Shown: positions 1 through 39,324 of the stretch, piece by piece | Position numbering within the stretch: the first letter of the stretch is position 1 | How the letters are laid out: every line of letters begins with the position of its first letter | Source of the DNA: a virus | Taxonomy: Duplodnaviria > Heunggongvirae > Uroviricota > Caudoviricetes | DNA length: 39,324 nt | Direction: 5' to 3' (one strand) | IMG/VR virus record: IMGVR_UViG_2703718821_000011 | The notes under the pieces: model-generated | Told to the model about the DNA's origin: nothing | The model's database searches: none | The model's input: only the letters and a program-made list of their open reading frames with translations | Made by a program: the position numbers and the translations under genes

Positions 1-305
1 TCATGATGAACCTCGGCTAACAAAGTGTTCGCAAGCAGCTGCAAAGCGATCCAGTCCGGTCGTCACCTCTTCTTCGCTGACATTGAGCGCAGGCGCAAAA
101 CGCACCACGTTGCCACCCGCAATCAGTACCATCACGCCTGCTTTCGCCGCTTCCTGAGAGATCTGTTTCGCTTGCCCGGCGTAATCGGCATTCAGTACAC
201 AGCCAATCAGCAAACCTAAGCCGCGAACTTCACTGAACAAACCATAGCGGTGATTAATAGTATTAAGACGCTCAACAAACCAGTCGTGACGCTGTTTAAC
301 GCCAT
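1..305 (-). CDS. astC: Host succinylornithine/acetylornithine aminotransferase (AstC/ArgD family), 3' terminal ~100 codons only; gene interrupted by prophage insertion
   Basis: Minus-strand translation ends ...[96 protein letters not shown], which I recognise as the AstC C-terminus; similarity stops abruptly near nt 305 where phage-end sequence begins. Exact junction uncertain by a few bp. Confidence 0.7.
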
Positions 306-436
306 TAATATAGCGCGGCGATTTTTTTGATACCGATTTGCATTTCATTTGATACTGCTGAAAAACGCCGATACGCAACTTATTTGATACTAAATCGGCG
401 CTTTTCTTTTGAGTTTTAGAATGAGTTTTTAAGCGC
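306..436. repeat. Prophage right-end terminal region with three direct TTTGATAC repeats, candidate transposase end-binding sites
   Basis: TTTGATAC at ~326-333, ~348-355 and ~383-390, between the host junction and the mom stop codon; Mu-family ends carry multiple spaced transposase binding sites. Terminal dinucleotide could not be fixed. Confidence 0.45.
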
Positions 437-1174
437 TCATTCACTCTCTTTCAAACCAGTTTTAACTGTTTGTGGTTTTGGGTAAGGCTGGACTTTGAAT
501 AGCTTTGTGTTGAGGCGTTTTTTGGCCCTCTTGTTCAGAAACCGGATGTAACGAAACTGTCGGAACTTATGAACATTGGCTCTGTCAATATTAGCCCTCA
601 GATGTTCACCTCGTTGTCCGCCTCGTTTAATGGCATTCCTGCAAATCTCGTGATACCACTCGCCATCAAGTTCATAGAATATTGATTCATGGCTGCCTAC
701 ATAATCAAAATTGCTTGCCTGATACACGACACCAAGACAGCCACAACGCTCATCTGCAAACGACTGAACCCACTGTACCTGCGGATAAAGCTGCCTGATT
801 AGCTTGAGCGCGTAACTGATTGCCCTTGATTCGGAGTTTCTCGGCATACAGTCATGCAGCCATAGCCGGTTAAGCTCCATATATTCTCGGTTCTGCGTAC
901 CCGTTACGACGCGTGCACCACTGTTTGGGTTAAGGGCGTAACCCCATTGCATTACGCCAACAAGTTCCCGTTCTGAAAATATGCCCAGATGAAGGTAGGA
1001 GTTATTTACGAAACGGTGGCTGTAATGTTTATTGACGATGACCAGTCTGGCCAGCCAGCAACTTATTGTCTCAACCCGCAACTCACGGGAGCCATAACCA
1101 ACGATATTGTCGTTATAGCGAATAAGTTCAGGCGTGCTGATGATTCGGGATGTGACTTGCTTTCTGTTCCCCAC
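437..1174 (-). CDS. mom: Mom-like DNA modification protein (anti-restriction); true start may be internal to the ORF
   Basis: 245-aa ORF immediately downstream of and overlapping a Com homolog, last gene before the prophage end, exactly as in Mu. Assignment is by position and com linkage, not by recalled sequence identity. Confidence 0.6.
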
Positions 1175-1328
1175 GACAGGATTTCCTTGTGTATGTGGGG
1201 TGCTCTGTGGCGCTCGGAGATGTGATTTGATTGAGGGTTTTACAGCGCGGACATTTTACTTCCAGATAACTGAAACTGGCCCGTGCCAGTAGCTTATTGC
1301 AGTGTCGGCACCGTATGTTTCGATACAT
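1128..1328 (-). CDS. com: Com, zinc-finger translational activator of mom
   Basis: [30 protein letters not shown]... matches the Mu Com pattern (IRCKNCNKLL...IRCPRCK); overlaps the mom 5' end. ORF is open up to 1373, so a longer N-terminus is possible. Confidence 0.75.
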
Positions 1329-1369
1329 GGCCGCATAACCTCCTGCTTTGTTGTTGATGCCTTTCTCAT

Positions 1370-1550
1370 GCAATCGATCGACAAAAACGATCGATTCGAT
1401 TTGTTTAATTGATACAACAAATAGATTGAAAAGTCATCAACAATGATTCAGGTAGGTGATTATTTACTTAAAGAAAACGAAGAGTTAGGTGGTGAAAACG
1501 ATCATAAAATGATCATTTTATTGACTTTTTATATAGTGAAGGTAGGATCG
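1370..1550 (-). promoter_or_regulatory. Candidate mom operon control region: GATC (Dam) site cluster including a perfect 9-bp inverted repeat AATCGATCG-N7-CGATCGATT
   Basis: GATC at ~1376, ~1389, ~1500, ~1511, ~1546 in an AT-rich stretch just upstream of com. In Mu, Pmom is controlled by Dam methylation of upstream GATC sites (OxyR binding) and by C protein. Confidence 0.45.
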
Positions 1551-1914
1551 CGCGTATATGTAGTATGTTTCAAATCAATGGGATACTACATACATAAAGA
1601 GCGACCCAGATAGCGCGAACTATTCTGGGCCGATTTAGACAATTTTGCATCAATGCTTTACTTCGAGCTCGTGGCGTATCCTATGATATTCCCCAGTCTC
1701 CTGTAAAGCAGAGATGCATAAAAAGGAGATCTTTATCATGGATGAAAGAGCCTGTTTGCCCTGCCTGTAAGACTCCCTTACAGCTCATCTATCGCCGTTC
1801 TCGATCTCAAAATGGCAAGACATACAAACCCAAAAATGCTTCCTGTTTCAGGATGCTGATATGTCCTGCCTGTTCTCCCAGGAGGGAAAATACACAAAAC
1901 GTGCATTAACAAAC

Positions 1915-1940
1915 TCACCCGGCAGGGAAACCTGCCGGTC
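1915..1940 (-). terminator. Hairpin (CCGGCAGG-GAAA-CCTGCCGG) immediately downstream of the 81-aa ORF; possible weak terminator
   Basis: Perfect 8-bp stem with 4-nt loop directly after the stop at 1948; downstream U-tract on the minus-strand RNA is poor, so termination efficiency is doubtful. Confidence 0.3.
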
Positions 1941-1947
1941 GGTATTG

Positions 1948-2193
1948 TTACATCATAGTACCGTCAGTTCCGGGCTGAACCGGCTCTGGTTGCTCTACGG
2001 GTTGAGGATCATTTTCCGTGCTGTTTTCAGCCGGAGAACGGCCAACCATTCGGGCCAGCACTTCATCAACATATGCGTCGATTTGTGCCTCAAAATCCTT
2101 GCGAACCTGCGCCTTCAGCACGCGGTTCACTTCTTCAGAATAAAGTGCCTGTTTGACAAGCTCTTCAGTAACCGTGCCTTTAATCTCTGGCAT
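1948..2193 (-). CDS. Hypothetical acidic 81-aa protein (cargo)
   Basis: Protein-like composition (MPEIKGTVTEELVKQALYSEEVNRVLKAQVRK...), AAGGAG Shine-Dalgarno about 7 nt upstream of the ATG. No recognisable domain. Confidence 0.55.
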   Translation of the reverse strand: MPEIKGTVTEELVKQALYSEEVNRVLKAQVRKDFEAQIDAYVDEVLARMVGRSPAENSTENDPQPVEQPEPVQPGTDGTMM

Positions 2194-2228
2194 GAATATT
2201 CTCCTTTTGCAGGTATATTGCCCCGTTA

Positions 2229-2411
2229 TCAGAGCGGGGTCGGGTCGTTTGGGGATGACGGTGCCTGTGCTGTTTTACTGAGTTTTTCAGCTGCCGCATC
2301 ATCAATTTTACGGCGAATATAATTTCTGATGACCTTATAACCGCCGCTCACCAGATATAACGCACTGACCACAGCGCAGAAATAAAGCAGCATTGTATGA
2401 ACGAATGTCAT
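2229..2411 (-). CDS. Hypothetical 60-aa small membrane protein (one N-terminal TM helix, basic juxtamembrane segment)
   Basis: MTFVHTMLLYFCAVVSALYLVSGGYKVIRNYIRRK...; AAGG-type RBS upstream; located in the cargo block. Confidence 0.5.
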   Translation of the reverse strand: MTFVHTMLLYFCAVVSALYLVSGGYKVIRNYIRRKIDDAAAEKLSKTAQAPSSPNDPTPL

Positions 2412-2523
2412 ATAACCTTACCTTTGATATTGACTACATAATTCGTTATCGGGTAAAAACATCGAAGCGACTGATAACCACTCCTTCGGGAGTATTTTTA
2501 TTTTCCTTTATGGGTTAGGTAGC

Positions 2524-2559
2524 TCCCGCCAGCCATATCATGACCGGCGGGATTTTTTT
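2524..2559 (+). terminator. Rho-independent terminator on the plus strand (GC stem TCCCGCC...GGCGGGA followed by T7)
   Basis: Stem-loop followed by TTTTTTT on the plus strand only; overlaps the stop codon of the minus-strand esterase gene. It would stop rightward transcription entering the esterase gene antisense. Confidence 0.55.
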
Positions 2560-4567
2560 ATTCTGTTACCGCTTTTTTCACTTCCACCACAATGCTGTCA
2601 ATCAGCACCGGGTAAGTTGCATTTTTGGTGATATCCGTTACGCGGAGTTTGTCCACCGGGAAAGTTCCTACTGGTGACTGCGTCAGGGTAAACGCGGCAC
2701 CATCCTGACCATCAATAACCGGAATAACCTGAAGGCTGTTATTTCCTGCAAAACGGAAGGCCAGCGTATGCCATTCATTATCAAATGCACCAAAGGTTCC
2801 CAGTTTCTGGTTATTTGTTGCCACTTTTGCATTGTGGTACATCACATTCAGGTCTTTTGCGTCTGTCTGGATGTAGAACGATGCCAGCAGATTATTCCCT
2901 GCATCCCCTGTCAGGGTGACACCCTGCGGCAGAGAGGAAACCGGCCAGTAAAGCGCCATGACATACTGGTTTGCCACCAGGTCGCCAGGTACTTTAAAAC
3001 GACAACTGATTAAACCACCATTTTTCAGCAGTTCAGCACCAGTACCGGCATCATGAGCCAGATACCAGGATGATTTACCTGTTTCCTTGGTCAGTTTCAT
3101 TGCCTTACCACCTGTGCCTCCTGCATCACTGATAATTTCAGCTTTACCGCCAGCCGGCTCCCAGCCCTGGGCTTTCAGATTTCCTTCTGACTCACTGACA
3201 CGGTAAGACAGCAGTGTTGTGGTTACTGCTTCAGTTTCAGAAGATGGAACATCGGCTTTTACTGTGGTTCGCCCTGCATGAGTCAGAACAGCCGTGGCCA
3301 GACGGTCAGAAATAATACCCCGGCGCGCCCAGGCACTGAAATGGCTGGCCCGGTCCGCAGATGTCCAGGTAGCGGCACTGTTACGCCACGTTGAGCCGTA
3401 ATAACCAATGGATTCAATATCCGGGTCTTCTGCCGGATTGTTGGTGGGTACATTCACGCCATTTTCATCTGTCATTAATGGAACGAAATGAATGTTTTTA
3501 TCTGTTTTGTTTTTGTAGCCGCCATAGATTGCCTGGTATGCTGGTTCATTTTTCTGTTTCCAGAAATACGTGGTATCGCCACAAATCCACGGAACGCCAG
3601 CAGCACTGCCACCGGTACACTGTTCCGCCTGTTCAGCCAGGTCTGCGCGGAATTTTTCCACCATCGCCAGAAACAGCGCAGAATGCTCCGTCGGCTTCGC
3701 ATCAATATCAAACTCGCCCTGCATCCACACCACAGCAAGCAGGCGGTTTTTCGGGTTCTTCGCCAGTGCCGCTTTTGTCCGGCTGATTAAGTCCTTATAC
3801 AGCGGCTTATCCACACCCCAGCGGGCTGAGTCCTCTGAAGCACCCGTGCTGTCACTGTACGTGCCGTCAGCACCCGCCGTGAATGCAGAACCACCACGGC
3901 AGCAGGGAACCAGCAGAATCCCCGCATCTGCCGGAATAAACGGCAGCAGTTTTTTGGCAATGTGAAGCCCCTGACCCACGGTGCCATATTGCCCTTTAGC
4001 CACATCCGCTTTCGGGTGATTTTTTCCACTCATATCCTGCACATCATGCAGACAGTGGTCGGCCAGAATGATGTCGTTATACTGACAGGCTTTACCTCCC
4101 GGCGTGACTGTACTGCGACGGGCTAACTGCATAATACGCGGTTCGGGGCGGTCATATGTCTCCGGCAGTGGCAGACCTTCACCGTAAGCCATACCGTTTG
4201 ACTGACCAGCAAGAACCACCACGTAATACCAGGAAGGGGAGCTGGAAGCAGTTTCATTTCCTGACGGACGGGTATGTGTTTCAGCATTATCCCAGTCTGA
4301 CGGTTCAGCAGTACCGGCAACATCAGCACTTAACGGAATGACCGCACCAATACCCGCTCCGGTAATTTCCACACTCGGATCACCGGATACTGGCCTTACC
4401 CACAGGCAATCCCGTGTATTAAAACTGATGAGACAGTCAGCAAATGTCATTCCTCCTTTTGTTTCGGCCGGAGGAAAGGGAGCCTCAAGAAATGCCGCTG
4501 TACCACCGGAAACTTTAACAGTAAAGTTTCCGGGCATTGATGATAGTTGAACCCATTTGGACGTCAT
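2558..4567 (-). CDS. Cargo protein: SASA/SGNH-family carbohydrate esterase (sialate O-acetylesterase-like) with an N-terminal ~110-aa domain and a C-terminal ~250-aa beta-rich domain
   Basis: Motifs VVVLAGQSNGMAYG (GQSN block with catalytic Ser) and VVWMQGEFD (WxQGExD block) are hallmarks of the SASA esterase family. No obvious signal peptide. Sits between gin and com-mom, where Mu has no gene. Confidence 0.65.
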   Translation of the reverse strand: MTSKWVQLSSMPGNFTVKVSGGTAAFLEAPFPPAETKGGMTFADCLISFNTRDCLWVRPVSGDPSVEITGAGIGAVIPLSADVAGTAEPSDWDNAETHTRPSGNETASSSPSWYYVVVLAGQSNGMAYGEGLPLPETYDRPEPRIMQLARRSTVTPGGKACQYNDIILADHCLHDVQDMSGKNHPKADVAKGQYGTVGQGLHIAKKLLPFIPADAGILLVPCCRGGSAFTAGADGTYSDSTGASEDSARWGVDKPLYKDLISRTKAALAKNPKNRLLAVVWMQGEFDIDAKPTEHSALFLAMVEKFRADLAEQAEQCTGGSAAGVPWICGDTTYFWKQKNEPAYQAIYGGYKNKTDKNIHFVPLMTDENGVNVPTNNPAEDPDIESIGYYGSTWRNSAATWTSADRASHFSAWARRGIISDRLATAVLTHAGRTTVKADVPSSETEAVTTTLLSYRVSESEGNLKAQGWEPAGGKAEIISDAGGTGGKAMKLTKETGKSSWYLAHDAGTGAELLKNGGLISCRFKVPGDLVANQYVMALYWPVSSLPQGVTLTGDAGNNLLASFYIQTDAKDLNVMYHNAKVATNNQKLGTFGAFDNEWHTLAFRFAGNNSLQVIPVIDGQDGAAFTLTQSPVGTFPVDKLRVTDITKNATYPVLIDSIVVEVKKAVTE

Positions 4568-4666
4568 AATAATCAGCCTGTTCCTGAATAAACTGAATTA
4601 TCATATCCACAGACCGATAAACGCCATTTTGCGTTAATTCAGTAAAGGCCCAACAAAGAGAGCGTC

Positions 4667-5227
4667 TTATTTTTCCGAAACGCTCGCAGGATAATAACGA
4701 TAAAGGGTTGAAAGACCGATATCAAAAATAAGTGCCACCTGTCTTCGACTGACACCCCCGGCCAGTAAACGCCCGACCTGCTCGTATTGTTCCTGCGTGA
4801 GACGGCGGGGTCTGCCGCCGGTTCGTCCCCTTTCACGGGCAGCTGCAAGACCAGCCCGTGTCCGTTCGACAATTAATTCACGCTCCATTTCTGCCAGCGC
4901 ACCCATTATGTGAAAAAAGAAGCGCCCCATGGGGGTTGACGTATCAATGTTGTCAGTAAGACTACGAAAATTTATCCCCTGTTGCTGTAATTCATCTGTC
5001 AGCGCAACAAGGTGGCGCATACTGCGCCCCAGCCTGTCCAGTTTCCAGACCATCAGCGTGTCACCGGGTTTTAGTTTCTTCAGTGCCCGCTTCAGTCCCG
5101 GCCGCTGTGTCGTTTTACCACTCATTTTGTCTTCAAAAATCTGCTCACATCCTGCACATTCCAGCGCATTTCTTTGTAAACCGGTGTTCTGGTCATTTGT
5201 TGATACGCGTATATAGCCAATCAGCAT
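4667..5227 (-). CDS. gin: Gin/Hin/Pin-family serine recombinase (DNA invertase)
   Basis: MLIGYIRVSTNDQNTGLQ... N-terminal resolvase/invertase catalytic motif, C-terminal HTH; adjacent to the gix-flanked segment and transcribed away from it, as in Mu. Confidence 0.85.
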   Translation of the reverse strand: MLIGYIRVSTNDQNTGLQRNALECAGCEQIFEDKMSGKTTQRPGLKRALKKLKPGDTLMVWKLDRLGRSMRHLVALTDELQQQGINFRSLTDNIDTSTPMGRFFFHIMGALAEMERELIVERTRAGLAAARERGRTGGRPRRLTQEQYEQVGRLLAGGVSRRQVALIFDIGLSTLYRYYPASVSEK

Positions 5228-5281
5228 GTATTTACCTTCCTTAAAAAGAGGTGGAAAAGCCTTTTAAAGTAGATATACGGC

Positions 5282-5307
5282 ATCCCTGAAACCTCGGTTT
5301 ACGGGAT
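5282..5307. other. gix-like crossover site (left), 26-bp imperfect palindrome ATCCCTGAAACCTCGGTTTACGGGAT
   Basis: Core AAACCTCGGTTTAC matches the Mu gix / Salmonella hix consensus as I recall it (TTCCTGTAAACCGAGGTTTTGGATAA, reverse complement). Confidence 0.6.
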
Positions 5308-5661
5308 ACGGTAAACAGGGCCGCGAATGCCCTGCCATCAAACGGTACGGCTGTTGCAGCAAGCAGGCTGGCAAATGCCCGCAGAATCAATGGTGTCGCC
5401 TTTGACGGCACGCAGGATATAAACATTACGTCAGGAATGCCGGAATCAACGGCCAATCAGCGTTATGTTACAGGGGTAAGACTGGGAGCGCAGGCATTAA
5501 GCGGCGGACTGGAATATAATTACTCCCTGTCATCAGGAAATGTGATTACCGGTTTTAAGACTGACGGAGACTGGGAAATGCGTGGTGGTGATGACCGTGT
5601 TTATTACAGACAGATACAATATTGTATTAATGGGCATTGGGTATCCGCTGCAAGTATTTAA
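5290..5661 (+). CDS. Silent alternative tail-fibre C-terminal cassette (S'v-like), promoterless in this orientation; would fuse to the constant part of S after inversion
   Basis: Plus-strand frame open from the stop at ~5287 encodes NLGLRDTVNRAANALPS...INITSGMPESTANQRYV..., paralogous to the expressed S segment NLGLRETVNKAADALPS...INITSGMTQSTADGRYV.... Confidence 0.55.
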   Translation, partial: NLGLRDTVNRAANALPSNGTAVAASRLANARRINGVAFDGTQDINITSGMPESTANQRYVTGVRLGAQALSGGLEYNYSLSSGNVITGFKTDGDWEMRGGDDRVYYRQIQYCINGHWVSAASI

Positions 5662-5731
5662 TTAACGGGGGCATAGCACACAGCAGCCAGCATCTGAAAT
5701 ATGCGTTATTTCAGACAAGCATTGCCTGTAT

Positions 5732-6304
5732 ATGGCGATAGTATTATTCCTGTTTTTATCATTGATTTACATGGTGATGTTTATGCAACTGATTAATGTC
5801 AAACGATATTACCCGAAAGACAAACCCTATGGTGAGGATGTTCAGTATTTCCAGAGTGAGGACGGAAGGGATTTTTATGAATCTATCCCGCTTTTTACAA
5901 AGAAATACAAACTCTGTATTTCGCCTGTAACGGGTATTATCTGCTCTGTTGCTGAAGATGTCTCTGCTTTATATCCGGCAGGTTTTACTGTTGTTGAAGT
6001 GGACGAACTGCCGGAAGGTGTGAATATTGACGGTAACTGGCAGTTTTCTGATGGCCTGATATCAAAGGTGCCGGTAAACTGGAAGACGGTTGCTGAAAAG
6101 CGTCGCTCATCGCTGCTCCAGGAAGCCAACGAAACCGTGGATGACTGGAAAACAGAATTAAAACTGGACATGATTAGCGATGAAAATAAATTACAGCTGA
6201 CGCGCTGGATGGCGTATATCCGACAGCTTAAAGAAATGCACTTTAATGATATTGCCAGTGAGGGGCATTACCAGGCGATTCCCTGGCCGGAAAAACCGGA
6301 ATAA
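5732..6304 (+). CDS. Tail fibre assembly protein (U/U'-type chaperone), inside the invertible segment; likely true start near 5783
   Basis: Follows the silent fibre cassette on the same strand; C-terminus ...IPWPEKPE is typical of tail-fibre assembly proteins; position matches the Mu G-segment U/U' genes. Confidence 0.6.
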   Translation: MAIVLFLFLSLIYMVMFMQLINVKRYYPKDKPYGEDVQYFQSEDGRDFYESIPLFTKKYKLCISPVTGIICSVAEDVSALYPAGFTVVEVDELPEGVNIDGNWQFSDGLISKVPVNWKTVAEKRRSSLLQEANETVDDWKTELKLDMISDENKLQLTRWMAYIRQLKEMHFNDIASEGHYQAIPWPEKPE

Positions 6305-6338
6305 TTCAGAGGGTGCATTCAGCACCCTTTTCTGTGGT

Positions 6339-7250
6339 TTACACTGAACTTACCGTTCTCCAGGTATTATGAATATAAATCTGAACCGGGCGATAATAGA
6401 CCCCACCGATATTGTCCGCAGACCGGGAGCCGGTTTCCTGCACGTTAATACCGGAAAGCATACAACCGGAAGGTGCGCTGTAATTCCATGACATTTCATT
6501 GCCTCCGGGTGAATGATAGCTCTGTGCTCCAAGCTGAACATTCTGTACATACCGGCCATCTGCGGTTGACTGCGTCATTCCTGACGTGATGTTGATATCC
6601 AGCGTTCCGTCAAAAGGAACACCATTAATATTTCTTGGGGTGGCGAGTCTGTTTGCTGCCACGGCGGTTCCAGCCGATGGCAGGGCATCAGCAGCCTTAT
6701 TTACCGTTTCCCGTAAACCGAGGTTATCGATAAAGGTTCCTTTGTCCTGGATATCCGCGCCATTCTGGTCCCTGCGCAGGTAACGGTTATCACCTTCGCT
6801 CCTGCTGTAAACATCCAGATTATTACGGGCGGTTTCCGCATTCTCCAGGTCGGCAAGGTTCTGATCCTTCGCCAGGGCATTAACGTCAGCGGGACCAAGA
6901 CTGTTTTTTGTGGCAAGCGTCCCCAGACCAAGATAACCACGGGCCAGACGCTGGGCTTCCGCACCGGCATCAGCAATTTCTTTCAGGTTGTTTTTCCGGG
7001 AAAAGGCATTCGCAGCGATAATGGCTTTAATGGACAGCGTAAGCTGGTTTAACTGCGCCTTATCCGGCTGAATACTGGCTTCAGCCAGAATATTCAGCAG
7101 TTCGGCCTGGAGAATATTCAGCCAGTCCTGACCAATCCAGCTGATACCTTTTTGTCCGTCACCTTCGGTAAACCAGGTGGTGGTATTACTCTGCGCCGGA
7201 GCCAGTTCAGGCATATTCGCCACGCCGGAATTATTATCAACATGGAACAT
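6339..7250 (-). CDS. Tail fibre protein S (constant part plus currently expressed variable C-terminus)
   Basis: Continuous ORF that crosses the right gix-like site at the FIDNLGL codons; variable part lies inside the invertible segment; located between gp48 and the invertase, as in Mu. Confidence 0.7.
   Translation of the reverse strand: MFHVDNNSGVANMPELAPAQSNTTTWFTEGDGQKGISWIGQDWLNILQAELLNILAEASIQPDKAQLNQLTLSIKAIIAANAFSRKNNLKEIADAGAEAQRLARGYLGLGTLATKNSLGPADVNALAKDQNLADLENAETARNNLDVYSRSEGDNRYLRRDQNGADIQDKGTFIDNLGLRETVNKAADALPSAGTAVAANRLATPRNINGVPFDGTLDINITSGMTQSTADGRYVQNVQLGAQSYHSPGGNEMSWNYSAPSGCMLSGINVQETGSRSADNIGGVYYRPVQIYIHNTWRTVSSV
6708..6733. other. gix-like crossover site (right), TTCCCGTAAACCGAGGTTATCGATAA, inside the S coding sequence
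   Basis: About 21 of 26 positions match the Mu gixL sequence as I recall it; inverted relative to the left site. Confidence 0.6.
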
Positions 7251-7810
7251 TAAATATTCTCCTCTTTGTGACTGTTTGCATACACGTAAATAAACGTCTG
7301 CCATGCAGGCTTATAACGGTTCAGAATACATTCCAGCGCACCACCCTCATAAATACGCAGCGGGGTGAGAATATCATCCAGCACATTCATATTCCGGTAG
7401 CCGGTTTCACTGTTTATCGTGACAATACTGACCCACTGTGAATCCGGTGATGGCTGAATATCTATTTCATAACCAAACTCTGCCGCAAACCGGATATAAA
7501 ATTCACGGTTAAGAGAGGGTTTCATCCGGTATTTATTCCCTGCATAACGCTGACGTTCCTGAATGGTTGCGCCGGTCATATCACATTCCGGTAACCCCAG
7601 ATAACGCTCCCAGTCTTCCAGCAGCAGACGGGATGAATCAGGAAAACGTTCTGCCAGCATCTGGTTACCGGTCCAGGAAACACGCTCCGTGGAATGACTG
7701 AGGCCCAGGCACAAAGCCGCAAGAACGGATGACGGCCGCTTATCCCATGCCAGCCCGTCAGGCAGCAACTGCAACAGGGCGCGCTGATGCGGGGTCAGGG
7801 TTACAGCCAT
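7250..7810 (-). CDS. Mu gp48-like tail/baseplate protein
   Basis: 186-aa ORF between the baseplate J-like gene and the tail-fibre gene; Mu synteny. Confidence 0.6.
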   Translation of the reverse strand: MAVTLTPHQRALLQLLPDGLAWDKRPSSVLAALCLGLSHSTERVSWTGNQMLAERFPDSSRLLLEDWERYLGLPECDMTGATIQERQRYAGNKYRMKPSLNREFYIRFAAEFGYEIDIQPSPDSQWVSIVTINSETGYRNMNVLDDILTPLRIYEGGALECILNRYKPAWQTFIYVYANSHKEENI

Positions 7811-8886
7811 GTGATTTCCCCCACGGTCAGCAACTCTGTATCTCCGGCCATCACGGACTTCAGCGGACTGCGAACTTCAAAATCCTCCAGTCCTTTCACC
7901 CCTGCAACAGCCCGCCAGAATGATGAAGGCAATACAAGTCCACCCGGCCGCGATTCGTTATAAAGCAGGTCCGTTAATGCCTGTTTTACGGCAGCCTGAT
8001 TTTCCGGCGTTTTGGGTACAATCCTGATCTCAAACGCCACCGGCTTATTGGTCAGCTTAAACACGCTGATTGTCGGCCCAAGTGGCTGACCAACGGGCTG
8101 GCCCGTCGCCGGATCATCATGACTGCGGATATAATCCGCCACCCGCTTCACATCACCTTCTCCGGGGAAAATGTCAGGGTTATTATCCTGAACAAAAGTC
8201 ACACCAACACTACCCGCCTCAGGCCATTCAGGCTTACACCATGCCCGCGTCACGCCCGGTACTTCCCGTGCCCAGCGTTCAAAATCATACTGTGTTCCCC
8301 CTGATGGCGGGTTCTGTACCCGGAATACCAGCCTGGACAGCAACTCCGGCACCGTTTCCACATCCGCACCACCGGTGAGTCCCGTGCCGGTAACCGTGGC
8401 TGTCTGGTTGATGCCCGCCTGTGGCGTGATAAAGGACAGGCGGGTTCCGGTCGGGGTATTTCCGGCGCGCCCCGCACTTTCCGCCTCCACATTAACATTC
8501 AGTGTTCCGGCTTTTCCGGTCGCAGAGCCGGTGATGCGGTACACAACACCATCGCTTCGCTGAAGGAGTACGCCTTCCGTGATCCCTGCATCCGTGGTCA
8601 GCATCAGTTGTACCGGTCCGTCAGCGCGGGAAGCCGGTTTACGGATGACACCCCAGAATGCGCAGTGTTTCAGGAGTTCGGCTTCATCAGCTTCTGTCGG
8701 AATTATCTGCCGGGAGATCCAGGCCAGATGTTCATGCTCCTGTGCTGACAGACCCGCCAGTGCATACGCAATGGCATTCAGGGTGGTTTCATTCACGCCC
8801 GGCTGCGAACCGGGCAGGCGCTGGCTGATATCCTGTTGTGTCTGTGTGATCAGTTGCGCCAGTGGTAAGGGCTGATAAGGCATCAT
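7801..8886 (-). CDS. Baseplate J-like protein (Mu gp47)
   Basis: 361-aa ORF of the size and position of baseplate J family proteins in Mu/P2-type tails. Confidence 0.7.
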   Translation of the reverse strand: MMPYQPLPLAQLITQTQQDISQRLPGSQPGVNETTLNAIAYALAGLSAQEHEHLAWISRQIIPTEADEAELLKHCAFWGVIRKPASRADGPVQLMLTTDAGITEGVLLQRSDGVVYRITGSATGKAGTLNVNVEAESAGRAGNTPTGTRLSFITPQAGINQTATVTGTGLTGGADVETVPELLSRLVFRVQNPPSGGTQYDFERWAREVPGVTRAWCKPEWPEAGSVGVTFVQDNNPDIFPGEGDVKRVADYIRSHDDPATGQPVGQPLGPTISVFKLTNKPVAFEIRIVPKTPENQAAVKQALTDLLYNESRPGGLVLPSSFWRAVAGVKGLEDFEVRSPLKSVMAGDTELLTVGEITWL

Positions 8887-9320
8887 TCCCCCTTCATATC
8901 AGCATAAAAAATCATCGGATGTCTGCTTCCGTCCGGCAGGGTGATTTTCACGGAAAGCGAAAGGCGATCATGCCCCACACGCATGGCATGACATACCACG
9001 GATGTGGCAGCACCGCTTTTATGCAGCCACGCCAGCGCTTCATCAGCATAGGCCTGTGCACGGCTGACCACGGAGGACAGCGTCTTTTCACGGCTTAACA
9101 GCCAGAGACGGGAGCCAATGGGGCGCTCCCGGAAACTGTCTCCCCACCATCCCCGACGGTCACGGGTGCCGTCAGGGATTTCATCGGAATCCAGCGCCCG
9201 CCTGTCCGTAAACAGTGAAATAATGACCGCAGTCAGCAGGCTGTTATCCGTCAGAAGATCTGCGCCGTTCAGTTGCAGGGAACCACAACCCTGATCCCAG
9301 ACGACAGCAATATCAGCCAT
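8883..9320 (-). CDS. Baseplate protein, Mu gp46 / GPW-gp25-like
   Basis: 145-aa product from the internal ATG (MADIAVVWDQ...), overlapping the upstream gene by 8 nt; conserved position between gp45 and gp47. Confidence 0.6.
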   Translation of the reverse strand: MADIAVVWDQGCGSLQLNGADLLTDNSLLTAVIISLFTDRRALDSDEIPDGTRDRRGWWGDSFRERPIGSRLWLLSREKTLSSVVSRAQAYADEALAWLHKSGAATSVVCHAMRVGHDRLSLSVKITLPDGSRHPMIFYADMKGE

Positions 9321-9927
9321 TCTCTGGTCCTCCCGTTTTGCTGCCTTCACCGTTATCGTGATGCACATGACCTGAATAGGTGATCCCGGCAATAACCGCT
9401 TCGGACATCGTGAACGCCCCCTGTGATCTTCCGGTGCCGTCAATGGACACATTGCCTTTGACATGCAGGTTCTTATCCACTGTGATATTACCGGTAAAGT
9501 GAGCCTCCGGTGTATCCACCTGAACACCTTCATCGGCGTAAATCTCCAGTGTCTTACAGGTCACAATGATCCGGCCGTTCTTTGTCAGACGTATACGGTG
9601 CCCCTCATGGTGATACACGCCGGTATCTCCGGCGGTAAGTCCGGTCGGGCGACTGCGGCGGTCTTCCACCACAAGCACCACGGCCTGATCCCGTTGTCCG
9701 CCAGCACAGGCCAGAAAAACTTCCGCACCAGGCAGGGGGACGCTGATTTGCCCGTACTGCTGGGGGCGTTCAACGTCATCAAAGGTTTCACCATCCATAC
9801 CGGTGATTTGCACATTCTGGATTTTCAGCGTGTCCGTTGTGCCGGTCAGTACACCACGCCCGAACAGCAGACGAACACCCCGCATCACGGGGGCCAGAAG
9901 GCGGCTGATGACTTCGTCATTCATCAT
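9313..9927 (-). CDS. Baseplate spike / assembly protein (Mu gp45, gpV-like)
   Basis: 204 aa, Gly-rich C-terminus; Mu synteny. Confidence 0.65.
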   Translation of the reverse strand: MMNDEVISRLLAPVMRGVRLLFGRGVLTGTTDTLKIQNVQITGMDGETFDDVERPQQYGQISVPLPGAEVFLACAGGQRDQAVVLVVEDRRSRPTGLTAGDTGVYHHEGHRIRLTKNGRIIVTCKTLEIYADEGVQVDTPEAHFTGNITVDKNLHVKGNVSIDGTGRSQGAFTMSEAVIAGITYSGHVHHDNGEGSKTGGPENG

Positions 9928-11041
9928 TGAATTTAATCCCCTGTTTTTTCATCTGTGCCCGCACGAAGGCGTCCACGTCACCCGCATTTCCGCTTCCGCT
10001 GTTTCCCGGCTCTGCCGGAACAATAAAGCCGTCACGGGGTGCCAGAATCAGACGGGTGGTTTCGCCGTGATTTGCATCCAGCGAAAACTCCACCTGACAG
10101 ACAAGAAGATCACGCTCTTCCACTCCGGTGCGGGGAGCCGTGACAGCCGTCAGCAGGTTGATATCCCACAACTGGCCGTTCTCCCGAAACCAGTGCCGCA
10201 CGGTGGCTGTCAGGCGCACAGAGCGGGCAACCGCCCGGCGCATTTCCCGGACAGCCCTCTGGCGTGCACCGTCTGCATCAACAGCATGATCCGCCAGCAC
10301 AATTTTCGGTCTGTAACGGTGGATGGCACTGTCTGTCACCGTACCAACTGGTGCGGCCAGCGTTCCGGCTGTCAGTGCATCCCCGGCATGACCACCACCA
10401 CGCCCGTGCCCCCGTACACGGTATTCACTGTGGCGCAGACGGTGATCCACGTTGTGATCCAAATCCAGCAGATTTTCACCCAGCGTCAGCGTGTCGCCAC
10501 GCTGACTGCCGGCCTGAGTGAAAACCAGTTCACCGGCGGCATTACTGGTTACCAGGACGCCTCTGTGTCTCGCGGCCCGTGTCAGCGCATCTGCCACGGT
10601 TTCTGAATTTTCCAGTGTGAAGGTGGAAAAGGGCCGGGCTGCCGTTGCATCATTTACCTGCCAGCGCACCGTGACCCCGAACGGAGCACACAAATCTGAA
10701 GCAATGTGCTCCAGCGTGCGGTTCCTCCACTGGCTGCCCGGATGAATGGCTGAACAGTCCACCAGGTCACCGGTTTTATCCCGTCCGCTGAGCGTGATCT
10801 GAAAACGCGTGGCGCTGATGCGCTGCCGGACCTGATCCAGCCAGCCAGTGATCACAGGCTGACCGTCAATGCGCAATTCCAGAGACTGACCGGCACGGAC
10901 GGATGACGGAAGGCGTACACCGGGCATCATTACCCCCAGTTCAAAGGAGCCCGCCAGATGTTCAAGAGAGCGACGAACACTCACCGTCAGCCAGCCGGAA
11001 AAAATCTCACCGCCCAGATACAGTTCAACCCTGCTGCTCAC
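9917..11041 (-). CDS. Baseplate hub protein (Mu gp44)
   Basis: 374 aa; position between the DNA circularization protein gene and the spike gene. Confidence 0.65.
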   Translation of the reverse strand: MSSRVELYLGGEIFSGWLTVSVRRSLEHLAGSFELGVMMPGVRLPSSVRAGQSLELRIDGQPVITGWLDQVRQRISATRFQITLSGRDKTGDLVDCSAIHPGSQWRNRTLEHIASDLCAPFGVTVRWQVNDATAARPFSTFTLENSETVADALTRAARHRGVLVTSNAAGELVFTQAGSQRGDTLTLGENLLDLDHNVDHRLRHSEYRVRGHGRGGGHAGDALTAGTLAAPVGTVTDSAIHRYRPKIVLADHAVDADGARQRAVREMRRAVARSVRLTATVRHWFRENGQLWDINLLTAVTAPRTGVEERDLLVCQVEFSLDANHGETTRLILAPRDGFIVPAEPGNSGSGNAGDVDAFVRAQMKKQGIKFNDE

Positions 11042-12395
11042 TAATCACCTCCACTGAATGGCCTCCGGGAATGAACAGCGGATCAACAATACCGTTACGG
11101 CGCACAAAACGTTGCCAGCCGGTACTGTTCCCGGTGGCACGGTACAGGGTCACCAGTGCAGGCTCGGTGGTACGTACAGTCACTACTGTTGCACCGGGTA
11201 GCTGAACTCCCCGTGTATTCAGATCCTCTGTCAGTGCCAGTCTGGCATCACGAAGCGTCAGCGCCGTGGCGGTATACCCCTGCCCGGACAGTGTCATCAC
11301 CTGCCGTTCGAGCGCTTCGCTTAAGTCACGGTTAATGCGCTGAAGATCAACTGAACTTTCCAGCCAGACAGGCCAGGTACGGTGGGCTGCGTCACTGTCC
11401 GGCAGGGTTTCCTGACTGAGAACCTGATCCAGCAGTTTTCCCACGGTCTGTGCCTGGGCCACCACGGCAGCACTCTGCATTACCGCCCGTATCAGACGAA
11501 TATTCTTTTGTGCTGCCGGTGTCAGACCGATGAGAGTCTGCGGATTATCCTGCTCATCCAGCACGTAACGCAGGGAAGATAATGTCCTGTACAGTTGCGG
11601 CATTCCCTGAGAGACGGCGGATGTCGTCCGGCCGATACTGCCACCGGGCCGGGTATTCAGGCCTCCTGAAGACAGTGACGGCAGCGATGGCAGGGTGATC
11701 AGGGCACTGAAAAGCCCCGCAAAAGATGAGGCCATGCGGGAAGGTGCTGTCAGTAATGCCGTGGCATTCCCTTTCAGCGCCGTGAACGTGGCAGTAAAGG
11801 CACTGATATCCTGTACAATCCCCATGCCGGAAACGGCATTTTCCAGGGCGGACACCTTATCACTGATGGTTTCGGTCATTGCCTGGACATCGTGCATTCC
11901 GTCAGAGATCACCGTCCAGCCCGCTTCCAGGGTTTCAAAAACCTGCCCGAGCGCGGTGGTACTCTTCTGCTCCAGAATGGCGGCCGTGTCCTGTGTGACA
12001 GCAGGTGCGGTATCATCACTTACCGGCGTGACATTAATGGTGAACTCAACCACGCCCTGTTCAGCGGCGTTATAACGACTTTCAAAGCTGTTTATCAGCA
12101 CATTTAACGTGCCGTAATCCGGGTGAAGCAGCTCCCCGGCACCGGGAGCACGAAGGGCATCACGCAGACGATTTCGCTGTGTCTGAACATCATCCCCCAT
12201 CACAAGTACACTGAACGTAAATTCAGTCAGTTTAGGTCCCAGATCGTCTGCCCCACCGGTTTCCCGTAACGGATATTCCCGACGGACAATGTTTCGCCCA
12301 CCACGTTCGCGCTGCTCACGCCAGACGAGGAACGGCACACCACGGAACGCACCACGACCGTCACCAGAGGCCATAATTCCCTCCGTTCCAGACAT
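11025..12395 (-). CDS. DNA circularization protein N-like (Mu gp43)
   Basis: 456 aa immediately downstream of the tape measure gene, as in Mu. Confidence 0.6.
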   Translation of the reverse strand: MSGTEGIMASGDGRGAFRGVPFLVWREQRERGGRNIVRREYPLRETGGADDLGPKLTEFTFSVLVMGDDVQTQRNRLRDALRAPGAGELLHPDYGTLNVLINSFESRYNAAEQGVVEFTINVTPVSDDTAPAVTQDTAAILEQKSTTALGQVFETLEAGWTVISDGMHDVQAMTETISDKVSALENAVSGMGIVQDISAFTATFTALKGNATALLTAPSRMASSFAGLFSALITLPSLPSLSSGGLNTRPGGSIGRTTSAVSQGMPQLYRTLSSLRYVLDEQDNPQTLIGLTPAAQKNIRLIRAVMQSAAVVAQAQTVGKLLDQVLSQETLPDSDAAHRTWPVWLESSVDLQRINRDLSEALERQVMTLSGQGYTATALTLRDARLALTEDLNTRGVQLPGATVVTVRTTEPALVTLYRATGNSTGWQRFVRRNGIVDPLFIPGGHSVEVISEQQG

Positions 12396-14436
12396 TCACA
12401 TCCAGTCCGTGACCGGACGTGTCATCAATATCAATACTGCGAGCCTGCCACCCTTCCGGGGCAACCAGCTCCACACGGGCAGAGGCTTTTTGTACCGCCT
12501 GTCCACTGCTTTCATCATCACTGCCCCGTAATTTCTGCCAGGCTTCAGTCAGCCATCCCCCCAGATAGTTACCGAGATAGCTGCCCACCGTAGAACCAAT
12601 GGCAATCCCCACAGGTCCGGCTGCCGCCCCCAGCGCACCACCGGCAATACTGCCTGCAAGAGAGCCGACCGCTTCTCCCTTGTCTGTGGCACTGGCGCTG
12701 CCATCCAGCAGAACCGGGGCTGCCATCGCGCCAGCCCACAGGGCACCTCCACCCAGCCGGCCGGCCAGTCCACCGGCACTGCGGAAAAAGCCGGAGAAAC
12801 GCCCCAGCCCCATGCGGCTACCGACAGACGAAAGTAACCCACCGGCGCGCCCCATCATGCGCCCCCAGAACCCTGCCCCACCAGAAGAGGGAGACGGTGG
12901 CACTGGGGACGGTGGCAGGGGAGGCGTGACCGGTCTTCCGCGCCCCGGTCCGCGTTTCCTGCGGCCCCGCCCCTGACGTCCGCCTGAGGATGTATCGGTC
13001 GCGCCGGTGCCGGACAGTCCTCCTGTGGGCCAGTTTGTTACAAGTACTGGCTGAACGGCTGCCGGATTTACCCCGGTAAGAAAGTTTATAAAACGTTGCC
13101 CTCGTCCCTGAGATGTGCCTGGTGGTGTTCCGGCCGGAGGAGAGCGCCGGAAAGGTGAGGTAAGGAAGGCCGCCGCTGATAATCCGTATCCCAGCAATGC
13201 AGCACCCGGACGTATAATCCCCGTTCCGACAGCCCGCGCCATTTTCAGGGCACGGGTGGCGAGATACATGTACAGCAGGTATTTCGCGGCGGTCTGTGCC
13301 CCCTGACCAATGCGATCCAGCGCATCACCATAGCCCGCATCCCGCAGAGCCTGAAGCGTGTCGCGTACCTTTCTGATCGCCTGATAAAACCCTGTCACTG
13401 CATCACGGGCATACTCAAAGCCCTGGTTCATGGCTGATGCCGTACTTTCCGCCAGGGAATGGTAACTGCCATCAGATTTGGCACTGTCAACCCATGAAAG
13501 AAATCCCCTGAGATTACCCTTCAGTTTTTCAAATGGCCCACTGTCCATCACATCCCGGGCAAACTGATCCCAGACGTCACCCATCATGGCCGTCAGGCCA
13601 CTCCAGGAATTCATTGCGTCCTTTTGTGCTCCCCTGGCCTGTTCCGCCAGCGTCTGAAATAACAGGCGAATACTGTCCGGCCCAAGCAGCCCTTTTTCAC
13701 CAAGTTTTCTGACCACTTTCTGGTCCACACCCAGACGATCAGCCAGCACGCGGTAGGCATTAATGCCGTAGGTGGCAAGAATATTTGCATCCGCTGCCTG
13801 AATACTGCCTCTTGCATACATCTGTTTCAGTTGCAGGGATGCCCCCTGTGCATCGGACAGTGACCAGCCGCCCACGGCACCCTGATCCTGAAGCATGGTG
13901 ACAAAATTTCGGGCCTCCCTGTCACTCATACCAAAGCCCAGACTGGACGTATATTCCTGCATGACGCCAGCCAGCCCCCAGGTGGTTTCCTTCGCATTCT
14001 GTATTGCCCACCTGCGGACATCATCAGTTTTCGCCCGATCCCCTTTGTAAAGGGAGTTCAGGCGAATCATATAGGTTTCCATCTCCGCTGCCGGGCGAAT
14101 AAATCCCCGGTTAAAGCCATATACAGCAGCACCACCGGCCAGCATTCCGTAAAGATTGCTGATCCGCCCGATGGTGCCGGTAATACTGCCCTGAAGACGG
14201 TCAAAATCAGAAGTGACATGGCGGATACTGCCCCGCACCCCGGCCAGCGTGCGCTGCATCCTGCTTCCGAGTACATCTGTTTCCTGCCCGGCACGGCGGG
14301 CAGCATTTCCCAGGCCACCCAGCCCCGCCTGGCCGGAGCGTGAGAATGCCCCCAGCTCCTGTGACCACTGGCGGGATTTGGCTGAGATATTGCCGAGCAA
14401 ATCAACTATCAGAGATGCTCTGAGATTTCGGGCCAT
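12361..14436 (-). CDS. Tail tape measure protein (Mu gp42)
   Basis: 691 aa, largest tail ORF, Gly/Ala/Pro-rich low-complexity C-terminal half, downstream of chaperone, tube and sheath genes. Confidence 0.8.
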   Translation of the reverse strand: MARNLRASLIVDLLGNISAKSRQWSQELGAFSRSGQAGLGGLGNAARRAGQETDVLGSRMQRTLAGVRGSIRHVTSDFDRLQGSITGTIGRISNLYGMLAGGAAVYGFNRGFIRPAAEMETYMIRLNSLYKGDRAKTDDVRRWAIQNAKETTWGLAGVMQEYTSSLGFGMSDREARNFVTMLQDQGAVGGWSLSDAQGASLQLKQMYARGSIQAADANILATYGINAYRVLADRLGVDQKVVRKLGEKGLLGPDSIRLLFQTLAEQARGAQKDAMNSWSGLTAMMGDVWDQFARDVMDSGPFEKLKGNLRGFLSWVDSAKSDGSYHSLAESTASAMNQGFEYARDAVTGFYQAIRKVRDTLQALRDAGYGDALDRIGQGAQTAAKYLLYMYLATRALKMARAVGTGIIRPGAALLGYGLSAAAFLTSPFRRSPPAGTPPGTSQGRGQRFINFLTGVNPAAVQPVLVTNWPTGGLSGTGATDTSSGGRQGRGRRKRGPGRGRPVTPPLPPSPVPPSPSSGGAGFWGRMMGRAGGLLSSVGSRMGLGRFSGFFRSAGGLAGRLGGGALWAGAMAAPVLLDGSASATDKGEAVGSLAGSIAGGALGAAAGPVGIAIGSTVGSYLGNYLGGWLTEAWQKLRGSDDESSGQAVQKASARVELVAPEGWQARSIDIDDTSGHGLDVNVWNGGNYGLW

Positions 14437-14438
14437 AC

Positions 14439-14621
14439 TTACTGCTTCGTTCTGATGATTTTTTCTGTCTGTCGGCAGTGCCGGTAAAGTTGCGACAGGG
14501 GGAGGTTAAGCGCCCATTCCGGACCGCTTTTTGTCACCATCCCCAGGATAATTGCCGCTTCTTCAATCTGATCCCGACACTGCGCCTGATCGCCCCCGGT
14601 CAGCTGCCAGCTTTCCGGCAA
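14439..14621 (-). CDS. Possible frameshift extension of the tail assembly chaperone (G/GT-like arrangement)
   Basis: 60-codon ORF in another frame that overlaps the chaperone 3' end and ends 3 nt before the tape measure start; no independent ATG/RBS (table start is an alternative codon). Confidence 0.3.
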   Translation of the reverse strand: MPESWQLTGGDQAQCRDQIEEAAIILGMVTKSGPEWALNLPLSQLYRHCRQTEKIIRTKQ

Positions 14622-15039
14622 GCGCGGTATCCAGCAGGCTGACCGCTGCCATCAGGCGGGAGAGATCGCGCTCGCTTAACTGTCCAATCTGACGGGGTGA
14701 CAACGGACCTTCAATGTCTCCCACTGCGGCAATCTGACGGCGCAGCAGTGCAACACCGCGTAACGACGGAGACGCTATCAGCATCGGGCCATTGTTTGTC
14801 TCCACCACGCGCTCGGCTTCTGCTTCTGCGTCAATACTGTCTTTCGCTGTCAGTTCCCGGAACGTGACACGATATTCACGGGTCTCACCAAACGGCAGAC
14901 CATCAAGCAGATCCACATATCCCTTTGCCAGTTGCTCTGTCAGCCCGGCAGTGCGTGGATCAGCCCCCTCAAGTGCTTCCCGGATTGCCTCCATCACGGC
15001 TGCCTCGGAAACTGCCGTTTTTTTCTTACGTGTGGTCAT
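14563..15039 (-). CDS. Tail assembly chaperone (Mu gp41)
   Basis: Acidic ~160-aa protein between the tube and tape measure genes; start taken at MTTRKKK with an AGGAAA RBS. Confidence 0.6.
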   Translation of the reverse strand: MTTRKKKTAVSEAAVMEAIREALEGADPRTAGLTEQLAKGYVDLLDGLPFGETREYRVTFRELTAKDSIDAEAEAERVVETNNGPMLIASPSLRGVALLRRQIAAVGDIEGPLSPRQIGQLSERDLSRLMAAVSLLDTALAGKLAADRGRSGAVSGSD

Positions 15040-15053
15040 TTTATTTTTCCTGA

Positions 15054-15419
15054 TCACTGAACACGGGTACTGGTGGCGCTGGCGAACTTCACGGAGATCT
15101 CCCCGCCACCGTCAAGCGAGGCCGGTTCACTGCTCCAGGCCTTCGTCATCATGTGGACTTCGCCGGTATCCGCCACAAACTCGATAGTGACAGCAGTCCA
15201 GTTGTTGATTTCATCGGCGGCTGGTGAACCTTCTCCGCCTGCCGGAAATTTGCAGTCCAGTGTCGCTTCACGTGGTTTCTGGCGGTAACCATAGACTTTC
15301 GCGCCTTTCACCACTTCACGTTCAAAACCTGACGGAGAAAATGTAGCCCCCTCAAGCGTCTCGTATTCCTGACCGTTCACACGGATAGTGGCCGTGCCCT
15401 GATACTGTTTTCCGCTCAT
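15054..15419 (-). CDS. Tail tube protein (Mu gp40)
   Basis: 121 aa directly downstream of the sheath gene. Confidence 0.75.
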   Translation of the reverse strand: MSGKQYQGTATIRVNGQEYETLEGATFSPSGFEREVVKGAKVYGYRQKPREATLDCKFPAGGEGSPAADEINNWTAVTIEFVADTGEVHMMTKAWSSEPASLDGGGEISVKFASATSTRVQ

Positions 15420-15427
15420 GCCTTACC

Positions 15428-16927
15428 TCACAAAATGAAACGGATCTGTGCTGCCAGGAAGCGGAACTGGTTAACCAGATCCGGCGTGCATAACACGTCA
15501 AGACGGTTTCGATCTGACGCATTACGCTCCACAAGCAGATTCTTTTTAAAGGTGTCCAGATTTTCGACCAGCCCGAGTTCCACCCACTCTTCACCCAGCG
15601 AAATTAACTGAAGCTTCATGATCTCCGGCGTCACGATATTCTGACCGGCACGAACGGGCGTCCCGTCATCAGCCAGTTTATGGCGCGGAAAACGTTGTGT
15701 GATAAAAGTACGCAGGGAATAACGCAGCCAGGAGAGGGTGTAGATGGTTTCCACATCCAGATAGCTGGGATCACTTTCGCCGTACACGTTCTGGCGATAC
15801 ATGGTCACCTGACGTTCGATCTGAACCACATCACCGGCAGCCACACTGACCGTGGCAATCCCTCCCCACAGCAGACTGTTACGCTCTTCACGCGTCAGAC
15901 GATCGGCCGGGGCCGGGGCCATGCGTGACGGAAGCGCCAGCGTCTGAAGCGGACGCGCAGGATCTGCCCCCAGAGACGGCGCACAGGTGGCGCAGACCGC
16001 CGCTGCCCAGAGGTAATCCGGTTCAGGGGCTTTGGGAATGAATGTGCAGGTCGCCAGAAAATCATTGCGTTTTGCCCCGAATGCCTGCACCTCACCAAAC
16101 GTGCCGGTATGCGCCATCCACAGCACACCGTCAGACATTTTGGCCGGTCCCCAGCGTTTCAGAAGCTCATCACTGATGATTTTCAGGTTTGCATCATCCT
16201 TATAGGGCATGACGACATAGTTGTACTGGCGATCGCCCATACCCGCCACGCTTCGGGTGATATCCGGGTTAGTGGCTTTTGTTTTGGGATACCCAAGTTC
16301 AATGGTCAGTCCACCCGGTGTGGTTTCTCCGTCATGATAATTAACACGGATATCATGTACGGAACATTCACCGGTAAAACGGGCATTAATTCCCATACTT
16401 CCCTTGAGTCCGCTGGCGTTATCTGCTACCTGACCTGCATAAGCACTGAAGGGCGCATCAGCATCGGCATTAATAACAGAGACCAGAGCGTCAATAAGCT
16501 CCTTACCTTTCTGCCCCTTCGTGACAGCCAGCAGATAACGCCGACCGCCGATATAAATGTGCAGAACACCATCCTGAGAGGCGGTGCCAATTATATTCAT
16601 GAGACATGCCTGAGCCTGACCGGTGCCGCTCCCCTGAGCAATGGCATACAGTTCAGCATCAGGATTGATGGCGATAAATTCCGCCACCATCAGGGCAATC
16701 ATGGAGCCGCGCCCCCAGAATTCTGTTGCCTGAGACGCACGGGTGATCCTGACCGGAACATCCAGAACACCGGCACCGTCCACGGCATTCTCTTTCATTC
16801 TCGCCTGACCAAACAGCAGCACACACTGACGCTGTGCCGGAGTGCCGGTGACAGCCATGGAGTTATTAAACTCAACCTCAATCAGCGGTATACGGCGGTC
16901 ATTACCGATCCCGTCAAAATTAATCAT
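15428..16927 (-). CDS. Contractile tail sheath protein (Mu gp39)
   Basis: 499 aa, size and position of Mu L sheath. Confidence 0.8.
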   Translation of the reverse strand: MINFDGIGNDRRIPLIEVEFNNSMAVTGTPAQRQCVLLFGQARMKENAVDGAGVLDVPVRITRASQATEFWGRGSMIALMVAEFIAINPDAELYAIAQGSGTGQAQACLMNIIGTASQDGVLHIYIGGRRYLLAVTKGQKGKELIDALVSVINADADAPFSAYAGQVADNASGLKGSMGINARFTGECSVHDIRVNYHDGETTPGGLTIELGYPKTKATNPDITRSVAGMGDRQYNYVVMPYKDDANLKIISDELLKRWGPAKMSDGVLWMAHTGTFGEVQAFGAKRNDFLATCTFIPKAPEPDYLWAAAVCATCAPSLGADPARPLQTLALPSRMAPAPADRLTREERNSLLWGGIATVSVAAGDVVQIERQVTMYRQNVYGESDPSYLDVETIYTLSWLRYSLRTFITQRFPRHKLADDGTPVRAGQNIVTPEIMKLQLISLGEEWVELGLVENLDTFKKNLLVERNASDRNRLDVLCTPDLVNQFRFLAAQIRFIL

Positions 16928-17169
16928 TGCGGTTTCTCCTTATCGGATGCCGGTTGGGCGACCGGTTTTTCTGTCGCAGTCGTTGCATCCGCAGATACAG
17001 CCGGAGCCTCTTCAGCGGCTTTTTCAGCCTGAATGACATCGCCGTCATCAAGACGCCGACACCAGAACGGCGTAAAGGGCTTTTCCTCCCCCTCCTGTGC
17101 CAGCGGGCGCATTGTGTCGGGATCACGAATCAGGCGTCCCGGCGCGGGTTTGATAAAGATGGTTTTCAT
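16924..17169 (-). CDS. Mu gp38-like small protein
   Basis: 81 aa, conserved position upstream of the sheath gene. Confidence 0.5.
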   Translation of the reverse strand: MKTIFIKPAPGRLIRDPDTMRPLAQEGEEKPFTPFWCRRLDDGDVIQAEKAAEEAPAVSADATTATEKPVAQPASDKEKPQ

Positions 17170-17730
17170 TTACAGTTCCTCCGGCGGTTCGACCGCCGTT
17201 GTCGTGTTCCCCGGCAAATCAATATGTGCCTCAAACGGCGGCGTACCGGGCGGCTCCACAAAGGTTTCGTAATGACGCAGGAAGTCGTCCAGCGAGCTGA
17301 TATCGGTCAGCGGTGCGATCATTTCCTCGCAGGAGAAATAAAGCGCATACATCACCGCACCACTGTCCGCCTGGGTTTCGGTGTAACCGTTGACCGCCTT
17401 TTCAAAGTAAAGCGGTGAGGTTTTTTCTGTTCTGAAGCCGTTAAGCACGGCAATCAGCCGGGCCACAATCTGATACAATCCGGGACGGCTGGCCTCACGC
17501 CCGTTGAGCATGTCGCCGATGACGTAGAACACCCAGTGACTGACCAGGCGACCACGGGTACGGCCTTCACCGGCACCCAGCCAGGCAACGTAGATCGCCG
17601 GGGCGTTAATCAGCATGGTGCGCAGTACGCTGTCGTTCCAGTCGCCGGGATGCGTGTCAACAGACACCAGTTCATTCCCGAAATACTCACGGATACGGGC
17701 GATGTATGCCTGTTCGGTTTCCGTAATCAT
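17170..17730 (-). CDS. Mu gp37-like head-tail joining protein
   Basis: 186 aa; Mu synteny. Confidence 0.55.
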   Translation of the reverse strand: MITETEQAYIARIREYFGNELVSVDTHPGDWNDSVLRTMLINAPAIYVAWLGAGEGRTRGRLVSHWVFYVIGDMLNGREASRPGLYQIVARLIAVLNGFRTEKTSPLYFEKAVNGYTETQADSGAVMYALYFSCEEMIAPLTDISSLDDFLRHYETFVEPPGTPPFEAHIDLPGNTTTAVEPPEEL

Positions 17731-18146
17731 ATGAAGCCCTTCTGGTTGCGCCCGAATACCGCTGCATCAGACTGAACCTGTGGTAAATCCCCGGATTCAG
17801 GGGCCGCTCCGTTCGTATCCACACCTACCGGCACATTGCCGTTCATGACATCTTTCAGCCAGGCCAGCGCCTCACGGTAACGGTCACGCGCCTGATCTGA
17901 GGCTCGCTGATCGCACAGGTAATAAAAGGCAATCGCGCAACAGTGCTGAACAAGAACGGCCGGAATAACCTCCAGCGGCAGCGTGTAACGGGCGGACAGA
18001 TAGCTGTCGATAAGGGCTGACGCATCTGTCAGCGCCCGGTTCAGCTTGCGCGTATCCGGCTCATCCGAACGGGGCACAGCCAGTAACGGCCTGAGCAAAT
18101 CCTCGCGGTAACGCGCCCGCATATCGGTTTCAGTGGCGTAATTCAT
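17727..18146 (-). CDS. Mu gp36-like head completion protein
   Basis: 139 aa; Mu synteny. Confidence 0.55.
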   Translation of the reverse strand: MNYATETDMRARYREDLLRPLLAVPRSDEPDTRKLNRALTDASALIDSYLSARYTLPLEVIPAVLVQHCCAIAFYYLCDQRASDQARDRYREALAWLKDVMNGNVPVGVDTNGAAPESGDLPQVQSDAAVFGRNQKGFI

Positions 18147-18511
18147 GCACGGGCCTGTTTCGCTTTGTTACCGGTCTTTTTCCAGGGAGCATCCTGTCCG
18201 GCTTCGGCTTCGGCTTCGGCTTCGGCTTCGGCTAAATCTGTACCGGCCACTGCATGAACCACACCCGCCACGCTCCCCGCATCATCAGCAGACGTCTGTA
18301 GTATTCGCACAGTGAGGCATGGCTCCGCCTCCAGTCGGGCAAGCTGCTCCGGGGTGACCTCAACCTGCTGACGTCCACGCGTGAACAGAAACCCCGCACG
18401 ACGAAACGCCGAACGACTGCAACGCACTTCTGCCAGCACCGTGACAGAATTGTCACCACTGACCTGAAGACCTGAATCATCTGTTGCTGCCACAGTGTGA
18501 TGTTCATTCAT
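18143..18511 (-). CDS. Mu gp35-like protein carrying an internal (Ala-Glu)n repeat
   Basis: 122 aa directly downstream of the major capsid gene; contains AEAEAEAEAEA encoded by a tandem hexanucleotide repeat. Confidence 0.5.
   Translation of the reverse strand: MNEHHTVAATDDSGLQVSGDNSVTVLAEVRCSRSAFRRAGFLFTRGRQQVEVTPEQLARLEAEPCLTVRILQTSADDAGSVAGVVHAVAGTDLAEAEAEAEAEAGQDAPWKKTGNKAKQARA
18201..18233. repeat. Tandem hexanucleotide repeat (GCTTCG)x5 plus partial unit, in frame within the gp35-like gene
   Basis: Read directly: gcttcg repeated five times with a trailing gct. Confidence 0.9.
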
Positions 18512-18554
18512 ATTTGCCCTCCGCAGGGGCCGGGCCGCAAGCCCGGCTCACCGT

Positions 18555-19502
18555 TTACAGATAATCCGCGACAACCAGCTCCAGCTTGCCCTTCATCTCG
18601 TTAGAGACGGTTGCGTTTCCGTCTGCGAACAGTTCACGCTCCAGCAGCTGCACCGCCTGTTTTTCCAGCGAGGTGGGGACAACAATATGGGTGGGTTTAA
18701 TGCCGAGTTTGCGGCCACCGTCAGCGGTAAATTCGCGCATGGCTGACCAGCCGTGCCACAGTGCATCCAGCGTCAGCGGTGACTGCATCATGTAGGCCAT
18801 CTGCCAGAAGCCGTAGCCCACATTGCGACGGGCGGATGCACCAAACACAAATTCGTTATCGGTGAATGCGCGACCTTCATCGACTTTGGTCTGGGCAACC
18901 AGTTCAGCCTTACGGCGATCCTGATAAATCAGCGGTTTTACCGCGCGGGAGCAGTCAAGCAGATACCAGGCCGGACCGCTGTAATCAGCCTGTGCGCCGA
19001 CAGAGCCGGTTTTTGCCACAAACATATTGCTGACCATCTGCGCATCCCCGGAGCCATCCACTTTGGGGTAAACCGGATGTTCGGTATCAAAGAAGTTCTG
19101 ACCGTCATAGCAGGCCGCACTGATCCCGTCACGCAGGGCAGCAAAGACCAGCTCATCCGGTTGTACCGCCGCAGCGCGCCCCATCTCCTGGAACAACGGG
19201 GAATAAATACCGAGGTTGTCGTCTTCGAAGTCATCGCGGCTAATGGCGACAGTGCCTTCAAAAGTTTTGTTCACGATGGCATAGCCATAGGCTTTCATCT
19301 TCTCGATGACGCGGGAGCCGATCCACTCACGGAACTGCGGGAACTGCCCCAGCCAGCCGTAGGTGTTGGATTTCGATGTGGAGGGCACGGTCATCGCAAT
19401 TTTTTTGTACTGCGACGGGGCCATGGACATCCCGGCCTGAAAATCAGAACGGTAGCCCGTCATCAGGGCGGTGATCATCGCCGGTGTAATCGGGGTAGGC
19501 AT
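18555..19502 (-). CDS. Major capsid protein (Mu gp34, T)
   Basis: 315 aa immediately downstream of the protease/scaffold gene; size and position match Mu T. Confidence 0.8.
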   Translation of the reverse strand: MPTPITPAMITALMTGYRSDFQAGMSMAPSQYKKIAMTVPSTSKSNTYGWLGQFPQFREWIGSRVIEKMKAYGYAIVNKTFEGTVAISRDDFEDDNLGIYSPLFQEMGRAAAVQPDELVFAALRDGISAACYDGQNFFDTEHPVYPKVDGSGDAQMVSNMFVAKTGSVGAQADYSGPAWYLLDCSRAVKPLIYQDRRKAELVAQTKVDEGRAFTDNEFVFGASARRNVGYGFWQMAYMMQSPLTLDALWHGWSAMREFTADGGRKLGIKPTHIVVPTSLEKQAVQLLERELFADGNATVSNEMKGKLELVVADYL

Positions 19503-20626
19503 TATTGCATTTCCTCTTTCATTTTCAGGAACTCGGCTTCGGTTTTACCCAGCAGTTTGGCGGCCGCGATATCTTCAGCCGACAGCACAGCGGTGGCAGT
19601 CTTTTTATCCGGCACGGTCACGGTGTCGGTCTGAAGGCCGGTCAGGGCCGCAACCGGCTGGCGGGCGTCAAGCTGTGCAGAAAGTGCCGCCACGCCAATC
19701 TGCCCGCCCAGTTGTTCCAGATAGCCGCGTTCACTTTTGAAGATGCGTCCTTCGGACTCGGCCTTGTCCAGCAACTGCTCCAGCGTGGTGCTGCCGTGCT
19801 GCGCCGACAGCGCAACGTATTCGGTACGCAGGGCGTTATACGTTTCAACGGGCACGTATTTCGTCAGATCAATACTGCCGCCAGCCGGTGTGCCTTTTGC
19901 GGTTTCCAGCTCTGCCGACAGACTGGCGACCTGTGTTTTCAGGTTGTCGTGTGCATCCGCACGGGTTTTGATCCCGGTGAGGGCAGACAGCGCCGCCGTG
20001 CCCAGCTCCGGCGTAAATTCGTCACCGTCAGCCACGGTCAGACCGAGCGCCGTCAGCAACTGGCGTAATTGCTCATTCATGGAGGTATCCTTTAAAGGAG
20101 GGTTTAAGGCGTTATAAAGGTCATCCGCCGACAGTGCGGCGACAGGATTCATGCCGGTCAGACCGGGGTCACCGGTAATAGCCAGCATCCGAAGTTCGAC
20201 AGGTTCGCCGGTGCTCTCGTCATAGCCAATCACCGGTGAAAACCAGGGGAATTCGTTATTACGCAGATGTTCAAGGGCCGGAGGGTTCCACTTCGGGCGC
20301 ACCTCGAAACCTCGCTCTTCACTGAAGCGAAAATTCTCCGGTGAGGCCATCACAAAACCGGCAGCCGGTGCCGGATGTCCCTCAATCAGGGTCTGGTGGT
20401 TGTAGTCAATTTTCACCGGCTGATTGAGCGCCACAACACGGGAGACCATGCGCTCAACGGCTGCATGGTTGATCAGCCAGCCCTCGGCCGGTTTTTCCGG
20501 GCGACCGTCACGGGCCTTTACCCGACCGGCTGGCATGATCTGACACCAGTCACCGTCCCCGTCTGCGGACAGGCTGATGGCATTCAGAATGGCATAAGCA
20601 AGTTTGGGCGTGTTTTTCGTCTTCAT
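19502..20626 (-). CDS. Head maturation protease / scaffold (Mu gp32, I; a nested scaffold Z-like product is possible)
   Basis: 374 aa, Ala-rich coiled-coil C-terminal half, directly upstream of the capsid gene. Confidence 0.75.
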   Translation of the reverse strand: MKTKNTPKLAYAILNAISLSADGDGDWCQIMPAGRVKARDGRPEKPAEGWLINHAAVERMVSRVVALNQPVKIDYNHQTLIEGHPAPAAGFVMASPENFRFSEERGFEVRPKWNPPALEHLRNNEFPWFSPVIGYDESTGEPVELRMLAITGDPGLTGMNPVAALSADDLYNALNPPLKDTSMNEQLRQLLTALGLTVADGDEFTPELGTAALSALTGIKTRADAHDNLKTQVASLSAELETAKGTPAGGSIDLTKYVPVETYNALRTEYVALSAQHGSTTLEQLLDKAESEGRIFKSERGYLEQLGGQIGVAALSAQLDARQPVAALTGLQTDTVTVPDKKTATAVLSAEDIAAAKLLGKTEAEFLKMKEEMQ

Positions 20627-20802
20627 TCCGGCAGCATAGGCCGGGAATTTTCAGGGCGGGTTTTGCGGGATTTCAGGAAGTGCTTTCAGGGGAAAAATAC
20701 AAAGGCGCTTCACGCAGATTTTAAAGCCCGTTAAATTCAGGTTAGAAAATCACGACACGCGCCTGAAGGGGGTAAGGTAATGCATTTGCATACCTTAAAC
20801 AA
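20627..20802 (-). promoter_or_regulatory. Intergenic region upstream of the protease gene with a TAAGGTA-N11-TACCTTA inverted repeat; candidate late (C-dependent) promoter
   Basis: 176-bp non-coding gap in an otherwise tightly packed late region; Mu has a late promoter upstream of I. Confidence 0.3.
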
Positions 20803-21276
20803 TTAAGGCGTTTCTGTGGCCTTTTTAAAGCGTTTTCTGATTTCGTCCATGATCTCCTGCTCTGCCACCTGATCAAAGCCCATATACGGACGTGCACCAA
20901 TGGCCGCCGGTCCAGGCGGCATACCTGGCAGGCCCCCCCACTGATGAATGGCCGCATAAGGCTCATTTGATCCAATCAGCGCCCAGGTATCGCCATAATC
21001 CGTGGTCAGGCGTCGGGCCAGATCGCCGTTCAGCGTCAGGATTTTGCCGGGCATGTATCCCTTACGGGTACGCCACTTGCGGTAAGGATCTGACCAGTCA
21101 TGCCAGCGTTCGCCGTCCGGCTCTTTTTCCTGTTCAAACGCCATTTCTGACGATGACAGAAGGCTGGACGCCACACTGCGGGTCAGGTCTTTTCCACCAC
21201 CCACAAACTGAAGCCGGGCAAAGACCCGCTGGAGACGCGTAACGTCAACAACGACAGCGGCATCAATGGATGACAT
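20803..21276 (-). CDS. Virion morphogenesis protein (Mu gp31, G)
   Basis: 157 aa between the F-like gene and the protease gene. Confidence 0.65.
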   Translation of the reverse strand: MSSIDAAVVVDVTRLQRVFARLQFVGGGKDLTRSVASSLLSSSEMAFEQEKEPDGERWHDWSDPYRKWRTRKGYMPGKILTLNGDLARRLTTDYGDTWALIGSNEPYAAIHQWGGLPGMPPGPAAIGARPYMGFDQVAEQEIMDEIRKRFKKATETP

Positions 21277-21397
21277 ATTGCCTCCGCATAAAGGATGAAT
21301 ATAAAATAAACAGGCGGTCAGTGTACGCTTAACTGGTAAAGTCGGTGCCTGCCTCCGGGTGGATCATGTATGCGGGTTCGACCCCCGCCACTGACCG

Positions 21398-22729
21398 TTA
21401 ATCAATATCTCCTTCCAGTACCTCAAGCATTCCGCCCCGGATATCCGATTTCAGCTTATCCATATTGATAACCCGGTAAGCATTAACAATCACATCCAGT
21501 TTATCCGGCTGACGCTTCAGGCTGTACGGTGCATTAACGGCAATCTGCACACTGCCATCCTGATTTTCCACGATATACATCAGATTGTTGTGCCGTTTGT
21601 CCCACAGTACCGCTTTTGGCCTTGCCAGCATTGCCGGTAAGCGCCCGAAATCCTCCGGCGTCAGGGCGATACCGTCATTCTGATGTTTCATGCTGTCCGC
21701 ATGGAGCACATTTTTACCGCTCATCGCCAGCAGGCGGGCCGGTGGCGTTCCCGTCCGGCTTTCCACCGCCTGCGCAATGCTTTCGGTCATAAAGCCCAGC
21801 GTGCGGATATCGTTACCGCCTCGCCGGGTTTTCATGATGTTTTTTGCCCAGATGCGGAACGCCAGTTGCCGCTCCGGGCTGTTGTTCATCTCCTGAACCA
21901 CCATTTCCCGCAGCGCCGGGCTTTTCACCTCGATCAGTTTACGGATCAGCGCCTGGTCTGTGCCGAACGCCGCCGAACCGGGGTTATATGACCAGCCCAC
22001 ATCCGGTGTCATGGTTCTGGTGCCATCTGAATATGTGGTCACCGGCATTTCTCTGACTTCCCCGGTCTGCTTATCCACGCCAGCCTCAACATTGCGGGTG
22101 GAGAGATGATCCTGACCGGATGAAACGGATAACCCCATCGCATCCAGACGGGCCTGAGACAATGGCCGGACACGGCAGCGACAGTTCCAGCCATTGGGCG
22201 GGTAGTGTGTATTCCAGAACGGATCGTCATAGCGGAATACCAGACCGTTAAGGGCGGAATGCGCCGGGCGGGTGCGGCTGTCCATCACCGCCACATACTG
22301 CCAGAACGGATGCGTGTCCGTGTTGTTCATCATCTGCGTGTAACGCCCGGCATTGTAAGCCACACGGGTGTTCACGTTGTAAATCAGCGCCAGACGGCGG
22401 GGACTGCCCAGCTGCACTTCTTCCGCGTTACCGGCACTGTCCACCACAATCTGTTTTCCCCACCATCCCAGCTTTTGCAGGCGGGGTGTCAGTGTGCGGA
22501 TAAATGCTTTCTGTGAAATCCCCTCATCAACAGCACGCTGCACTTCCGCCTGTAGTGTGGTCAGTACGTCCAGGCGTGCCACTTTTGCCGCCGTGAATGA
22601 ACGGGCATGAACATCTGCGTTTGTTTCGAACCAGTTCCAGCTGATATGCGCCCCTTTGGCGCGGAAGTATGCCACCGCCTCTTTTGAGGGAAGCGTGGCG
22701 GCATAACCTAAATCAATCCCCTGTGCCAT
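21398..22729 (-). CDS. Head morphogenesis protein (Mu gp30, F)
   Basis: 443 aa immediately downstream of the portal gene. Confidence 0.75.
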   Translation of the reverse strand: MAQGIDLGYAATLPSKEAVAYFRAKGAHISWNWFETNADVHARSFTAAKVARLDVLTTLQAEVQRAVDEGISQKAFIRTLTPRLQKLGWWGKQIVVDSAGNAEEVQLGSPRRLALIYNVNTRVAYNAGRYTQMMNNTDTHPFWQYVAVMDSRTRPAHSALNGLVFRYDDPFWNTHYPPNGWNCRCRVRPLSQARLDAMGLSVSSGQDHLSTRNVEAGVDKQTGEVREMPVTTYSDGTRTMTPDVGWSYNPGSAAFGTDQALIRKLIEVKSPALREMVVQEMNNSPERQLAFRIWAKNIMKTRRGGNDIRTLGFMTESIAQAVESRTGTPPARLLAMSGKNVLHADSMKHQNDGIALTPEDFGRLPAMLARPKAVLWDKRHNNLMYIVENQDGSVQIAVNAPYSLKRQPDKLDVIVNAYRVINMDKLKSDIRGGMLEVLEGDID

Positions 22730-24311
22730 CCAGCATCCCCTTCATTTCCGCAGCAAACATGGCATCACTGAGCAGCGTCATCAGGCGGGAATCATCCATT
22801 TCACGGTAAAGGGCAGGCAGGTCTGCCAGTGCCTCCGCCAGCCCCCGCGTTCTGATGGCTTCAATGACCGGCTCCAGTACCGGGTCGATGGCCTCCTGTA
22901 ACCGGCGGGCAGGCACCGCATCCCCCATGTCGTCCAGTTCATCTCGGGGGCTGCTCTTCGCTTCCGGCAGTCTGGCAGCCAGCGCTGTCTGCTCTGTCTT
23001 CTCCTGTTTTTCCGGTGGCATCTCTTTGTCTGTCTGAGCAGGTTCATTGCCACTCTGACGGACACGGAAGATGGCTTCACCGGGGGCAGGCTGTGGAATA
23101 CCGGTCTGCTCCCGTACCCAGGGATCAGGAATATCCATCCCCGTACTGAGCTGCATCACCGCACTGGTGATTTTGGTGATATCCCCCGGCTCTTTTGTCT
23201 GGAAACAGATACGCGGCAGGCGACGGATATCAATGGCGTGGGCGGTGTTCAGGGCATACAGCGGATACACCAGATCGCGGTTCAGCGTGGCGGCCAGCTG
23301 GCGTAAATCAGAATCCCTGATTTCCCGGCGCACCTCGTTATGCACTTCACCCAGCGAGCGCGCGCCTTTGTCTCCGGCTTCCGTGGTCAGCGTGCCGCCG
23401 AGTATTGCTTTGGAGATGGAACGCTCCCCCCACGAAATCATGGTTTCAAACGGATCGGCCTGACCGTTCGCGGCTGCCTGAAACTCCAGCGACATCCCGG
23501 CCGGGATGATCCCGCCTGTACGTCGCCCGATATCCATCACCGCCCGCATCAGGGCGCTTTTCTGCTCCGGTGTTGCCCCGGACGGGTATTTACCGACCTT
23601 CATCGGCAGGCCGTACACCTCCAGAAATTCAGCCAGATCGCGCACGGAATAGTTTTTGAAAATGAACGGCCAGATAAGCGTTCTGACAAGCCCTGTTGCG
23701 CCGCCGTAACCGGTGCGTGAACGTGACTGATGCACTATCCAGCCAAAGGGCTGAAACGCCACCCCGGCATGGCTGCCGTCACGCAGCCGCAGTTCGCTCA
23801 AATCATCCGGGTTAAGGCAGAAATGCCCGCTGTCACGCCAGCGGATGGCGCGGATGATGTGCATTTTACCGAGCATCCCGTGCTCAATCTCCATGCAGGA
23901 ATAGCCTTTCAGGATGGCATCGGTGGCATCAAACAGCATGGCATCAAACCAGTCGGCGGAATGCAGGTATTCGTCGAGCATTTCCGCGTCCTTTTTCTCA
24001 TTCGCGCTGGCGTTCGGGGGCGGCTCAATACTCCAGGGCACCCCCTGAATGGCAAGACGTCGCTTGCCCAGCTCTGCAAAAAGATGGGTATCCTTTTCTT
24101 CAATGTCAGCGGCCAGATCGGACTGGGCAATCAGATCGCCACGTTCAGCCCCGCGAAGGCACTGTGCCGCCCGGTTCGGGGTGATACCCGAGGCCGGATG
24201 TTCAATATAACGGCTGGCAATCTGCGGAATATCCAGCGCGGCACTCTGCATCTCCGGGTCAAAGGAGAAAGGTTTTCCGTCAAGATCAATTATACGTCCC
24301 ACTACCAGCAC
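22713..24311 (-). CDS. Portal protein (Mu gp29, H)
   Basis: 532 aa immediately downstream of the large terminase gene. Confidence 0.8.
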   Translation of the reverse strand: MLVVGRIIDLDGKPFSFDPEMQSAALDIPQIASRYIEHPASGITPNRAAQCLRGAERGDLIAQSDLAADIEEKDTHLFAELGKRRLAIQGVPWSIEPPPNASANEKKDAEMLDEYLHSADWFDAMLFDATDAILKGYSCMEIEHGMLGKMHIIRAIRWRDSGHFCLNPDDLSELRLRDGSHAGVAFQPFGWIVHQSRSRTGYGGATGLVRTLIWPFIFKNYSVRDLAEFLEVYGLPMKVGKYPSGATPEQKSALMRAVMDIGRRTGGIIPAGMSLEFQAAANGQADPFETMISWGERSISKAILGGTLTTEAGDKGARSLGEVHNEVRREIRDSDLRQLAATLNRDLVYPLYALNTAHAIDIRRLPRICFQTKEPGDITKITSAVMQLSTGMDIPDPWVREQTGIPQPAPGEAIFRVRQSGNEPAQTDKEMPPEKQEKTEQTALAARLPEAKSSPRDELDDMGDAVPARRLQEAIDPVLEPVIEAIRTRGLAEALADLPALYREMDDSRLMTLLSDAMFAAEMKGMLDGTGD

Positions 24312-25966
24312 CCCCGATCAAATTCATGATATGCCTCATCGTCATCACGATAACCGCCCTCCATGGCCCGCGACCGCTCCGGCAGCGCCTGACAGGCTGA
24401 TTCATCCAGGATGAAGCCCTCCATGTATGACGCCCGGTTTGCCATACAGAGCGCCACGGCAAAATCGCCATGGCGGCGGGCGTTCACAGCCGTTGCGTTC
24501 TGGTCCTTCGTACGCCCCTTGTCAATTTGCGGGATACCGTTCACCACCTTCACATGGCGCAAATCATCAAGCGTGGTCTGATGGCGGGCGACGAGGATAT
24601 TCTGATCCTCAAACTCGGCCTTCAGTTTTGGCATCCACTCGCAGTACCACTTCGGCGATAACATCACGCAGTCGATGATGTCCGGGCCAAAGGCCAGCAG
24701 CGCGGCTTCGGCCAGATAGCCGCCGTTACCGGTGGCGTCGAACGCCGCACCGACCAGCGCCGGAACGCGGGTCAGGATGTACATCATCACCTGCTCCTGC
24801 TGGGCATACGGCAGGTTGCGCAGCTCCACGCGAAACACCTCGCGTTTTGCCAGGGATTCAGTGATTTCCAGCAGCACAAAACAGGACAGGTCTCCGGTGC
24901 GGGCAAAGTCTTCCCCGAAGCTGAAGCGGGAACGGGAATTTAACGCCTCTAAAAGCGGTTTTAAATGTTCTTCACACCAGGTTAAAACCTCCGATTCACG
25001 CAGCCATGCGGCACGGCTGATGAAGTCGTCCGGGGCTTCAAACGTCAGAATCGGGATGTCGCGGATCATCGCCATTTCAATAAGCGCGTGAGGAATATAG
25101 GCACCGCCGGATTTTTTCGGGATACAGCCGTATTCCTCGTCGGCATCCTCACGGGTCGGGGCGTTTTTGTAGAGATCATCACGCCACTTCTGCTCGCTTT
25201 CCGGTGACCATTCGCGGCCGGTGACATAACAGATACGACGGTACAGCCCGTCCGCAATGGCATCATCCAGGGTAATGCGGTGGACGCTGTAATCCTTGCG
25301 CCCTTCGCGGGCTTCCTGAATGTACTGATTAAACAGATTATCGACGCCGTTATGCGTGGAGATAATACGCACGCGCGCGCCCCACATGGTAAGCGCCATT
25401 GCCGCCTTGAGAAGCTCATCCAGTGACTCGTGGAACGCGGCTTCATCAATCACCACATCCCCCTGAAGGCCGCGCAGGTTTGACGGACGGGAAGACAGTG
25501 CCTGAATTTTGAATCCACTGTTCGGAAAGCGGATCATGTAGGTCAGAATTTCTTCTTTTTTATCCCGATCCCAGAAGGTCTGCTCATACACATCAGCATC
25601 TGCCAGCTGGTTAAAGGCACGGGAGAACAGTGCGCAGGCAGAAATATATTCCAGCGCCATCTCCTGCTTTGACCCCACATAAAACACATTGCGGCCACCA
25701 CGCCGCTTAGGCTTTGCGGCGGTAATGACGTTACGCCCGGCTTCCGCCCAGGTAAGCCCGGTGCGGCGGGATTTTTCCGCGATGCAGACCTCGCTTTCAT
25801 CCTCAAACCAGCGGGCCTGATAATCCAGAAATACCGGCATATCACCGGGCAAATCAAGGCTGTCCGGCACATCCACGCCCAGCAGGGCTTTTTCACCGGC
25901 CAGATCAATTTTGCGGGTGGAGACGGTATTCGTCAGTAAGGGGGAGAGTTCTTCGGCGTTATTCAT
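24302..25966 (-). CDS. Terminase large subunit (Mu gp28)
   Basis: 554 aa, position between small terminase and portal genes; acidic nuclease-type motifs in the C-terminal half. Confidence 0.8.
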   Translation of the reverse strand: MNNAEELSPLLTNTVSTRKIDLAGEKALLGVDVPDSLDLPGDMPVFLDYQARWFEDESEVCIAEKSRRTGLTWAEAGRNVITAAKPKRRGGRNVFYVGSKQEMALEYISACALFSRAFNQLADADVYEQTFWDRDKKEEILTYMIRFPNSGFKIQALSSRPSNLRGLQGDVVIDEAAFHESLDELLKAAMALTMWGARVRIISTHNGVDNLFNQYIQEAREGRKDYSVHRITLDDAIADGLYRRICYVTGREWSPESEQKWRDDLYKNAPTREDADEEYGCIPKKSGGAYIPHALIEMAMIRDIPILTFEAPDDFISRAAWLRESEVLTWCEEHLKPLLEALNSRSRFSFGEDFARTGDLSCFVLLEITESLAKREVFRVELRNLPYAQQEQVMMYILTRVPALVGAAFDATGNGGYLAEAALLAFGPDIIDCVMLSPKWYCEWMPKLKAEFEDQNILVARHQTTLDDLRHVKVVNGIPQIDKGRTKDQNATAVNARRHGDFAVALCMANRASYMEGFILDESACQALPERSRAMEGGYRDDDEAYHEFDRGCW

Positions 25967-26547
25967 CAGGCTTTACCCAACAGAATCCCCTTAATACGGG
26001 ACTCAAGCTGTTCACTCATCCCGTCCACGCCGCGCAGCTCGTCGGTGACGGCGTTTGCCATCTCTTCAGCAAATGCGGCCCGGATTTCTTTTTCACGCTT
26101 AATGCTGCGCTCGGCGGCACTTTCCGCACGCTGTGCTGACAGGAGGATGTCCTTAATAAGACGCATATCCACGTCGCTGTCACTGTTCAGGGATTCGGTC
26201 GCGGCACGCAGACGGCGGTACATCAGGGCGCGGGACATCTCCAGGATCAATGCAGTGGTTTCACCGGTTGGCTTGTCCCCCAGTTCGGCCATCATGGCTT
26301 TTGTCTGCTCGCGTAAATCACGCAGGTTACGGGCAATCAGCTCATTACGGGAGGCTTCCCGGCTGATGGCCGCCGGTGAAAGCTGCTGCTCTTCCGGCAG
26401 GCCCGCCTCACGGATCAGACGGTTGATTTCCTCGCGTATCTGGACCTGCGTCAGACGTTTTTCACGCAGCATTTCCAGCAGTGGCTTACGGATGCTGTCG
26501 GGGAGCAAATCCACCTTGCGCACGCGTCCACGCGTCGGCTTGTCCAT
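25966..26547 (-). CDS. Terminase small subunit-like (Mu gp27)
   Basis: 193 aa, highly charged helical protein directly upstream of the large terminase gene. Confidence 0.6.
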   Translation of the reverse strand: MDKPTRGRVRKVDLLPDSIRKPLLEMLREKRLTQVQIREEINRLIREAGLPEEQQLSPAAISREASRNELIARNLRDLREQTKAMMAELGDKPTGETTALILEMSRALMYRRLRAATESLNSDSDVDMRLIKDILLSAQRAESAAERSIKREKEIRAAFAEEMANAVTDELRGVDGMSEQLESRIKGILLGKA

Positions 26548-26549
26548 CG

Positions 26550-26840
26550 TTACCCCCTTGCGCGTGGTTTCTTCACACCCGGAACGCTGGCGCGGCCTTC
26601 CGCCACATCCTGCCCCCGGCCGGTCAGTTCCGCGATGAAATAACCGTTAATCAGAACGCGTTTGCGCACCAGTCCCTGCTCGGCAAGCCAGGCAATGTGG
26701 GTGTGAACGGTGTCGCGGGACACGCGGTGGCCGTAATCATCCAGACAGTCCTGGAGCACGGATTCACCCAGTTCACCGTTGTAATCTGCCAGCGACCGCA
26801 GAATGACCAGACGCTGATCTTCAGTAATGAAATTACTCAT
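26550..26840 (-). CDS. Mu gp26-like small protein, possible winged-helix DNA-binding
   Basis: 96 aa; Mu synteny. Confidence 0.45.
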   Translation of the reverse strand: MSNFITEDQRLVILRSLADYNGELGESVLQDCLDDYGHRVSRDTVHTHIAWLAEQGLVRKRVLINGYFIAELTGRGQDVAEGRASVPGVKKPRARG

Positions 26841-27144
26841 TCGTTTTTTTCCTTACCGCCTGCTCCAGCAGCAGTTCGTTCTGATAGGAGACAGAGCGGA
26901 GCGTGGCGTTCGTGGTTTTCAGTTCACCCCGCAGGGTCACGATTTCCACATTCAGACGGTTGACCTCAGCTTCTGTCGGCAGTGACGACAGGCGGGTTTC
27001 CACCTTCTCAACGCGGTCGGAGAGTTTTTCAAAGGCCTCGCGGGGGACAAACGTTTTGCGCATCAGCGCCATGAATATCCCGCCAGCGGTTGCCGTCGCC
27101 GAAAGGATCGGCACAACATAATCTTTAACGATGCTGACCCACAT
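26833..27144 (-). CDS. Mu gp25-like membrane protein (single TM helix plus coiled coil; possible lysis accessory/releasin-like)
   Basis: N-terminal hydrophobic segment VVPILSATATAGGIFMALM followed by coiled-coil-like sequence; lies in the lysis-proximal block. Confidence 0.4.
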   Translation of the reverse strand: MWVSIVKDYVVPILSATATAGGIFMALMRKTFVPREAFEKLSDRVEKVETRLSSLPTEAEVNRLNVEIVTLRGELKTTNATLRSVSYQNELLLEQAVRKKTNE

Positions 27145-27352
27145 GACGGGCCTCCATGATGTTCTGGCAGTTCACACAACGGATGGCATCCGGCACAGCA
27201 ACAAGACGTGCGGCGGGGATCTCTCCGCCACAGTCCGCGCAGACACGTCTGCCCGGAGCATCCATTGCCCGGCGCTTACGTGTCAGCCGGTTACAAAGGG
27301 CGCGTTCTGATCCCCGCTCCATCACAGCCTGAGCACGATCTGAATCATCCAT
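27125..27352 (-). CDS. DksA/TraR-family C4 zinc-finger protein
   Basis: CADCGGEIPAARLVAVPDAIRCVNCQ four-Cys motif with the surrounding TraR/DksA pattern; start taken at the internal MDDSDRAQ. Confidence 0.7.
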   Translation of the reverse strand: MDDSDRAQAVMERGSERALCNRLTRKRRAMDAPGRRVCADCGGEIPAARLVAVPDAIRCVNCQNIMEARHVGQHR

Positions 27353-27362
27353 ACCTTTTTCC

Positions 27363-27638
27363 TTACTTCGTCTTTCCTGCCGGAACAGCAGGCGTTCCGG
27401 CCATATCAGTAAATTCATGTTGTCGCCGCGCCTCCAGACGACGAATACTGGCCTTGTCCACGTTGCAGTTCTTGATCACCGCCAGCAGTTGCAGGTTGTA
27501 AGTGACCGATGCCCCAAACGTGAACGGCTCCGGCACAGGAGGGACCAGGCAGTCAGCCAGCCATTCAGCGGGGATCGGCACCGGCTTCACAGGCACGTAT
27601 TTCACAGACGGCCCGGCGCACCCGATCAGCCACATCAT
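27363..27638 (-). CDS. Outer-membrane spanin (Rz1-like lipoprotein) embedded out of frame in the inner spanin gene
   Basis: Lipobox LIGC followed by Pro-rich sequence (KYVPVKPVPIPAEW...PPVPEP); overlaps the Rz-like ORF in a different frame. Confidence 0.6.
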   Translation of the reverse strand: MMWLIGCAGPSVKYVPVKPVPIPAEWLADCLVPPVPEPFTFGASVTYNLQLLAVIKNCNVDKASIRRLEARRQHEFTDMAGTPAVPAGKTK

Positions 27639-27915
27639 CAGGAACAGGGGCAGAGGCCGCAGGCACCGCTGCCAGCGACCGGCGGACAACGCTCTGCTGT
27701 CCCTCGCTGTGCTGAATGTTCTGTTGTTTTTCATTCGTGGCCGCCTCACTGATTTGTGAAATGAGTTGCAGGGTGTGCTGCTGATTTGCCAGCACCTGAC
27801 GCGCCTCATCCCGCTCACGCACAAGCACCTGATTATTGTCTTCAAGGCGCTGCGTCTTCTGGTGCATTCCCCATATCGCGGCAACCAGTACAGCGATAAT
27901 CCCCAGCGCCGCCAT
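27565..27915 (-). CDS. Inner-membrane spanin (Rz-like)
   Basis: N-terminal TM helix MAALGIIAVLVAAIWG followed by a coiled-coil region rich in Q/E/R; directly downstream of the endolysin gene. Start uncertain. Confidence 0.6.
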   Translation of the reverse strand: MAALGIIAVLVAAIWGMHQKTQRLEDNNQVLVRERDEARQVLANQQHTLQLISQISEAATNEKQQNIQHSEGQQSVVRRSLAAVPAASAPVPDDVADRVRRAVCEIRACEAGADPR

Positions 27916-28027
27916 GCACGCCCCGGCAATCAGGGCCGGTAAGGCATTATTCACCGCAGCCACAGGACACCCCGTAACAGCAGTACCGCACACAGCAGCG
28001 CTATCATGAGCGGTCGCCAGAAGCGGT

Positions 28028-28528
28028 TCAGACTTTCGGCAAGTCGTAGCGACATAACCATTCATCCGCCGAACGGCGGGCCTCAAGGCCGGGGAGTTTC
28101 ACCCCCTTTGAATAAATCCAGCGGATATACTGCTTACAGGACGCGGGCATCTGCCCGGCATTGATCAGGCGCAGAAGCGTGGAGTTGCGGAAGTTCGTTT
28201 CACCGGCCCAGAAGATCCACGAAGCCAGCGCCACAGTCTGACCACGGGTAAGCGGCACCTGAACACGCCGATCAATGGCCGCAAAGGCCCATTTCATGTC
28301 CTTTTCCAGTAGTTCCAGGCATTCTTCATCCGTCAGGGTCATACCCGGTTTCACATCCGGGCCGGTATGGCCGTAACAGATGGTGGGTGTACCGGTGGGA
28401 TCGATATACGTGGAGTTTTCTTTCCCTTCCCAGTAACCGGTGTAATGCGTGGCAATCGTGAACGTCCCGGCACCGGCCAGAACAAGGGCAATCAGCTTTT
28501 TACGCAGTGGTGCGGGGAGTTTTGGCAT
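28028..28528 (-). CDS. lys: SAR endolysin, T4-lysozyme-like (glycoside hydrolase family 24)
   Basis: Gly/Ala-rich weakly hydrophobic N-terminal segment (LIALVLAGAGTFTIA) followed by YWEGKE...TICYGHTG lysozyme-type motifs. Confidence 0.8.
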   Translation of the reverse strand: MPKLPAPLRKKLIALVLAGAGTFTIATHYTGYWEGKENSTYIDPTGTPTICYGHTGPDVKPGMTLTDEECLELLEKDMKWAFAAIDRRVQVPLTRGQTVALASWIFWAGETNFRNSTLLRLINAGQMPASCKQYIRWIYSKGVKLPGLEARRSADEWLCRYDLPKV

Positions 28529-28599
28529 TGTTACGCTGTCTCATGATGTTCTCTGAGTCAGCGTAACGGTGAAGGAAAGGCGGCAGGCTTTGCGGAATA

Positions 28600-29025
28600 T
28601 CAGAAAAGTGGCGGTTGCGTTCTTGCCAGATGCAGACGGCGCTGTTCACGTATGACGGTATAAATCTGGGTTTCTGACATCCGGTAATGGCGGCGAAGGG
28701 ATTCAATTTTCTCGCCCCGGTCCCAGCGCGAAAATATCTCATTGTTTCGCAGCTCGGCAAAGAGAGATTCCCCGACCGGCAGGTAATAACCCCGTCCGCC
28801 CATATAGGCTGCCTGAGCCGCAGCCACCTTGCGTGCCAGTTTACCGGCCAGTACCGGCTCAATCCCCTGACGCTGAAGTTCTGCGCCGGTGACTTCAACC
28901 AGTTCTGACAGGGTCCGCGGCCAGTTCTTTTTGAGAACATCATCAGGGATGTCATCAAGGCGGTCGATAAGGGCGTGCAGTTGCTCACTGTCACCACCAA
29001 ACATGCTCATCTGAGTTTCTGCCAT
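28600..29025 (-). CDS. Mor/C-family transcriptional activator (middle/late gene activator)
   Basis: C-terminal ...RMSETQIYTVIREQRRL... resembles the Mor/C HTH region; sits immediately upstream of lys where Mu has C. Cannot tell whether this is the Mor or the C equivalent. Confidence 0.65.
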   Translation of the reverse strand: MAETQMSMFGGDSEQLHALIDRLDDIPDDVLKKNWPRTLSELVEVTGAELQRQGIEPVLAGKLARKVAAAQAAYMGGRGYYLPVGESLFAELRNNEIFSRWDRGEKIESLRRHYRMSETQIYTVIREQRRLHLARTQPPLF

Positions 29026-29058
29026 ATCAGCCTCCGGTTCTCACGTTCCCGGTAAGTT

Positions 29059-29088
29059 TAAAATAAAAATCCCGCGTTGTGGCGGGAT
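29059..29088 (-). terminator. Rho-independent terminator of the early operon (stem ATCCCGC...GCGGGAT followed by a U-rich tract on the minus-strand RNA)
   Basis: Hairpin immediately downstream of the gemA stop with UUUUUAUUUU on the transcribed strand; Mu has an early-transcript terminator just before the middle/late activator region. Confidence 0.6.
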
Positions 29089-29094
29089 TTGGGG

Positions 29095-29604
29095 TTAACG
29101 GGGAAGTGATTTTTCATACTGCCTGCAAACGGCGTCATACCCCATCAGCGTGCGTTCGGGCATTCCCATCGCGGCCAGCATTTTGCGGCGGTGCCATCGC
29201 TTGAGACGCTCCAGCACATCTGAGGCCAGGGCGGGGTGTTGCTCCAGCCACTGCCAGTTTGCCACACCTTCGCCGCCGTTCTGCGCGGCCGTCTGCGATT
29301 TCACCCAGCGGTTAAGGGCGGTTTCCGCACCATCGGTGATAAAGCCCTGCCGGAGCATCACCTTCCAGATGGCGCGAATTTTGGCGGTCACCGTACCCGG
29401 TTTTAAGGCCCGGTTAACCGGGTTCTGACGCACTTTAAAACCGCGTTTTTTGAAAACATCCAGCACGCGGGATAACTCATCCGGTGACATATCCCGGCAG
29501 CTGGTTTTGCCGGTGGCTGCCAGCAGCGCGGATGTATAAGTCTCATCATCCAGGGCAAGCTCGCGCTTTGCCACATGAATGGCGGATATCAGTTTTCCTC
29601 TCAT
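29095..29604 (-). CDS. gemA: GemA-like protein (Mu gp16 family)
   Basis: LISAIHVAKRELALDDETYTSALLAATGKTSCRDMSPDELSRVLDVFKKRGFK matches the GemA family pattern as I recall it. Confidence 0.65.
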   Translation of the reverse strand: MRGKLISAIHVAKRELALDDETYTSALLAATGKTSCRDMSPDELSRVLDVFKKRGFKVRQNPVNRALKPGTVTAKIRAIWKVMLRQGFITDGAETALNRWVKSQTAAQNGGEGVANWQWLEQHPALASDVLERLKRWHRRKMLAAMGMPERTLMGYDAVCRQYEKSLPR

Positions 29605-29897
29605 ACCGTATTTACCTTTTTACGGACATGGAAAGCCTTTTCTGCCTCATCCCACCGGGCATGGTGTGTTGGTGGAATAATCATTATGTGCCAGCCATCT
29701 CTGGTTGTTATCCGGCAGAAAAATTCACCGCTATATAACACAATGGCCTGCTGAATGAGCGCATCAGCCGCCCGTTCAACCGGATGTCTTTTATCAAAAA
29801 AGCAGATGATTTTTCGACATAACCACCGGGTAATAACAAATGCGCCGAAAAAGGATGTGATATATAAGCACCAGAACAACAGAGAACTATTGTCCAT
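29601..29897 (-). CDS. Hypothetical protein with N-terminal TM helix (early region, lower GC)
   Basis: 98-aa ORF, hydrophobic N-terminus LLFWCLYITSFFGAFVI; 4-nt overlap with gemA. Confidence 0.4.
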   Translation of the reverse strand: MDNSSLLFWCLYITSFFGAFVITRWLCRKIICFFDKRHPVERAADALIQQAIVLYSGEFFCRITTRDGWHIMIIPPTHHARWDEAEKAFHVRKKVNTV

Positions 29898-30084
29898 TAT
29901 CTTTCTCCTTATTCACTCTTCTGCGGCATTCGGCACAGTCATCAGGGCTTTCAAATGTATCCGGCTCGCGATTATGAGCCAGATATAACCACCGTCCACA
30001 TATACTGATATTTTCGCCTGTTTTAAAAAAATGATGCTTCCTGGCCATTAGTGGCCGCGCCCATCCAGCGGGTAGACTATTCAT
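29887..30084 (-). CDS. Hypothetical 65-aa protein with Cys-x-x-Cys pair (possible zinc ribbon)
   Basis: ORF in an operon-like overlapping arrangement; ...CGRW...CAEC.... Confidence 0.35.
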   Translation of the reverse strand: MNSLPAGWARPLMARKHHFFKTGENISICGRWLYLAHNREPDTFESPDDCAECRRRVNKEKDNGQ

Positions 30085-30412
30085 TTGCTTTATCCTCCAT
30101 GCTGGACAGAATCATATGTATTAATGTCGGGCGTGGAGATATACGCATTTCATTAAGCGTCTGAAGGGCAGCAACAGCTGCCTGTTTATCGGTGCCTTTG
30201 GCAATTTCAGCAAGAGAATGCACAATCCATAACGGGCTTAACGCTACGGCTGAATGCAGAATCATGTCATCCATAATAATTTCTGGCATATCCCGTTTGT
30301 CACATTCTTTATCCATAAAAGAAACGATTTTTTCTGCATCTTCCGGTTTCATGCCTCCGGCGATGAGAATTTTACGATATTCATAAGACGATCTTAATTC
30401 AATACTCATCAT
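30077..30412 (-). CDS. Hypothetical 111-aa early protein
   Basis: ORF with overlapping start/stop contexts; no recognised motif. Confidence 0.4.
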   Translation of the reverse strand: MMSIELRSSYEYRKILIAGGMKPEDAEKIVSFMDKECDKRDMPEIIMDDMILHSAVALSPLWIVHSLAEIAKGTDKQAAVAALQTLNEMRISPRPTLIHMILSSMEDKANE

Positions 30413-30424
30413 TCACCTGCCTGT

Positions 30425-30817
30425 TTAATCAGTTTCCAGTGCTTTGCTACGGGCAACAGCCTCACACTCAAAAAATACCGACTCCGGCACACGCTCCTTT
30501 AATTCACGAACAAGAAAATCATTAACGAGTTCATGACGTCTTATATTTCTTTCCTTTTCCTCCTGGCGCAATACAGCAAGGCGGTATTCAACAGTCCGGC
30601 GTTGTTTCTGAAAGACAGCTAGTGCTTTTCTGGCAGAGTTACGCCATGTATCATCGCCACAGGGTTCGTATTCAAGCTGAAATTTAATCTCTTCAATGGT
30701 TTCTTTTATTTTTGCCAGCAAGCTAAGACAGTCGCTGATTGTCTTCAGTTTTTCATTATCAATATAACTTCTCACGCATTCACCTCCCGTCATTCCGGTA
30801 AAGCTGAAATATGGCAC
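30425..30817 (-). CDS. Hypothetical coiled-coil early protein (start probably internal, near 30793)
   Basis: 130-aa ORF; K/E/R-rich helical sequence. Confidence 0.4.
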   Translation of the reverse strand: MPYFSFTGMTGGECVRSYIDNEKLKTISDCLSLLAKIKETIEEIKFQLEYEPCGDDTWRNSARKALAVFQKQRRTVEYRLAVLRQEEKERNIRRHELVNDFLVRELKERVPESVFFECEAVARSKALETD

Positions 30818-31101
30818 CAGTGCGTCACCTGTCCGTCCTCATCTTCAAGGCAGGCTCCGGTTTCTTCATCAATAAAAAAGCCTTCATACCCCATATGGCC
30901 GATGCGCAGTTCCTGTTGGTCACCATACTGAACAATCAGCACGACAGCCTCCATATCAGGCGGAAATGCGTCATCCAGTGAATGCCAGGGATAACCGCGC
31001 AAATCCCCGAAATAAACACCGGTCAGCGTTCCGCCACAAACCGACATTCCGGCGACACATACCAGAGGCTCGTCTGATTCAACAAATAATGTCGTTATCA
31101 T
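30790..31101 (-). CDS. Hypothetical acidic 103-aa early protein
   Basis: ORF with 4-nt overlap to the upstream gene; highly acidic. Confidence 0.4.
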   Translation of the reverse strand: MITTLFVESDEPLVCVAGMSVCGGTLTGVYFGDLRGYPWHSLDDAFPPDMEAVVLIVQYGDQQELRIGHMGYEGFFIDEETGACLEDEDGQVTHWCHISALPE

Positions 31102-31649
31102 GGCATTAACTCCCGTAATACAACATCTTCGGCAGTCCGGCGATGGTGATAAATAAAATTCACCGTACTCTCGGATAATTCAAATTTCTCGCCTATTTCC
31201 CGGAAGGTAAGACGTCGTGGTGATTCAGCATCCCGTAATTCACGAATAAGATGAACATCATCATCAGGTATACGGGTGAAGGGCAGCAACTCTCCGTATT
31301 TTTTCATGCTTACGCCAATATATCGCGCCCGTTTGTGGACAGAATCCCGGTCTCGCCCCAGATATTCTCCTATTTGCTTACCGGTCATCGTTCTGGCATT
31401 TTTTCGGATAAATTTATCTTCATCATGTTTAAATCTTGGACGTTTGCATTTGAGCAACTCCGGGTAAGTACCGCGTAATAAAACAATCCGGTTATGTACA
31501 CCCCAGAAACTTCTTTTTACCCTGACAGCAATATCCTTAACCGGGGTGGATGGATAAAGCGCAATCAGCAGTGCATCTTCTTCAGGTGTCCACGCACGGA
31601 CATGAGCGGGTGCACGGCCTTTTCGCCCCATGGGTTGTAAAATCATCAT
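31098..31649 (-). CDS. Putative DNA-binding regulator with up to three HTH-like segments
   Basis: WTPEEDALLIALY (Myb/SANT-like), TGKQIGEYLGRDRDSVHKRARYIG, and LTFREIGEKFELSESTVNFIYHHRR (sigma-70 region 4/LuxR-like). Confidence 0.45.
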   Translation of the reverse strand: MMILQPMGRKGRAPAHVRAWTPEEDALLIALYPSTPVKDIAVRVKRSFWGVHNRIVLLRGTYPELLKCKRPRFKHDEDKFIRKNARTMTGKQIGEYLGRDRDSVHKRARYIGVSMKKYGELLPFTRIPDDDVHLIRELRDAESPRRLTFREIGEKFELSESTVNFIYHHRRTAEDVVLRELMP

Positions 31650-31652
31650 ACA

Positions 31653-32168
31653 TCACCCCCTGACTCGCTTTTCAGCAGCATAAAACTCATCAGACAGAAT
31701 TTCGGTCATTTTCTGTTTTGCGGGTTTTACGCCGCACTGAAGGTAAATCACATCGTCAACGCAGAACCACTCCACAGGGCCAAACAGGATTGCCGAGAAA
31801 TCAATACCCAGCCAGAACAACAGGGCATCGGTTCTGGCATACGTGACGGGCGAATATTCACGCCACAGACTGTTAAGTTCGTCAGAGGCAGCGCACAGGG
31901 CTTTGGGAATACACGATGTGCGCGGCGTGCAGCTCCAGCCATTCGACGCAGTCGGTTTTCGCCATAAGTCGCGATGAAAAGGATATTTGTTATCCGTAAA
32001 ACGCAGTCCTTTAAAATAAAAACCATTGATACCGGATACAAATACCGACCGACAATCAACATTCAGCACGGCCTCAAGACGTTTTGCCTCATCCTTAACT
32101 TTCTTGTAGTCCTGCTGGTATTTTTGCCACGCAGCCAGCGCGGAAGGGTTTGATGTTTTAAAGAACAT
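31653..32168 (-). CDS. Hypothetical 171-aa early protein
   Basis: ORF in the early operon; no recognised motif. Confidence 0.45.
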   Translation of the reverse strand: MFFKTSNPSALAAWQKYQQDYKKVKDEAKRLEAVLNVDCRSVFVSGINGFYFKGLRFTDNKYPFHRDLWRKPTASNGWSCTPRTSCIPKALCAASDELNSLWREYSPVTYARTDALLFWLGIDFSAILFGPVEWFCVDDVIYLQCGVKPAKQKMTEILSDEFYAAEKRVRG

Positions 32169-32701
32169 TACGCCACCTCCGCAGATATCCCGGCAGGCGC
32201 AGCCGTCCGGTCAACAATCAGGTAACGCAGAACATGTTCGGTGATATTCCAGCCGCTTAAACCGCAGATAATGACACCCAGGCGAATGTCGATATACGCC
32301 ATCACAAACTGGGGCACGCCTTCTTTCATGGCCTGCTCATCAACTTCAGCCACCACATAAACGGTTTCGCAGGTCAGTACGCCCTGAGCAAATTCCCACG
32401 CCATCGACGGAATATCATGCCCCTCAATCCACGGCAGGGATTTTCTGAAGCTGCACCACTGAACATCATCAGCCGCACCTTCCTGGCTGCATTTGCGACG
32501 AACCGGCTGCACCGGGCGGGGACGCGGAATATCATAAAAACCGTTACATTCCGTCAGCACCCCGGCATCGACCGCATCACGCAGAAAATAAACCATCGAG
32601 GATGGCGGCATATTCATTTTTTCAGCCAGAATGCCGCAGGTCAGACGCCCGTAAATACTCAGCCAGTTTTTAACCCCTTCAAGCACTTTTGCATCAATCA
32701 T
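32168..32701 (-). CDS. Hypothetical 177-aa early protein (N-terminal winged-helix-like segment)
   Basis: ORF in the early operon; no recognised catalytic motif. Confidence 0.45.
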   Translation of the reverse strand: MIDAKVLEGVKNWLSIYGRLTCGILAEKMNMPPSSMVYFLRDAVDAGVLTECNGFYDIPRPRPVQPVRRKCSQEGAADDVQWCSFRKSLPWIEGHDIPSMAWEFAQGVLTCETVYVVAEVDEQAMKEGVPQFVMAYIDIRLGVIICGLSGWNITEHVLRYLIVDRTAAPAGISAEVA

Positions 32702-32704
32702 GAA

Positions 32705-33247
32705 TTATTCCTCCGTCAGCGCCACATATTCAGAATGTTTAATTTCCTGGCATTCTTCAGGAATACACCCTTTTATTTCCCTGCCATAAGCGCCTACTTT
32801 AAACACCACGCACAGGGCATCACGGGAGAGCGACGGGGTCCACCAGGAGTCCGTGTTAAACATGGAGGGGATTCTCATTACCCCCAGCTTTTCACAGAGC
32901 CAGACAAGGAAATCAGGACGCTTTCTTAACTCACGTTCAGCGGTTTCAATCATTGCGGCAATCGCCGGACCTTCAGGGCATGACTCATCAGGTCTGGCAA
33001 TAAAGCACGGTCCGTCCCCGATAAAAGCCACATCATCGCGCTTACGCCAGCCCGCAGGCAGAGCACCAGAAAAATAAAACTCACTGATTACGTCCATGGC
33101 AAACGGCTTTAAGCGCAATCCGGCAGCGCCTGTATTTTTCAGTAATGCCCGAAGAATACTGTTGCGTAGCGGTAAAACAGTCTGTTGATATTTGGTGAAA
33201 TATTTATTTGTCTGCACACGGTCTAATTTGAAATAAAAATATGCCAT
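32705..33247 (-). CDS. Hypothetical 180-aa early protein
   Basis: ORF directly downstream of gam with an AAGGAACAGG RBS. Confidence 0.45.
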   Translation of the reverse strand: MAYFYFKLDRVQTNKYFTKYQQTVLPLRNSILRALLKNTGAAGLRLKPFAMDVISEFYFSGALPAGWRKRDDVAFIGDGPCFIARPDESCPEGPAIAAMIETAERELRKRPDFLVWLCEKLGVMRIPSMFNTDSWWTPSLSRDALCVVFKVGAYGREIKGCIPEECQEIKHSEYVALTEE

Positions 33248-33344
33248 ATATCCTGTTCCTTATTTTCAGTTTACAGGCGCAGGCAGTCCCCTGACGCGAG
33301 CGCCATAATTAAAACGAAGTGATATTTAATTGATTAATGCGGTG

Positions 33345-33875
33345 TTATTTATTCAGTCCGGCGTCCTGTTCAAAAGGCTCGACATAAAAACTTTCAGCGC
33401 CTTTATTCACCTTAATACCGGCAATCCCTTTCACCGCATCCGGCTCCGCCAGGACCGCTTCCTTGTTCACTTCCTCTTTCGTGCGGATAAAACGCTCAAG
33501 GCCCATACGGCGCAGCATTTCAATCACACCTTCCACATCACGACTGACGCTGCATGATGGATTCCCCAGTCGCCATGACACCGTTCCGGTGGTCAGATTG
33601 GCTGTTTTGGTTTTGCCGCCGTTCGTCAGCTCATCGCGGTTGGTTTTGCACCAGTCCTGAATCCCCTTAAAAAGCACTTTGATTTCTTTTTTAAGGTTTT
33701 CAATTTGCGGCGTATAACGGGCGGTGATTTCTGCCACTTCATCATTCATCGCCGTTTCCAGCCGCAGCGCCTCTCGCTGAATATCGCCCAGGGTGCGGAT
33801 ATCGCGGCTGACTTCTTCGCGGGTCTGCGGTGCAGCCTCGGCTGCGGCCTTTAATTTTGTAACACGTTTAGCCAT
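33345..33875 (-). CDS. gam: Gam, Ku-like DNA-end-binding host-nuclease inhibitor
   Basis: 176 aa; ...LGDIQREALRLETAMNDEVAEITARY...DELTNGGKTKTANLTTGTVSWR... closely matches Mu Gam as I recall it. Confidence 0.8.
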   Translation of the reverse strand: MAKRVTKLKAAAEAAPQTREEVSRDIRTLGDIQREALRLETAMNDEVAEITARYTPQIENLKKEIKVLFKGIQDWCKTNRDELTNGGKTKTANLTTGTVSWRLGNPSCSVSRDVEGVIEMLRRMGLERFIRTKEEVNKEAVLAEPDAVKGIAGIKVNKGAESFYVEPFEQDAGLNK

Positions 33876-33886
33876 TTTGTTTTTCC

Positions 33887-34180
33887 TTATTGCAGTGTGC
33901 CTGATGCTTTATGCACGCGGTGGCGTTTAATGATGGCATCCGCCCCAAAAGCCTGTACAGATGCCTGAAATTCCGCTGAGAGAAACTGAATAATTACAGG
34001 ACTGTGATACTGGAGAATGCTTGCATAAACGTCACAGAGTGACGTCGGCCTGTTATCCGTATCACGTTCTGTTTTCACATCCACTCCAATCTTTTCATGC
34101 ACTTCAACACTGTCATTGCCTGCCGGTTTTTCGTCATGCGAAACATGCTCAAATTCAAAAATAACGCGTACTTTGCTCAT
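33887..34180 (-). CDS. Small early protein, paralogous at its N-terminus to the upstream gene
   Basis: Begins MSKVRVIFEFEH...; the upstream neighbour begins MSKVVRIIFEYKEH...; remainder unrelated. Confidence 0.45.
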   Translation of the reverse strand: MSKVRVIFEFEHVSHDEKPAGNDSVEVHEKIGVDVKTERDTDNRPTSLCDVYASILQYHSPVIIQFLSAEFQASVQAFGADAIIKRHRVHKASGTLQ

Positions 34181-34184
34181 GGAA

Positions 34185-34457
34185 TTACCCCTGCTGATTA
34201 AATTCATTACCTTTAATAACCCCGGAACTCATGTTCATATCTTTCATGAGCGCTCTGGCTTTCATTGCCACAAGTTCAGCAAAGTCTCTGCTTTCCGCGA
34301 GCATAACCACTCCAAAAATCATGGCGGGTCCATCACCTTTCTGCTTTATCCCGGTTGAACGTATGTCCAGACTTACCCCCATGCGCACTGTTCCATCAGC
34401 GTTTTTATGGATAACGTGCTCCTTGTATTCGAAAATAATGCGTACGACTTTACTCAT
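34185..34457 (-). CDS. Small early protein (90 aa)
   Basis: ORF in the semi-essential early region. Confidence 0.45.
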   Translation of the reverse strand: MSKVVRIIFEYKEHVIHKNADGTVRMGVSLDIRSTGIKQKGDGPAMIFGVVMLAESRDFAELVAMKARALMKDMNMSSGVIKGNEFNQQG

Positions 34458-34735
34458 CCTCTGGTCCTCGTTCTGTTTGGATAACTGACCCGGCGTCTGA
34501 CCTCACGGCAGAACCGAATCATGGCATTAAAGGCTTCTTCCTCCGTCACCGCTTCCGGTATCCCCGGAACCAGTAACTGCTCCTGTTCATCACGTCCATG
34601 ACGCGCCATAACCTCAATCACATGCCGTACCGTGGCAGGCTTTCCGGCAACTATCGGCAATGCACCTTCCGGCAGGACGTAACCAAACTCAATAAGACCA
34701 CTCGACCACGCCCATGCAATGAGATTTTTTTTCAC
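34454..34735 (-). CDS. Small early protein (93 aa)
   Basis: ORF with 4-nt overlap to the downstream gene. Confidence 0.4.
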   Translation of the reverse strand: MKKNLIAWAWSSGLIEFGYVLPEGALPIVAGKPATVRHVIEVMARHGRDEQEQLLVPGIPEAVTEEEAFNAMIRFCREVRRRVSYPNRTRTRG

Positions 34736-34736
34736 C

Positions 34737-35003
34737 TCACACCTCCCAGTAAACCGTGCAGCCGCTGATGCGGGTGGCCTTCACACGGCGGCGCAGGCCG
34801 TTGGTCTGTATGGTGATTTCAATTTCACCGGTTCCCTGCACGTTGCCTACCGGCGGCGTGGTTTTCAGTGCAAAACGTTGTGGGTAGCGCTTACTGCGTT
34901 CCAGTACCGCACCGGCAAGTTCGGTCAGACGGCGCGCGCTGTTCAGGGAGTCGAATAAATTCATTTTGTTACCGCAGGATTGCATATTCATATAACACCT
35001 CAT
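34737..35003 (-). CDS. Small early protein (88 aa; start may be internal)
   Basis: ORF in the early operon. Confidence 0.4.
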   Translation of the reverse strand: MRCYMNMQSCGNKMNLFDSLNSARRLTELAGAVLERSKRYPQRFALKTTPPVGNVQGTGEIEITIQTNGLRRRVKATRISGCTVYWEV

Positions 35004-35231
35004 TTAGCTGACTTGTTTCGCACCAACAGAACGGCATATTCCGCTGTAAACTTCTGTCGCACCTTCGCGATCAAGTCCGGCAGATATCACCATTCGTGTG
35101 CGGTCATTAAATTCAAAAAGTAAATCGCCACATTCTTTATTTTCGGCCAGTGAAATCACCTTCACGTTATCGAAATTAACCAGGTAAAAGCGTCCGTAAA
35201 TATCAGGAATATAAAATACCGCCATAATCAC
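35004..35231 (-). CDS. Small early protein in the Mu kil position (75 aa)
   Basis: First ORF downstream of B, overlapping its stop; positional analogy to Mu kil only. Confidence 0.35.
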   Translation of the reverse strand: MIMAVFYIPDIYGRFYLVNFDNVKVISLAENKECGDLLFEFNDRTRMVISAGLDREGATEVYSGICRSVGAKQVS

Positions 35232-36160
35232 ACCTGTGAGAGTAATTCAGGGTTGGTATAAACCTCTTTAAAGGCCGCATTAATATGTTTTTCTGTCAGC
35301 GCCGCACCTTCACCGCTGGCGGTGAGCCACGCCTGGTTAAGCGTATGTGTCAGAACGCGTAACGCTCCCGGCTTTTCAGCGATAGCCTGCATGACGGCCA
35401 GCTCGGCCTCACCACTGATACCCCATGCCCTGGCAATGGCCAGCACATCCGCCTTTTTGGCCTTGCGAAGTTGTTTTGTACGGGCAAGACGGCTGAACAG
35501 GCGCGATAAATCATCAAAGGCGCGGCGTCCACCTTTAAACAATCCGCGCGGGTTACCAATAAGCACCATCCCGATCCCCGTGGCGTCCTGAATTGCCCGG
35601 AGTTGCTCCAGACCGTCAATACCAAGATGATCCGCCTCATCCACAATCACCAGTCCACGCGTTCCCATCAGGCGACGGCGGATGGCGCGGGATAATGCCC
35701 CTTTGTTCGCGCGGGTGTAATCAATCCCCAGCGCATCGGCCAGCTCCAGCAGACACTCCGTGACGCTGGAGTGCGCGGGTGACAGGGTGATCATCCAGGT
35801 GTTTGGTTGCTCCTGGCAGTAATTACGGGCAGTGGCCGTTTTACCCACACCCGGTACGCCCACAATAACGTTAATACAGCCCATCAGACGAACCGCCTGA
35901 AACAGTGCGCGCAGCTCCTGGACTGTCTGCGTTTCCACAAACTGCGGCGGTTCCGGCAGTGCGCTTTGTTTATTCCAGTTCTCATACCAGGAACGCAGGG
36001 AAGCAGCCACAGCAGCGTTATCGCCTTTATATTTTCCCTTACGGAAAGCCGATAATGTGCCGTCGGAAATTCCCGCCTCTCTGGCGATGGCATACTGCGT
36101 CAGTACGCCGCCATCAATAAGTTCATCAATGGTCTTGATTACATCGTTAATATCAGTCAT
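35228..36160 (-). CDS. B: MuB-like AAA+ ATPase, transposition target-DNA activator
   Basis: 310 aa; Walker A GVPGVGKT, Walker B LVIVDEADHL; directly downstream of the transposase gene. Confidence 0.8.
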   Translation of the reverse strand: MTDINDVIKTIDELIDGGVLTQYAIAREAGISDGTLSAFRKGKYKGDNAAVAASLRSWYENWNKQSALPEPPQFVETQTVQELRALFQAVRLMGCINVIVGVPGVGKTATARNYCQEQPNTWMITLSPAHSSVTECLLELADALGIDYTRANKGALSRAIRRRLMGTRGLVIVDEADHLGIDGLEQLRAIQDATGIGMVLIGNPRGLFKGGRRAFDDLSRLFSRLARTKQLRKAKKADVLAIARAWGISGEAELAVMQAIAEKPGALRVLTHTLNQAWLTASGEGAALTEKHINAAFKEVYTNPELLSQV

Positions 36161-36231
36161 ATTATTAACCTCTCATTTGATACCTTGTTTAATCAAATAA
36201 CCTGAGTCGCCGCTCGGGTTATTTTTTTATT

Positions 36232-38322
36232 TCAGGCCAGCGGGTCATTTTCTTTTAATTTCGCTTCCAGCAACTGCAATCCCCGCTGGAAATTACGCTC
36301 GTATTCTTCATCAGGTTCATCGTCAGCGACCGGTTGCTGAACGATCACCGCATTACCCACAGGGCGATAGATGTTTTCCAGCCATGGCTCCTGCTGCTTG
36401 TGCTCCAGCACGTTGACCACCTCATCCTCGGCATCACGGATTTTTTCCTCTGCGCGTTTACGCATGCCTTTAAGGCGTTGCTGCTGTTTGTAGTATTCCG
36501 CGCTGACCGGGAAGGCTTCGCGTTTATTGCCGCCCCATACCGCCTCGCAAATCACGCTGCCATCCAGGCGACGTACGGTAATTCGTTCGGCATCATGAAT
36601 GTCATAGCTGATAAGCACCTTGCGGCCATGCTCATCACGCAGCTCGGGAGCGTAGTAAATATTATTCAGCCAGCGTATTTCACAGCGTCTTACAGGGCGT
36701 TCCACCATCGGCCGGAACATATCCCGCAGCTCAACATCGGACAGCCATTCAATTTCCGTGTCCTCTTCCGCCAGGCGTTTTTTTCTGAACTCCGCCGGGC
36801 TGTAATGCTTGCCGTTCGGTTTTATGGGTAATTCATCGTGCGGCCGGTTGTTGTACCACTCAACACCATCACGAATGGCATCAATCAGTTCAGCCCAGGA
36901 CGGTAAATCACGCATCGCTGACTGCTGCCGGGCGTTCAGCCGTTTGCCCTGTTGCAGGGCACTGAATGCCGAGCGTAAATCGCGGTTGGTTTTACGTAAC
37001 GTCTCGCGATCTGCACCTTTCCCGAAATAGGTGCGGTATTTACGGGCTATGCGCATCGGTAATGTGCGGTTAAGCCGTTCGATAATGCCCCGTCCCTGCG
37101 GGTTACCGGCAATCCCTGTCGGGTGATTAATCCCCAGTCGCGGCAGAATCCCCACAACTTCCTTATCCAGGATGTCGGCGGTTTCCCCGGAACCGTTATC
37201 CGAGTAATACAGAAACGGTTTGCCGTGATTACGAATACCGTGCTGTATGGCACCGGCTACGGCGAAAACATTTTCAGCCAGGTCAAGGCTCCAGCCCACC
37301 ACAAAGCGCGTGCCACCGTCGATAACAAAGGTCACTTCCGGTGCAAATGGCCGCCCGTGAACCGGGTGCCTGCATTTCAGCTTCATGCCGTGACCGTCAC
37401 CAATCCAGACATAATTCACCGGCATTTTTGACCAGTCGCGGCGCGTGAATCCCTCAAGCTGGCGATATTCACTGCCGGTCACCCGGCCTTTTTGTTTCAC
37501 CACTTCCGGCAGTTTCTTCATTGCGCGGCGAATGGTGTCATAAGACGGCATGATATCGAGCATATAAGGCTCATCAGCGTGCCGGTGCTGCCATTCAGCG
37601 ACAAAATCCTCGTAGGCCTCGGTCATTGGTCGGCCGTTTGACTGGCGATACTGCGCCAGAAATTCGGGCAGCCAGTTAATATCTTCGGCTTTTATTTCCT
37701 GGCGCTTACCCGGTGCCAGCAAAAGCAGGCGTTCGGCGGCGTTCTGCGCCTTGTTAAAGGCTGCAATCCAGCGTTTCAGCGTGATTTCACTCAACGCACG
37801 GCTGTTTCCCTTTTTGGCGTTCGCCGTCTCAACCATTGCCACAATGCGCTCGTCCAGCTGCGAACGTGCCAGGTTGTCAACGATAAACCGGATAGCTTTC
37901 GCACAGCTGAAACCGGGTTGTTGCGCGACTTTCATCACTTCGCTGACGATCGCGATTCGTGCATCAGCCACCTGGCGCTGGTTTTCAGTCAGGGCATTAA
38001 GGCGTTCAACCATCAGTTGTGGTGATCCGCGATATGCCTCCACCGCATCAACCACGGCAGGCGAGCGTCTGGCCTTTGTCACCACCGGAGCCGGTGATTC
38101 ATCGGCTTTTTGCGTCATCAGTTGCAGGGCGTAGCGTTCACGTAATGCCTGCTGCGTCACTTCAGGTAAACAGTCGATACTGTATTCAGTTGCTTTAGAG
38201 CCTGAGCGACGACGGGAACAACAGCTTTTCCCTTGTACGTAACGTTGTAATGCCTGGCGAATACCTTTTGTTGTAGCAGGCATTCCGGGCGCGCCAATCA
38301 GTTCTTTTGCAATGACATACAT
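36232..38322 (-). CDS. A: MuA-family DDE transposase
   Basis: 696 aa; candidate DDE residues in WIGDGH, YYSDNGSGE and GRGIIER contexts; sits between ner and B. Confidence 0.8.
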   Translation of the reverse strand: MYVIAKELIGAPGMPATTKGIRQALQRYVQGKSCCSRRRSGSKATEYSIDCLPEVTQQALRERYALQLMTQKADESPAPVVTKARRSPAVVDAVEAYRGSPQLMVERLNALTENQRQVADARIAIVSEVMKVAQQPGFSCAKAIRFIVDNLARSQLDERIVAMVETANAKKGNSRALSEITLKRWIAAFNKAQNAAERLLLLAPGKRQEIKAEDINWLPEFLAQYRQSNGRPMTEAYEDFVAEWQHRHADEPYMLDIMPSYDTIRRAMKKLPEVVKQKGRVTGSEYRQLEGFTRRDWSKMPVNYVWIGDGHGMKLKCRHPVHGRPFAPEVTFVIDGGTRFVVGWSLDLAENVFAVAGAIQHGIRNHGKPFLYYSDNGSGETADILDKEVVGILPRLGINHPTGIAGNPQGRGIIERLNRTLPMRIARKYRTYFGKGADRETLRKTNRDLRSAFSALQQGKRLNARQQSAMRDLPSWAELIDAIRDGVEWYNNRPHDELPIKPNGKHYSPAEFRKKRLAEEDTEIEWLSDVELRDMFRPMVERPVRRCEIRWLNNIYYAPELRDEHGRKVLISYDIHDAERITVRRLDGSVICEAVWGGNKREAFPVSAEYYKQQQRLKGMRKRAEEKIRDAEDEVVNVLEHKQQEPWLENIYRPVGNAVIVQQPVADDEPDEEYERNFQRGLQLLEAKLKENDPLA

Positions 38323-38323
38323 A

Positions 38324-38572
38324 TCATGACGCCTTTCTCATATAGCTCTTAACCTGGTATCGACTGGGCCAGATTTCTTCAGGCGATACCCCAAGAGCAT
38401 CAGCAATTATTTGCTGATACGGTCGGCAAGGAGTACGTAATACGCTTTTCAGCGAATCCCTGCTGTAACCAGCCTTTAAAGATAAAGAGCGCAGTGATAA
38501 GCCAGCCATGTGTAAGCGCGCCTTGATGATTTCAGGCGGCCAATCGTGATCTGAAACTTCTCTTCTACTCAT
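38324..38572 (-). CDS. ner: Ner-like DNA-binding regulator (Ner/Nlp family)
   Basis: ...QQIIADALGVSPEEIWPSRYQ matches the Mu Ner C-terminal motif (EQIIANALETKPEVIWPSRYQ); GAGGAAG RBS upstream. Confidence 0.8.
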   Translation of the reverse strand: MSRREVSDHDWPPEIIKARLHMAGLSLRSLSLKAGYSRDSLKSVLRTPCRPYQQIIADALGVSPEEIWPSRYQVKSYMRKAS

Positions 38573-38739
38573 ACTTCCTCTATTCTAAAAAGTTACCCGC
38601 GCGGATATTCGTGCGGATATCTGTACGGGTAAATAATAGAACAAACAAAAGAACCAGATCAAGGTATTTTGTTCTTTTTATTCTTTGTAGTGTTTTTGTT
38701 ATTAATATCAATAAGATAAATACAAAGGAACCTGAGAGC
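38573..38739. promoter_or_regulatory. Divergent early/repressor promoter-operator region between ner and c
   Basis: TTACCCG...CGGGTAA inverted repeat (~38593-38632) enclosing two GCGGATAT direct repeats; second inverted repeat AAAAGAAC...GTTCTTTT (~38648-38678); AT-rich. Confidence 0.5.
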
Positions 38740-39324
38740 ATGAACATGAAAAACAGTTCTTTTCTCGACGAAGGAAAAGAACCAGTGATCGAACGGATTT
38801 TTCGTCTTGCAGAGCGTTACAAATCGAGAAGTGAGGCGGCTAGAGCATGGGGAATAAACGTTCAGACATTGCAGAACTACTACAAAAGGAGAAACAATCA
38901 GCCGCCACCACAACCAAGAAAGCACCATCTCCAGAACATTGCAGAAAGAGAACATGTATCTATGGAGTGGCTAGTCCATGGTTATGGTGATGAGCCAAGC
39001 ATGAAAAAAGAACCAATTGAACAAGCAAAAAGAACAAAAAAACAAAGAATTGATGATAGTGATTCCATCATCATGAGGGCGTGGGACTCGCTAACTTCAT
39101 CTGAACAAGAGATTTTGTCCAACTTATTGATCAGAAAAGGGGCCGAACTACTAACCGTTTTGCTTGATACAGATATTCAAAAACTGCACTCATTGAGCGG
39201 AGTCAAAAGAGCACTAGCATTGAGTCTACAAGAGTTACCCGATGATACTGTAAGAGAGATTTATGAAGAATGTGAAGCTAAGGTTAATCATTTAAATGTA
39301 ACCCAGAAAAAGGCTAGTGCGTAA
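38740..39324 (+). CDS. c: Mu c-type lysogeny repressor
   Basis: Divergent from ner; C-terminal ...LLIRKGAELLTVLL...QKLHSLSGV...LPDDTVREIY resembles the Mu repressor C-terminal region; AAGGA RBS before the ATG at 38740. Stop codon is the last triplet of the window. Confidence 0.65.
   Translation: MNMKNSSFLDEGKEPVIERIFRLAERYKSRSEAARAWGINVQTLQNYYKRRNNQPPPQPRKHHLQNIAEREHVSMEWLVHGYGDEPSMKKEPIEQAKRTKKQRIDDSDSIIMRAWDSLTSSEQEILSNLLIRKGAELLTVLLDTDIQKLHSLSGVKRALALSLQELPDDTVREIYEECEAKVNHLNVTQKKASA

Follow-up and report, generated by a model that had tools for sequence, protein, structure and literature searches.

The window, that is the whole analysed stretch of 39,324 nt, opens in a host gene and is otherwise occupied by a transposable prophage. 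Positions 1-308 hold a 3' fragment of host astC (succinylornithine transaminase) on the minus strand, recognised by its 100% identity to astC and a match to Pfam Aminotran_3, and positions 309-39324 hold a Mu-like prophage of the Sp18 type, assigned on the basis of full-length identity to sister copies and gene content. This portion extends from the right (mom) tip of the element to a repressor-like gene, the last base of whose stop codon is also the final base of the window. Measured on sister copies, the left tip lies about 272 bp past the window end, giving a predicted length of about 39,288 bp for the whole prophage.

Read from right to left, the gene order is Mom, Com, three small or cargo genes and a Gin-type invertase beside an invertible tail-fibre segment, followed further left by baseplate, tail, head and lysis genes, Mor, Gam, a MuB-type ATPase, the transposase, a Ner-like protein and the repressor-like protein. 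The DNA modification gene mom (437-1174, minus strand; Pfam Mom, E 2.6e-77), whose product shows 79% amino acid identity to Mom of Mu, stands where an earlier sequence-only reading had put it, after a set of short repeats at the right end. Upstream of mom and overlapping it lies com (1128-1328, minus strand), coding for the Zn-ribbon translational activator of mom, which carries PF10122 (Zn_ribbon_Com) on the source contig and is annotated as Com family in sister copies. The three genes after com encode a DUF826 protein, a DUF1378 protein and a 669-aa SASA/DUF6645 esterase-like protein, the last being a cargo gene at 2558-4567 (minus strand) between mom and the invertase. In this region, window positions 2261-2933 share ~80-85% DNA identity with genes of Stx phages, some of which are annotated as 9-O-acetyl-N-acetylneuraminic acid deacetylase (yjhS). 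The invertible tail-fibre segment (~5290-6725) lies beside the Gin-type recombinase gene (4667-5227, minus strand); it is inverted relative to the window in the copy of strain 61_150228, where the alignments show an overlap of ~160 bp at each border. RefSeq lists a 'tRNA-OTHER' in sister copies at about window positions 21360-21440, between the genes for head morphogenesis and virion morphogenesis; ARAGORN found no tRNA anywhere in the window.

Near the left end, a 696-aa transposase of MuA-type architecture (36232-38322, minus strand) matches Mu-transpos_C (63.8 bits, cut-off 21.7) and HTH_Tnp_Mu_1 (27.9 bits, cut-off 23.3), its rve match being below the cut-off. It is adjoined by a MuB-type AAA+ transposition ATPase (35228-36160, minus strand), which matches Phage-MuB_C (88.6 bits, cut-off 25; E 2.5e-25) and AAA_22, so that the element has the pairing of a MuA-architecture DDE transposase with a MuB-type ATPase near the left end that is expected of Mu-like phages (saltoviruses). 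A Ner-like HTH protein (38324-38572, minus strand; Pfam HTH_35) and the 194-aa repressor-like gene (38740-39324, plus strand) complete this end within the window; the latter is read toward the left end from a position equivalent to that of Mu c, and its HTH matches are weak.

Copies of the prophage in ygfK, cas3 and lsrC of other genomes are 99.8-99.97% identical over the full prophage length, further sister copies occupy ISEc22, rihA, the tail gene of another (lambdoid) prophage, a sulfatase gene and flgG, and Sp18 of O157:H7 Sakai sits in sorM. Altogether, >40 distinct junctions were found in other genomes, including ten additional left junctions and 29 additional flanked IMG/VR junctions; some genomes contain two to three copies of an Sp18-type prophage, and the transposase protein, a look-up of which returned other genomes only, has entries in 2842 blocks of the assembly collection. 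Rare alleles are likewise missing among the early-region proteins of the window. The same element is thus found at many unrelated chromosomal sites, as is typical of saltoviruses. The claim made from the letters alone, that a Mu-type transposition had struck a coding gene, is borne out by near-identical prophages at dozens of unrelated sites and by family copies with short target duplications. The element is a common, already known Sp18-type transposable (Mu-like) E. coli prophage. Sp18 itself agrees with it in all but 1 of the first 120 nt of the right end, in the type of left end and in having six end repeats. From Sp18 and its relatives it differs in its site only, which is astC here, sorM in Sakai and prpD-prpE for Phi804-3 of FRIK804 (PMC7430833), in line with the variable, strain-specific loci described for Sp18-like phages (PMC7430833, PMC10132054). 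Relatives of Sp18 in STEC also include the 'Mu-like phages' of CC119.

One family member departs from this uniformity. In the rihA copy of NZ_AP026099.1, the left 2.2 kb hold a different immunity region with a 213-aa HTH repressor, a different Ner and a 680-aa transposase variant, and the copy keeps the tips, the three octamers of the left end and a 4-bp duplication. This shows that immunity regions are exchanged as modules among members of the Sp18 family.

Termini of the element and the duplicated target

Aligning the window to uninterrupted astC fixed the switch from host to prophage to the base pair at 308|309, as the earlier reading had hoped such an alignment would: intact astC reads …GCCATTAA|GCATCTCTGG and the window …GCCATTAA|TATAGCGCGGCG. 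That reading had described the astC frame as intact for its last ~100 codons and broken at about nt 305, which is close to the actual remnant of 101 whole codons (306-406), to which the stop codon (1-3) and 2 nt from codon 305 are added; the fragment covers positions 310-402 of the 403 in the Pfam Aminotran_3 model.

The right terminus reads 5'-TATAGCGCGGCGATTTT, followed by the first end repeat (309-333, plus strand). It was fixed by junctions that differ in their flanking bases, namely six independent junctions, that of Sp18 and 16 right-end IMG/VR junctions. In window orientation, comparison of the sister copies gives the element as 5'-TATAGCGCGGCG … CACCTGGTTACA-3', with variable bases outside. 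The right tip is 5'-TATAGCG in every copy examined, with TA on the mom side in 27 out of 27 right junctions, so the suspicion that the first bases of the element do not read 5'-TG proved correct, and a non-TG tip on the mom side is a property of the Sp18 family. At the left end, the tip is TGTAACC in most copies and TATAACC at four IMG/VR loci, giving a family consensus of T-R-T-A. These four IMG/VR contigs, with the left end 5'-TATAACCAGG rather than TGTAACCAGG, represent four different insertion sites; the TA left tip has therefore evidently transposed too and appears, by this comparison, to be transposition-competent. The 5'-TG … CA-3' termini that characterise Mu sensu stricto are accordingly not those of the Sp18 type. 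The GTDB species representatives, scanned for both tips, contained neither and so added no evidence from other species. Counted by hand, the 'prophage Sp18' feature of the Sakai record NC_002695.2 seems to begin at the G of TGTAACC, one base further in than our left tip, and its published boundary may be wrong by that base.

We compared the right and left ends of eight sister copies (in ISEc22, ygfK, cas3, lsrC, rihA, the lambdoid tail gene, the sulfatase gene and flgG), of Sp18 and of two IMG/VR pairs, and all 11 of the 11 end pairs were flanked by a 4-bp direct repeat. The repeats of the eight sister copies are CGGA, GGAA, TGAA, GACA, CTTT, GTTT, TATA and CGAT, that of Sp18 in sorM is TAAA, and the two IMG/VR pairs have TGTT and TTCT. 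A 5-bp duplication was tried and rejected, as a shift by one base fails in 10 of the 11 pairs at the left boundary and likewise in 10 of 11 at the right; among the eight sister copies, seven fail for each shift. Moreover, empty sites rebuilt from the flanks and a single 4-mer restored intact lsrC and intact flgG, each matching at 296/296 nt without gaps. On the strength of all 11 pairs and of both rebuilt sites, the Sp18 family duplicates 4 bp of its target and not 5 bp. The 5-bp target duplication expected in the sequence-only reading, which is the length found in Mu sensu stricto, therefore does not apply to this family.

Applied to the astC copy, of which the right junction alone lies within the window, the 4-bp rule of the sister copies predicts TTAA as the flanking duplication, its right-hand copy being positions 305-308 (astC nt 914-917). 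The left junction beyond the window is predicted to read …CACCTGGTTACA joined to TTAAGCATCTCTGGTG, from astC nt 917 downward (in short …GGTTACA|TTAAGCATCTCTGG, and at greater length …GGTATCAAATGATTCACCTGGTTACA|TTAAGCATCTCTGGTGTGTTGATG…), and the predicted left flank …GGTTACA|TTAAGCATCTC would lead into the 5' part of astC and xthA. The junction DNA so predicted was absent from genome_contigs, metagenome_contigs and viral_contigs, collections that do not include the source draft genome. At the protein level, the predicted product AstC(1-305)+NVTR and its variants (duplications of 0-10 bp, two alleles) had no exact junction match among proteins that appear to derive from the GenBank annotation, in which a pseudogene would be hidden, and a homology search of the protein collection likewise returned no such 309-aa chimera. 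Two matches to the predicted AstC junction proteins were rejected, one as a frameshift allele and the other as contig-end fragments. These negative results at the DNA and protein level count for little.

The astC copy would be a simple insertion if its left end lies where these junctions place it. That the left junction was not found in the collections searched could also mean that the right end abuts astC as observed and the left end lies at another locus, intramolecular replicative transposition or recombination between prophage copies having inverted or deleted DNA, with the 5' part of astC elsewhere or lost; genomes with two to three prophage copies, able to mediate such rearrangements, do exist (PMC10132054). 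We regard this as unlikely. The make-up of the collections accounts for the failed look-ups, and the 179.5-kb draft contig contains the prophage in one piece, whereas a second copy would usually have broken a short-read assembly at the prophage ends. Furthermore, all nine of the nine complete-genome copies with both ends read, together with the two IMG/VR pairs, are simple insertions with matching 4-bp repeats, and simple insertion is the reading that we carry forward.

End repeats and the relation to Mu

Just inside the right tip, the octamer TTTGATAC occurs on the plus strand at 326-333 (R1), 348-355 (R2) and 383-390 (R3), so that the three spaced copies seen before mom from the letters alone are indeed there, beginning at 326, 348 and 383. 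The whole window has five matches to TTTGATAC on both strands against 1.14 expected, a number reached in none of 100 shuffles, and three copies within 65 nt are far beyond chance. R2 and R3 are each embedded in a 24-nt unit (333-356 and 368-391, plus strand), the two units forming a direct repeat with 79% identity. Counted from the right tip, the octamers are found at nt 18, 40 and 75, and the left end of sister prophages has them at nt 18, 113 and 165. Relative to each tip the orientation is the same, i.e., there are three copies per end that are inverted between the ends. They are kept in Sp18 and also in the copy that has a different immunity region and diverged neighbouring left-end sequence. 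Since the first copy is equidistant from both tips, and since a tight cluster on the right is matched by a split cluster on the left, the repeats are most likely transposase-binding sites of the right end, a putative assignment based on their arrangement. Several putative binding repeats at both ends in inverted orientation are again what a saltovirus is expected to have at the sequence level. In Mu, the end sites are laid out as L1-L3 and R1-R3, and the Sp18 type resembles this plan in having three repeats at each end, set close together at the right and split up at the left. The literature assigns Sp18 six putative transposase-binding sites (PMC2628397, citing Morgan et al. 2002).

The same stretch holds a terminator-like hairpin downstream of mom (360-406, minus strand) with a 13-bp stem, GAAAAGCGCCGAU...AUCGGCGUUUUUC, and a U run. 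The 13-bp hairpin appears in the minimum-energy fold of the mom-strand RNA, in a region with z = -4.0, and by this folding it would probably function as a terminator; simple promoter and terminator scans of positions 1-1500 returned nothing above shuffle expectation, and the terminator scan passed over the 360-406 hairpin because its loop exceeds 8 nt. As R3 is located in the loop of this hairpin and R1 and R2 share bases with one weak promoter-like match, the TTTGATAC repeats might be thought to serve mom/com regulation or transcription termination and not transposition. Against this, the left end, which lacks mom, has three inverted copies of the octamer, the first of them likewise at a distance of 18 nt from the tip; the octamer persists beside left-end sequence that has diverged, and the count of promoter-like matches is below shuffle expectation, all of which makes a purely regulatory role very improbable and leaves transposase binding as the preferred reading.

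How far the element deserves the label 'Mu-type', as it had been called from the sequence alone, depends on the part considered. The label holds insofar as the element is transposable and has MuA- and MuB-type genes, and it does not hold insofar as the transposase is distant from MuA (21-32% identity, in patches) and the ends of Mu are without TTTGATAC. The overall plan is that of Mu: repressor and ner stand at the left, A and B come next, and past the late region follow the invertible tail-fibre segment beside its Gin-type invertase and, at the right, the com-mom module expected of Mu sensu stricto; Mom is closely similar at the identity given above, and insertion into genes looks random. In contrast, the combination of a MuA-related transposase with the MuA end-site consensus, by which Mu sensu stricto is recognised, was not found. 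Mu is absent among the 25 tblastn matches listed for the transposase, and its ends, with tips reading TG/TG, lack TTTGATAC, which fits with a transposase of such low identity to MuA. Mu further has a 5-bp duplication along with its TG tips (PMC8705779, PMC5977238), unlike the Sp18 type with its TA right tip and 4 bp. Judged by its genes and ends, the prophage is a mosaic that joins a Mu-like plan and mom end with a different transposition module.

The closest isolated phages by transposase are the Yersinia phages vB_YpM_5 and vB_YpM_6 (Muvirus-class), which differ in host genus; the transposase is 79% identical in amino acids to that of vB_YpM_5. In the circularised record of vB_YpM_5 (MT374853.1), TTTGATAC/GTATCAAA triplets flank the junction from mom to the repressor. 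Within positions 1570-1910 of the stretch examined from that record, ~80-100 bp separate the octamer clusters of the right and left ends and could represent host DNA of the virion ends, collapsed in the record. Tips with TA in place of TG/CA have a parallel in transposable prophages of Leptospira (PMC8705779), which differ in having a B3/Tn552-type transposase, 6-bp duplications and TA at both ends, whereas in the Sp18 type the right end is always TA and the left end mostly TG, with TA in some copies. In 2021, every Mu-like and B3-like phage described by then was stated to have TG-CA conserved, and only 5-bp and 6-bp duplications were listed (PMC8705779). We found no description of a 4-bp duplication in Mu-like prophages, or of its combination with TA tips, in the searchable literature. 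Whether the Sp18 transposition module is mechanistically distinct from that of Mu, with a 4-bp stagger and transfer of a non-canonical …TA-3' end on the mom side, and in some lineages on both sides, is a question on which we lean only tentatively, and slightly less toward yes than toward no.

The astC fragment and the ast operon

The astC fragment at the right junction is preserved in its normal surroundings. Many complete E. coli genomes have an astC identical (100%) to window positions 1-308, and a megablast search with positions 1-330 gave a single astC 3'-end match per genome in 5424 of the 5426 complete E. coli genomes, at loci annotated with astC and astA. The window's own astC junction was present in none of these 5426 genomes. 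On the source contig LOJA01000082.1 (GCA_001607755.1, an E. coli draft), astC' is directly followed by astA-astD-astB-astE and, beyond the ast genes, by spy-side genes, cho and nadE in native order. The fragment overlaps astA just as in intact operons, and the flank of 10 kb is 100% identical to O91 strain RM7190. Because astADBE and the usual neighbours follow and this flank is identical throughout, the gene context identifies the fragment as the native gene of the astCADBE operon and not a paralog. Mu-type virions carry host DNA on their right end, and this general knowledge of Mu packaging lends some support to the notion that the astC piece is a duplicated fragment or paralog beside the prophage, e.g., host DNA co-packaged at the right end. 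Flanking host DNA is, however, not co-integrated in Mu-type transposition, and with 100% astC identity, the astA overlap, native gene order, 10 kb identical to RM7190 and one astC 3' end in nearly all complete genomes, we consider such an origin highly improbable and treat the fragment as native.

The junction has created a chimeric ORF of 147 aa (1-444, minus strand), in which 45-46 codons from the phage right end are fused to AstC codons 306-406; it is annotated as hypothetical protein KYV04063.1 (AML69_01555), served to identify the source contig and is a by-product of the prophage's entry. Another strain (GCA_014328525.1, JACFIW010000038.1) has an independent, second insertion of an Sp18-type phage in astC, with its junction, GCCGGG|TATAGCG, near locus position 4047. 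This insertion lies at codon 349 in the opposite orientation and yields a 385-aa AstC(1-349) fusion (…ADYAG|…) whose tail is encoded by the right end of the phage. That the same phage family has entered astC twice might suggest that the gene is the attachment site of an integrase-type prophage, a reading to which we assign next to no weight given the different codon and orientation of the second insertion, dozens of unrelated sites without common flanking sequence, a Gin-like invertase beside its invertible segment as the sole site-specific recombinase, and the finding that Sp18 is packaged but, like Mu, not circularised (PMC2669165).

Taken as a whole, we consider it very probable that an Sp18-type phage inserted in astC by transposition, using the TTTGATAC repeats as right-end transposase-binding sites, and that the AST pathway is off as a result. 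In the proposed sequence of events, the phage would have integrated by DDE transposition into chromosomal astC at nt 914-917 (codons 305/306); the three right-end and three inverted left-end copies of TTTGATAC would assemble the transpososome, which would link both 3' ends to phosphates of the target spaced by 4 bp and thereby give rise to the TTAA duplication. AstC would be split after residue 305 of 406, with a 39.3-kb insert placed between the ast promoter and astADBE. Toward the operon, mom points outward to astC', and mom is a late gene; because the hairpin and U run follow mom and mom is late, read-out into astADBE in the lysogen is unlikely. The arginine succinyltransferase (AST) pathway should accordingly be off in the source strain. 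Schneider, Kiupakis and Reitzer reportedly showed in 1998 that loss of AST impairs the use of arginine as a nitrogen source.

Implications for Sp18-type prophages

The case needs no new biology, being one more insertion of a well-known and very common STEC prophage, and it probably knocks out AST-pathway arginine catabolism in one strain. What is mildly surprising, and no more than mildly, is the combination of a 4-bp stagger with TA tips, which concerns the Sp18 family as a whole, the rest being already known. With the tips 5'-TATAGCG…GGTTACA-3' (window orientation) and the 4-bp rule, the limits of Sp18-type prophages can be set base by base, and an annotation that assumes the TG/CA tips of Mu and a 5-bp duplication may misplace their boundary by one base. 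Beyond annotation, an enzyme of MuA architecture that uses a TA tip and staggers its cuts by 4 bp amounts to a small experiment of nature, which bears on what sets the length of the stagger and on the specificity for the terminal dinucleotide.

Follow-up and report, generated by a model that had tools for sequence, protein, structure and literature searches.

The plus-strand intrinsic terminator at positions 2524-2559 probably ends a short Hfq-bound small RNA (sRNA) that is already known and is catalogued in E. coli O157 as EcOnc37. A feature picked from the raw sequence was thereby matched to a real regulatory RNA gene with a published but uncharacterised entry, and EcOnc37 gains a predicted promoter, predicted ends and a fold. 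The window (the whole stretch of 39,324 nucleotides that was analysed) is a Mu-like prophage of the Sakai Sp18 type, integrated in argD, whereas Sp18 sits in sorM in Sakai. It is likely that the region holds two unrelated neighbouring units, namely the plus-strand sRNA gene and a com-mom control region with a divergent putative zinc-ribbon gene. The consequences are modest and do not overturn current understanding.

The minus-strand genes around the two units are listed below.

437-1174, minus strand: mom (Pfam Mom, 2.6e-77)
1128-1328, minus strand: com (Pfam Zn_ribbon_Com, 1.9e-12)
1948-4597, minus strand: cargo module of lambdoid origin, from Pfam and gene order
1948-2193, minus strand: DUF826 gene (Pfam)
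2229-2411, minus strand: DUF1378 gene (Pfam)
2558-4567, or 2558-4597 with the PGAP start, minus strand: esterase (sialate-O-acetylesterase, nanS-p-like; SASA and DUF6645 in Pfam)

Stx phages carry an identical order of cargo genes after stx2AB, with 84.5% identity over 2569-3241. The spacer between the esterase and DUF1378 genes is 146 bp long, and Sakai DNA is 100% identical to the window over 2412-2560. A related prophage, 98-99% (98.7%) identical and placed onto the window by BLAST with indels present, has a Mor/C-family activator annotated directly ahead of its lysozyme gene. No tRNA was detected in a scan of the entire window, and a permissive Rfam search of 1-6000 returned matches at chance level only, none of them for the sRNA.

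The sRNA gene was delimited by the following plus-strand elements.

2430-2435, plus strand: -35-like TTGACT, opposite the DUF1378 ribosome-binding region
2454-2459, plus strand: -10-like TAAAAA, 18 nt from TTGACT, conserved in position and sequence
2466-2559, plus strand: predicted sRNA of about 94-95 nt, predicted start at about 2465-2467, 3' end in the U-run 2553-2559
2480-2510, plus strand: internal hairpin ACUCC-UUCG-GGAGU (2480-2493), then the U-rich stretch AUUUUUAUUUUCCUUUA
2524-2559, plus strand: intrinsic terminator, stem-loop 2524-2552 followed by U7 at 2553-2559

The terminator consists of a 13-nt inverted repeat (2524-2536/2540-2552, 85% complementary, 3-nt loop) with a CCCGCC/GGCGGG core, folding at -14 kcal/mol over the 45 nt before the T-run, and thus has the GC stem-loop and the at least six U of a Rho-independent terminator. 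Its T7 overlaps the minus-strand stop codon of the esterase (TAA, 2558-2560). On the minus-strand side the hairpin is followed by AGCTACC, without a U-run, so that the structure is terminator-shaped for the plus strand only, as the first-pass annotation had proposed. A generic terminator scan missed this hairpin, which it saw with a 15-nt loop once A-C mismatches were counted. What the scan did pick up on the plus strand is another terminator-like site a short way upstream (2480-2493, ACTCCTTCGGGAGT followed by ATTTTTATTTT), with none on that strand between 1396 and 2480; in all, 12 terminator-like sites were observed in 1-5000 against 5.4±2.2 expected. The G-U versus A-C asymmetry of the stem was also tried as an indicator of the functional strand and was rejected, since its sole informative position is common to two related families and counts as one event.

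EcOnc37 was reported at 5077340-5077410 on the '-' strand of NC_002695.1, in 5/5 Hfq-CRAC datasets and with a predicted Rho-independent terminator (Tree et al. 2014, Mol Cell, Table S2). The '-' strand of Sakai at this locus is the '+' strand of the window. Using an offset of +127 between versions.1 and.2 of NC_002695, measured from ECs4994/ECs4997 and cross-checked with AsxR and stx2B (the CLASH coordinates imply +125), the entry converts to about 2496-2566 (+), and the 3' edge of the CRAC peak to about 2566, 7 nt beyond the U-run. In agreement with this placement, RNase E-CLASH reads TTTTCCTTTATGGGTTAGGTAGCTCCCGCCAGCCATATC correspond exactly to 2501-2539 (+) and were found in chimeras with ECs2098 and ECs4627 RNA (Waters et al. 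2017, EMBO J, CLASH tables), and the sRNA-mRNA hybrid file holds 40 EcOnc37 entries. In published Hfq data, the spacer between ECs4993 and ECs4994 takes rank 57 of the intergenic regions bound by Hfq. The published record of EcOnc37 consists of a peak and a hybrid list, with a blank Northern field in Table S2 (Tree et al. 2014), and a literature search for the name 'EcOnc37' returned no occurrence in main texts. EcOnc37 and the window element share sequence, strand and genomic position with no sequence difference, and are the same element. Taken together, these data show that a plus-strand RNA exists in O157 Sakai, binds Hfq and RNase E and hybridises with mRNAs.

The layout of this gene is conserved well beyond its sequence. 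All 16 distinct diverged esterase-to-DUF1378 spacers recovered from IMG/VR carry, on the antisense strand, TTGAC[A/T/G], 17-18 nt and TAAAAA, with two exceptions in sequence (TTTACT as -35 in L064, TAAAAC as -10 in L063), and then, about 70-100 nt downstream and at the esterase stop, a GC hairpin with T5-8 (T5 only in L064). The terminator occupies the same position in every esterase-linked spacer while bodies and stems vary (CCCGCC, GCCGCCGG, GACCGCCGG, TCCCGCCAG, AGCCAGCG), and none of these spacers has a T-run on the sense side of the hairpin. At four DUF1378 loci without an upstream esterase, both the promoter-like element and the terminator are absent. The internal hairpin is kept despite a register-shifting double change in L009 and is longer in L007 and L014. 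The same layout recurs in the esterase spacers of lambdoid prophages that hold PasA/PasC, EcOnc33 and EcOnc51, where sRNAs of this kind measure 79-85 nt on Northern blots, and CLASH reads also cover these sister units (L034 type, EcOnc33; PasC-like type, EcOnc51).

From this organization we infer that the sRNA would be transcribed from its own predicted promoter, TTGACT-18-TAAAAA, in which the last position of the -10 is A and not the usual T. The UUCG hairpin and the U-rich stretch probably form, together with the U7 tail, the Hfq-binding module; the 2480-2510 element is possibly also a weak early terminator. Pairing would involve the presumably single-stranded CCUUUAUGGGUUAGGUAGC (about 2505-2523), through which the sRNA may target mRNAs of the host or the prophage in trans. 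The sRNA may have a cis effect as well, on the esterase-DUF1378 mRNA, given its full complementarity to the junction of these two genes in the sense transcript. The gene entered the Mu-like phage within the lambdoid esterase/DUF1378/DUF826 module. The predicted sRNA lies wholly inside the esterase/DUF1378 spacer and is antisense to an intercistronic stretch. Thus, the regulatory RNA suggested by the first-pass annotation is borne out by the CRAC peak and the CLASH reads, but not as an antisense to the coding sequences of the small cargo genes.

The first-pass annotation had linked this transcript to an AT-rich spacer upstream, within 1400-1900. The region is indeed AT-rich (GC 0.295 at 1401-1600 and 0.385 at 1501-1700, versus about 0.5 around). 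It is not an empty spacer, since a plus-strand ORF with a homologue and a PGAP plus-strand CDS are found there, and it contains the following elements.

1329-1520, minus strand: com-mom leader and promoter region, with a GATC cluster; likeness to the Mu Pmom region read by eye
1372-1396: GATC palindrome AATCGATCG-N7-CGATCGATT
About 1433-1424, minus strand: candidate mom promoter core, TTTTC and CAATCT
1477-1465, minus strand: candidate mom promoter core, T-run and TAAGTA
1521-1548, plus strand: predicted sigma-70-type promoter TTGACT-16-TAGGAT, predicted start at about 1555
1557-1721, plus strand: structured leader of about 185 nt, with IR1, IR2 and a long-range helix
1742-1909, plus strand: putative zinc-ribbon ORF of 55 aa, CPAC...CPAC, with Shine-Dalgarno (SD) sequence AAGGAG at 1723-1728
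1918-1937, both strands: 8-bp GC hairpin CCGGCAGG-GAAA-CCUGCCGG, separating the zinc-ribbon ORF (+) from the DUF826 gene (-), which converge on it

On the minus strand, the region would carry a Dam-site-rich promoter and the leader of com-mom. Five GATC sites (1376, 1389, 1500, 1511 and 1546) fall within 174 bp, versus one per 307 bp window-wide, and the block 1330-1460 is conserved in all relatives. The two candidate mom cores behave differently among these: L093 is without one of them (candidate B) and without the whole plus-strand unit while its cargo genes are present, and in L096 the other core comes with a better -10 (TATATT). A search for a C-box common to the mom candidates and to the late promoters of lys and I in this phage yielded only a shared TTTTC run ahead of the -10, too weak a signal for assigning the mom start.

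On the plus strand, the predicted order is the 1521-1548 promoter, the leader of about 185 nt, the SD and the 55-aa ORF, closed by the hairpin at 1918-1937. The promoter hexamers are kept while the spacer varies (TACGAT in M18, TAAGAT in L096), and the GATC at 1546-1549 overlaps the -10. Within the leader, IR1 is the perfect 10-bp inverted repeat that had been noted before (1557-1566/1583-1592, 16 nt between the arms), its left arm being deleted in M18; IR2 (1605-1613/1620-1629) occurs in four to five stem versions, all of which pair; and the long-range helix (1643-1661/1703-1721) ends beside the SD. RNAalifold on six variants of the leader gave 47 pairs, six with compensatory changes, with a slightly unfavourable covariation term (+2.36), and several G-U pairs are legal on the plus strand only. 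The hairpin at 1918-1937 folds at -22.5 and -22.1 kcal/mol on the two strands (z -4.5 and -4.1) and is probably a bidirectional terminator with imperfect U-tails.

The 55-aa ORF has CPAC at residues 6-9 and 41-44. The two copies of CCTGCCTGT reported earlier were found at 1760 and 1865 and encode the two PAC/CPAC knuckles; the window holds three copies versus 0.36 expected, and three were reached in 0/100 shuffles. A 53-aa homologue (43% identity, E 1.9e-6) is found at the same position, divergent from com, in other Mu-like prophages. The best Pfam match of the ORF is Trm112p, at 17.2 bits versus a cut-off of 22, and Pfam Zn_ribbon_Com gave no match to it; a single-sequence AlphaFold model has strands at 14-19 and 35-40 with a mean pLDDT of 69. 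With the ORF, its homologue in place and the PGAP CDS, the earlier view that placed every credible gene nearby on the minus strand does not hold. The plus-strand unit would be an add-on gene, transcribed divergently, with a coding part that varies among related prophages: a putative zinc ribbon in the window, and an ORF of 68 aa or 175 aa in relatives.

Several other readings of the two units were weighed. A long plus-strand transcript might arise within the AT-rich region, perhaps from the promoter at 1521-1548, pass the hairpin at 1918-1937, run antisense through DUF826 and DUF1378 and stop at 2480-2504 and 2524-2559, silencing the small cargo genes, with EcOnc37 as its processed 3' end. The conservation of the upstream promoter and the absence of plus-strand terminator-like sites in the scan between 1396 and 2480 are compatible with such a transcript, and read-through at 1918-1937 is plausible because its U-tail is imperfect (UCGGUAUUGUU). 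The authors who described PasA suspect processing as the origin of its 5' end, and one CLASH read of EcOnc51 spans the assigned promoter spacer of that unit, so that the window RNA could likewise be cut from a longer plus-strand transcript. Against this, the terminator and its promoter-like element are present in lambdoid prophages without the 1400-1900 unit, which nevertheless yield the short sRNAs seen on Northern blots; L093 has the cargo genes without the plus-strand promoter unit; the Hfq-CRAC peak is limited to about 70 nt in the spacer; and ECs4996 was not found in the CRAC and CLASH tables. We therefore regard this reading as unlikely, and a kilobase-long read-through from 1555 to 2559 is not required. 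The proposed tie between the terminator and the AT-rich region is not supported, an RNA of about 95 nt having its own conserved promoter-like element at 2430-2459 in a module that also occurs in phages without 1400-1900. It is less probable still that the hairpin at 2524-2552 works in the sense mRNA, stabilising its 3' end or serving for processing downstream of the esterase gene, the opposite T-run being incidental. The sense fold is the stronger one (13 bp with two G-U pairs, -35 kcal/mol, z -5.6, versus z -2.1 on the plus strand), the A-C mismatch position is common to the L015 type, and a CLASH intramolecular hybrid of the sense hairpin exists (ECs4993 3'UTR). Yet stems and loops vary from family to family, whereas all families retain the A5-8 run that directly precedes the hairpin in the sense strand (L064 has it interrupted); this counts against a stabiliser, which needs no such run. 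A U-run never occurs on the sense side, and the plus-strand RNA with its predicted end there is bound by Hfq and RNase E. A role in the sense mRNA and one as plus-strand terminator are not mutually exclusive.

Two further readings bear on the AT-rich region. PGAP annotates a frameshifted CDS there, and 1443-1909 could be one protein gene of about 154 aa (Sakai ECs_4996), the spacer being decaying coding sequence. Sakai and L073-type relatives do have this frame open, over 154 and 135 aa respectively, and the difference between the two indel patterns seen in 1590-1640 is a multiple of 3. Nevertheless, the C-terminal part lies in different frames among lineages, that of the window being frameshifted; M18 has 72% nucleotide identity, yet a stop at codon 17 and no annotated ORF; conservation follows nucleotide blocks that match promoter hexamers and helices; the N-terminal part has no Pfam domain; and the distant 53-aa homologue begins at the MDKE position. 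A single gene is thus improbable, and the comparison suggests that ECs_4996 and the frameshifted CDS be re-annotated as promoter, leader and a 55/56-aa zinc-ribbon gene. Least probable of all is leader-peptide control, which the first-pass annotation had put forward for the transcript; in this reading, translation of the 10-codon ORF would govern the downstream transcript or translation of the overlapping ORF. The AAGGAG and the ATG at 1738 on which it was built were both found; this ATG opens MDERACLPCL* (1738-1770), out of frame with the zinc-ribbon ORF that it overlaps, and its 9-nt distance from the SD is better than the 13 nt to the ATG at 1742, which is long. The short ORF is however restricted to lineages with the extra G1744. 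In L073-type relatives, where G1744 is deleted, ATG1738 is in frame (MDKEPVCPAC...) and starts the zinc-ribbon ORF, as it does in the 43%-identical homologue, and no alternative terminator/antiterminator pair was found after the short ORF. Judged from these alignments, ATG1738 is the ancestral zinc-ribbon start, cut off by the 1-nt insertion G1744, and the zinc-ribbon ORF is kept under two start arrangements.

A more integrated model, which we hold to be doubtful, would make the plus-strand promoter (with GATC in its -10 and beside its -35) and the com-mom promoter a back-to-back methylation-sensitive switch. In a lysogen, RNA polymerase on the plus-strand promoter would silence the toxic mom and express the swappable cargo ORF through the leader. 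Com is a small zinc-finger RNA binder, and the zinc-ribbon protein could likewise feed back on com/mom RNA. Part of the transcript could also pass the hairpin at 1918-1937 and be caught by the EcOnc37 terminators, which would link the two units.

Returning to the reading of two separate units, the com-mom side can be compared with phage Mu, whose mom control region comprises Pmom/momP1, the divergent momP2 and Dam/OxyR sites and works with the C activator and Com. Common to both are the com-mom pair with a Mor/C-type activator in the phage, a GATC cluster that includes a palindrome resembling Mu AATCGATCG...GATCGATT, a T-run before an AAG-type -10 and a promoter facing away from mom. In Mu the latter is momP2, a divergent promoter overlapping Pmom (PMC3378877). 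The plus-strand promoter of the window is placed like momP2 and, by analogy, may compete with the mom promoter. Unlike in Mu, the divergent promoter here has near-consensus hexamers and would drive a structured leader and a protein gene, the control region is about 400 bp long versus about 95 bp, both candidate starts lie upstream of the Mu-like GATC palindrome, which is part of the com leader, and gin and com are 3.3 kb of cargo apart.

For the sRNA, two groups of prophage RNAs are relevant. The anti-sRNAs AsxR and AgvB are 51-60 nt long, lie between stx2B and the esterase and have a conserved 3' region of about 42 nt (Tree et al. 2014). Like EcOnc37 they are short, Hfq-bound, terminator-ended and convergent to late-region cargo genes in O157 prophages, but they lie on the opposite side of the esterase gene, and the core motif of their conserved 3' block, taken from published reads (TCTCATGCTNTTGCCCGAAC), was not found in the window even when up to 3 mismatches were tolerated. 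The closer likeness is to PasA and PasC, whose EHEC counterparts are EcOnc35/51/52. PasA of EPEC E2348/69 is an 85-nt, Northern-verified, Hfq-dependent sRNA in the orientation '> < >' (Pearl Mizrahi et al. 2021; Zhu, Shabalina and Storz 2026 preprint), and E2348/69 shows the layout described above, with PasA and a second unit ending at the esterase stop. Local alignment against shuffles placed the similarity of the window sRNA to PasA and PasC, a family delimited by blastn, at chance (z 0.1 and 0.4), the L015-type unit being its sole clear homologue (z 15.9). PasA/PasC form two tandem units with a holin neighbour in a lambdoid carrier, whereas the window has one unit with a DUF1378 neighbour in a Mu-like transposable phage. 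What they share is a position directly downstream of a SASA esterase, convergent with it and on the lysis-gene side, a length of 80-95 nt, a 3' intrinsic terminator with poly-U, association with Hfq (for the window, the published CRAC on the identical locus), an upstream TTGACA-N18-A-rich promoter-like element and one unit that ends exactly at the esterase stop codon. EcOnc37 thus joins a positional class of esterase-adjacent convergent sRNAs (PasA/PasC, EcOnc33/35/51) that is held together by a common architecture, not by sequence, and whose members move as part of the nanS-p cargo module, which has here carried one of them into a transposable phage of the Mu-like kind.

The plus-strand hairpin with a T7 tract noticed in the first-pass annotation is present (arms 2524-2536 and 2540-2552, T7 2553-2559) and has the features of a terminator on that strand only, the minus-strand side showing A7 before the hairpin and AGCTACC after it. 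It is the terminator of a short sRNA gene with its own promoter-like element, part of a lambdoid module imported into a Mu-like transposable prophage. The 3' end of argD occupies bases 1 to ~307, the match to the Sp18-type prophage of E. coli O157:H7 begins at ~308, and the forward direction of the phage is the minus strand.

Genes of the region (Pfam assignments)
437-1174, minus strand, Mom
1128-1328, minus strand, Com
1948-2193, minus strand, DUF826
2229-2411, minus strand, DUF1378
2558-4567 (2558-4597 by the PGAP start), minus strand, sialate esterase of nanS-p type (SASA + DUF6645)
4667-5227, Gin invertase

The esterase, DUF1378 and DUF826 genes form the module found after stx2AB in Stx phages, and the esterase 3' end (window 2569-3241) is 84.5% identical to that module. 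In Mu, gin adjoins the mom promoter, whereas 3.3 kb of cargo is inserted here between the two. Phages of this type were found in argD (window), sorM (Sakai), a sulfatase gene (ECP19-798) and a motility gene (strain 102651), a variety expected for transposition-type insertion; the repeated TTTGATAC motifs at the prophage end (~308-420) are probably transposase sites. Across the whole window ARAGORN detected neither tRNA nor tmRNA; PGAP places a 'tRNA-OTHER' in a 97-99% identical prophage (L072 17911-17990, window ~21270-21410), between head-morphogenesis and virion-morphogenesis genes.

At 63 loci with DUF1378 relatives, gathered from IMG/VR, the spacer preceding that gene was inspected on its antisense strand. 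All 16 distinct post-esterase spacers share one antisense-strand layout, with a -35 resembling TTGAC followed by A, T or G (TTTACT in locus L064), a -10-like TAAAAA (TAAAAC in L063) after 17-18 variable bases and, ~70-100 nt beyond, a GC-rich hairpin then T5-8 lying against the esterase stop codon. Families differ in their bodies, loops and stems (CCCGCC, CCCGCCAGTCAA, GCCGCCGG, GACCGCCGG, TCCCGCCAG). A T-run after the hairpin on the sense side was never found in the esterase-linked spacers compared, and promoter-like elements, hairpin and T-run were all absent from the DUF1378 loci without an upstream esterase (4/4).

Elements of the sRNA gene
2430-2435, plus strand, -35-like TTGACT, kept among esterase spacers
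2454-2459, plus strand, -10-like TAAAAA, kept among esterase spacers
2480-2493, plus strand, UUCG hairpin, followed by a U-rich linker and the terminator

The sRNA is predicted from the sequence to start at ~2466 and to be ~94 nt long. Just upstream of the terminator lies a second plus-strand terminator-like element, ACTCC-TTCG-GGAGT followed by ATTTTTATTTT (2480-2504). Classical Hfq-binding modules combine a terminator bearing a long U-tail with an internal hairpin and a U-rich stretch. As a -10, TAAAAA is unusual, and base pairing in the terminator stem is better on the sense strand (two G-U pairs, versus two A-C mismatches on the plus strand). The locus is present in 170 of 5,426 complete E. 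coli genomes, nearly always with at least 99% identity.

The window RNA is EcOnc37 itself, already catalogued in Sakai, where window 2412-2560 is 100% identical (NC_002695.2 5077475-5077623). EcOnc37 was assigned to Sp18, 5077340-5077410, strand '-', with a predicted Rho-independent terminator, and was recovered in 5/5 Hfq-CRAC data sets (Tree et al. 2014, Table S2); the ECs4993-ECs4994 spacer ranked 57 among Hfq-bound intergenic regions (Tree et al. 2014). These coordinates refer to an older genome version, in which ECs4994 and ECs4997 lie 127 nt lower than in.2; the version offset was checked with AsxR and stx2B and is about +136 at 1.27 Mb. Adding 127 nt to the published coordinates puts EcOnc37 on the plus strand at window ~2496-2566. 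The EcOnc37 halves of RNase E-CLASH chimeras, whose partners are ECs2098 and ECs4627 RNA, read TTTTCCTTTATGGGTTAGGTAGCTCCCGCCAGCCATATC and TTTATGGGTTAGGTAGCTCCCGCCAGCCA (Waters et al.) and correspond exactly to window 2501-2539 (+). A sense-strand intramolecular hybrid of the terminator hairpin was also recovered in that study.

A regulatory plus-strand RNA ending at the terminator, as proposed in the first-pass annotation, is supported; its origin in the AT-rich region is not, the RNA being short and having its own promoter-like element. A long transcript antisense to the small cargo genes could exist as minor read-through, but nothing observed calls for one. The AT-rich region (GC 0.295-0.385 over 1400-1700) is a separate, gene-bearing control region. 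Its AAGGAG (1723-1728), its ATG at 1738 opening a 10-codon frame, its perfect 10-bp inverted repeat (1557-1566/1583-1592) and the two copies of CCTGCCTGT (1760 and 1865; three in the window, 0.36 expected) are all as first described. The view that all credible genes nearby are on the minus strand was mistaken, since a plus-strand ORF for a putative zinc-ribbon protein is kept in relatives.

Plus-strand elements around the putative zinc-ribbon ORF
1521-1526 and 1543-1548, plus strand, promoter hexamers TTGACT and TAGGAT, kept in relatives
1918-1937, 8-bp GC hairpin lying between the zinc-ribbon gene and the DUF826 gene convergent with it, folding equally well on both strands

Upstream of this ORF, nucleotide conservation is blockwise. 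The -10 reads TACGAT in the related locus M18 and TAAGAT in L096, the 16-nt spacer varies, and GATC sites lie over the -10 and 7 nt upstream of the -35. In the leader, after a predicted start at ~1555, the arms of the 10-bp inverted repeat are conserved around a variable loop, the left arm being deleted in M18. A second hairpin (1605-1629) has different stems in the window, Sakai, L073, M18 and L096, all of which pair, and a long-range helix (1643-1661/1703-1721), which reaches to beside the AAGGAG, has a C-G pair replaced by U-A in M18 and carries a G-U pair in L096. For six variants RNAalifold gave 47 pairs, 6 of them compensated, with a covariation term that is not favourable, so that a conserved leader RNA structure is only suggested. 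An ~80-nt tandem duplication (aligned to window ~1604-1665) in L086, L088 and L092 takes in the second hairpin together with the left arm of the long-range helix. Relatives differ in what is encoded downstream of the leader: the window has the putative zinc ribbon, the 102651 type a 68-aa ORF and M18 a 175-aa ORF. L093 has none of the plus-strand unit, which thus resembles an insertable cassette of promoter, leader and ORF. The alternative DUF826-com cargo of strain 102651 (L005 4356-4761) is a convergent ORF pair with overlapping 3' ends, in which the plus-strand 68-aa ORF begins MDK like the zinc-ribbon ORF and the minus-strand ORF has 66/78 aa; L093 (1392-1628) holds only the minus-strand ORF of this cargo, with neither promoter nor leader on the plus strand.

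PGAP calls a frameshifted hypothetical gene at 1443-1909 (+), which in Sakai is the open 154-aa ECs_4996. Comparison of the relatives speaks against a single long gene: the 135-aa product of the commonest has its C-terminal third in a different frame, one contig changes frame two times, and M18 stops early in spite of 72% nucleotide identity. Protein-level conservation is confined to the final part. L073-type relatives have lost one nucleotide, G1744, which puts ATG1738, 9 nt past AAGGAG, in frame with MDKEPVCPAC...CPAC. In the window and Sakai the extra G cuts this frame to 10 codons, so leader-peptide control by the 10-codon ORF fails the comparative test; the zinc-ribbon ORF can restart at ATG1742. 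An exhaustive HMMER search recovered a 53-aa relative, MDKEARLCPSC...CPKC (43% identity, E 1.9e-6), at the same place in other Mu-like prophages, divergent from com. Both CCTGCCTGT copies are codons for the two CPAC knuckles; zinc-ribbon matches in Pfam were sub-threshold only, and single-sequence AlphaFold gave a modest two-strand model (pLDDT 69). ECs_4996 and the 'frameshifted' CDS are probably annotation artefacts; both look like an accidental ORF that runs over a promoter with its RNA leader and is joined to a genuine gene of 55/56 aa.

The com-mom promoter must lie in the AT-rich region on the minus strand, where five GATC sites occur within 1376-1549.

Possible control element of com-mom
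1372-1396, GATC palindrome AATCGATCG-N7-CGATCGATT

This palindrome resembles the AATCGATCG-N8-GATCGATT of Mu, in the Dam/OxyR region of Pmom, and is bracketed by a 14-nt inverted repeat, 93% complementary (1351-1364/1430-1443). Two candidate promoter cores were found. The first, GATC..TTATG..ACCACCTAAC..TTTTCTT-TAAGTA (1514-1465), parallels Mu's GATCGATTATG..ACCACACTCAAC..TTTTTT-AAGAT and is absent from L093; Mu late promoters have a T-run in the spacer. The second (~1433-1424) is inside a block conserved in all relatives. Either way the palindrome is in the com leader and not upstream of the promoter, a position that recalls the agn43 arrangement. In Mu, a divergent promoter, momP2, competes with Pmom (PMC3378877). 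In Sakai RNA-seq/RIBOseq tables, com (ECs4997) has high translatome values (81.7 and 727.1, adjacent columns) and DUF1378 (ECs4994) 30.8 and 54.1, both classed 'real', which suggests that the lysogen expresses the com-mom leader as well as the cargo genes. A C5 DNA methylase (PF00145) replaces mom after com in L075 (165-1217), L093 (1-1053) and L096 (1398-2450); the modification enzyme has apparently been swapped beneath one Com-controlled leader in related Mu-like prophages.

PasA of EPEC E2348/69 is encoded in an esterase-holin spacer ('-' strand, 743499-743415, 85 nt; orientation '> < >'), is Northern-verified and Hfq-dependent, possibly has a processed 5' end, and has a minor form of 236 nt ending at 743264. 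The esterase gene ends at 743265, so this form stops at a second hairpin + T7 abutting the stop codon, a hairpin that is part of a PasC-like unit with its own TTGACA-N18-GAAAAA. Reads of an L034-type unit (EcOnc33), a PasC-like unit (EcOnc51) and a PasA-like unit (EcOnc35) in the same CLASH tables (Waters et al.) indicate that the whole positional class is expressed. Similarity of the window RNA to PasA/PasC does not exceed chance, Rfam gave no match, and the AsxR/AgvB core motif is absent from the window; the RNA is therefore filed as EcOnc37 and not as a PasA/PasC sequence member. The analysis usefully annotates EcOnc37, recognises esterase-adjacent sRNAs as a positional class and corrects the reading of ECs_4996. 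Although outside PasA/PasC by sequence, the window RNA is their positional and architectural analogue.

What the first reader, a model, noticed from the sequence alone, without database searches (positions are those of the whole stretch)
1370..1550. Dense GATC cluster with perfect palindrome upstream of com-mom
Five GATC sites lie within ~180 bp, two of them inside the perfect inverted repeat AATCGATCG-N7-CGATCGATT (~1372-1396) at the 5' edge of the com reading frame. This fits Dam-methylation control of the mom operon as in Mu, but the palindromic arrangement is not the Mu arrangement I remember, so the binding protein may differ.
Basis: partly seen in the sequence, partly recalled or inferred. 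Interest (0 to 1): 0.45.

Follow-up and report, generated by a model that had tools for sequence, protein, structure and literature searches.

The report
Dam/OxyR-type operator upstream of com-mom
The palindrome with two GATC sites in front of the com-mom genes of this Mu-like prophage is the same methylation-sensitive OxyR-type operator already known from phage Mu, E. coli agn43 and phage P22 gtr. It is an ordinary relative of a known switch, placed closer to the genes than in Mu; the other three GATC sites belong to a separate, variable neighbouring segment.

Summary
The five GATCs (1376, 1389, 1500, 1511, 1546) and the perfect palindrome AATCGATCG-N7-CGATCGATT (1372-1396) are real. The five-site density alone is not beyond chance (P about 0.22), and the sites form two unrelated groups.

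The pair in the palindrome, 13 bp apart, is kept in every Sp18-type relative examined. It matches Mu GATC sites 2 and 3 with one mismatch, has the same 8-bp arms as the agn43 OxyR site, and shares the GATCG-N7-CGATC core of the P22 gtr OxyR half-sites. A second OxyR-like half-site lies 31 bp upstream (1408-1422), as in Mu, agn43 and gtr. So the arrangement is the Mu arrangement, and OxyR, not a new protein, is the likely binder.

The context does differ. Mu's GATC site 1 and its C-activator box are absent. The operator is 27 bp nearer com (51 versus 78 bp), so it must overlap the promoter. The best candidate promoter puts the GATCs at about -45 and -32, the gtr geometry.

The three upstream GATCs sit in a variable accessory segment, around a conserved opposite-strand promoter and a second palindrome. 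No binding or expression was tested.

The parts
1372..1396 (.). Perfect palindrome AATCGATCG-N7-CGATCGATT holding GATC 1376-1379 and 1389-1392, 13 bp apart start to start. This is the core of the operator.
   Evidence: Both GATCs are kept in all 19 Sp18-type haplotypes; L047 changes one outer arm base. The arms are identical to the agn43 site. One mismatch to Mu sites 2 and 3.
1377..1391 (-). Proximal OxyR-like half-site ATCGTTTTTGTCGAT, matching 7 of 10 positions of ATAGnTnnnAnCTAT, with a GATC overlapping each end.
   Evidence: Mu scores 7/10; agn43 and both gtr sites score 8/10 on the same measure.
1408..1422 (-). Distal OxyR-like half-site ATTTGTTGTATCAAT (7/10), without GATC, 31 bp centre to centre from the proximal one.
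   Evidence: This is the only place in the window with two half-sites of at least 7/10 spaced 31-32 bp apart. A half-site at -31 or -32 is also present in agn43, gtr, Mu and most other com-mom lineages.
1354..1384 (-). Candidate com-mom promoter TTGTCG (1384-1379), 19-bp spacer, CATCAA (1359-1354). The inferred start near 1347 puts the GATCs at about -45 and -32.
   Evidence: 7 of 12. Relatives have TATCAT or TATCAA at the same place (for example L006, L007, L029, L035). Inferred, not mapped.
1409..1437 (-). Alternative or second candidate promoter ATGACT, 17-bp spacer, TATCAA. The operator would then lie over its -10 and at about +11 to +25.
   Evidence: 8 of 12. Homology with JE86-type relatives begins at this -35-like hexamer, which reads ATGACA there. 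Inferred.
1128..1328 (-). com gene (66 aa zinc-ribbon protein); ribosome-binding site AGGAGG at 1339-1344.
   Evidence: 47% identical to Mu Com; 65% to phage Chuche Com.
437..1174 (-). mom gene, overlapping the end of com.
   Evidence: Pfam Mom E=2.6e-77. 79% identical to Mu Mom.
1500..1549 (+). Second GATC group (1500, 1511, 1546). It includes the 18-bp perfect palindrome ATAAAATGATCATTTTAT (1504-1521) and a sigma-70-like promoter TTGACT-N16-TAGGAT (1521-1548) that points away from com. Not part of the conserved com-mom cassette.
   Evidence: The promoter is kept as TTGACT-N16-TACGAT in strain M18. The segment is replaced in JE86-type relatives.

Best explanation
The palindrome at 1372-1396 is the proximal half of a Dam-methylation-sensitive OxyR-type operator for the com-mom operon.

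Proposed mechanism:
1. When GATC 1376 and 1389 are unmethylated, the host LysR-type regulator OxyR, a dimer of dimers, binds the proximal half-site (1377-1391) together with a GATC-free distal half-site 31 bp upstream (1408-1422). This shuts off com-mom transcription.
2. When Dam has methylated both GATCs, OxyR cannot bind and the promoter is free.

Difference from Mu: in Mu the operator lies upstream of the C-activator box. Here it is 27 bp closer to com, so it must overlap the core promoter. The most likely promoter is TTGTCG-N19-CATCAA, with a start near 1347 and the GATCs at about -45 and -32. That would make repression direct occlusion of the -35 region, as at the OxyR(BC) site of P22 gtr.

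Shown here: the sequence features, their conservation, and their identity with characterised sites. Inferred: OxyR binding, sensitivity to methylation, the position of the promoter, and the direction of the effect.

The three GATCs at 1500-1549 are a separate matter. They lie around a conserved opposite-strand promoter in a variable accessory segment.
For: 1. Identity with known sites. Mu sites 2 and 3 read AATCGATCG-N7-AGATCGATT. agn43 reads ATCGATCG-TTTATAT-CGATCGAT. P22 gtr reads TTGATCG-N7-CGATCAA twice. In gtr each such 13-bp GATC pair lies inside one OxyR half-site, and Dam methylation abolishes OxyR binding (PMC2909390).
2. OxyR consensus. The top matches in the window to the 37-bp OxyR consensus (14/20 at 1408-1444, then 13/20) fall at 1377-1444; the only other 13/20 site is at 38949-38985.
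3. Half-site geometry. A distal half-site lies 31-32 bp from the GATC-pair dyad in agn43 (8/10), gtr (10/10), Mu (7/10), this window (7/10) and most other com-mom lineages. The window has only one such pair of half-sites.
4. Conservation. The 13-bp GATC pair is kept upstream of com in Mu-type, Sp18-type, P2-like (Chuche) and Edwardsiella lineages. In some of these the inner arm base is no longer complementary, so the GATC positions are what is kept, not hairpin potential.
5. Association. 30 of 59 exact occurrences of ATCGATCG-N7-CGATCGAT in IMG/VR are next to com/mom.
6. Overlap with the promoter. Only 47 bp separate the last GATC from the com ATG. In Mu 74 bp hold the annotated 67-bp promoter. 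In the Chuche family, which has the same 51-bp distance, a conserved TGnTATCAT lies 12-17 nt after the last GATC and a terminator lies just upstream. Sp18-type relatives have TATCAT or TATCAA 21-26 nt after the last GATC.
Against: - No binding, methylation or expression data exist for this phage, and none were found in the literature searched.
- The OxyR consensus is AT-rich and so is this region (31% GC against 53% for the window). A half-site of at least 7/10 occurs at 1.4% of local positions, so the distal half-site alone is only modestly significant.
- The -10 element in this particular window (CATCAA) is weak, and a second candidate promoter lies upstream. The position of the operator relative to the start site is therefore unresolved.
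- No copy of the box shared by this phage's own lys and I late promoters lies upstream of com, so how the operon is switched on is unknown.
- The primary papers on the Mu OxyR footprint could not be read.
Confidence: 0.72

Rival explanations
1. The palindrome is the operator of a different dimeric DNA-binding protein, phage-encoded or host, and not of OxyR.
For: The repeat is a perfect 9-bp inverted repeat, more symmetrical than the Mu copy. The Mu C box is absent, so something else might control the promoter.
Against: The arms are identical to the agn43 OxyR site and one base from the Mu copy. The same motif travels with com in unrelated phage backbones, Mu-like and P2-like, which argues for a host factor common to enterobacteria. 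The phage's own late promoters do not carry it.
Confidence: 0.07
2. Dam methylation acts directly, without OxyR. Methyl groups in the -35 or spacer DNA change RNA polymerase binding, or SeqA sequesters the hemimethylated GATC pair after replication.
For: If the promoter is TTGTCG-N19-CATCAA, one GATC abuts the -35 hexamer and the other lies 7 bp upstream of it. GATC pairs about one helical turn apart are good SeqA targets (general knowledge, not tested here).
Against: This does not explain the conserved GATC-free distal half-site at 31-32 bp, nor the match to three characterised OxyR sites. It may well operate in addition to OxyR.
Confidence: 0.1
3. The palindrome works as RNA: a 5'-leader hairpin of a transcript that starts near 1402, or a terminator for the plus strand.
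For: The pattern scan flags it as terminator-like on the plus strand. An upstream candidate promoter would transcribe it. The minimum-free-energy fold contains the hairpin.
Against: The fold is not more stable than shuffles (z = -1.17). In other lineages the GATCs are kept but arm complementarity is not, for example GATCA...CGATC. There is no T-run on the com strand. No Rfam match was found.
Confidence: 0.03
4. The GATC clustering is chance or compositional and has no regulatory role.
For: Five GATCs in 170 bp arises in 22% of random placements. The three upstream sites lie in a variable segment.
Against: For the pair in the palindrome this is contradicted by conservation across distant lineages and identity with known operators. 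For the upstream trio it remains possible.
Confidence: 0.05

Closest known systems
Phage Mu mom regulatory region (three GATC sites bound by OxyR when unmethylated; C-activated momP1)
   Same: A com-mom operon with overlapping genes. AATCGATCG-N7-NGATCGATT with 13-bp GATC spacing, equal to Mu sites 2 and 3. The shared ATCAATTAAA motif upstream. A distal OxyR-like half-site 31 bp from the dyad.
   Different: No GATC site 1, which lies 18 bp upstream in Mu. No TTAT-N6-ATAA C box, no T6 spacer and no TAAGAT -10. The last GATC is 51 bp, not 78 bp, from the com ATG, so the operator overlaps the promoter instead of lying upstream of it. Com is only 47% identical to Mu Com, while Mom is 79% identical.
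Salmonella phage P22 gtr regulatory region, OxyR(BC) site (PMC2909390)
   Same: Two GATCs 13 bp apart inside one OxyR half-site with a GATCG-N7-CGATC core. A GATC-free partner half-site 31-32 bp upstream. With the favoured promoter the GATCs fall at about -45 and -32, against -46 and -33 in gtr.
   Different: gtr has a third half-site (A), with two more GATCs, that gives the ON state and phase variation. No such upstream GATC-pair half-site is seen here. The gene controlled and the phage type differ. The promoter position here is inferred, not mapped.
E. coli agn43 (flu) Dam/OxyR phase-variation switch
   Same: Identical 8-bp arms and a 7-bp T-rich spacer (ATCGATCG-TTTATAT-CGATCGAT against ATCGATCG-TTTTTGT-CGATCGAT). 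OxyR-like half-sites at -22 and -32.
   Different: agn43 has a third GATC 19 bp upstream. Its operator begins at the annotated 5' end of the IsrC RNA, that is, at or just downstream of the start site. The gene controlled is chromosomal.
com-mom cassette of P2-like phage Chuche and relatives
   Same: The same 51-bp distance from the last GATC to the com ATG. The same GATC-N9-GATC dyad. Com is 65% identical.
   Different: The Chuche type keeps three GATCs (18 + 13) and has a clear extended -10 (TGnTATCAT) 12-17 nt after the last GATC. Its Mom-position protein is only 27% identical.

Membership tests
Mu-type Pmom regulatory region | com and mom as one operon with overlapping reading frames at the phage right end | tested here: met
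   com 1328-1128 and mom 1174-437 overlap, on the minus strand, next to the prophage end.
Mu-type Pmom regulatory region | GATC sites 2 and 3 as a dyad, 13 bp apart | tested here: met
   Window AATCGATCG-N7-CGATCGATT against Mu AATCGATCG-N7-AGATCGATT.
Mu-type Pmom regulatory region | A third GATC (site 1) 18 bp upstream of site 2 | tested here: not met
   The window has AATT at that position. The next GATC upstream is 108 bp away, in a non-conserved segment.
Mu-type Pmom regulatory region | C-activator box (TTAT-N6-ATAA), T6-containing 19-bp spacer and TAAGAT -10 between the GATC cluster and com | tested here: not met
   Only 47 bp separate the last GATC from the ATG, against 74 bp in Mu. There is no TTAT-N6-ATAA. 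There is no copy of this phage's own late-promoter box CTGAWATYCCGCAAARCCYGCC.
Mu-type Pmom regulatory region | Transcription depends on Dam and is repressed by OxyR in dam hosts | not testable with these tools
   Needs reporter fusions in dam and oxyR hosts.
Dam-sensitive OxyR operators (agn43, gtr, mom) | An OxyR half-site (ATAGnTnnnAnCTAT-like) whose two arms each carry a GATC, with core GATCG-N7-CGATC | tested here: met
   ATCGTTTTTGTCGAT scores 7/10. agn43 and gtr score 8/10 and Mu 7/10.
Dam-sensitive OxyR operators (agn43, gtr, mom) | A second half-site at the spacing used by an OxyR tetramer (22 bp, or about 32 bp in the extended form) | tested here: met
   ATTTGTTGTATCAAT scores 7/10 at 31 bp, and a 6/10 site lies at 22 bp. 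This is the only such pair in the window. Local AT-richness weakens the statistics.
Dam-sensitive OxyR operators (agn43, gtr, mom) | The operator overlaps the promoter or start site, so that bound OxyR blocks RNA polymerase | tested here: inconclusive
   Both candidate promoters are overlapped, and the geometry argument is strong. The start site is not mapped.
Dam-sensitive OxyR operators (agn43, gtr, mom) | OxyR binding is abolished by GATC methylation; heritable ON/OFF methylation patterns | not testable with these tools
   Needs gel-shift or footprinting assays and methylation-state assays.

The most novel reading that the evidence does not exclude
In Sp18-type prophages, and in the P2-like Chuche family, the com-mom cassette may have lost the Mu late-activator wiring. 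It would be built like the gtr/agn43 switches instead: an OxyR/Dam operator directly over the -35 region of an activator-independent promoter. Mom, a DNA adenine-modifying anti-restriction enzyme that is toxic when mis-expressed, could then be switched on in a heritable, phase-variable subpopulation of lysogens, not only late in lytic growth. The natural variants that have deleted the whole GATC cluster but kept the -10 (L184, L192) would be constitutively de-repressed.
Probability: 0.1. Interest if true: 0.6.

Novelty: new member of a known kind. Interest (0 to 1): 0.27.

Why it matters
The finding mainly removes a suspected novelty: the palindrome is the classical Dam/OxyR operator, not a site for a new protein.

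The modest added value is comparative.
- The GATCG-N7-CGATC dyad, with a partner half-site 31-32 bp away, is a portable module. It travels with com across Mu-like and P2-like phages and matches the modules of agn43 and gtr.
- It occurs in two promoter contexts: upstream of a C box (Mu type, 76-78 bp from com) or over the core promoter (51-57 bp; Sp18, Chuche and others).

For the O157-type Mu-like prophages this predicts that the toxic mom function is gated by host Dam and OxyR in a gtr-like geometry. That can be tested with simple reporter fusions, or by looking for non-methylated GATCs at this position in existing long-read methylomes.

Tried and rejected
- Statistics of the five-site cluster alone: not significant (P about 0.22).
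- Rfam search of 1-2600 at E up to 1: only noise.
- RNA folding of the putative leader: not better than shuffles.
- Search for a Mu-type C box, or for this phage's own late-promoter box, upstream of com. The window's lys and I promoters share CTGAWATYCCGCAAARCCYGCC...TAYGCT, but nothing similar lies near com.
- Treating ECs_4996 (154 aa in Sakai, 1443 to 1909 here) as a real gene that would make the three upstream GATCs coding. Doubtful, because the ORF from that ATG ranges from 14 to 154 aa among 19 close haplotypes and has only a PHROG of unknown function.
- A Fur-box reading of the 18-bp palindrome: compared by eye only and rejected, because the half-sites are 3 bp too close.
- The minus-strand promoter hit at 1707-1678: not conserved in M18 or JE86.
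- The primary papers on the Mu OxyR footprint (PMC401183, PMC147061) are not held. The extent of the Mu footprint therefore rests on the annotation and on secondary citation.
- No paper on the Sp18 mom promoter was found.
- More distant Mom relatives (43-55% identical to Chuche Mom) showed no recognisable com with my simple pattern, so their upstream regions were not analysed.

Full report
**Context.** The window holds a Mu-like prophage in reverse orientation.
- Homologues of Mu C, Lys, I, T, L, Gin, Com and Mom are all on the minus strand, in Mu order.
- mom is 437-1174 (Pfam Mom E=2.6e-77). com is the zinc-ribbon ORF ending at 1128 (Pfam Com E=3.2e-12).
- The region 1300-1760 is identical to E. 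coli O157:H7 chromosomes and 94.6% identical to prophage Sp18 of strain Sakai. It is present in 233 of 5426 complete E. coli genomes.
- In an identical RefSeq sequence com is annotated from the ATG that corresponds to window 1328. This agrees with the Pfam match beginning at residue 16 of the longest ORF and with an AGGAGG at 1339-1344.

**The observation.**
- GATC occurs at 1376, 1389, 1500, 1511 and 1546. AATCGATCG-N7-CGATCGATT is a perfect inverted repeat at 1372-1396.
- The palindrome lies 44-68 bp upstream of the real com start, not at the edge of the gene.
- Five GATCs in 170 bp is the densest run in the window, but 22% of random placements of 128 sites give one as dense.
- Structure is the better signal. 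The window has 7 distinct perfect inverted repeats with arms of at least 9 and a spacer of at most 10, against about 1.9 expected. Two are here, both carrying GATC.

**Two groups of sites, not one cluster.** I aligned the window with Sakai Sp18, strain M18 (76% identical upstream) and strain JE86 (unrelated upstream segment).
- Homology common to all four runs from about 1437 to com and includes the whole palindrome.
- The segment that carries GATC 1500, 1511 and 1546 is partly changed in M18 and replaced in JE86.
- Among 19 distinct Sp18-type upstream haplotypes, both palindrome GATCs are always present. The upstream trio is present only where that accessory segment is present, and individual sites are sometimes lost.

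**Comparison with Mu.**
- The Mu sequence upstream of com reads cGATCGAATCAATTAAATCGATCGGTAATACAGATCGATTATGCCCCAATAACC...TTTTTTAAGAT...ATG.
- Mu sites 2 and 3 therefore form AATCGATCG-N7-AGATCGATT. This has the same arms and the same 13-bp spacing as the window, with one mismatch.

**Comparison with other Dam/OxyR switches.**
- The E. coli K-12 agn43 regulatory region contains ATCGATCG-TTTATAT-CGATCGAT, that is, identical 8-bp arms and a 7-bp T-rich spacer.
- The P22 gtr region contains TTGATCG-N7-CGATCAA twice, separated by ATAGATAAAAACTAT, with 32 bp between half-site centres.
- For gtr it was shown experimentally that each 13-bp GATC pair lies inside one OxyR-dimer half-site, and that Dam methylation of the pairs abolishes OxyR binding. 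The pair at -46/-33 lies in half-site C of the OxyR(BC) site, which overlaps the promoter; a construct with only the promoter and OxyR(BC) gave uniformly low expression. The same paper notes that Dam and OxyR also control Mu mom (PMC2909390).

**Fit to the OxyR consensus.**
- Scoring the 37-bp OxyR consensus over both strands of the whole window puts the top matches at 1377-1444: 14/20 at 1408-1444, then 13/20. The only other 13/20 site is at 38949-38985.
- The proximal half-site ATCGTTTTTGTCGAT (1377-1391) matches 7 of 10 consensus positions. The Mu site also scores 7. agn43 and both gtr sites score 8.
- A distal half-site lies 31-32 bp from the dyad centre in agn43 (8/10), gtr (10/10), Mu (7/10), this window (ATTTGTTGTATCAAT, 1408-1422, 7/10), Chuche (7/10) and most other com-mom lineages examined.
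- In the whole window there is exactly one place with two half-sites of at least 7/10 spaced 31-32 bp apart, and it is this one.
- Caveat: the consensus and the region are both AT-rich. Locally 1.4% of positions reach 7/10.

**Distribution among com-mom loci.** I collected com-mom loci from species genomes and IMG/VR and located com in each. Anchoring on the GATC-N9-GATC pair gave 35 distinct upstream sequences.
- Mu-type loci have GATC spacings of 18 + 13, followed by a C box (TTAT-N6-ATAA or CCATAAYCC). The last GATC is 76-78 bp from the ATG.
- A second class has the last GATC only 51-57 bp from the ATG. It comprises the Sp18 type (this window), the P2-like phage Chuche and its family, and L009 (Edwardsiella) and L048-L050.
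- Some lineages have a distal GATC 31 bp, not 18 bp, upstream (L009, L049, L050, L061). The window has the same spacing framework, including the ATCAATTAA motif 21 bp before the pair as in L061, but no GATC at the distal position.
- In several lineages the inner arm base is not complementary (GATCA...CGATC) while both GATCs are kept. This argues for a DNA-level, methylation-related constraint and against a hairpin.
- The exact 23-bp motif ATCGATCG-N7-CGATCGAT occurs in 59 IMG/VR contigs, 30 of them next to com/mom.

**Where the promoter is.**
- In Mu the annotated 67-bp late promoter fills the 74 bp between site 3 and com. Here only 47 bp are available, so the operator cannot lie wholly upstream of the promoter.
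- In the Chuche family a terminator lies just upstream of the GATC cluster, and a conserved TG(T/C)TATCAT lies 12-17 nt after the last GATC. There the dyad covers the -35 and spacer region. Two natural variants (L184, L192) have deleted the whole cluster but kept that -10.
- In Sp18-type relatives TATCAT or TATCAA lies 21-26 nt after the last GATC. This window and Sakai have the weaker CATCAA.
- With TTGTCG (1384-1379) and a 19-bp spacer this gives a 7/12 promoter here and 9/12 in M18. The inferred start near 1347 puts the GATCs at about -45 and -32, essentially the gtr positions of -46 and -33.
- A second candidate, ATGACT-N17-TATCAA (1437-1409, 8/12), is also conserved, and homology with JE86 begins at its -35. 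The operator would then cover its -10 and the early transcribed region, as in agn43.
- Either way the operator overlaps the promoter. Which promoter is used is not settled.

**Activation.**
- The window's C homologue (28600-29025) is 39% identical to Mu C.
- The regions upstream of its lys and I genes share CTGAWATYCCGCAAARCCYGCC followed 16 nt later by TAYGCT. Nothing like this lies upstream of com.
- Whether com-mom here is still a C-dependent late operon is therefore unknown.
- Com is closer to Chuche Com (65%) than to Mu Com (47%). Mom is closer to Mu Mom (79%) than to the Chuche protein (27%). The com gene and its regulatory region thus appear to be of the short-class type, joined to a Mu-type mom.

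**The upstream trio.**
- On the plus strand TTGACT-N16-TAGGAT (1521-1548) is one of only two sigma-70-like hits in 1250-2000. It is kept as TTGACT-N16-TACGAT in M18 despite 76% overall identity.
- GATC 1546 overlaps the end of its -10. The 18-bp palindrome centred on GATC 1511 abuts its -35.
- The ORF annotated there in Sakai (ECs_4996, 154 aa) is called frameshifted in RefSeq for this sequence. It ranges from 14 to 154 aa among close relatives, so it is probably not a conserved coding gene.
- What this promoter makes is unknown. Rfam gives nothing.

**Verdict.** The palindrome is real and functional-looking, and it is explained by a known mechanism: the Dam-sensitive OxyR operator of mom. It appears here in a two-GATC, promoter-overlapping arrangement that resembles P22 gtr OxyR(BC). 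The suspicion of a different binding protein is not supported. All functional statements are inferences from sequence identity and conservation.

Noticed in passing
window 1504-1548 (+): An 18-bp perfect palindrome ATAAAATGATCATTTTAT centred on a GATC abuts the -35 of a sigma-70-like promoter TTGACT-N16-TAGGAT, whose -10 end overlaps another GATC. The promoter points away from com and is conserved (TACGAT) in a 76%-identical relative. It may be a second Dam-sensitive promoter.
   Followed up: partly
window 1556-1640 (+): Downstream of that promoter lie two hairpins, TATGTAGTAT...ATACTACATA and CCCAGATAG...CTATTCTGGG, followed by a T-rich tail. This could be a small RNA of about 80-90 nt. There is no Rfam match at E up to 1. 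The first hairpin is deleted in strain M18.
   Followed up: partly
window 1443-1909 (+): The ORF annotated as ECs_4996 in Sakai (154 aa) is frameshifted here, and its length ranges from 14 to 154 aa among 19 close haplotypes. It is probably not a real conserved gene. Its last 55 codons (1742-1909) form a CxxC...CxxC mini-ORF.
   Followed up: partly
window 1948-4567 (-): Between gin (4667-5227) and com lie three cargo genes that have no counterpart in the Mu gin-com interval: a 669-aa DUF6645 protein with a sialate O-acetylesterase-like (SASA) domain, a DUF1378 protein and a DUF826 protein.
   Followed up: no
window 28540-28610 and 20610-20680 (-): The putative late promoters upstream of the lys and I homologues share a 22-bp box, CTGAWATYCCGCAAARCCYGCC, placed 16 nt before TAYGCT. 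This is a candidate binding site for this phage's C homologue and differs from the Mu C box.
   Followed up: partly
L184 and L192 (IMG/VR, Chuche-type phages), about 60-100 bp upstream of com: Natural variants in which the entire three-GATC cluster is deleted (ACAAATCAATTTGTTATCAT), while the extended -10 and com are kept. These would be operator-less com-mom cassettes.
   Followed up: no
L110, L115, L123, L128, L129, L145, L150 (IMG/VR contigs without mom): The same ATCGATCG-N7-CGATCGAT dyad, with a third GATC about 19-20 bp away (the agn43 pattern), occurs in other phage contigs. In L123 the ORF downstream resembles a family-25 glycosyltransferase, and in L150 the adjacent ORF resembles a Dam-type methyltransferase; both calls were made by eye from the translations, not by a family search. 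These are probably further phage-borne Dam/OxyR switches.
   Followed up: partly
window 437-1328 compared with L001 and L003: Mosaic cassette. Com is 65% identical to the P2-like Chuche Com but 47% to Mu Com. Mom is 79% identical to Mu Mom but 27% to the Chuche protein.
   Followed up: partly
window 1-440: The prophage right end, with repeated TTTGATAC motifs at about 327-400, abuts the 3' part of a host gene whose product ends ...[15 protein letters not shown]...FVSRGSS. By eye this looks like an aminotransferase, so the phage has probably inserted into a host gene. Other copies of this phage sit at different chromosomal sites: next to flgG, within sorM, and adjacent to citF.
   Followed up: no
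window 4506-4533: A 28-bp perfect inverted repeat, CCGGAAACTTTAACAGTAAAGTTTCCGG, lies downstream of gin and inside the start of the 669-aa ORF. Its role was not examined; it may be a terminator or a recombination-related site.
   Followed up: no

What the first reader, a model, noticed from the sequence alone, without database searches (positions are those of the whole stretch)
1948..2411. Two small cargo ORFs downstream of the esterase: 60-aa membrane peptide and 81-aa acidic protein
Both have good ribosome-binding sites and protein-like composition and are not Mu genes. The 60-aa product has one TM helix followed by a basic segment, a layout seen in small membrane toxins and lysis or immunity peptides. 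The 81-aa product is strongly acidic at its C-terminus. Together with the esterase they form a three-gene block foreign to the Mu backbone, which could be an accessory operon or a small toxin-partner pair.
Basis: partly seen in the sequence, partly recalled or inferred. Interest (0 to 1): 0.6.

Follow-up and report, generated by a model that had tools for sequence, protein, structure and literature searches.

The report
Known phage DUF1378/DUF826 gene pair
The two small genes are real and conserved, but they are the already catalogued DUF1378/DUF826 pair that follows the nanS-p esterase in Shiga-toxin phages, here carried by a Mu-like prophage, and their gene neighbourhoods suggest a helper role in phage lysis, not a toxin-antitoxin pair.

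Summary
Both ORFs exist on the minus strand: 2229-2411 (60 aa) and 1948-2193 (81 aa). They match Pfam DUF1378 (E 1e-38) and DUF826 (E 3e-15). They are identical to RefSeq WP_000144787.1 and WP_001114104.1 and are under purifying selection.

They are absent from Mu, which has about 95 bp between gin and com. In 88 surveyed loci the order nanS-p, DUF1378, DUF826 is kept on two backbones. One is Sp18-type Mu-like prophages; the other is lambdoid/Stx phages, where the trio sits just upstream of the pinholin S.

No toxin-antitoxin or defence family matches, and DUF1378 is almost absent from plasmids.

Distant DUF1378 members (Klebsiella, Pantoea, Erwinia and others) are the last gene of cassettes ordered pinholin, lysozyme with a SAR-like N-terminus, spanin. 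Their ATG usually overlaps the spanin stop codon. Those loci have no nanS-p and no DUF826.

In the Mu-like lineage, nanS-p is preceded by a motif shared with the prophage's own lys and I late-promoter regions.

Best reading, function inferred: a late-expressed, lysis-associated membrane-tethered protein with an acidic helical partner. They were co-opted together with nanS-p. The families are known, their function is unknown, and interest is moderate to low.

The parts
2229..2411 (-). DUF1378 gene (60 aa). Predicted single-pass membrane protein, N-terminus out and C-terminus in, with a basic juxtamembrane helix and a short disordered tail.
   Evidence: Pfam PF07125, E=1.2e-38 over the full length. 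phrog_494. Identical to WP_000144787.1. AF2 gives one helix at residues 2-49. Hydropathy and charge. dN/dS.
1948..2193 (-). DUF826 gene (81 aa). Acidic cytoplasmic protein with a long helix and a Pro/Glu-rich disordered tail that ends in a conserved ...D(G/S)xMM motif.
   Evidence: Pfam PF05696, E=2.8e-15. phrog_311. Identical to WP_001114104.1. AF2 gives helices at 10-17 and 20-50 (pLDDT above 90) and a disordered tail. Alignment. Directly downstream of DUF1378 in 72 of 73 informative loci; the exception is an IS insertion.
2558..4567 (-). nanS-p-like esterase gene (669 aa; SASA esterase domain plus DUF6645). First gene of the block.
   Evidence: Pfam SASA and DUF6645. 80% identical over residues 100-668 to yjhS/nanS-p of an Stx2a phage.
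4600..4641 (-). Late-promoter-like element upstream of nanS-p: TGAATTAACGCAAA, 22 nt, then TATGAT.
   Evidence: The same motif and spacing occur upstream of lys (28589-28602) and the I-protease gene (20662-20675). The motif is kept upstream of nanS-p in all Mu-like loci. A pattern built only from the lys and I sites hits L008 once, upstream of nanS-p, against 0.02 expected. In the window itself the match has 3 mismatches and is not significant alone.
2524..2552 (-). 13-bp GC-rich hairpin immediately after the nanS-p stop codon. It is preceded by an A-run and has no U-tract after it.
   Evidence: Fold of 2412-2562, z = -3.2. The position is kept in all lineages with different stem sequences.
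1905..1938 (-). Terminator-like hairpin (CCGGCAGG/CCTGCCGG plus a U-rich tail) after the DUF826 stop. It lies between convergent genes and probably marks the 3' end of the block.
   Evidence: Fold of 1880-1950, z = -4.4. Sequence.
1443..1909 (+). Convergent, frameshifted hypothetical ORF region in a variable slot between DUF826 and com. Not part of the conserved trio.
   Evidence: PGAP pseudogene in L001 and L004. Other Mu-like variants carry unrelated 86-97 aa ORFs at this position. GC content is 40%.
4667..5227 (-). gin invertase gene. Left boundary of the insertion relative to Mu.
   Evidence: 74.5% nucleotide identity to Mu gin. Annotated as a recombinase family protein.
437..1328 (-). com (1128-1328) and mom (437-1174). 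Right boundary of the insertion relative to Mu.
   Evidence: Pfam Zn_ribbon_Com and Mom. 71% nucleotide identity to Mu mom.

Best explanation
Shown:
- The two ORFs are members of the phage families DUF1378 and DUF826. DUF1378 is a 60-aa single-pass membrane protein predicted to be N-out/C-in. DUF826 is an 81-aa acidic helical protein with a disordered tail.
- Together with a nanS-p-type sialate O-acetylesterase they form a conserved three-gene module.
- The module occupies the gin-com gap of Sp18-type Mu-like prophages of E. coli.
- The same module sits directly upstream of the pinholin S in lambdoid/Stx phages, where DUF1378 is 933W gene L0106 and DUF826 is the next ORF.

Inferred:
- In the Mu-like prophage, the module is transcribed late in lytic growth from a Mu-type promoter upstream of nanS-p, probably dependent on the late activator C. 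In Stx phages it is part of the Q-dependent late transcript.
- DUF1378 is at root a lysis-cassette accessory gene. In Klebsiella, Pantoea, Erwinia and Mangrovibacter phages it is the last gene of cassettes ordered pinholin, lysozyme, Rz/Rz1. It is translationally coupled to the spanin gene there.
- The most likely mechanism: its transmembrane helix and cytoplasmic helix modulate the inner-membrane step of lysis. That step would be SAR-endolysin release or the timing of membrane depolarisation.
- DUF826, found only in E. coli, Shigella and Citrobacter phages, would be a cytoplasmic partner that docks on DUF1378's basic juxtamembrane helix.
- The pair would therefore tune when cytoplasmic cargo such as NanS-p, and Stx in Stx phages, is released.
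- It is not a toxin-antitoxin pair.
For: Identity:
- Pfam and PHROG matches.
- RefSeq annotation of identical proteins.
- Purifying selection.

Module:
- The order nanS-p, DUF1378, DUF826 is kept in 32 Mu-like and 56 lambdoid loci.
- The same order is annotated in Stx2a phage LC567818, followed by the holin.
- PMC10462455 notes DUF826 and DUF1378 ORFs between nanS-p and S.
- Two divergent E. coli Mu-like prophages checked by hand also carry the trio.
- DUF826 always follows DUF1378.

Lysis link:
- In 32 IMG/VR loci with distant DUF1378 genes, which still pass the Pfam gathering score, a spanin gene lies directly upstream.
- In 26 of those 32 loci the DUF1378 ATG overlaps the spanin stop codon as ATGA.
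- 27 of 32 have a P21/HP1-type holin hit and 29 of 32 a lysozyme hit.
- Phage BUCT709 has the same layout.
- A P2-like contig has holin, lysozyme, Rz/Rz1, nanS-p, DUF1378.

Late expression:
- The motif and -10 spacing are shared with the prophage's lys and I upstream regions and resemble Mu Plys and PI.

Topology and charge:
-.
- The DUF1378 layout parallels that described for the Mu releasin gp25: N-out, C-in, membrane-tethered cytoplasmic domain.
Against: - No experiment or published function exists for either family.
- In this window the pair is about 24 kb from the prophage's own lysis genes.
- This prophage already has a Mu-type lysis set without a holin: a lysozyme with a SAR-like N-terminus, an Rz1-like spanin and a DUF2730 releasin homologue. 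A pinholin-specific role therefore cannot explain why the pair is retained here.
- Gene position next to a lysis cassette is also typical of unrelated morons such as bor.
- There is no sequence similarity to the releasin (hhalign probability 0.4%).
- In the E. coli clade, linkage to nanS-p is as complete as linkage to lysis genes.
- The promoter motif in the window itself has 3 mismatches to the lys/I consensus.
- A strong hairpin plus a weak terminator-like site lies between nanS-p and DUF1378, so co-transcription is unproven.
Confidence: 0.4

Rival explanations
1. The pair serves NanS-p. DUF1378 and DUF826 would help the signal-less esterase work, for example by holding it at the membrane or aiding its release. 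That would explain why they travel with nanS-p into any backbone.
For: In the E. coli-type clade, nanS-p lies directly upstream of DUF1378 in every locus that has upstream sequence, apart from the truncated Cedecea copy L017. This holds on Mu-like, lambdoid and P2-like backbones. The pair stays under purifying selection in Mu-like prophages, where no lysis gene is adjacent.
Against: 32 loci with distant DUF1378 genes, and phage BUCT709, have no nanS-p. The Mu-like NanS-p has a different N-terminal 100 aa from the lambdoid one, which carries DUF1737, yet the small genes are kept. nanS-p and the small genes have discordant similarities (80% versus 53% and 38% to the Stx2a phage), which indicates independent recombination histories.
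Confidence: 0.2
2. The pair is a small membrane toxin with an acidic antidote, or a superinfection-exclusion or abortive-infection moron expressed from the prophage.
For: The pair consists of a basic single-pass membrane peptide followed 35 nt later by an acidic protein. The block has a lower GC content than the prophage, 48% versus 54%.
Against: There are no PADLOC, Pfam or NCBIfam toxin-antitoxin or defence matches. Only 15 of 72,556 plasmid records carry DUF1378. The family has just 30 cluster representatives among 1.84 billion and all contexts examined are phage. DUF1378 occurs without DUF826 in more than 30 loci. It is translationally coupled to Rz in late operons. No sigma-70 promoter-like site was found directly upstream of the pair.
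Confidence: 0.1
3. DUF1378 is itself a holin-class protein, either a second holin or an antiholin specific to the S21-type pinholin, and DUF826 is its regulator.
For: It is small, has one transmembrane domain and a charged C-terminus. It sits beside P21- or HP1-family holin genes in most contexts. The transmembrane domain has conserved small residues in LYLxSGGY.
Against: It is retained under purifying selection in Mu-like prophages, where I found no holin family next to lys and which carry the holin-less Mu lysis gene set. It lies after the spanin genes, not next to the holin, in the distant clade.
Confidence: 0.12
4. The ORFs are decaying hitch-hikers with no function, or are not genes at all.
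For: No function is known. The C-terminal tails evolve almost neutrally, with pooled pN/pS of 0.82 for the DUF1378 tail.
Against: The N-terminal parts have dN/dS of 0.07-0.19 at dS 0.3-1.4. Reading frames are intact in 91 and 86 copies respectively. Profile matches are strong. The antisense ORF is not conserved.
Confidence: 0.03

Closest known systems
Block nanS-p (L0105), L0106 (DUF1378) and the following DUF826 ORF, upstream of holin S in Stx phages such as 933W and Stx2a phages
   Same: Same three families in the same order and with similar spacing. A conserved hairpin follows nanS-p. Function is unknown there too.
   Different: Here the block sits in a transposable Mu-like prophage between gin and com. 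It is not between stx/Q and the pinholin. The small proteins are only 53% and 38% identical to the Stx2a-phage versions. NanS-p lacks the DUF1737 N-terminus. A Mu-type late-promoter-like motif takes the place of the Q/pR' context.
Long-form DUF1378 proteins (80-91 aa) at the end of lysis cassettes (pinholin, lysozyme, Rz/Rz1) in Klebsiella, Raoultella, Pantoea, Mangrovibacter and Erwinia prophages
   Same: Same Pfam family, with the shared N-terminal transmembrane helix and (S/A)GG(Y/W)xxIR motif.
   Different: The long forms have an Ala/Glu/Lys-rich helical tail. They have no DUF826 partner and no nanS-p, and their ATG overlaps the spanin stop codon. Similarity of that tail to DUF826 is weak (hhalign probability 10%).
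Mu releasin gp25 (DUF2730)
   Same: Small type I membrane protein (N-out, C-in) with almost no periplasmic part and a cytoplasmic domain, encoded close to a SAR endolysin. DUF1378 has the same predicted layout, and its distant members lie within a few genes of lysozymes with SAR-like N-termini.
   Different: No detectable homology. The window's prophage already carries its own DUF2730 gene at 26833-27144. The DUF1378 cytoplasmic segment is basic, whereas that of gp25 is anionic. The acidic part would have to be supplied by DUF826, which is speculation.
Type II toxin-antitoxin pairs and small membrane toxins
   Same: Two small adjacent genes, one a hydrophobic basic peptide and one acidic.
   Different: No family match, a phage-late-operon context, near absence from plasmids, and frequent occurrence of DUF1378 alone.

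Membership tests
Pfam DUF1378 (PF07125) | Profile match above the gathering score over the full ~59-residue model | tested here: met
   131.5 bits against a cut-off of 25; residues 1-59 match model positions 1-59.
Pfam DUF826 (PF05696) | Profile match above the gathering score | tested here: met
   56.7 bits against a cut-off of 25; residues 1-52. Full-length match to phrog_311 at E=6.6e-30.
nanS-p / DUF1378 / DUF826 module of Stx and lambdoid phages | Gene order esterase, DUF1378, DUF826 on one strand with short gaps | tested here: met
   Window 4567 down to 1948 on the minus strand. The same order occurs in 88 loci.
nanS-p / DUF1378 / DUF826 module of Stx and lambdoid phages | Location in the Q-dependent late operon, immediately upstream of pinholin S | tested here: not met
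   In the window the block lies between gin and com/mom of a Mu-like prophage, and no holin is adjacent.
Type II toxin-antitoxin pair | Homology of either partner to a known toxin or antitoxin family | tested here: not met
   No such match in Pfam, NCBIfam or PADLOC.
Type II toxin-antitoxin pair | The two genes occur as an obligate pair, widely spread on plasmids and chromosomes | tested here: not met
   DUF1378 occurs without DUF826 in 32 loci plus L006 and L088. Only 15 of 72,556 plasmid records carry it.
Type II toxin-antitoxin pair | Toxicity of one product that is neutralised by the other | not testable with these tools
   Needs controlled expression experiments.
Holin / antiholin | Small protein with at least one transmembrane domain and a charged C-terminus | tested here: met
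   Transmembrane stretch at residues 3-21, then 5 K/R in the next 16 residues. Helix at residues 2-49.
Holin / antiholin | Encoded next to the endolysin in the lysis cassette | tested here: not met
   In the window, lys is at 28028-28528, about 24 kb away. The feature is met only in relatives.
Holin / antiholin | Lethal, energy-poison-triggerable membrane permeabilisation | not testable with these tools
   Needs an expression assay with DNP or cyanide.
Releasin (DUF2730, Mu gp25) | Sequence membership in DUF2730 | tested here: not met
   hhalign probability 0.4% against the window's own DUF2730 protein. No Pfam DUF2730 match.
Releasin (DUF2730, Mu gp25) | N-out/C-in single transmembrane domain with a cytoplasmic domain | tested here: inconclusive
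   The positive-inside rule predicts this topology, as described for gp25. No experimental topology exists.
Releasin (DUF2730, Mu gp25) | Required for release of a SAR endolysin | not testable with these tools
   Needs complementation of Mu 25::cam, or co-expression with a SAR endolysin.
Mu-type late (C-dependent) promoter upstream of the block | Conserved activator-site sequence about 22-23 nt upstream of a TAnnnT -10 hexamer, with no -35, shared with Plys and PI | tested here: inconclusive
   The motif and spacing are shared with the lys and I upstream regions. The match is significant in variant L008: 1 hit against 0.02 expected. In the window the match has 3 mismatches. C dependence was not tested.

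The most novel reading that the evidence does not exclude
DUF1378, helped in E. coli phages by DUF826, is a new class of lysis regulator. It would be a membrane-tethered factor that works like the Mu releasin without being related to it. It would control SAR-endolysin release or membrane depolarisation, and so set the timing of release of phage, Shiga toxin and NanS-p esterase. DUF826 would supply in trans the anionic cytoplasmic domain that gp25 carries in cis.
Probability: 0.2. Interest if true: 0.65.

Novelty: new member of a known kind. Interest (0 to 1): 0.33.

Why it matters
These two genes lie between stx/nanS-p and the lysis genes of essentially every Stx phage surveyed, and no function has been assigned to them. 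If they tune lysis timing, they would influence how much Shiga toxin and esterase an induced EHEC cell releases. They would also add a component to the pinholin/SAR-endolysin pathway.

The same block has been kept, under selection, in a holin-less Mu-like prophage. This gives a natural genetic background for separating a pinholin-dependent role from a role that depends on the endolysin or on NanS-p.

As it stands, the finding is an instance of annotated DUF families in a known prophage type (Sp18-like). It is not a new system.

Tried and rejected
- **Apparent DUF826 fusion.** phrog_8301 and 'head completion protein' annotations suggested a fusion. They come from over-called ORFs that start in another frame inside DUF1378.
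- **DUF826 as the split-off tail of long-form DUF1378.** hhalign probability is only 10% (2% for the tail alone). Short DUF1378 forms also exist without DUF826, so this is kept only as a weak lead.
- **DUF826 versus DUF2560.** DUF2560 is the 81-aa gene after DUF1378 in Klebsiella-type loci. No similarity was found.
- **DUF1378 versus the releasin.** No similarity.
- **Solved structures.** No match for either family. I skipped a fold search because each model is essentially one helix plus disorder.
- **Rfam scan of 1-5400.** Nothing found.
- **Mu C-box TTAT-N6-ATAA.** Absent from the window.
- **Literature searches.** Searches for L0106/L0107, ECs/Z locus tags, and nanS-p together with Mu-like gave nothing relevant. 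The DUF1378 mention in the ArdC paper refers to PF08401 and is evidently a slip for DUF1738.
- **GTDB genome scan.** It returned a single truncated Cedecea copy.
- **Source strain.** The window's exact insertion site is not among the complete E. coli genomes, so the strain could not be named.

Full report
**Observation**

The window's left end holds a host gene on the minus strand (ORF 1-444). It is followed by the right end of a Mu-like prophage in reverse orientation. The order is mom (437-1174), com (1128-1328), a plus-strand frameshifted ORF region (1443-1909), an 81-aa ORF (1948-2193, minus), a 60-aa ORF (2229-2411, minus), a 669-aa esterase gene (2558-4567, minus) and gin (4667-5227, minus).

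Both small ORFs have Shine-Dalgarno-like sequences. The 60-aa product has one hydrophobic helix at residues 3-21. It is followed by a basic stretch with 5 K/R in 16 residues, and the pI is 9.3. The 81-aa product is acidic (pI 4.3) with a Pro/Glu-rich tail. The description in the finding is therefore accurate.

**Are they genes?**

Yes.
- They match Pfam DUF1378 (131.5 bits, E 1.2e-38) and DUF826 (56.7 bits, E 2.8e-15), and PHROGs 494 and 311.
- PGAP annotates identical proteins (WP_000144787.1, WP_001114104.1) in a genome that is 99.9% identical over this region.
- I compared 33 and 39 distinct gene sequences by Nei-Gojobori.
  - The conserved N-terminal parts give dN/dS of 0.07-0.19 (DUF1378 residues 1-45) and 0.10-0.15 (DUF826 residues 1-50) at dS of about 0.3-1.4.
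  - The DUF1378 tail is nearly neutral.
- The 153-aa plus-strand ORF antisense to both genes is interrupted in relatives.

**Relation to Mu**

In Mu, gin and com are separated by about 95 bp that hold Pmom. In this window only mom (71%) and gin (74.5%) align to Mu DNA. The roughly 3.3 kb between them is extra. The prophage is of the Sp18/Phi804-3 type known from EHEC. It is about 39 kb and is inserted at a different site in each strain.
- 233 of 5426 complete E. coli genomes carry this com-mom.
- 167 genomes carry the whole 1380-4700 stretch at DNA level.
- Two divergent versions checked by hand also have the trio.

**The block elsewhere**

Stx2a phage LC567818 has stx2AB, yjhS/nanS-p, a 59-aa ORF, an 81-aa ORF and then the holin. 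The window's proteins are 80%, 53% and 38% identical to these three. In 933W the DUF1378 gene is L0106. A 2023 paper notes DUF826 and DUF1378 ORFs between nanS-p and S and assigns them no function.

I ran a tblastn panel on 90 loci retrieved through DUF1378.
- 32 Mu-like loci have [gin or none], nanS-p, DUF1378, DUF826, then com and mom.
- 56 lambdoid loci have nanS-p, DUF1378, DUF826, a P21-type pinholin and a lysozyme.
- Retrieval through DUF826 gives the converse: DUF1378 is directly upstream in 72 of 73 informative loci. The one exception is an IS insertion into DUF1378.

**Contexts that break the trio**

- A P2-like contig (L088) has a holin-like gene, lysozyme, Rz/Rz1, nanS-p and DUF1378, followed by tail genes. 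It has no DUF826.
- Phage BUCT709 (L006) has an unannotated P21-type pinholin, a lysozyme with a SAR-like N-terminus, Rz/Rz1 and then a 50-aa DUF1378 whose ATG overlaps the Rz stop. It has neither nanS-p nor DUF826.
- An exhaustive profile search found only 30 cluster representatives among 1.84 billion proteins, so the family is small.
- The distant members are 53-91 aa and come from Klebsiella/Raoultella, Pantoea, Mangrovibacter and Erwinia. They still pass the Pfam threshold.
- In 32 IMG/VR loci with these distant members, a spanin gene lies directly upstream.
  - In 26 of the 32, the ATG overlaps the spanin stop as ATGA.
  - 29 have a recognisable lysozyme and 27 a P21- or HP1-type holin.
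  - None has nanS-p or DUF826.

Across the family, DUF1378 is therefore a terminal gene of pinholin/lysozyme/spanin cassettes. The sampled lysozymes have SAR-like N-termini. The nanS-p linkage and the DUF826 partner are specific to the E. coli/Citrobacter clade.

**Expression in the Mu-like prophage (inferred)**

The sequence upstream of nanS-p is TGAATTAACGCAAA, 22 nt, then TATGAT. It has the same architecture as the regions upstream of the prophage's lys gene (TGATATTCCGCAAA, 23 nt, TACGCT) and I-protease gene (TGAAATCCCGCAAA, 23 nt, TATGCT). These correspond to Mu's C-dependent Plys and PI, which contain CCCGCAC and CCCGCAAA.
- All Mu-like loci keep the motif and spacing upstream of nanS-p while the spacer sequence diverges.
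- A pattern built only from the lys and I sites hits variant L008 once in 12 kb, exactly there, against 0.02 expected.
- In the window itself the match has 3 mismatches and is not significant alone.
- A 13-bp hairpin without a U-tract follows nanS-p, and a weak terminator-like site follows that. Read-through to the small genes is therefore plausible but unproven.
- A GC hairpin with a U-rich tail follows DUF826.

**Structure**

AF2 gives DUF1378 as one helix (residues 2-49) plus a disordered tail. It gives DUF826 as helices at 10-17 and 20-50 (pLDDT above 90) plus a disordered tail. DUF826 tails vary in length but usually end in D(G/S)xMM(M/L). Neither family has a solved-structure relative.

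**Interpretation**

The toxin-antitoxin idea finds no support.

The best-supported reading is that these are late-expressed accessory genes of the lysis and release module.
- DUF1378 would act at the inner membrane.
- DUF826 would be its cytoplasmic partner in E. coli phages.
- Both would have been carried into the Mu-like phage together with nanS-p and placed under a Mu-type late promoter.

The prophage has its own Mu-type lysis set: a C/Mor activator, a lysozyme with a SAR-like N-terminus, an Rz1-like spanin and a DUF2730 releasin homologue. I found no holin family among these genes, and Mu itself is reported to lack a holin. Continued selection on DUF1378 here argues against a strictly pinholin-specific role. 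It leaves the SAR endolysin, the membrane itself or NanS-p as possible targets.

The predicted layout of DUF1378 parallels that of the releasin gp25, but there is no homology. The mechanism is inference from gene context and topology. I put it at about 0.4. A NanS-p helper role is the main rival, at about 0.2.

**Verdict**

The genes belong to catalogued DUF families in a known module and a known prophage type. Novelty is low and interest moderate to low. The useful new point is the family-wide coupling of DUF1378 to spanin genes in lysis cassettes, which gives a testable function for ORFs present in nearly all Stx phages.

Noticed in passing
window 4600-4641, 20625-20675, 28528-28602 (minus strand): A shared motif TGAwwTnmCGCAAA, followed 22-23 nt later by TAyGnT, lies upstream of nanS-p, the I-protease gene and lys. 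It is probably this phage's C-dependent late-promoter signature. A one-mismatch copy lies at 5700-5713, next to the invertible tail-fibre segment.
   Followed up: partly
window 2524-2552; also L002, L008, L013, L047, L088 just after nanS-p: An A-run followed by a GC-rich hairpin sits right after the nanS-p stop in every lineage. The stem sequences differ but pairing is preserved. On the opposite strand it reads as a canonical terminator (hairpin plus T-run). A second plus-strand terminator-like site is at 2480-2503. Its purpose is unknown; it could act as an antisense barrier or an mRNA 3' stabiliser.
   Followed up: partly
window 1380-1947: An AT-rich (40% GC) variable slot lies between DUF826 and com. 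Here it holds a plus-strand frameshifted ORF (1443-1613 and 1742-1909), the second part with two CxxC pairs. Other Mu-like variants carry unrelated 86-97 aa ORFs at this position (L008 6641-6934, L145 6159-6419).
   Followed up: partly
window 1372-1396: A GATC-containing palindrome, AATCGATCGACAAAAACGATCGATT, lies about 45 nt upstream of the com ATG. It recalls the GATC cluster upstream of Mu Pmom but lies much closer to com than in Mu. The mom promoter layout here must therefore differ from Mu.
   Followed up: no
window 2558-4567 compared with L002 and L008: The NanS-p of the Mu-like prophage lacks the DUF1737 N-terminal domain of lambdoid NanS-p and has an unrelated ~100-aa N-terminus. Its core is closer to an Stx2a-phage NanS-p (80%) than to NanS-p of other Mu-like variants (~66%). 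This implies recombination between Mu-like and lambdoid copies.
   Followed up: partly
L008-L011, L146: Some Sp18-type Mu-like prophages have no gin. In these, nanS-p directly follows a tail-fibre assembly gene on the opposite strand.
   Followed up: no
L006 (OM816835) 2721-2936 and 3697-3891: Stenotrophomonas phage BUCT709 has an unannotated P21-type pinholin gene and an embedded Rz1-like lipoprotein ORF. Its DUF1378 is 61% identical to the E. coli Mu-like one, which is surprisingly close for a Stenotrophomonas phage.
   Followed up: partly
L005 4107-4511, L007 4221-4511; phrog_8301: DUF826 genes are annotated as 'head completion protein' in some phage records. The cause is an over-long ORF call that starts inside DUF1378 in another frame. 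phrog_8301 probably reflects the same artefact.
   Followed up: yes
L207 1-1200: An IS3-family element is inserted into DUF1378 in one lambdoid contig, leaving DUF826, the holin and the lysozyme intact.
   Followed up: yes
alignment A3 (DUF826), C-terminus: The acidic linker varies widely in length, yet most DUF826 proteins end in a conserved ...(P)D(G/S)xMM(M/L) tip. This suggests a short C-terminal interaction or degradation motif. Citrobacter-type members end in TILP.
   Followed up: no
L109 6325-6570 and similar Klebsiella-type loci: In the distant clade, the gene after DUF1378 is another small protein of unknown function, DUF2560 (81 aa). It is unrelated to DUF826.
   Followed up: partly

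Follow-up and report, generated by a model that had tools for sequence, protein, structure and literature searches.

Phage-borne sialate esterases and the gin to com-mom interval

NanS-p is among the few non-toxin EHEC prophage genes whose contribution to fitness has been demonstrated, and it has been regarded as a lambdoid phage trait. In the lambdoid Stx phages (933W L0105/z1466; phi24B vb_24B_21/gp84), the gene lies between stx and the holin gene under late-promoter/Q control and is followed by DUF1378 and DUF826 genes. The protein lacks a signal peptide and joins an N-terminal DUF1737 (residues 3-53), a SASA catalytic domain and a DUF6645 domain by disordered Ser/Pro/Thr-rich linkers. All tested EDL933 and O104:H4 nanS-p alleles encode active esterases on Neu5,9Ac2 and mucin O-glycans, and the family acts on the O-acetylated sialic acids that host mucins carry (PMC8065619, PMC8319020). 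In phi24B, the DUF1737 of gp84 is described as a capsid anchor that forms hexamers on the capsid hexons (bioRxiv 10.64898/2026.04.10.717836, preprint), a precedent that comes from a T=9 podovirus and not from a Mu-type myovirus. The chromosomal enzyme NanS (YjhS; structure 3PT5) belongs to the same SGNH/SASA fold family, but it consists of one domain (about 326 aa) and is encoded in the nan regulon, whereas the phage protein described here adds N- and C-terminal modules.

The transposable phages Mu, D108 and SfMu provide the comparison for the gin-com-mom region. The stretch analysed here, the window (39,324 nucleotides; IMG/VR record IMGVR_UViG_2703718821_000011), carries homologous gin, com and mom genes in the same order and orientation (Table 1), mom having an anti-restriction function. 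In Mu, gin and com are only 95 bp apart, which bears out the preliminary description of this locus, where com-mom was placed directly after the invertase gene of Mu. The total space after gin is ~1.6 kb in D108 and ~1.1 kb in SfMu. None of these spaces can take the ~3.3-kb insert found here, and Mu, D108 and SfMu do not carry the esterase. The prophage end lies near 305-309, beyond com-mom, and alignments to other genomes stop at 297-309.

The slot between gin and com-mom holds more than one gene: the 669-aa esterase gene already described there, a DUF1378 gene, a DUF826 gene and a frameshifted gene on the opposite strand. The order esterase-DUF1378-DUF826 is common to the lambdoid phage L004 and all Mu-type loci, and the DUF1378 gene always follows the esterase in the loci examined. 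Identical or near-identical esterase proteins occur on more than 1000 contigs, so the reading frame represents a true, conserved gene, not one that is open by chance. In some family members a C5 methyltransferase takes the place of mom.

The region between gin and the esterase is a candidate regulatory region, with sequence blocks conserved between Mu-type lineages. Upstream of the esterase, sigma-70-like sites were not above shuffled expectation, and the Mu C box (TTAT-N6-ATAA) present in Mu Pmom was absent. No other operon start in the window carried the conserved intergenic block TTGAATT..CGCAAAA.

Table 1. Genes, protein domains and flanking features of the esterase locus (window coordinates)
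Feature	Position	Strand	Basis
Esterase gene, putative nanS-p-type sialate O-acetylesterase, Mu-prophage variant	2558..4567	-	ORF with ATG start, 669 aa; 3PT5, 6YP6 and Pfam SASA/DUF6645 matches; phrog_143 over residues 62-667; 80% identity to Stx2a-phage NanS-p
N-terminal mini-barrel domain (cupin-like, all-beta), residues 1-~86, in place of DUF1737	4310..4567	-	
Linker 1, residues ~87-112, disordered, SSSP just ahead of catalytic domain	4232..4309	-	pLDDT 25-39
SASA/SGNH catalytic domain, residues ~113-430	3278..4231	-	320 positions aligned with 3PT5, 57.8% of them identical; Pfam SASA
Linker 2, residues ~431-450, length-polymorphic	3218..3277	-	10-aa indel separates 669- and 679-aa alleles
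C-terminal lectin-like jelly-roll domain (DUF6645), residues ~451-669	2561..3217	-	6YP6 E 8e-112; PF20350 E 4e-70; beta-rich, pLDDT 70-89
gin (G-segment invertase), upstream flank of cassette	4667..5227	-	Resolvase and HTH_7, E 1e-51; 74.5% DNA identity to Mu gin
gin-esterase intergenic region, candidate regulatory region	4568..4666	-	Alignment: conserved blocks between Mu-type lineages, here ~70% identical
DUF1378 gene, 60 aa, single N-terminal hydrophobic helix	2229..2411	-	PF07125 E 1e-38; 53% identity to lambdoid copy
DUF826 gene, 81 aa, third gene in conserved module	1948..2193	-	PF05696 E 3e-15; 38% identity to lambdoid copy
Frameshifted opposite-strand zinc-ribbon gene, same slot	1443..1909	+	
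com-mom operon, downstream flank	437..1373	-	Profile matches; mom 71% DNA identity to Mu mom
com	about 1126..1326	-	Zn_ribbon_Com
mom	437..1174	-	Pfam Mom, E 3e-77

A NanS-p-type esterase with a different N-terminus

The product of the esterase gene is very probably NanS-p in its Mu-prophage form, a 9-O-acetyl-N-acetylneuraminate (sialate) O-acetylesterase carried by phages. This assignment is based on matches to the solved structures 3PT5 and 6YP6, on Pfam SASA and DUF6645, on 80% identity to the Stx2a-phage NanS-p (BLASTP, residues 100-669) and on the retention of the catalytic blocks. Residues 104-428 match E. coli NanS (3PT5) with an E-value of 2e-118, and Pfam SASA (PF03629) covers residues 116-312 (E 6e-12; 46.0 bits, above the curated gathering cutoff of 24.8 bits). 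The 3PT5 span comes close to the 115-410 predicted in the preliminary description, and its identification of a SASA/SGNH-type esterase with flanking domains is borne out. The two motifs on which it relied are also in place, VVVLAGQSNGMAYG from residue 116 onwards and VVWMQGEFD from residue 279.

The SASA/SGNH motif set comprises the GxSN serine of block I, the glycine of block II, the (H)QGE block and the histidine of block V (PMC9487903, PMC10462455). In the phage protein, the blocks GQSN (Ser123), CCRGG (222-226), QGE (283-285) and RASH (His409) align with the same residues of 3PT5. Ser123 and His409 fall on the GQSN serine and RxSH histidine at chain positions 30 and 312 of that structure; the catalytic residues of NanS are presumably those numbered Ser19 and His301. 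The phage esterase has an aspartate, Asp405, four residues ahead of the catalytic histidine, where NanS has a leucine. The preliminary description had named a Ser-His-Asp triad in a structural model as part of its test. The serine and histidine are supported by the alignment, but the aspartate was the wrong test, since E. coli NanS itself has no block V Asp (PMC9487903). In the full-length AF2 model (mean pLDDT 59.5), the catalytic domain lies mostly below 50, a quality too low for judging active-site geometry. No signal peptide is evident, as initially noted, and no transmembrane segment either, with maximum Kyte-Doolittle values of 0.85 in the first 60 aa (KD(15)) and 1.38 over the whole protein (KD(19)).

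The C-terminal part, initially considered unrecognisable, is in fact a known module. About 220 residues correspond to Pfam DUF6645, and the solved NanS-p lectin-like domain 6YP6 matches residues 449-664. Homology to the lambdoid proteins extends through both modules: at the DNA level it begins at window position 4229, and BLASTP against the Stx2a-phage NanS-p gives no similarity in residues 1-99. Linker 1 is also the recombination breakpoint in chimeric alleles (L019, P0143). An SSP motif has been proposed as an autoprocessing site in phi24B. The SSSP of linker 1 (residues 108-111) was considered as its counterpart and set aside as a look-alike, the alignment giving no positional homology.

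In place of DUF1737, the Mu-type protein has an unrelated ~86-aa domain followed by a longer linker. DUF1737 (PF08410) gave no match in the esterase even at E<=10, against 1.6e-11 for a lambdoid control. The fold is confidently predicted as all-beta, whereas DUF1737 consists of a helix plus three strands. The domain itself returned no Pfam match and no significant fold match. A word-indexed search with the N-terminal 110 aa recovered only near-identical E. coli fragments. An exhaustive phmmer search gave five matches and placed the domain only in fusion with NanS-type esterases; one of the five, P0128, is a repetitive Gly/Ala/Val-rich protein of 1445 aa regarded as compositional noise. Judging from its confident beta fold, purifying selection and exclusive fusion to NanS-type esterases, the N-terminal domain is a real module. 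The enzyme family is already known as NanS-p; what is new is the architectural variant with a different N-terminus.

Fixation of the gene and exchange of esterase bodies

A copy-number survey of 5,426 complete E. coli genomes found 246 + 39 = 285 N-domain places, compared with 285 com-mom places of the Sp18-type Mu-like family and 274 places of a head gene. Because the N-domain and com-mom counts are equal, the esterase is effectively fixed in the Sp18-type E. coli Mu-like prophage family. The term "cargo" used in the preliminary description is therefore misleading. That description had also counted against its own view the case of a gene fixed in all related Mu-like phages; the Sp18-type family comes near to this, while Mu, D108 and SfMu fall outside it. 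About 4% of complete E. coli genomes contain the family, which is enriched in STEC.

The phage context of the N-domain is uniform in the loci examined. All 34 IMG/VR loci, four assembly loci, two complete-genome loci and one Salmonella locus are Mu-type, and DUF1737 is absent from every one of them. In the Salmonella Mu-type lineage the domain is only 28% identical. A scan of species-representative genomes with the N-domain alignment returned no locus. This negative comes from one genome per species and a narrow pattern and does not establish absence, since Salmonella does carry the domain.

In contrast to this strict pairing, the remainder of the protein is freely exchanged. The same N-domain precedes three divergent esterase bodies (80%, 67% and 52-56% identity, among themselves or with the lambdoid body), and the breakpoints of these swaps sit at the linker. 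A flow of bodies from bona fide lambdoid phages was considered and found unsupported: among deposited phages, the lambdoid matches of the type-2 and type-3 bodies do not exceed 62-70% identity. For the same reason, the proteins that combine DUF1737 with a Mu-type body (P0071, P0143) may be chromosomal inter-prophage chimeras. The contrast between a fixed N-domain/phage-type pairing and interchangeable bodies is an independent argument, drawn from genomes, for the N-terminus as the phage-specific portion. It fits the capsid-anchor role described for DUF1737 and gives a testable prediction for Mu-type particles. The domain would most likely act as a phage-type-specific adaptor, although its tie to Mu-type phages could simply mirror where homologous recombination can happen, because the lambdoid genes are homologous only from the SASA domain onwards.

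Possible roles of the Mu-type esterase

By analogy with the characterised homologues, the enzyme would de-O-acetylate Neu5,9Ac2 and similar sialic acids of mucin, and the deacetylated sugars would become usable by sialidases and the E. coli Nan pathway. Because the protein has no signal peptide, it would reach its substrate only after phage-induced lysis or on the particle. We tentatively propose, as a possibility that we hold to be somewhat doubtful, that NanS-p is a modular virion-displayed mucus-modifying enzyme for which each unrelated type of E. coli/Salmonella temperate phage has fitted its own particle anchor: DUF1737 on lambdoid capsids and the ~86-aa beta-barrel on Mu-type particles. 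More narrowly, the barrel, which has taken the place of DUF1737 and keeps to Mu-type phages even as enzyme bodies are swapped, is most likely an adaptor that would attach the enzyme to the Mu-type particle or oligomerise it there. Such particles exist, since Sp18 DNA is efficiently packaged (PMC2669165). The phi24B preprint makes the idea of an auxiliary virion enzyme, already raised in the preliminary description, more plausible.

The enzyme could also serve purely in lysogenic conversion, as a public good, a reading with a substantial chance of being right, if short of even. It would then never enter the particle; it would be freed by the fraction of lysogens that lyse, Mu-type prophages being known to induce spontaneously, and would feed the survivors on O-acetylated mucin sialic acids, with an N-domain that serves oligomerisation or additional carbohydrate binding and has nothing to do with the virion. 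However, the phage-type-strict N-terminus with its interchangeable bodies would be left unexplained, as would the fixation of the gene when many hosts already have lambdoid copies, and the phi24B homologue proved to be structural.

The position of the gene directly after the tail-fibre/gin module (in strain M1, directly after the tail-fibre assembly gene) and a weak phrog 'tail protein' match to residues 210-311 (E 4e-5) would suit an enzyme on the tail or baseplate that deacetylates a bacterial surface glycan, such as O-antigen, capsule or O-acetylated polysialic acid, for adsorption. Cleavage of LPS O-acetyl groups by NanS-p has been raised as an open possibility in a review (PMC8065619). 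This role, which corresponds to the depolymerase idea of the preliminary description, is nevertheless improbable: the catalytic domain shares 58% identity with chromosomal NanS, which is specific for O-acetyl sialic acids, and the N-domain gave no sign of a tail-spike-like trimerisation or adaptor fold. The O-antigen substrate first suggested for this protein likewise conflicts with the assayed NanS-p substrates, which are O-acetylated sialic acids of host mucins (PMC8065619, PMC8319020). Far less credible still is an anti-phage exclusion or defence cassette formed with DUF1378, DUF826 and the zinc-ribbon gene, an option that had also been listed at the outset. The variable slot beside mom, the small genes of unknown function and the occasional replacement of mom by a C5 methyltransferase would fit such a cassette, but none of its four proteins has a PADLOC match at E<=0.01, the main protein is a genuine carbohydrate esterase, and in lambdoid phages the module is late-region and adjoins the lysis genes.

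If display on the virion is correct, the Mu-type N-domain would be a previously unrecognised virion-docking domain. A particle-displayed sialate esterase would furthermore be a selected trait of gut prophages, acting in mucus adherence or penetration beyond the nutrition of the lysogen. Sp18-type transposable Mu-like prophages bring their own fixed copy and raise nanS-p gene dosage in STEC pathogens. Mu-like and lambdoid prophages also recombine at the shared cassette, which makes it a possible source of STEC chromosomal rearrangements.

Genomic setting and enzyme family

The window is essentially one entire Mu-like prophage, with transposase genes at ~35-38 kb, head and tail genes and an invertible tail-fibre segment; it is inserted in the host gene astC, with its end near position 305-309. 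Positions 1-308 hold the 3' portion of astC (succinylornithine transaminase), a gene that the prophage disrupts in this genome. The preliminary description had placed a 669-aa ORF between gin and com-mom, and its coordinates, flanks and both motifs (VVVLAGQSNGMAYG, beginning at residue 116, and VVWMQGEFD, at residue 279) were borne out. It had also placed the invertase gene of Mu directly before com-mom; the gin-com gap in Mu is indeed only 95 bp, and the sequence after gin totals ~1.6 kb in D108 and ~1.1 kb in SfMu, as read from coordinates. The slot is therefore empty in the classical Mu phages and filled in the window.

Features of the esterase region in the window
Feature	Coordinates	Strand	Position relative to neighbors	Description
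Esterase ORF	2558..4567	minus		ATG start, 669 aa
gin	4667..5227		upstream flank of esterase	Resolvase + HTH_7
com			downstream flank of esterase	Zn_ribbon_Com
mom			downstream flank of esterase	Pfam Mom, E 3e-77
Frameshifted opposite-strand gene	1443..1613 and 1742..1909	+	between DUF826 and com	

The esterase matches the solved E. coli chromosomal NanS (3PT5) over residues 104-428 (E 2e-118; 57.8% identity over 320 aligned positions) and shares, over residues 100-669, 80% identity with the NanS-p (annotated yjhS) of an Stx2a-converting lambdoid phage. Pfam SASA covers residues 116-312 at 46 bits (cutoff 24.8), the PHROGs match is phrog_143 (residues 62-667), and the SGNH/SASA blocks are complete, aligning residue for residue with 3PT5: GQSN (Ser123), CCRGG, QGE 283-285 and RASH (His409). 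The proposed SASA assignment thus stands with its catalytic motifs intact, and the protein can be placed with high confidence in the NanS-p family of prophage 9-O-acetyl-sialate esterases. EcNanS is without the block V Asp that classical SGNH enzymes have (PMC9487903), so the Ser-His-Asp triad by which the preliminary description meant to judge the assignment does not apply to the NanS family. The C-terminal part, previously described as unrecognized, is in fact a solved lectin-like NanS-p domain (residues 449-664 match 6YP6, E 8e-112) overlapping Pfam DUF6645 (residues 514-632, E 4e-70). There is no export signal: hydropathy reveals neither a signal peptide nor a TM segment, in agreement with the first reading. 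The linker that joins the catalytic and lectin-like domains (window 3218-3277, residues ~431-450) has a 10-aa direct-repeat indel, SETEAPVPSP, which gives rise to 669-aa and 679-aa alleles, each common.

Neu5,9Ac2 is a substrate of the NanS-p enzymes of EDL933 and O104:H4 prophages, as are mucin sialic acids with one, two or three O-acetyl groups, and these enzymes enable growth on Neu5,9Ac2 (PMC8065619, PMC8319020). By homology, the same chemistry is expected of the esterase in the window. The gene is already in databases as 'sialate O-acetylesterase' or 'DUF6645 domain-containing protein'. In the literature searched, no assayed Mu-type prophage nanS-p allele and no paper joining 'NanS-p' with 'Mu-like' was found; 'Mu-like' and 'acetylesterase' are paired only in the Acinetobacter baumannii ATCC 19606 genome paper.

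The N-terminal module and its distribution

Lambdoid NanS-p proteins begin with DUF1737 (residues 3-53), whereas in the window esterase this domain is replaced by a Mu-specific domain of ~86 aa with a predicted all-beta fold (N-domain). When 1.84 billion representatives were searched exhaustively with phmmer, five matches to it came back; the credible ones are fragmentary proteins of this same architecture, among them a lineage of Salmonella enterica at 28% identity in this domain. Between two E. coli lineages the N-domain shows pN 0.23 and pS 0.78 (saturated), and against a close allele its dN/dS is 0.10. It is under purifying selection and therefore represents a functional module, not a fusion scar.

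Every IMG/VR locus encoding the N-domain was fetched (n=34) and its neighbors were classed by tblastn. Wherever the flank was present, gin and/or Mu gp47/gp48 lay upstream, and DUF1378, DUF826 and then com-mom, or com plus a C5 methyltransferase, lay downstream; DUF1737 occurred in none of the 34 loci. The setting of the Salmonella locus is the same, in the order gp43-gp48 genes, invertible fibre segment, gin, a pair of small ORFs and esterase. In the contexts examined, the N-domain is thus restricted to Mu-type phages. As far as can be told, two findings are new: DUF1737 has given way to a Mu-specific domain, and N-terminal module and phage type are strictly paired. In the Mu-like prophage of Salmonella enterica the N-domain esterase is a distant one (28% identity), and all eight members of its cluster are cut off at contig ends, which suggests that in those genomes, too, the body of the esterase exists as a multi-copy repeat. 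In E. coli M1, gin is absent, a remnant of its 3' end lies upstream of the esterase, and the esterase directly follows the tail-fibre assembly gene.

The preliminary description had called the gene cargo. A count over 5,426 complete E. coli genomes put the head genes of this type of prophage in 234 (274 places) and com-mom in 233 (285 places). N-domain DNA occurred in 205 genomes (246 places, all at >=95% identity), and a second, diverged allele in 28 further genomes (39 places), for a total of 285 places, equal to the com-mom count. The cassette also occupies the same slot in all divergent members inspected (mouse strain M1, 23CRST049 and four assembly or metagenome contigs). The gene is therefore not sporadic cargo but fixed in this Mu-like family of E. 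coli, in contrast to Mu, D108 and SfMu, which are without it. Prophage positions vary among genomes, as expected of a transposable phage. These prophages are of a Mu-like type already described as Sp18 (Sakai)/Phi804-3 (FRIK804) (PMC7430833), FRIK804 being one of the N-domain matches (H113).

Companion genes and chimeric junctions

Two small genes are co-inherited with the esterase and follow it on the same strand, encoding a DUF1378 protein (60 aa, one hydrophobic helix) and a DUF826 protein (81 aa). A lambdoid Stx2a phage has the identical three-gene order, between stx2AB and holin. Identity to the lambdoid copies is 53% for DUF1378 and 38% for DUF826, and DNA homology to that phage is confined to window 2569-4229 (codon ~113 to stop), so the shared module is old and reflects no recent transfer. 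The frameshifted gene beyond DUF826 is an annotated pseudogene in a near-identical genome. Its intact form elsewhere (L045, 3188-3652) encodes 154 aa of phrog_26524 with a C-terminal CPAC..CPAC zinc ribbon, and its transcription is directed towards the esterase cassette. PADLOC defence models matched no cassette protein. In seven loci (L005-L008, L012, L017, L043), a C5 DNA cytosine methyltransferase (PF00145) replaces mom and com is retained; this is an alternative anti-restriction module, with translational control seemingly exerted by the same gene.

At least three different esterase bodies stand behind one N-domain. That of the window has 80% identity to a lambdoid body; a second lineage matches the window at 61% in the N-domain and 67% in the body; and a third (L019-L022) matches it at 97-98% in the N-domain and just 52-56% in the body, switching immediately after ...ASSSPSWYYV. 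In chimeras of the reverse kind, DUF1737 is fused at this breakpoint to the body of a Mu-type protein: from residue 109 on, P0143 has 99% identity to the Mu-type protein P0084, and Mu com-mom comes next after P0071. L023 and L028 hold the reciprocal junction, in which lambdoid holin and endolysin come after a Mu-type esterase. These chimeras look as if a Mu-like and a lambdoid prophage had recombined within a single chromosome, and they suggest inversions or deletions through recombination between cassette copies. No chimera body was found at high identity among deposited lambdoid phages. L028 has an inverted DUF826-com-mom further along, and L045 is listed with L023 and L028 among the Mu-type/lambdoid junctions in or beside the esterase gene.

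Between the window and L005/L010, which represent two Mu-type lineages of E. coli, the esterase has diverged to saturation at synonymous sites (pS 0.66-0.78), as against 93-96% identity for com, the phage end and head genes. The cassette alleles therefore predate the split of the backbone, implying that they were replaced from a broader pool of Mu-type alleles.

Possible role and expression signals

Judging from its homologues, the esterase would de-O-acetylate mucin sialic acids, either freed by lysis or borne on the particle. According to a 2026 preprint, the NanS-p gp84 of phi24B is a structural protein whose DUF1737 assembles into hexamers that sit as plugs in the central hexons of a T=9 capsid, and which is processed at inter-domain linkers (bioRxiv 10.64898/2026.04.10.717836). 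Sp18 DNA is packaged efficiently (PMC2669165), so particles are made. The N-domain might be a phage-specific adaptor for docking or oligomerization on a Mu-type particle, a tentative reading drawn from the phi24B precedent and the correlation of domain with phage type. Part of that correlation may stem from limits on where recombination can occur, since lambdoid homology starts only at the catalytic domain. The main rival is that the protein is just released by lysis and that the N-domain serves another role.

No sigma-70 promoter above chance and no Mu-type C box were found, and conserved intergenic blocks by the esterase are the sole regulatory candidates seen. Upstream of com, a GATC cluster (window ~1375-1400, minus strand) recalls the part of Mu Pmom that Dam and OxyR control, but TTAT-N6-ATAA, the C box of Mu, is missing at the equivalent place. 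Just 3' of the esterase stop, window 2480-2545 holds two GC-rich hairpins followed by T-runs on the + strand, which would stop antisense transcription from the + strand gene, not the esterase transcript.

Follow-up and report, generated by a model that had tools for sequence, protein, structure and literature searches.

Two inverted 26-bp sites lie beside a gin-like invertase gene, one of them inside a tail-fibre gene, and the locus raises two questions: whether it still works as a switch of host specificity, and how two alternative fibre tips can be served by one assembly gene. The window analysed here is the whole stretch of 39,324 nucleotides (IMGVR_UViG_2703718821_000011). Taking its features together with the complete E. 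coli genomes that carry the same element, we read the region as a working Gin/G-segment-type host-specificity switch on an Sp18-like Mu-type prophage, with a probability of about 90%.

The window holds a Mu-type prophage with its right end first: past the fibre region come Mu-like gp48, gp47, gp46 and gp45 and then further genes for tail, head and early functions, every one of them on the minus strand. From 308 to 38670 it is 97.6-97.8% identical by BLAST to Sp18 of E. coli O157:H7 Sakai. We class the prophage as Sp18-like and Mu-type; it is carried by Shiga-toxin-producing E. coli (STEC). An "invertible host-specificity region" was noted for Sp18 in 2009 by Asadulghani et al. (PMC2669165); the original prediction, made from the window's sequence, gave the gin-like gene and the invertible segment correctly but missed this identity with an element whose invertible region had been published. 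The chromosomal insertion site differs in nearly every genome and some copies lie within other prophages; such variation from genome to genome indicates that the phage family is active. In NCBIfam, neither the fibre nor the assembly protein nor a 669-aa protein has a specific model. The features on which the argument draws are as follows.

1-306: C-terminus of a host argD/astC-type transaminase
437-1373: mom and com homologues
after mom/com and before 4667: small block of non-Mu genes
4667-5227, minus strand: Gin-family serine DNA invertase, 186 aa (Pfam Resolvase 1.4e-51, HTH_7 1.7e-14)
5143-5205, minus strand: putative recombinational enhancer within the invertase gene, with two Fis-like 15-bp cores (5191-5205 and 5143-5157)
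5282-5307, no strand: invertase-proximal crossover site, equivalent of Mu gixR, core TC at 5294-5295
5296-5661, plus strand: silent alternative tip Sv', 121 codons and stop, allele A, frame open from the crossover
5783-6304, plus strand: tail-fibre assembly (chaperone, tfa) gene, 173 aa (Pfam Caudo_TAP 1.9e-18), co-oriented with Sv'
6308-6330, plus strand: terminator-like hairpin 3' of the assembly gene, between convergent coding units
6339-6719, minus strand: expressed variable tip Sv, 126 codons and stop, open frame
6708-6733, no strand: crossover site within the tail-fibre gene, equivalent of Mu gixL, core GA at 6720-6721
6720-7250, minus strand: constant fibre part Sc, about 176 codons, 48% identical to Mu S (N-terminal 190 aa)
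7250-7810: Mu gp48-like gene, preceding Sc in reading order

The crossover sites and the invertase

The two 26-bp sites stand exactly where they had been placed, at the two ends of 5282-6733, and are mutually inverted. The left site reads ATCCCTGAAACC-TC-GGTTTACGGGAT and the right site TTCCCGTAAACC-GA-GGTTATCGATAA; the 2-bp cores are complementary, that is, identical when read on one strand. The 14-mer AAACCTCGGTTTAC, which had been quoted as the core of both, is exact at the left site but has one mismatch at the right, and it is found nowhere else in the window with up to two mismatches allowed. For an independent ranking, a half-site weight matrix was derived from 14 sites, all of them belonging to other systems (Mu, P1, e14, Enterobacter, Erwinia and Morganella): Mu gix, P1 cix and e14 pix came from database records, and the others were sites adjoining invertase genes in the latter three genera. 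Among 39,298 positions the two sites rank first and second, with scores of 27.9 and 25.5, while the third-best score is 15.2 and the background is -36.5 +/- 10.2. The predicted alignment with known Gin-family sites was likewise borne out against the Mu gix, P1 cix and e14 pix records. A third crossover site within the segment, which could flip the assembly gene alone, was not found, the best internal score being -3.1 compared with 25-28 for the two sites. On the coding strand the right site encodes F-I-D-N-L-G-L-R-E, with the core within a Leu codon; the gix of Mu S occupies the same codons and encodes F-I-Q-N-L-G-L-Q-E.

The invertase gene is intact and reads away from the segment. Its start codon is separated from the left site by 55 bp, or by 68 nt if counted from the site's centre. 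An alignment of 181 aa gives its product 76% identity with Mu Gin; the values for P1 Cin and e14 PinE are 70% and 71%. Among solved structures the best match is the Gin invertase (3UJ3/4M6F, E=2e-91). The product keeps the catalytic Ser at position 9 (motif YIRVSTNDQ), the active-site Ser of this family being located around residue 9-10, and an N-terminal catalytic part is followed by a C-terminal helix-turn-helix, as in Gin, Hin, Cin and Pin. Also retained are K46, R47, K50, Q150, R153 and L154, which correspond to residues 47, 48, 51, 151, 154 and 155 of Hin, the invertase-specific contacts with Fis and the enhancer (PMC3798978).

The invertase gene contains two Fis-like cores, TATCAACAAATGACC at 98 nt and GTGCAGGATGTGAGC at 146 nt from the centre of the left site, with centres 48 bp apart; the enhancer of this family consists of two Fis sites at a spacing of 48 bp. 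Mu gin has the same two cores at identical offsets, and the offsets and the spacing agree with those of P1 as well. The stretch, coding nucleotides 19-90, is the one annotated as the Cin enhancer in the P1 record and varies hardly at all between the window gene, gin, cin and pinE. In Fis-dependent invertase systems the enhancer lies about 100 bp from the nearer crossover site (PMC3798978). We suggest that the two cores function as an enhancer here and that the reaction would depend on Fis. The original prediction had named the gin-like gene correctly and had missed the putative Fis-type enhancer inside it.

Based on these features, we propose the following mechanism. Dimers of the invertase encoded at 4667-5227 would bind the two 26-bp sites, and host Fis, bound at the enhancer within the invertase gene, would join the complex, in which all four strands would be cut at the central dinucleotides. 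Half of the complex would then rotate by 180 degrees and the DNA be rejoined, so that 1,426 bp are flipped. The flip would exchange the last 126 codons of the fibre (Sv) for 121 others (Sv'), giving fibres of 303 and 298 aa that differ in their last 75-80 residues. Judged by sequence, the locus appears to have every feature expected of a Gin, Hin, Cin or Pin system, the enhancer function being putative, and inversion is seen at the population level. The layout is that of the G segment apart from paired assembly genes.

Two tips and a single assembly gene

The segment measures 1,426 bp between the crossover points, with an outer span of 1,452 bp, and is therefore about half the size of the Mu G segment (47% of 3,059 bp), as had been stated. 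It is short in part because it has one assembly gene instead of two, a cause that the original prediction missed. The word "minimal" did not hold, since a prophage of Enterobacter soli has the same design in only 1,266 bp. One crossover site lies within the fibre gene and divides it into a constant part and a variable part that exists in two versions, one on each strand. In the window, the minus-strand interval 7250-6339 is the fibre gene, with a product of 303 aa (Sc-Sv); its last 70 residues are again similar to the C-terminus of Mu S, whose middle part has no counterpart here. In genomes with the opposite orientation, Sc-Sv' forms a 298-aa fibre. Reading frames checked from the crossover confirmed that both tail-fibre frames are open.

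The exchange had been described as a swap of a tip of about 80 aa. This fits the strongly diverged part, of 79 and 74 residues, but the exchanged unit is larger, at 126 and 121 codons: its first 47 residues are conserved between the two tips, and the last 79 and 74 are 37% identical. The inverted repeats just inside the sites are present at about the predicted length of 140 nt; their identity, however, is 75.7% over 140 nt (75% over 179 nt) and not 80-85%. They code for the conserved 47-residue stretch common to both tips (GLR-TVN...INGV-FDGT-DI-ITSGM).

Beyond this stretch, the two tips resemble different known receptor-binding tips. For the diverged part of Sv, identity is 62% with the Rac-SA53 tail1 tip and 59% with a P2-like H tip; for that of Sv', it is 57% with the tip of Mu S and 59% with that of PSP3 H. 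Likeness of Sv to the Mu S' tip, considered from a match in SfMu, was dropped, as direct comparison with Mu S' gave only 27% identity. Since the tips resemble different receptor-binding tips, to which they are 57-62% identical, a change of receptor specificity is the natural reading, and host range would by analogy differ between the two states. The tips also vary among copies of the element. Two alleles that look unrelated exist for the silent tip and the spacer ahead of the assembly gene (5470-5791): the window has allele A and Sakai Sp18 allele B. The assembly gene and Sv are unchanged between copies with allele A and copies with allele B. Sv itself also occurs in two alleles, which are 82% identical.

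The assembly gene follows Sv' after a spacer of 120 nt. No second tfa-like sequence was found anywhere in the window, which leaves the gene at 5783-6304 as the sole one, and the Mu-type pairing of each tip with its own assembly gene (S-U, S'-U') is absent here. The hairpin at 6308-6330 carries a T-run on the assembly-gene strand only and is conserved in Sakai Sp18. Of the comparable tips in Mu, P2-like phages, PSP3 and Rac-SA53, each has a tfa after it. Here the co-oriented tip, Sv', is expressed in only 13% of genomes, and in the majority orientation there is no assembly gene downstream of the expressed fibre, a difference from Mu, P1 and e14, in which every tip has its own assembly gene. A search for a sigma-70-type promoter before the assembly gene in the window, Sakai Sp18 and Enterobacter soli gave counts no higher than in shuffled controls and nothing conserved.

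The relationships of the assembly protein point to the other tip. It is 29-30% identical to Mu U and U', and the partners of Sv'-like tips, Mu U and PSP3 G, share 29% identity with it. Among the proteins compared, the closest is the Tfa of Rac-SA53, with 51% identity overall and 62% in the N-terminal domain, which is the fibre-binding part according to a review of the Mu structure (PMC9608196). The Rac-SA53 Tfa sits after a fibre with an Sv-like tip.

How, then, are two tips served? The majority state, in spite of its lack of a co-oriented assembly gene, probably gives infectious phage, because copies locked in that state by their crossover cores (see below) occur in O26 and O103 strains at different insertion sites. 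We tentatively suggest, as a possibility and not as the expected outcome, that one chaperone suffices for two tips in one of two ways: it may be made in either orientation, from an unrecognised promoter directed against the late operon, or the majority tip may fold chaperone-free. If true, either option would be a design undescribed for Mu, P1 and e14.

The same arrangement could mean instead that the region is an on/off or quality switch, in which only the minority orientation puts the fibre and the single assembly gene into one operon while the fibres of the other state are poorly folded or chaperone-free. The co-orientation of the prophage's sole tfa with Sv' fits this reading, as do the lack of enrichment of promoter-like sequences upstream of tfa in the window, Sakai and E. 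soli and the adjacent tfa of each like tip in Mu, P2-like phages, PSP3 and Rac-SA53. However, the orientation without tfa is the majority one and bears the locked variants of O26 and O103 strains at their different sites, which suggests infectious particles, and the kinship of the assembly protein with a Tfa that serves an Sv-like tip suggests that Sv is served too and that tfa is made in both states. We therefore consider an on/off or quality switch unlikely.

Orientation in natural genomes

For a survey of orientation, the interval 5295-6720 was flipped in silico, and 2,801-nt queries of both versions were compared with 5,426 complete E. coli genomes at a coverage of at least 80%. The window orientation was found in 183 complete genomes and the flipped one in 27, so that 87% of all copies share the orientation of the window. 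The flipped query matches NZ_CP045827 (strain AUSMDU00014361) at 2,800 of 2,801 bases. Public complete genomes thus contain both orientations, as the original prediction had expected, and the junctions coincide exactly with the predicted crossover. A natural marker helps to place the exchange at the core: the inner half-sites differ by 1 nt (GGGAT and GGGAA), the T of the left site is A in genomes of opposite orientation, and this marker switches sides in the seven inverted loci read. The frames of the fibre and of the silent tip are open in both orientations at every readable locus.

Two further observations concern the same kind of locus. Many draft contigs from other species stop about 73 nt upstream of a related invertase gene, which is at the site; contigs ending there are the expected effect of mixed orientations on short-read assemblies. 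The long-read-confirmed inversion in CP066032 (Milman et al. 2023) was considered as a case of the same element and rejected: that segment is of the ordinary Mu G type and has two assembly genes.

The crossover cores vary among copies. Most carry TC/GA, and Sakai Sp18 carries TT/AA, the cores of cix and pix. Short exact-word searches gave 89 genomes with the AA variant at the fibre-gene site and 26 with the TT variant at the invertase-proximal site; two of the 26 are inverted, both verified. The matching pairs TC/GA and TT/AA are each seen in both orientations. In about 63 genomes the right core AA stands opposite a left core that is TC (95NR1) or, through an insertion of 1 nt, TTC (RM10386, RM8385 and 2013C-4225); all of these have the window orientation, and no inverted context was found among them. 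This figure of about 63 comes from the identity bands of one search together with four loci read, and as the genomes are related, no P value is attached to it. Serine invertases need identical 2-bp cores at both sites, and the pattern in the wild shows this requirement: matching cores occur in both orientations, non-matching cores in one. Many copies thus appear to be locked by core mutations. Free switching would give a ratio of about 1:1, in contrast to the skewed 183:27; locked variants account for part of the skew, and slow switching, founder effects or the relatedness of the genomes may account for the rest.

Given such locked copies, the window copy itself could be a frozen relic, belonging to a family that once inverted but no longer inverting itself. 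The existence of the roughly 63 genomes with AA opposite TC or TTC in a single orientation is in keeping with this, and so is the fact that the window orientation is that of 87% of copies. The window, however, has matching cores (TC/GA) and an intact invertase gene, and a copy that differs by one base in 2,801, hence with the same invertase, is found in the opposite orientation; a relic is accordingly improbable. We searched for the window's own insertion junction, for an orientation comparison within one lineage, and found it in none of the 5,426 complete E. coli genomes. Inversion is seen at the population level, and we infer from it that the window's own copy is active. A last alternative, that the orientations arise by homologous (RecA) recombination between the 179-nt inverted repeats just inside the sites and not by site-specific exchange, is very improbable, because these repeats are only about 75% identical, their diverged sequence stays wholly with the segment, exchange is confined to the stretch between the outer half-site and base 12 of the inner half-site, and copies with non-matching cores were never found inverted even though their repeats are intact, whereas homologous recombination would be indifferent to the cores.

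Relation to known switches

The reading as a site-specific host-specificity switch places the locus in a kind of system that is already known, the Gin/G-segment family, and one already noted for Sp18 in 2009. Sakai Sp18 (ECs_4989-ECs_4992) agrees with the window in gene order, segment orientation, tfa and Sv. It differs in its silent-tip and spacer allele (5470-5791), in its cores (TT/AA instead of TC/GA) and in its place of insertion, which is sorM, whereas the window prophage lies in an argD/astC-type transaminase gene.

The Mu G segment has the same layout, in which the fibre gene and the segment are followed by an invertase gene reading away and then by com and mom. Its sites are nearly identical to those of the window, with the TC/GA core, and the distance of about 68 nt from site to invertase start and the enhancer offsets are shared; the stretch aligns without gaps. 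The Mu G segment, however, is 3,059 bp long with a fibre of 504 aa and both U and U', compared with 1,426 bp, 303 aa and one tfa in the window, where the loss of the middle of Mu S accounts for the shorter fibre. Mu also has identical 34-bp repeats, whereas the outer half-sites of the window are unlike each other, and the window has, unlike Mu, a block between the invertase gene and com in which an esterase-domain protein is encoded.

The P segment of e14 in E. coli K-12 (PinE) and the C segment of P1 (Cin) are likewise tail-fibre tip switches with similar sites, both with TT/AA cores. They are longer, at 1,827 bp and 4,256 bp, and each has two tfa. In P1, moreover, cin reads toward the segment and has cixL at its 3' end, whereas the invertase gene of the window reads away.

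The design of the window recurs in the P2-like prophage of Enterobacter soli (locus L018), which has the same asymmetric Sc-Sv with a convergent tfa and Sv', an invertase gene 68 nt past the site and one tfa. With its 1,266-bp segment, TT/AA core, fibre N-terminus of the P2 H type and TfaP-like tfa, it belongs to a different phage lineage. The presence of the one-chaperone layout in this unrelated prophage suggests a recurrent solution rather than decay.

In the openly accessible literature searched, we found no description of the one-chaperone asymmetry, of natural core variants with their pattern of orientation or of the tip alleles. On the practical side, the switch accounts for the truncated "phage tail protein" pseudogenes called by annotation pipelines at this locus and for the breaks of short-read assemblies at the same spot. 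For the family of invertases, the roughly 210 complete STEC genomes form a natural series of cores (TC/GA, TT/AA, TC/AA and TTC/AA) in which the identical-core rule is visible in the wild. New insight into the pairing of fibre tips with their chaperones could come only from the single-chaperone layout.

Allelic variation and antisense frames in the invertible segment

The silent fibre tip (Sv') and the spacer that separates it from the assembly gene (window 5470-5791) are represented in Sakai Sp18 (L003 44270-44540; L-numbers denote loci in other genomes or records) by an unrelated-looking allele, the flanks of this swapped stretch being ~98-99% identical between the two prophages. The spacer itself is 120 nt long in the window and 79 nt long in Sakai Sp18. 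In a P2-type prophage of Enterobacter soli (L018 5045-7573), the invertible fibre segment measures 1,266 bp and shares the asymmetric layout of the window, with one chaperone gene; in the deposited assembly it likewise lies in the orientation without an assembly gene after the expressed fibre.

Opposite the conserved part of the two fibre tips, on the antisense strand, lie two open reading frames, each crossing a crossover site:

Open reading frames antisense to the fibre tips
5241-5456, minus strand: 71-aa ORF
6586-6783, plus strand: 65-aa ORF

These are mirror images of each other, and the product of the former is labelled a hypothetical protein by RefSeq in several genomes. Most likely, both are by-products of the repeated coding sequence.

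Crossover-site variants and contig ends

Natural mutants of the invertase-proximal site were found in four loci (L045, L046 and L047, near 6640; L012, near 790). A 1-nt core insertion at this site (AAACC-TTC-GGTTT) is carried by O26 RM10386, O103 RM8385 and 2013C-4225, and in 95NR1 a TC core is paired with an AA core; all of these mutant-core copies are found in a single orientation. Within the window, the third-ranked match to the crossover-site matrix, CACTTTAAAACCGCGTTTTTTGAAAA (29431-29456, score 15.2), lies 24 kb off, in the early/late regulatory region, and is probably a chance match.

Upstream of a Gin-like invertase gene, draft contigs from several Enterobacterales genera stop at a distance of 66-190 nt (L016, L017, L019-L021, L023, L024, L027, L032 and L035), mostly at ~73 nt, which corresponds to the crossover site. 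Mixed orientations appear to have broken the assemblies at these points.

Gene content beyond the segment and insertion sites

While the gin-com interval is empty in Mu, non-Mu genes lie there in the window:

1948-4567, minus strand: non-Mu gene block between the invertase gene and com/mom

The block encodes a protein of 669 aa that carries a sialate O-acetylesterase-type (SASA) domain and DUF6645, followed by DUF1378 and DUF826 proteins, and it may be similar to the region in Stx phages that holds the NanS-p esterase. Nearby, two short ORFs (1443-1909, plus strand) form a split counterpart of Sakai ECs_4996; in AUSMDU00014361 the counterpart carries a frameshift annotation.

The right end of the prophage (window 1-307) adjoins the 3' portion of a transaminase gene of the argD/astC type, a junction present in none of the complete E. 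coli genomes of our collection. At the opposite end (38670-39324), the final 650 bases have no match to the Sakai Sp18 left end; they encode a 237-aa protein with faint similarity to DicA-type repressors, suggestive of a different immunity region. In RM10386, a copy of the Mu-like phage lies within a portal gene. Copies are also inserted in both Stx-converting phage records LC727881 and LC727895 (L013), which shows that the Mu-like phage transposes into other prophages.

Follow-up and report, generated by a model that had tools for sequence, protein, structure and literature searches.

The window analysed here, a 39,324-nucleotide stretch that is a Sp18-type Mu-like E. coli prophage, carries an invertible segment with two alternative tail-fibre tips and one tail-fibre assembly (Tfa) gene. 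Through inversion of this segment, a Mu S-like fibre combines its constant 176-aa N-terminus with one or other of the tips, A or B; the single-Tfa switch is a new form of the Mu G-segment switch. In the orientation found more often, the sole Tfa gene is encoded against the direction of the expressed fibre. The explanation that we favor, at a probability of roughly 0.45, is that a single generalist Tfa acts on all tips, its transcription not depending on which way the segment lies.

The segment is 1.43 kb in size, is bounded by two 26-bp sites at 5282-5307 and 6708-6733, and is inverted by a Gin-type invertase. The gene for this Gin/Pin-type serine DNA invertase lies outside the segment at 4667-5227 on the minus strand (Pfam Resolvase, 1.4e-51; HTH_7, 1.7e-14); its product, named simply "recombinase family protein" in RefSeq, is 75% identical to SfMu Gin. 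As read from the sequence, the gix-like left crossover site is ATCCCTGAAACC TC GGTTTACGGGAT and the right site, which is within the fibre ORF, is TTCCCGTAAACC GA GGTTATCGATAA; the two are inverted relative to each other and have the same central dinucleotide (GA/TC). A site-core search of the whole window returned only these two gix-like sites, and extra crossover sites that would be able to re-orient Tfa separately were looked for in the window and not found. A weak site-like match was seen at 5177-5190. In the alignment with 5YVQ_A, the right site falls at the Mu Sc/Sv boundary (NLGL(R/Q)ETVN). The segment also contains an inverted repeat of 179 nt that is 75% complementary (5290-5468 versus 6547-6725), the left arm of which constitutes the first ∼45 codons of tip B.

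When the segment was inverted in silico exactly at the crossover sites, the silent cassette at 5296-5661 came into frame with the constant part of the fibre, producing an ORF of 298 aa from the accepted start at 7250 (316 aa from the upstream ATG at 7304). This construct matched real flipped genomes at 100%, in which RefSeq annotates the fused fibre, and we thus conclude that the inversion switch is active. Both orientations occur in complete E. coli genomes, the window's orientation in 183 and the flipped one in 27, with 100%-identical copies of each; the corresponding counts among IMG/VR loci are 14 and 6.

The constant, baseplate-docking N-terminal part of the fibre (Sc) occupies 6722-7250 on the minus strand, and its residues 1-198 align with residues 1-191 of Mu S. 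The fibre begins at 7250 (MFHVDNNSG..., aligned with Mu S residue 1), which is also the RefSeq start, and not at 7304. Directly upstream, within the late operon, is the gp48/YmfQ baseplate wedge gene (7250-7810, minus strand), identified by Pfam Phage_Mu_Gp48 (2e-22) and by RefSeq. The whole fibre matches Mu S (5YVQ_A) with an E-value of 5.1e-49 but is only 303 aa long as compared to 504 aa, and no significant alignment of the fibre was found over Mu S 200-430, the region of the central shaft (∼240 aa in Mu S). Tip A, the expressed variable C-terminus as read from its translation, is located at 6339-6721 on the minus strand and has no co-oriented Tfa. It is homologous to Mu S residues 435-503 (domain E-value 7.4e-5) and is 54-62% identical to the tips of P2-like H proteins and to an SfMu tip. 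With a dN/dS of 0.09-0.16 at a dS of up to 1.6, these comparisons indicate that purifying selection acts on tip A and that the tip is functional. Tip B, the silent C-terminus of 121 codons (5296-5661, plus strand), has a dN/dS of 0.17 and is the expressed tip at three IMG/VR loci (L004, L019, and L021). Tips A and B are variants of one ∼75-aa C-terminal domain that is found at the Mu S C-terminus, and alignment with Mu S indicates that this domain is common to all five tips (A-E).

The Tfa gene (173 aa; 5783-6304, plus strand) was identified by matches to Caudo_TAP (PF02413; ORF 5732-6304, E = 2.4e-18, 67 bits against a cut-off of 22.1) and to Mu U (PDB 5YVQ_B, 1e-15). An earlier note on this DNA had described the same gene layout but started Tfa at 5732; the true start is almost certainly the ATG at 5783, since the RefSeq/PGAP start is there and homologues begin there. 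As that note had claimed, this is the only chaperone gene, it is on the plus strand, and it is paired with the silent cassette: a search of all six frames with 11 Tfa proteins (tblastn) and a Tfa profile HMM, using fragments down to 15 aa, gave a sole match in the 39-kb window (5666/5783-6301, plus strand, E = 2.5e-86; next best E = 1.6) and no second Tfa in any frame. The expressed fibre likewise ends at 6339 on the minus strand with no chaperone downstream, as no minus-strand ORF there resembles Tfa. The second Tfa ORF for which the note had allowed, on the minus strand within 5440-6339, did not appear in the six-frame search to 15 aa, and no Tfa similarity was seen in the ORFs of 40 aa or more that lie opposite Tfa on the minus strand (5875-6171, 5985-6110, and 6191-6325). 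Tfa is thus co-oriented with silent tip B across a 121-nt gap and convergent on expressed tip A. The convergent stops (Tfa 6304, fibre 6339) have 34 bases between them (6305-6338), in which a terminator scan identified a GC-rich hairpin at 6308-6330 that is terminator-like on the plus strand; the same element is seen in relatives.

Because a Tfa search of GTDB species representatives returned no relative, the comparative set was drawn from IMG/VR and complete E. coli genomes. Comparison with related prophages, which the earlier note had proposed, found the same order of tip, single Tfa, and convergent tip in all Sp18-like loci examined. The layout persists with Tfa alleles as little as 60% identical and with five tip types of 29-44% mutual identity, and is thus a conserved design rather than an accident. 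The Sp18-like family takes in widespread EHEC prophages of the Sp18 type. Residues 1-95 of Tfa were used as a proxy for the fibre-binding N-terminal domain, which has reportedly been described. At 97-100% identity, this N-terminal half hardly changes with the linked tip, B or C, although these two tips are only 37% identical; by this measure, Tfa does not co-vary with its linked tip.

Outside the family, pairing is different. Among 79 loci with relatives of tip A, all 63 outside the Sp18-like family have a co-oriented Tfa within 200 nt downstream, whereas all 16 inside the family have a convergent Tfa only. The nearest outside relatives of the window's Tfa (53-58% identity; 51% for Rac-SA53) are located 11-18 nt downstream of the tips most like A (56-67% identity), and judging from these pairings, the window's Tfa belongs to a clade that partners A-like tips. 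Tfa is also said to bind the C-terminal region of the fibre. The suggestion in the earlier note that the expressed tip needs no chaperone is therefore disfavored, because all 63 outside relatives of tip A have Tfa and tip A is homologous to the C-terminal region of Mu S.

A natural variant of the family bears on the same point. In one lineage, a single deletion took out the invertase together with the left crossover site and the linked tip, so that only tip A or E is left while Tfa is still convergent and intact. This invertase-less lineage comprises seven IMG/VR loci with the junction (L033, an eighth locus, is truncated at that point) and seven complete genomes. It is found at different chromosomal sites in several strains, among them CI5, M18, and JE86-ST05. 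Tfa was translated in 7 of 7 junction-bearing IMG/VR loci and inspected in 2 of the 7 complete genomes, neither of which carries a pseudogene flag on it. Among the invertase-less alleles, Tfa dN/dS is 0.10-0.23, with dS up to 0.43, as compared to a divergence of 5-7% in the upstream region. Because Tfa divergence far exceeds upstream divergence, these alleles were imported in part by recombination, and the signal of purifying selection is thus not purely in situ; we therefore rejected these ratios as proof of in-situ selection on Tfa. The deletion ends ∼150 nt upstream of Tfa, and at its joint there is a 10/12 sigma-70-like promoter (ATGATA-17-TATAAT).

The spacer between tip B and Tfa (5662-5782, plus strand) is 121 nt long. 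In a comparison of spacer lengths, such spacers measured 52-121 nt in the Sp18-like family as opposed to 11-18 nt in ordinary, non-invertible phages. B-type and invertase-less modules differ very little over the ∼65 nt before the Tfa start while their flanks diverge; this conservation could reflect a recombination block rather than a selected element. The check for a promoter upstream of Tfa that the earlier note had suggested yielded nothing above chance: no sigma-70 match of at least 9/12 was found in the spacer, matches over the whole segment were at chance level (4 found versus 3.2 expected), and no sigma-70 promoter was found upstream of Tfa in C-type or D-type modules. A -10-like TATCAT at 5757-5762 was not counted, as it has no -35. 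The phage's late-promoter motif, derived upstream of lys and I, consists of CCGCAAARCCYGCC followed 16 nt on by TAYGCT, and in the window no plus-strand copy precedes Tfa; a match with two mismatches at 5977-5990 on the minus strand was discarded because it has no -10 at the right distance. Comparison of the B, C, and D module spacers identified no common element, and a search for structured RNA in the spacer gave no Rfam match and a fold z-score of -0.95.

Of the explanations raised in the earlier note, orientation-independent expression of Tfa nevertheless fits best, because Tfa does not co-vary with the tip, its relatives partner A-like tips, and it is intact without the invertase; because no convincing promoter was found, the transcription step is one that we infer. 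In the proposed mechanism, the region would be a Gin-type host-range switch in compact form, with one chaperone for both tips, a generalist of the A-tip-partnering clade that would fold whichever tip is expressed. After a flip, Tfa would share the late-operon transcript of the fibre; as the segment lies in the window, Tfa would be transcribed on the plus strand from its own putative promoter, which the invertase-less lineage would place within the ∼150 nt before position 5783. The two convergent transcripts may be kept apart by the hairpin at 6308-6330.

The rival that deserves the most attention, doubtful as we consider it, is that tips A and E fold without a chaperone and that Tfa, made only in the flipped state, serves the linked tips B, C, and D and perhaps stays on the fibre as part of its receptor-binding end. 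Tfa is antisense to the late transcript in the window's orientation and has no promoter that we could find, tip A is clearly functional, and the fibre is short and without the central shaft, so its folding demands may be lower. The Tfa of Mu reportedly remains on the fibre tip and binds LPS, which also counts for this reading. It is difficult to reconcile, however, with the co-oriented Tfa directly downstream of tip A's relatives in 63 of 63 cases outside the family, with the membership of the window's Tfa in the clade partnering A-like tips, and with the one C-terminal domain that the five tips share. Tfa would moreover be useless in the invertase-less lineage, yet it is intact in every copy examined, with the deletion ending ∼150 nt upstream of it. 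Were Tfa made only when flipped, this family would have freed from its chaperone a class of tips that comes with one in all 63 outside relatives sampled, and host range would depend on whether the chaperone/adhesin is there as well as on tip sequence. We judge it improbable that Tfa is made only in the flipped state and that the switch alternates in this manner between naked fibres (A, E) and fibres assembled with the chaperone and perhaps capped by it (B, C, D).

Tip A could also need a Tfa that is supplied in trans, either by co-resident prophages or by sister copies that flip during replicative transposition; this appears quite unlikely. Tfa proteins are interchangeable across phages, as lambda Tfa replaces T4 gp38. 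Relatives of Tfa are found at several places per genome (up to 7), co-resident prophages are numerous in EHEC, and lambdoid and P2-like prophages abound in O157-type hosts (PMC2669165). Reliance on other prophages would not, however, be a stable strategy for a phage that hops between strains, and integration sites differ between strains both in the literature (PMC7430833) and in our genome comparison. Flipping of sister copies is impossible without an invertase, and supply in trans leaves the constant adjacency of Tfa to the convergent tip unexplained. The earlier note had further raised the possibility of a prophage locked in a non-productive orientation, which is not supported, as the switch is active; a non-productive orientation is unlikely in any case. 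Very little weight can be given to its more specific form, in which the window's orientation is an off state where A-tipped fibres misfold without Tfa, particles are non-infectious, and only the flipped orientation is productive. This form would account for the lack of a co-oriented chaperone and of a detectable promoter, and for homologous tips elsewhere always having Tfa; against it are the low dN/dS of tip A at considerable dS, the majority status of the window's orientation in complete genomes and IMG/VR loci alike (its being the commoner one in lysogens), and the survival in several strains and sites of an invertase-less lineage with only such tips. Sp18 DNA is also packaged efficiently (PMC2669165). 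Least credible of all is a second, overlooked chaperone encoded by a short or divergent ORF, either on the minus strand past 6339 or at another place in the prophage. The Tfa gene is indeed overlapped by minus-strand ORFs of 41-98 aa, but these have no Tfa similarity in the tblastn (11 queries) or HMM searches (six-frame fragments of at least 15 aa), and the gene to which they are antisense shows substitutions consistent with its plus-strand frame.

Tfa chaperones are usually seen as tip-specific and as moved together with their tips, a view that limits host-range engineering of phages and tailocins. The Sp18-like family looks like a natural counter-example, as at least five tips have been swapped next to a chaperone gene that is itself retained and, in each phage, one of the two tips is on the strand opposite to the chaperone. 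If this Tfa serves all tips, it is a ready-made generalist that shows the minimal recognized element; if not, a class of tips that normally depends on a chaperone includes members able to fold unaided. The invertase-less natural variants represent a ready fixed-orientation control.

The genes of the Sp18 invertible region were described in 2009 as "distinct from those of Mu" (PMC2669165), and we found no description of a single-Tfa inversion system in the literature searched. Much of the region nevertheless corresponds to the Mu G segment and Gin: the serine invertase is adjacent, the 26-bp sites are inverted with an identical central dinucleotide, the crossover divides a homologous fibre at the equivalent place (following ∼190 aa of Sc), the tip domain and Tfa are homologous (5YVQ A and B), and the position, after gp47-gp48 and before com/mom, is the same. 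As the earlier note correctly stated, Mu carries both U and U', and thus has two Tfa genes (S-U/S'-U') where the window has one. The Mu segment is also longer (∼3 kb versus 1.43 kb), as are its variable parts (∼330 aa versus ∼125 aa in the window, which has no central shaft), and the window differs further in its two tips converging around a single Tfa, in the 121-nt spacer before Tfa, and in a 3.3-kb cargo block between the invertase and com/mom. Other Gin-family inversion switches that exchange fibre C-termini are the P1 C segment (Cin), the e14 P segment (Pin), and p15B Min; P1 and e14 have one Tfa-type gene per alternative tip. The Shigella phage SfMu is likewise Mu-like with an invertible fibre segment, and the last ∼70 residues of its gp52 tip are 60% identical to tip A, but gp52 has a Tfa of its own (gp51) 2 nt downstream, and the alternative tip is served by another, gp50. 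Finally, P2-like phages (H fibre, G chaperone) and Rac-SA53 have tips 54-67% identical to tip A and Tfas 51-58% identical to the window's; unlike the window, they have no invertase and a single tip, with Tfa always co-oriented 11-18 nt after the fibre stop.

The invertible segment adjoins a gene for a Gin-type serine invertase (4667-5227, minus strand) and is bounded by two 26-bp crossover sites, the left at 5282-5307 (ATCCCTGAAACC TC GGTTTACGGGAT) and the right at 6708-6733 (TTCCCGTAAACC GA GGTTATCGATAA), which are inverted relative to each other, have an identical central dinucleotide and each occupy the outer end of one arm of a 179-nt inverted repeat (75% complementary); no further good site-like sequence was found in the window. 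Encoded at 6339-7250 on the minus strand, the 303-aa fibre matches Mu S (5YVQ_A; E=5.1e-49 for the whole protein) over residues 1-198 and again, through its last ~70 residues, at Mu S 435-503, and it has no counterpart of the central shaft of Mu S; the right crossover site falls at the Mu Sc/Sv boundary. In-silico inversion of 5294-6721 joins the constant part of the fibre in frame to the plus-strand cassette at 5296-5661 (tip B, silent here), the expressed tip being tip A (6339-6721, minus strand). Between both tips lies a plus-strand gene of the Caudo_TAP family (5783-6304), encoding a tail-fibre assembly chaperone (Tfa) homologous to Mu U, which follows tip B after a gap of 121 nt and is oriented convergently to tip A, with the Tfa and fibre stop codons separated by 34 bases (6305-6338) that contain a hairpin (6308-6330). 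The inverted repeat also produces spurious mirror-image ORFs at 5241-5456 (minus strand), which is RefSeq hypothetical protein WP_001449635.1, and 6586-6783 (plus strand).

The earlier note was correct that the segment holds a single Tfa gene, on the plus strand. When 11 Tfa proteins (tblastn) and a profile HMM were run against all six-frame fragments of at least 15 aa, this gene was the sole match (profile E=2.5e-86; runner-up E=1.6), and neither method gave a second Tfa in the six frames of the window, nor any short minus-strand Tfa ORF of the kind that the note had named as its refuting observation. The single-Tfa layout is no one-strain accident, as the proposed comparison with related prophages confirmed: the order tip, Tfa, convergent tip, with one Tfa, recurs in all relatives examined (3 database loci and ~30 IMG/VR loci sharing the invertase, constant fibre part and gp48), with Tfa alleles down to 60% identical. 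The tip linked to (co-oriented with) Tfa belongs to type B, C or D, with a type-specific spacer of 121, 80 or 52 nt, respectively, and the convergent tip, on the opposite strand, is of type A or E; pairwise identity among the five types is 29-44% across the last 70 residues, and all follow the C-terminal domain layout of Mu S. Apparent frameshifts, possibly decay or sequencing error, occur in a D-type tip cassette (locus L027, ~3830-3946) and at a Tfa start (locus L061, ~4001-4068). Three loci with more distant members of the window Tfa's own clade, ~55% identical (L066, L080 and L085), carry canonical four-gene invertible segments in which a tip and Tfa face a second, convergent Tfa-tip pair; L080 and L085 also gave an invertase gene, and L066 gave none. 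With a two-chaperone layout so close by, the Sp18-type layout looks derived.

The window prophage is of the Sp18 type of Mu-like prophage, its 4600-7400 region being 100% identical to prophages found in STEC genomes, among them E. coli O157:H7. Its late genes, encoded on the minus strand, follow the order of Mu (sheath, tube, tape measure, gp43 to gp48, fibre), with the invertase, a cargo block and com/mom coming next. Differing integration sites between strains have been reported for such Mu-like prophages (PMC7430833). Our genome comparison likewise placed Sp18-type prophages at differing chromosomal sites, as is evident from NZ_CP066756, where the 100%-identical segment adjoins ydeM; the left flank of the window (1-444, minus strand) by eye resembles the C-terminus of a putative AstC/ArgD-type aminotransferase. 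The cargo block (1948-4567, minus strand) separates invertase and com/mom, which adjoin in Mu, and includes DUF1378 and DUF826 genes and a 669-aa protein with sialate O-acetylesterase and DUF6645 domains, which is probably similar to NanS-p esterases from Stx phages and is frameshifted in at least one relative. Two Stx-converting phage records, L003 (LC727881) and LC727895 (Stx2c and Stx1a), contain a complete Mu-like phage of this family inserted into the genome of the Stx phage; its tip A variant is 80% identical, and its linked tip differs, being of type C.

The switch is alive. The window arrangement was present in 183 complete E. coli genomes (coverage of at least 80%) and the flipped construct in 27, of which two matched it at 100% identity over both junctions; of the invertase-bearing IMG/VR loci, 14 express the tip without a co-oriented Tfa and six the linked tip. 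Both cassettes are maintained as coding sequence, with dN/dS of 0.09-0.16 for tip A (between lineages, at dS 0.24-1.56) and 0.17 for tip B. Relatives of tip A were compared in a set of 79 IMG/VR loci, and in all 63 outside this family (56-67% identical) a co-oriented Tfa starts within 200 nt of the fibre stop, as it does directly after the A-like tips of SfMu and Rac-SA53; all 16 loci inside the family have only a convergent Tfa. The closest outside-family relatives of the window Tfa lie 11-18 nt downstream of the tips most similar to A. A fibre-binding domain of Tfa was reportedly described by North et al. in 2019, and residues 1-95 were taken as its proxy. Within the family this N-terminal half is 97-100% identical regardless of linked tip type (B or C) and still ~70% identical where the linked tip is D; Tfa therefore shows no co-variation with the tip linked to it. 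To judge from these sequences, Tfa belongs by descent with A-like tips, and taken together the findings suggest a resident generalist chaperone around which tips are exchanged.

A promoter upstream of Tfa, which the earlier note had proposed looking for, was not found above chance level. No sigma-70 match of at least 9/12 occurs in the 121-nt spacer, matches over the whole segment are at chance level only, and the C- and D-type modules have no match of at least 9/12 upstream of Tfa. A late-promoter motif was derived from the regions upstream of lys and protease gene I (CCGCAAARCCYGCC, then TAYGCT 16 nt on, spaced identically at both), and no plus-strand copy lies upstream of Tfa. Both source sites (28582-28595 and 20655-20668, minus strand) probably act as C-dependent late promoters; their CCGCAAARCCYGCC boxes are similar to CCCGCACCT boxes that precede lys and I in Mu, and the window C protein shares 39% identity with that of Mu. 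Among B-type and invertase-less modules, the 65 nt preceding the Tfa start hardly vary while their flanks diverge, and they contain a -10-like TATCAT (5757-5762) with no -35, which is no more than suggestive; the spacer has no Rfam match and an unremarkable fold.

In one lineage a single deletion, with an identical junction in all copies, has taken out the linked tip almost entirely, along with the left site and the invertase, leaving ~150 nt upstream of an intact, convergent Tfa and a fibre fixed on an A or E tip, which makes the lineage a natural control with fixed orientation. The junction is seen in seven IMG/VR loci (L014-L018, L020 and L025; probably also L033, which ends at it) and the same arrangement in seven complete genomes of different strains (H141-H147; e.g., NZ_CP011018, NZ_CP010219 and NZ_AP022815). 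Tfa was translated in silico in all seven junction-bearing loci and is flagged as a pseudogene in neither of the two complete genomes inspected. Co-transcription of Tfa with the fibre is impossible here, and that Tfa has been kept speaks for its continued use and hence for probable expression on its own. Its alleles have dN/dS of 0.10-0.23, which is not purely an in-situ signal because they were partly imported by recombination (dS up to 0.43 vs. 5-7% divergence upstream). A candidate sigma-70-like promoter of this lineage (10/12, ATGATA-17-TATAAT) falls exactly at an internal deletion joint, placing a perfect TATAAT ~125 nt upstream of Tfa.

The layout in the earlier note, in which tip A has no co-oriented chaperone, thus stands, and of its three alternatives (a tip needing no chaperone, a Tfa independent of orientation, or a locked, non-productive prophage) we favor the second, at a probability of roughly 0.45: a shared generalist Tfa would be made whatever the orientation, which agrees with all the comparative evidence, although the scans of the window yielded no promoter for it above chance level. 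Chaperone-free folding of tips A and E is less likely, as it clashes both with the 63 of 63 outside loci and with the retention of Tfa in the invertase-less lineage. Supply of Tfa in trans has a small probability; sister copies could not flip to provide it where the invertase is missing. Only a very small chance is left to the window orientation being a dead end, which conflicts with the selection on tip A, with this orientation being the commoner one (183 vs. 27 genomes) and with the invertase-less lineage, and a hidden second Tfa is essentially excluded.

The switch operates as the Mu G segment does and has the features that define it: its adjacent serine invertase, its paired 26-bp sites, its occurrence in both orientations in nature and a crossover inside the fibre ORF. 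It differs in being much more compact and in having a single Tfa, whereas Mu has one chaperone gene per orientation, as the note had said, and SfMu likewise has two. Because these G-segment features are present, the per-orientation chaperone is absent and the searchable literature yielded no account of a single-Tfa inversion switch, we rate it as an apparently undescribed variant of the Mu G-type switch.
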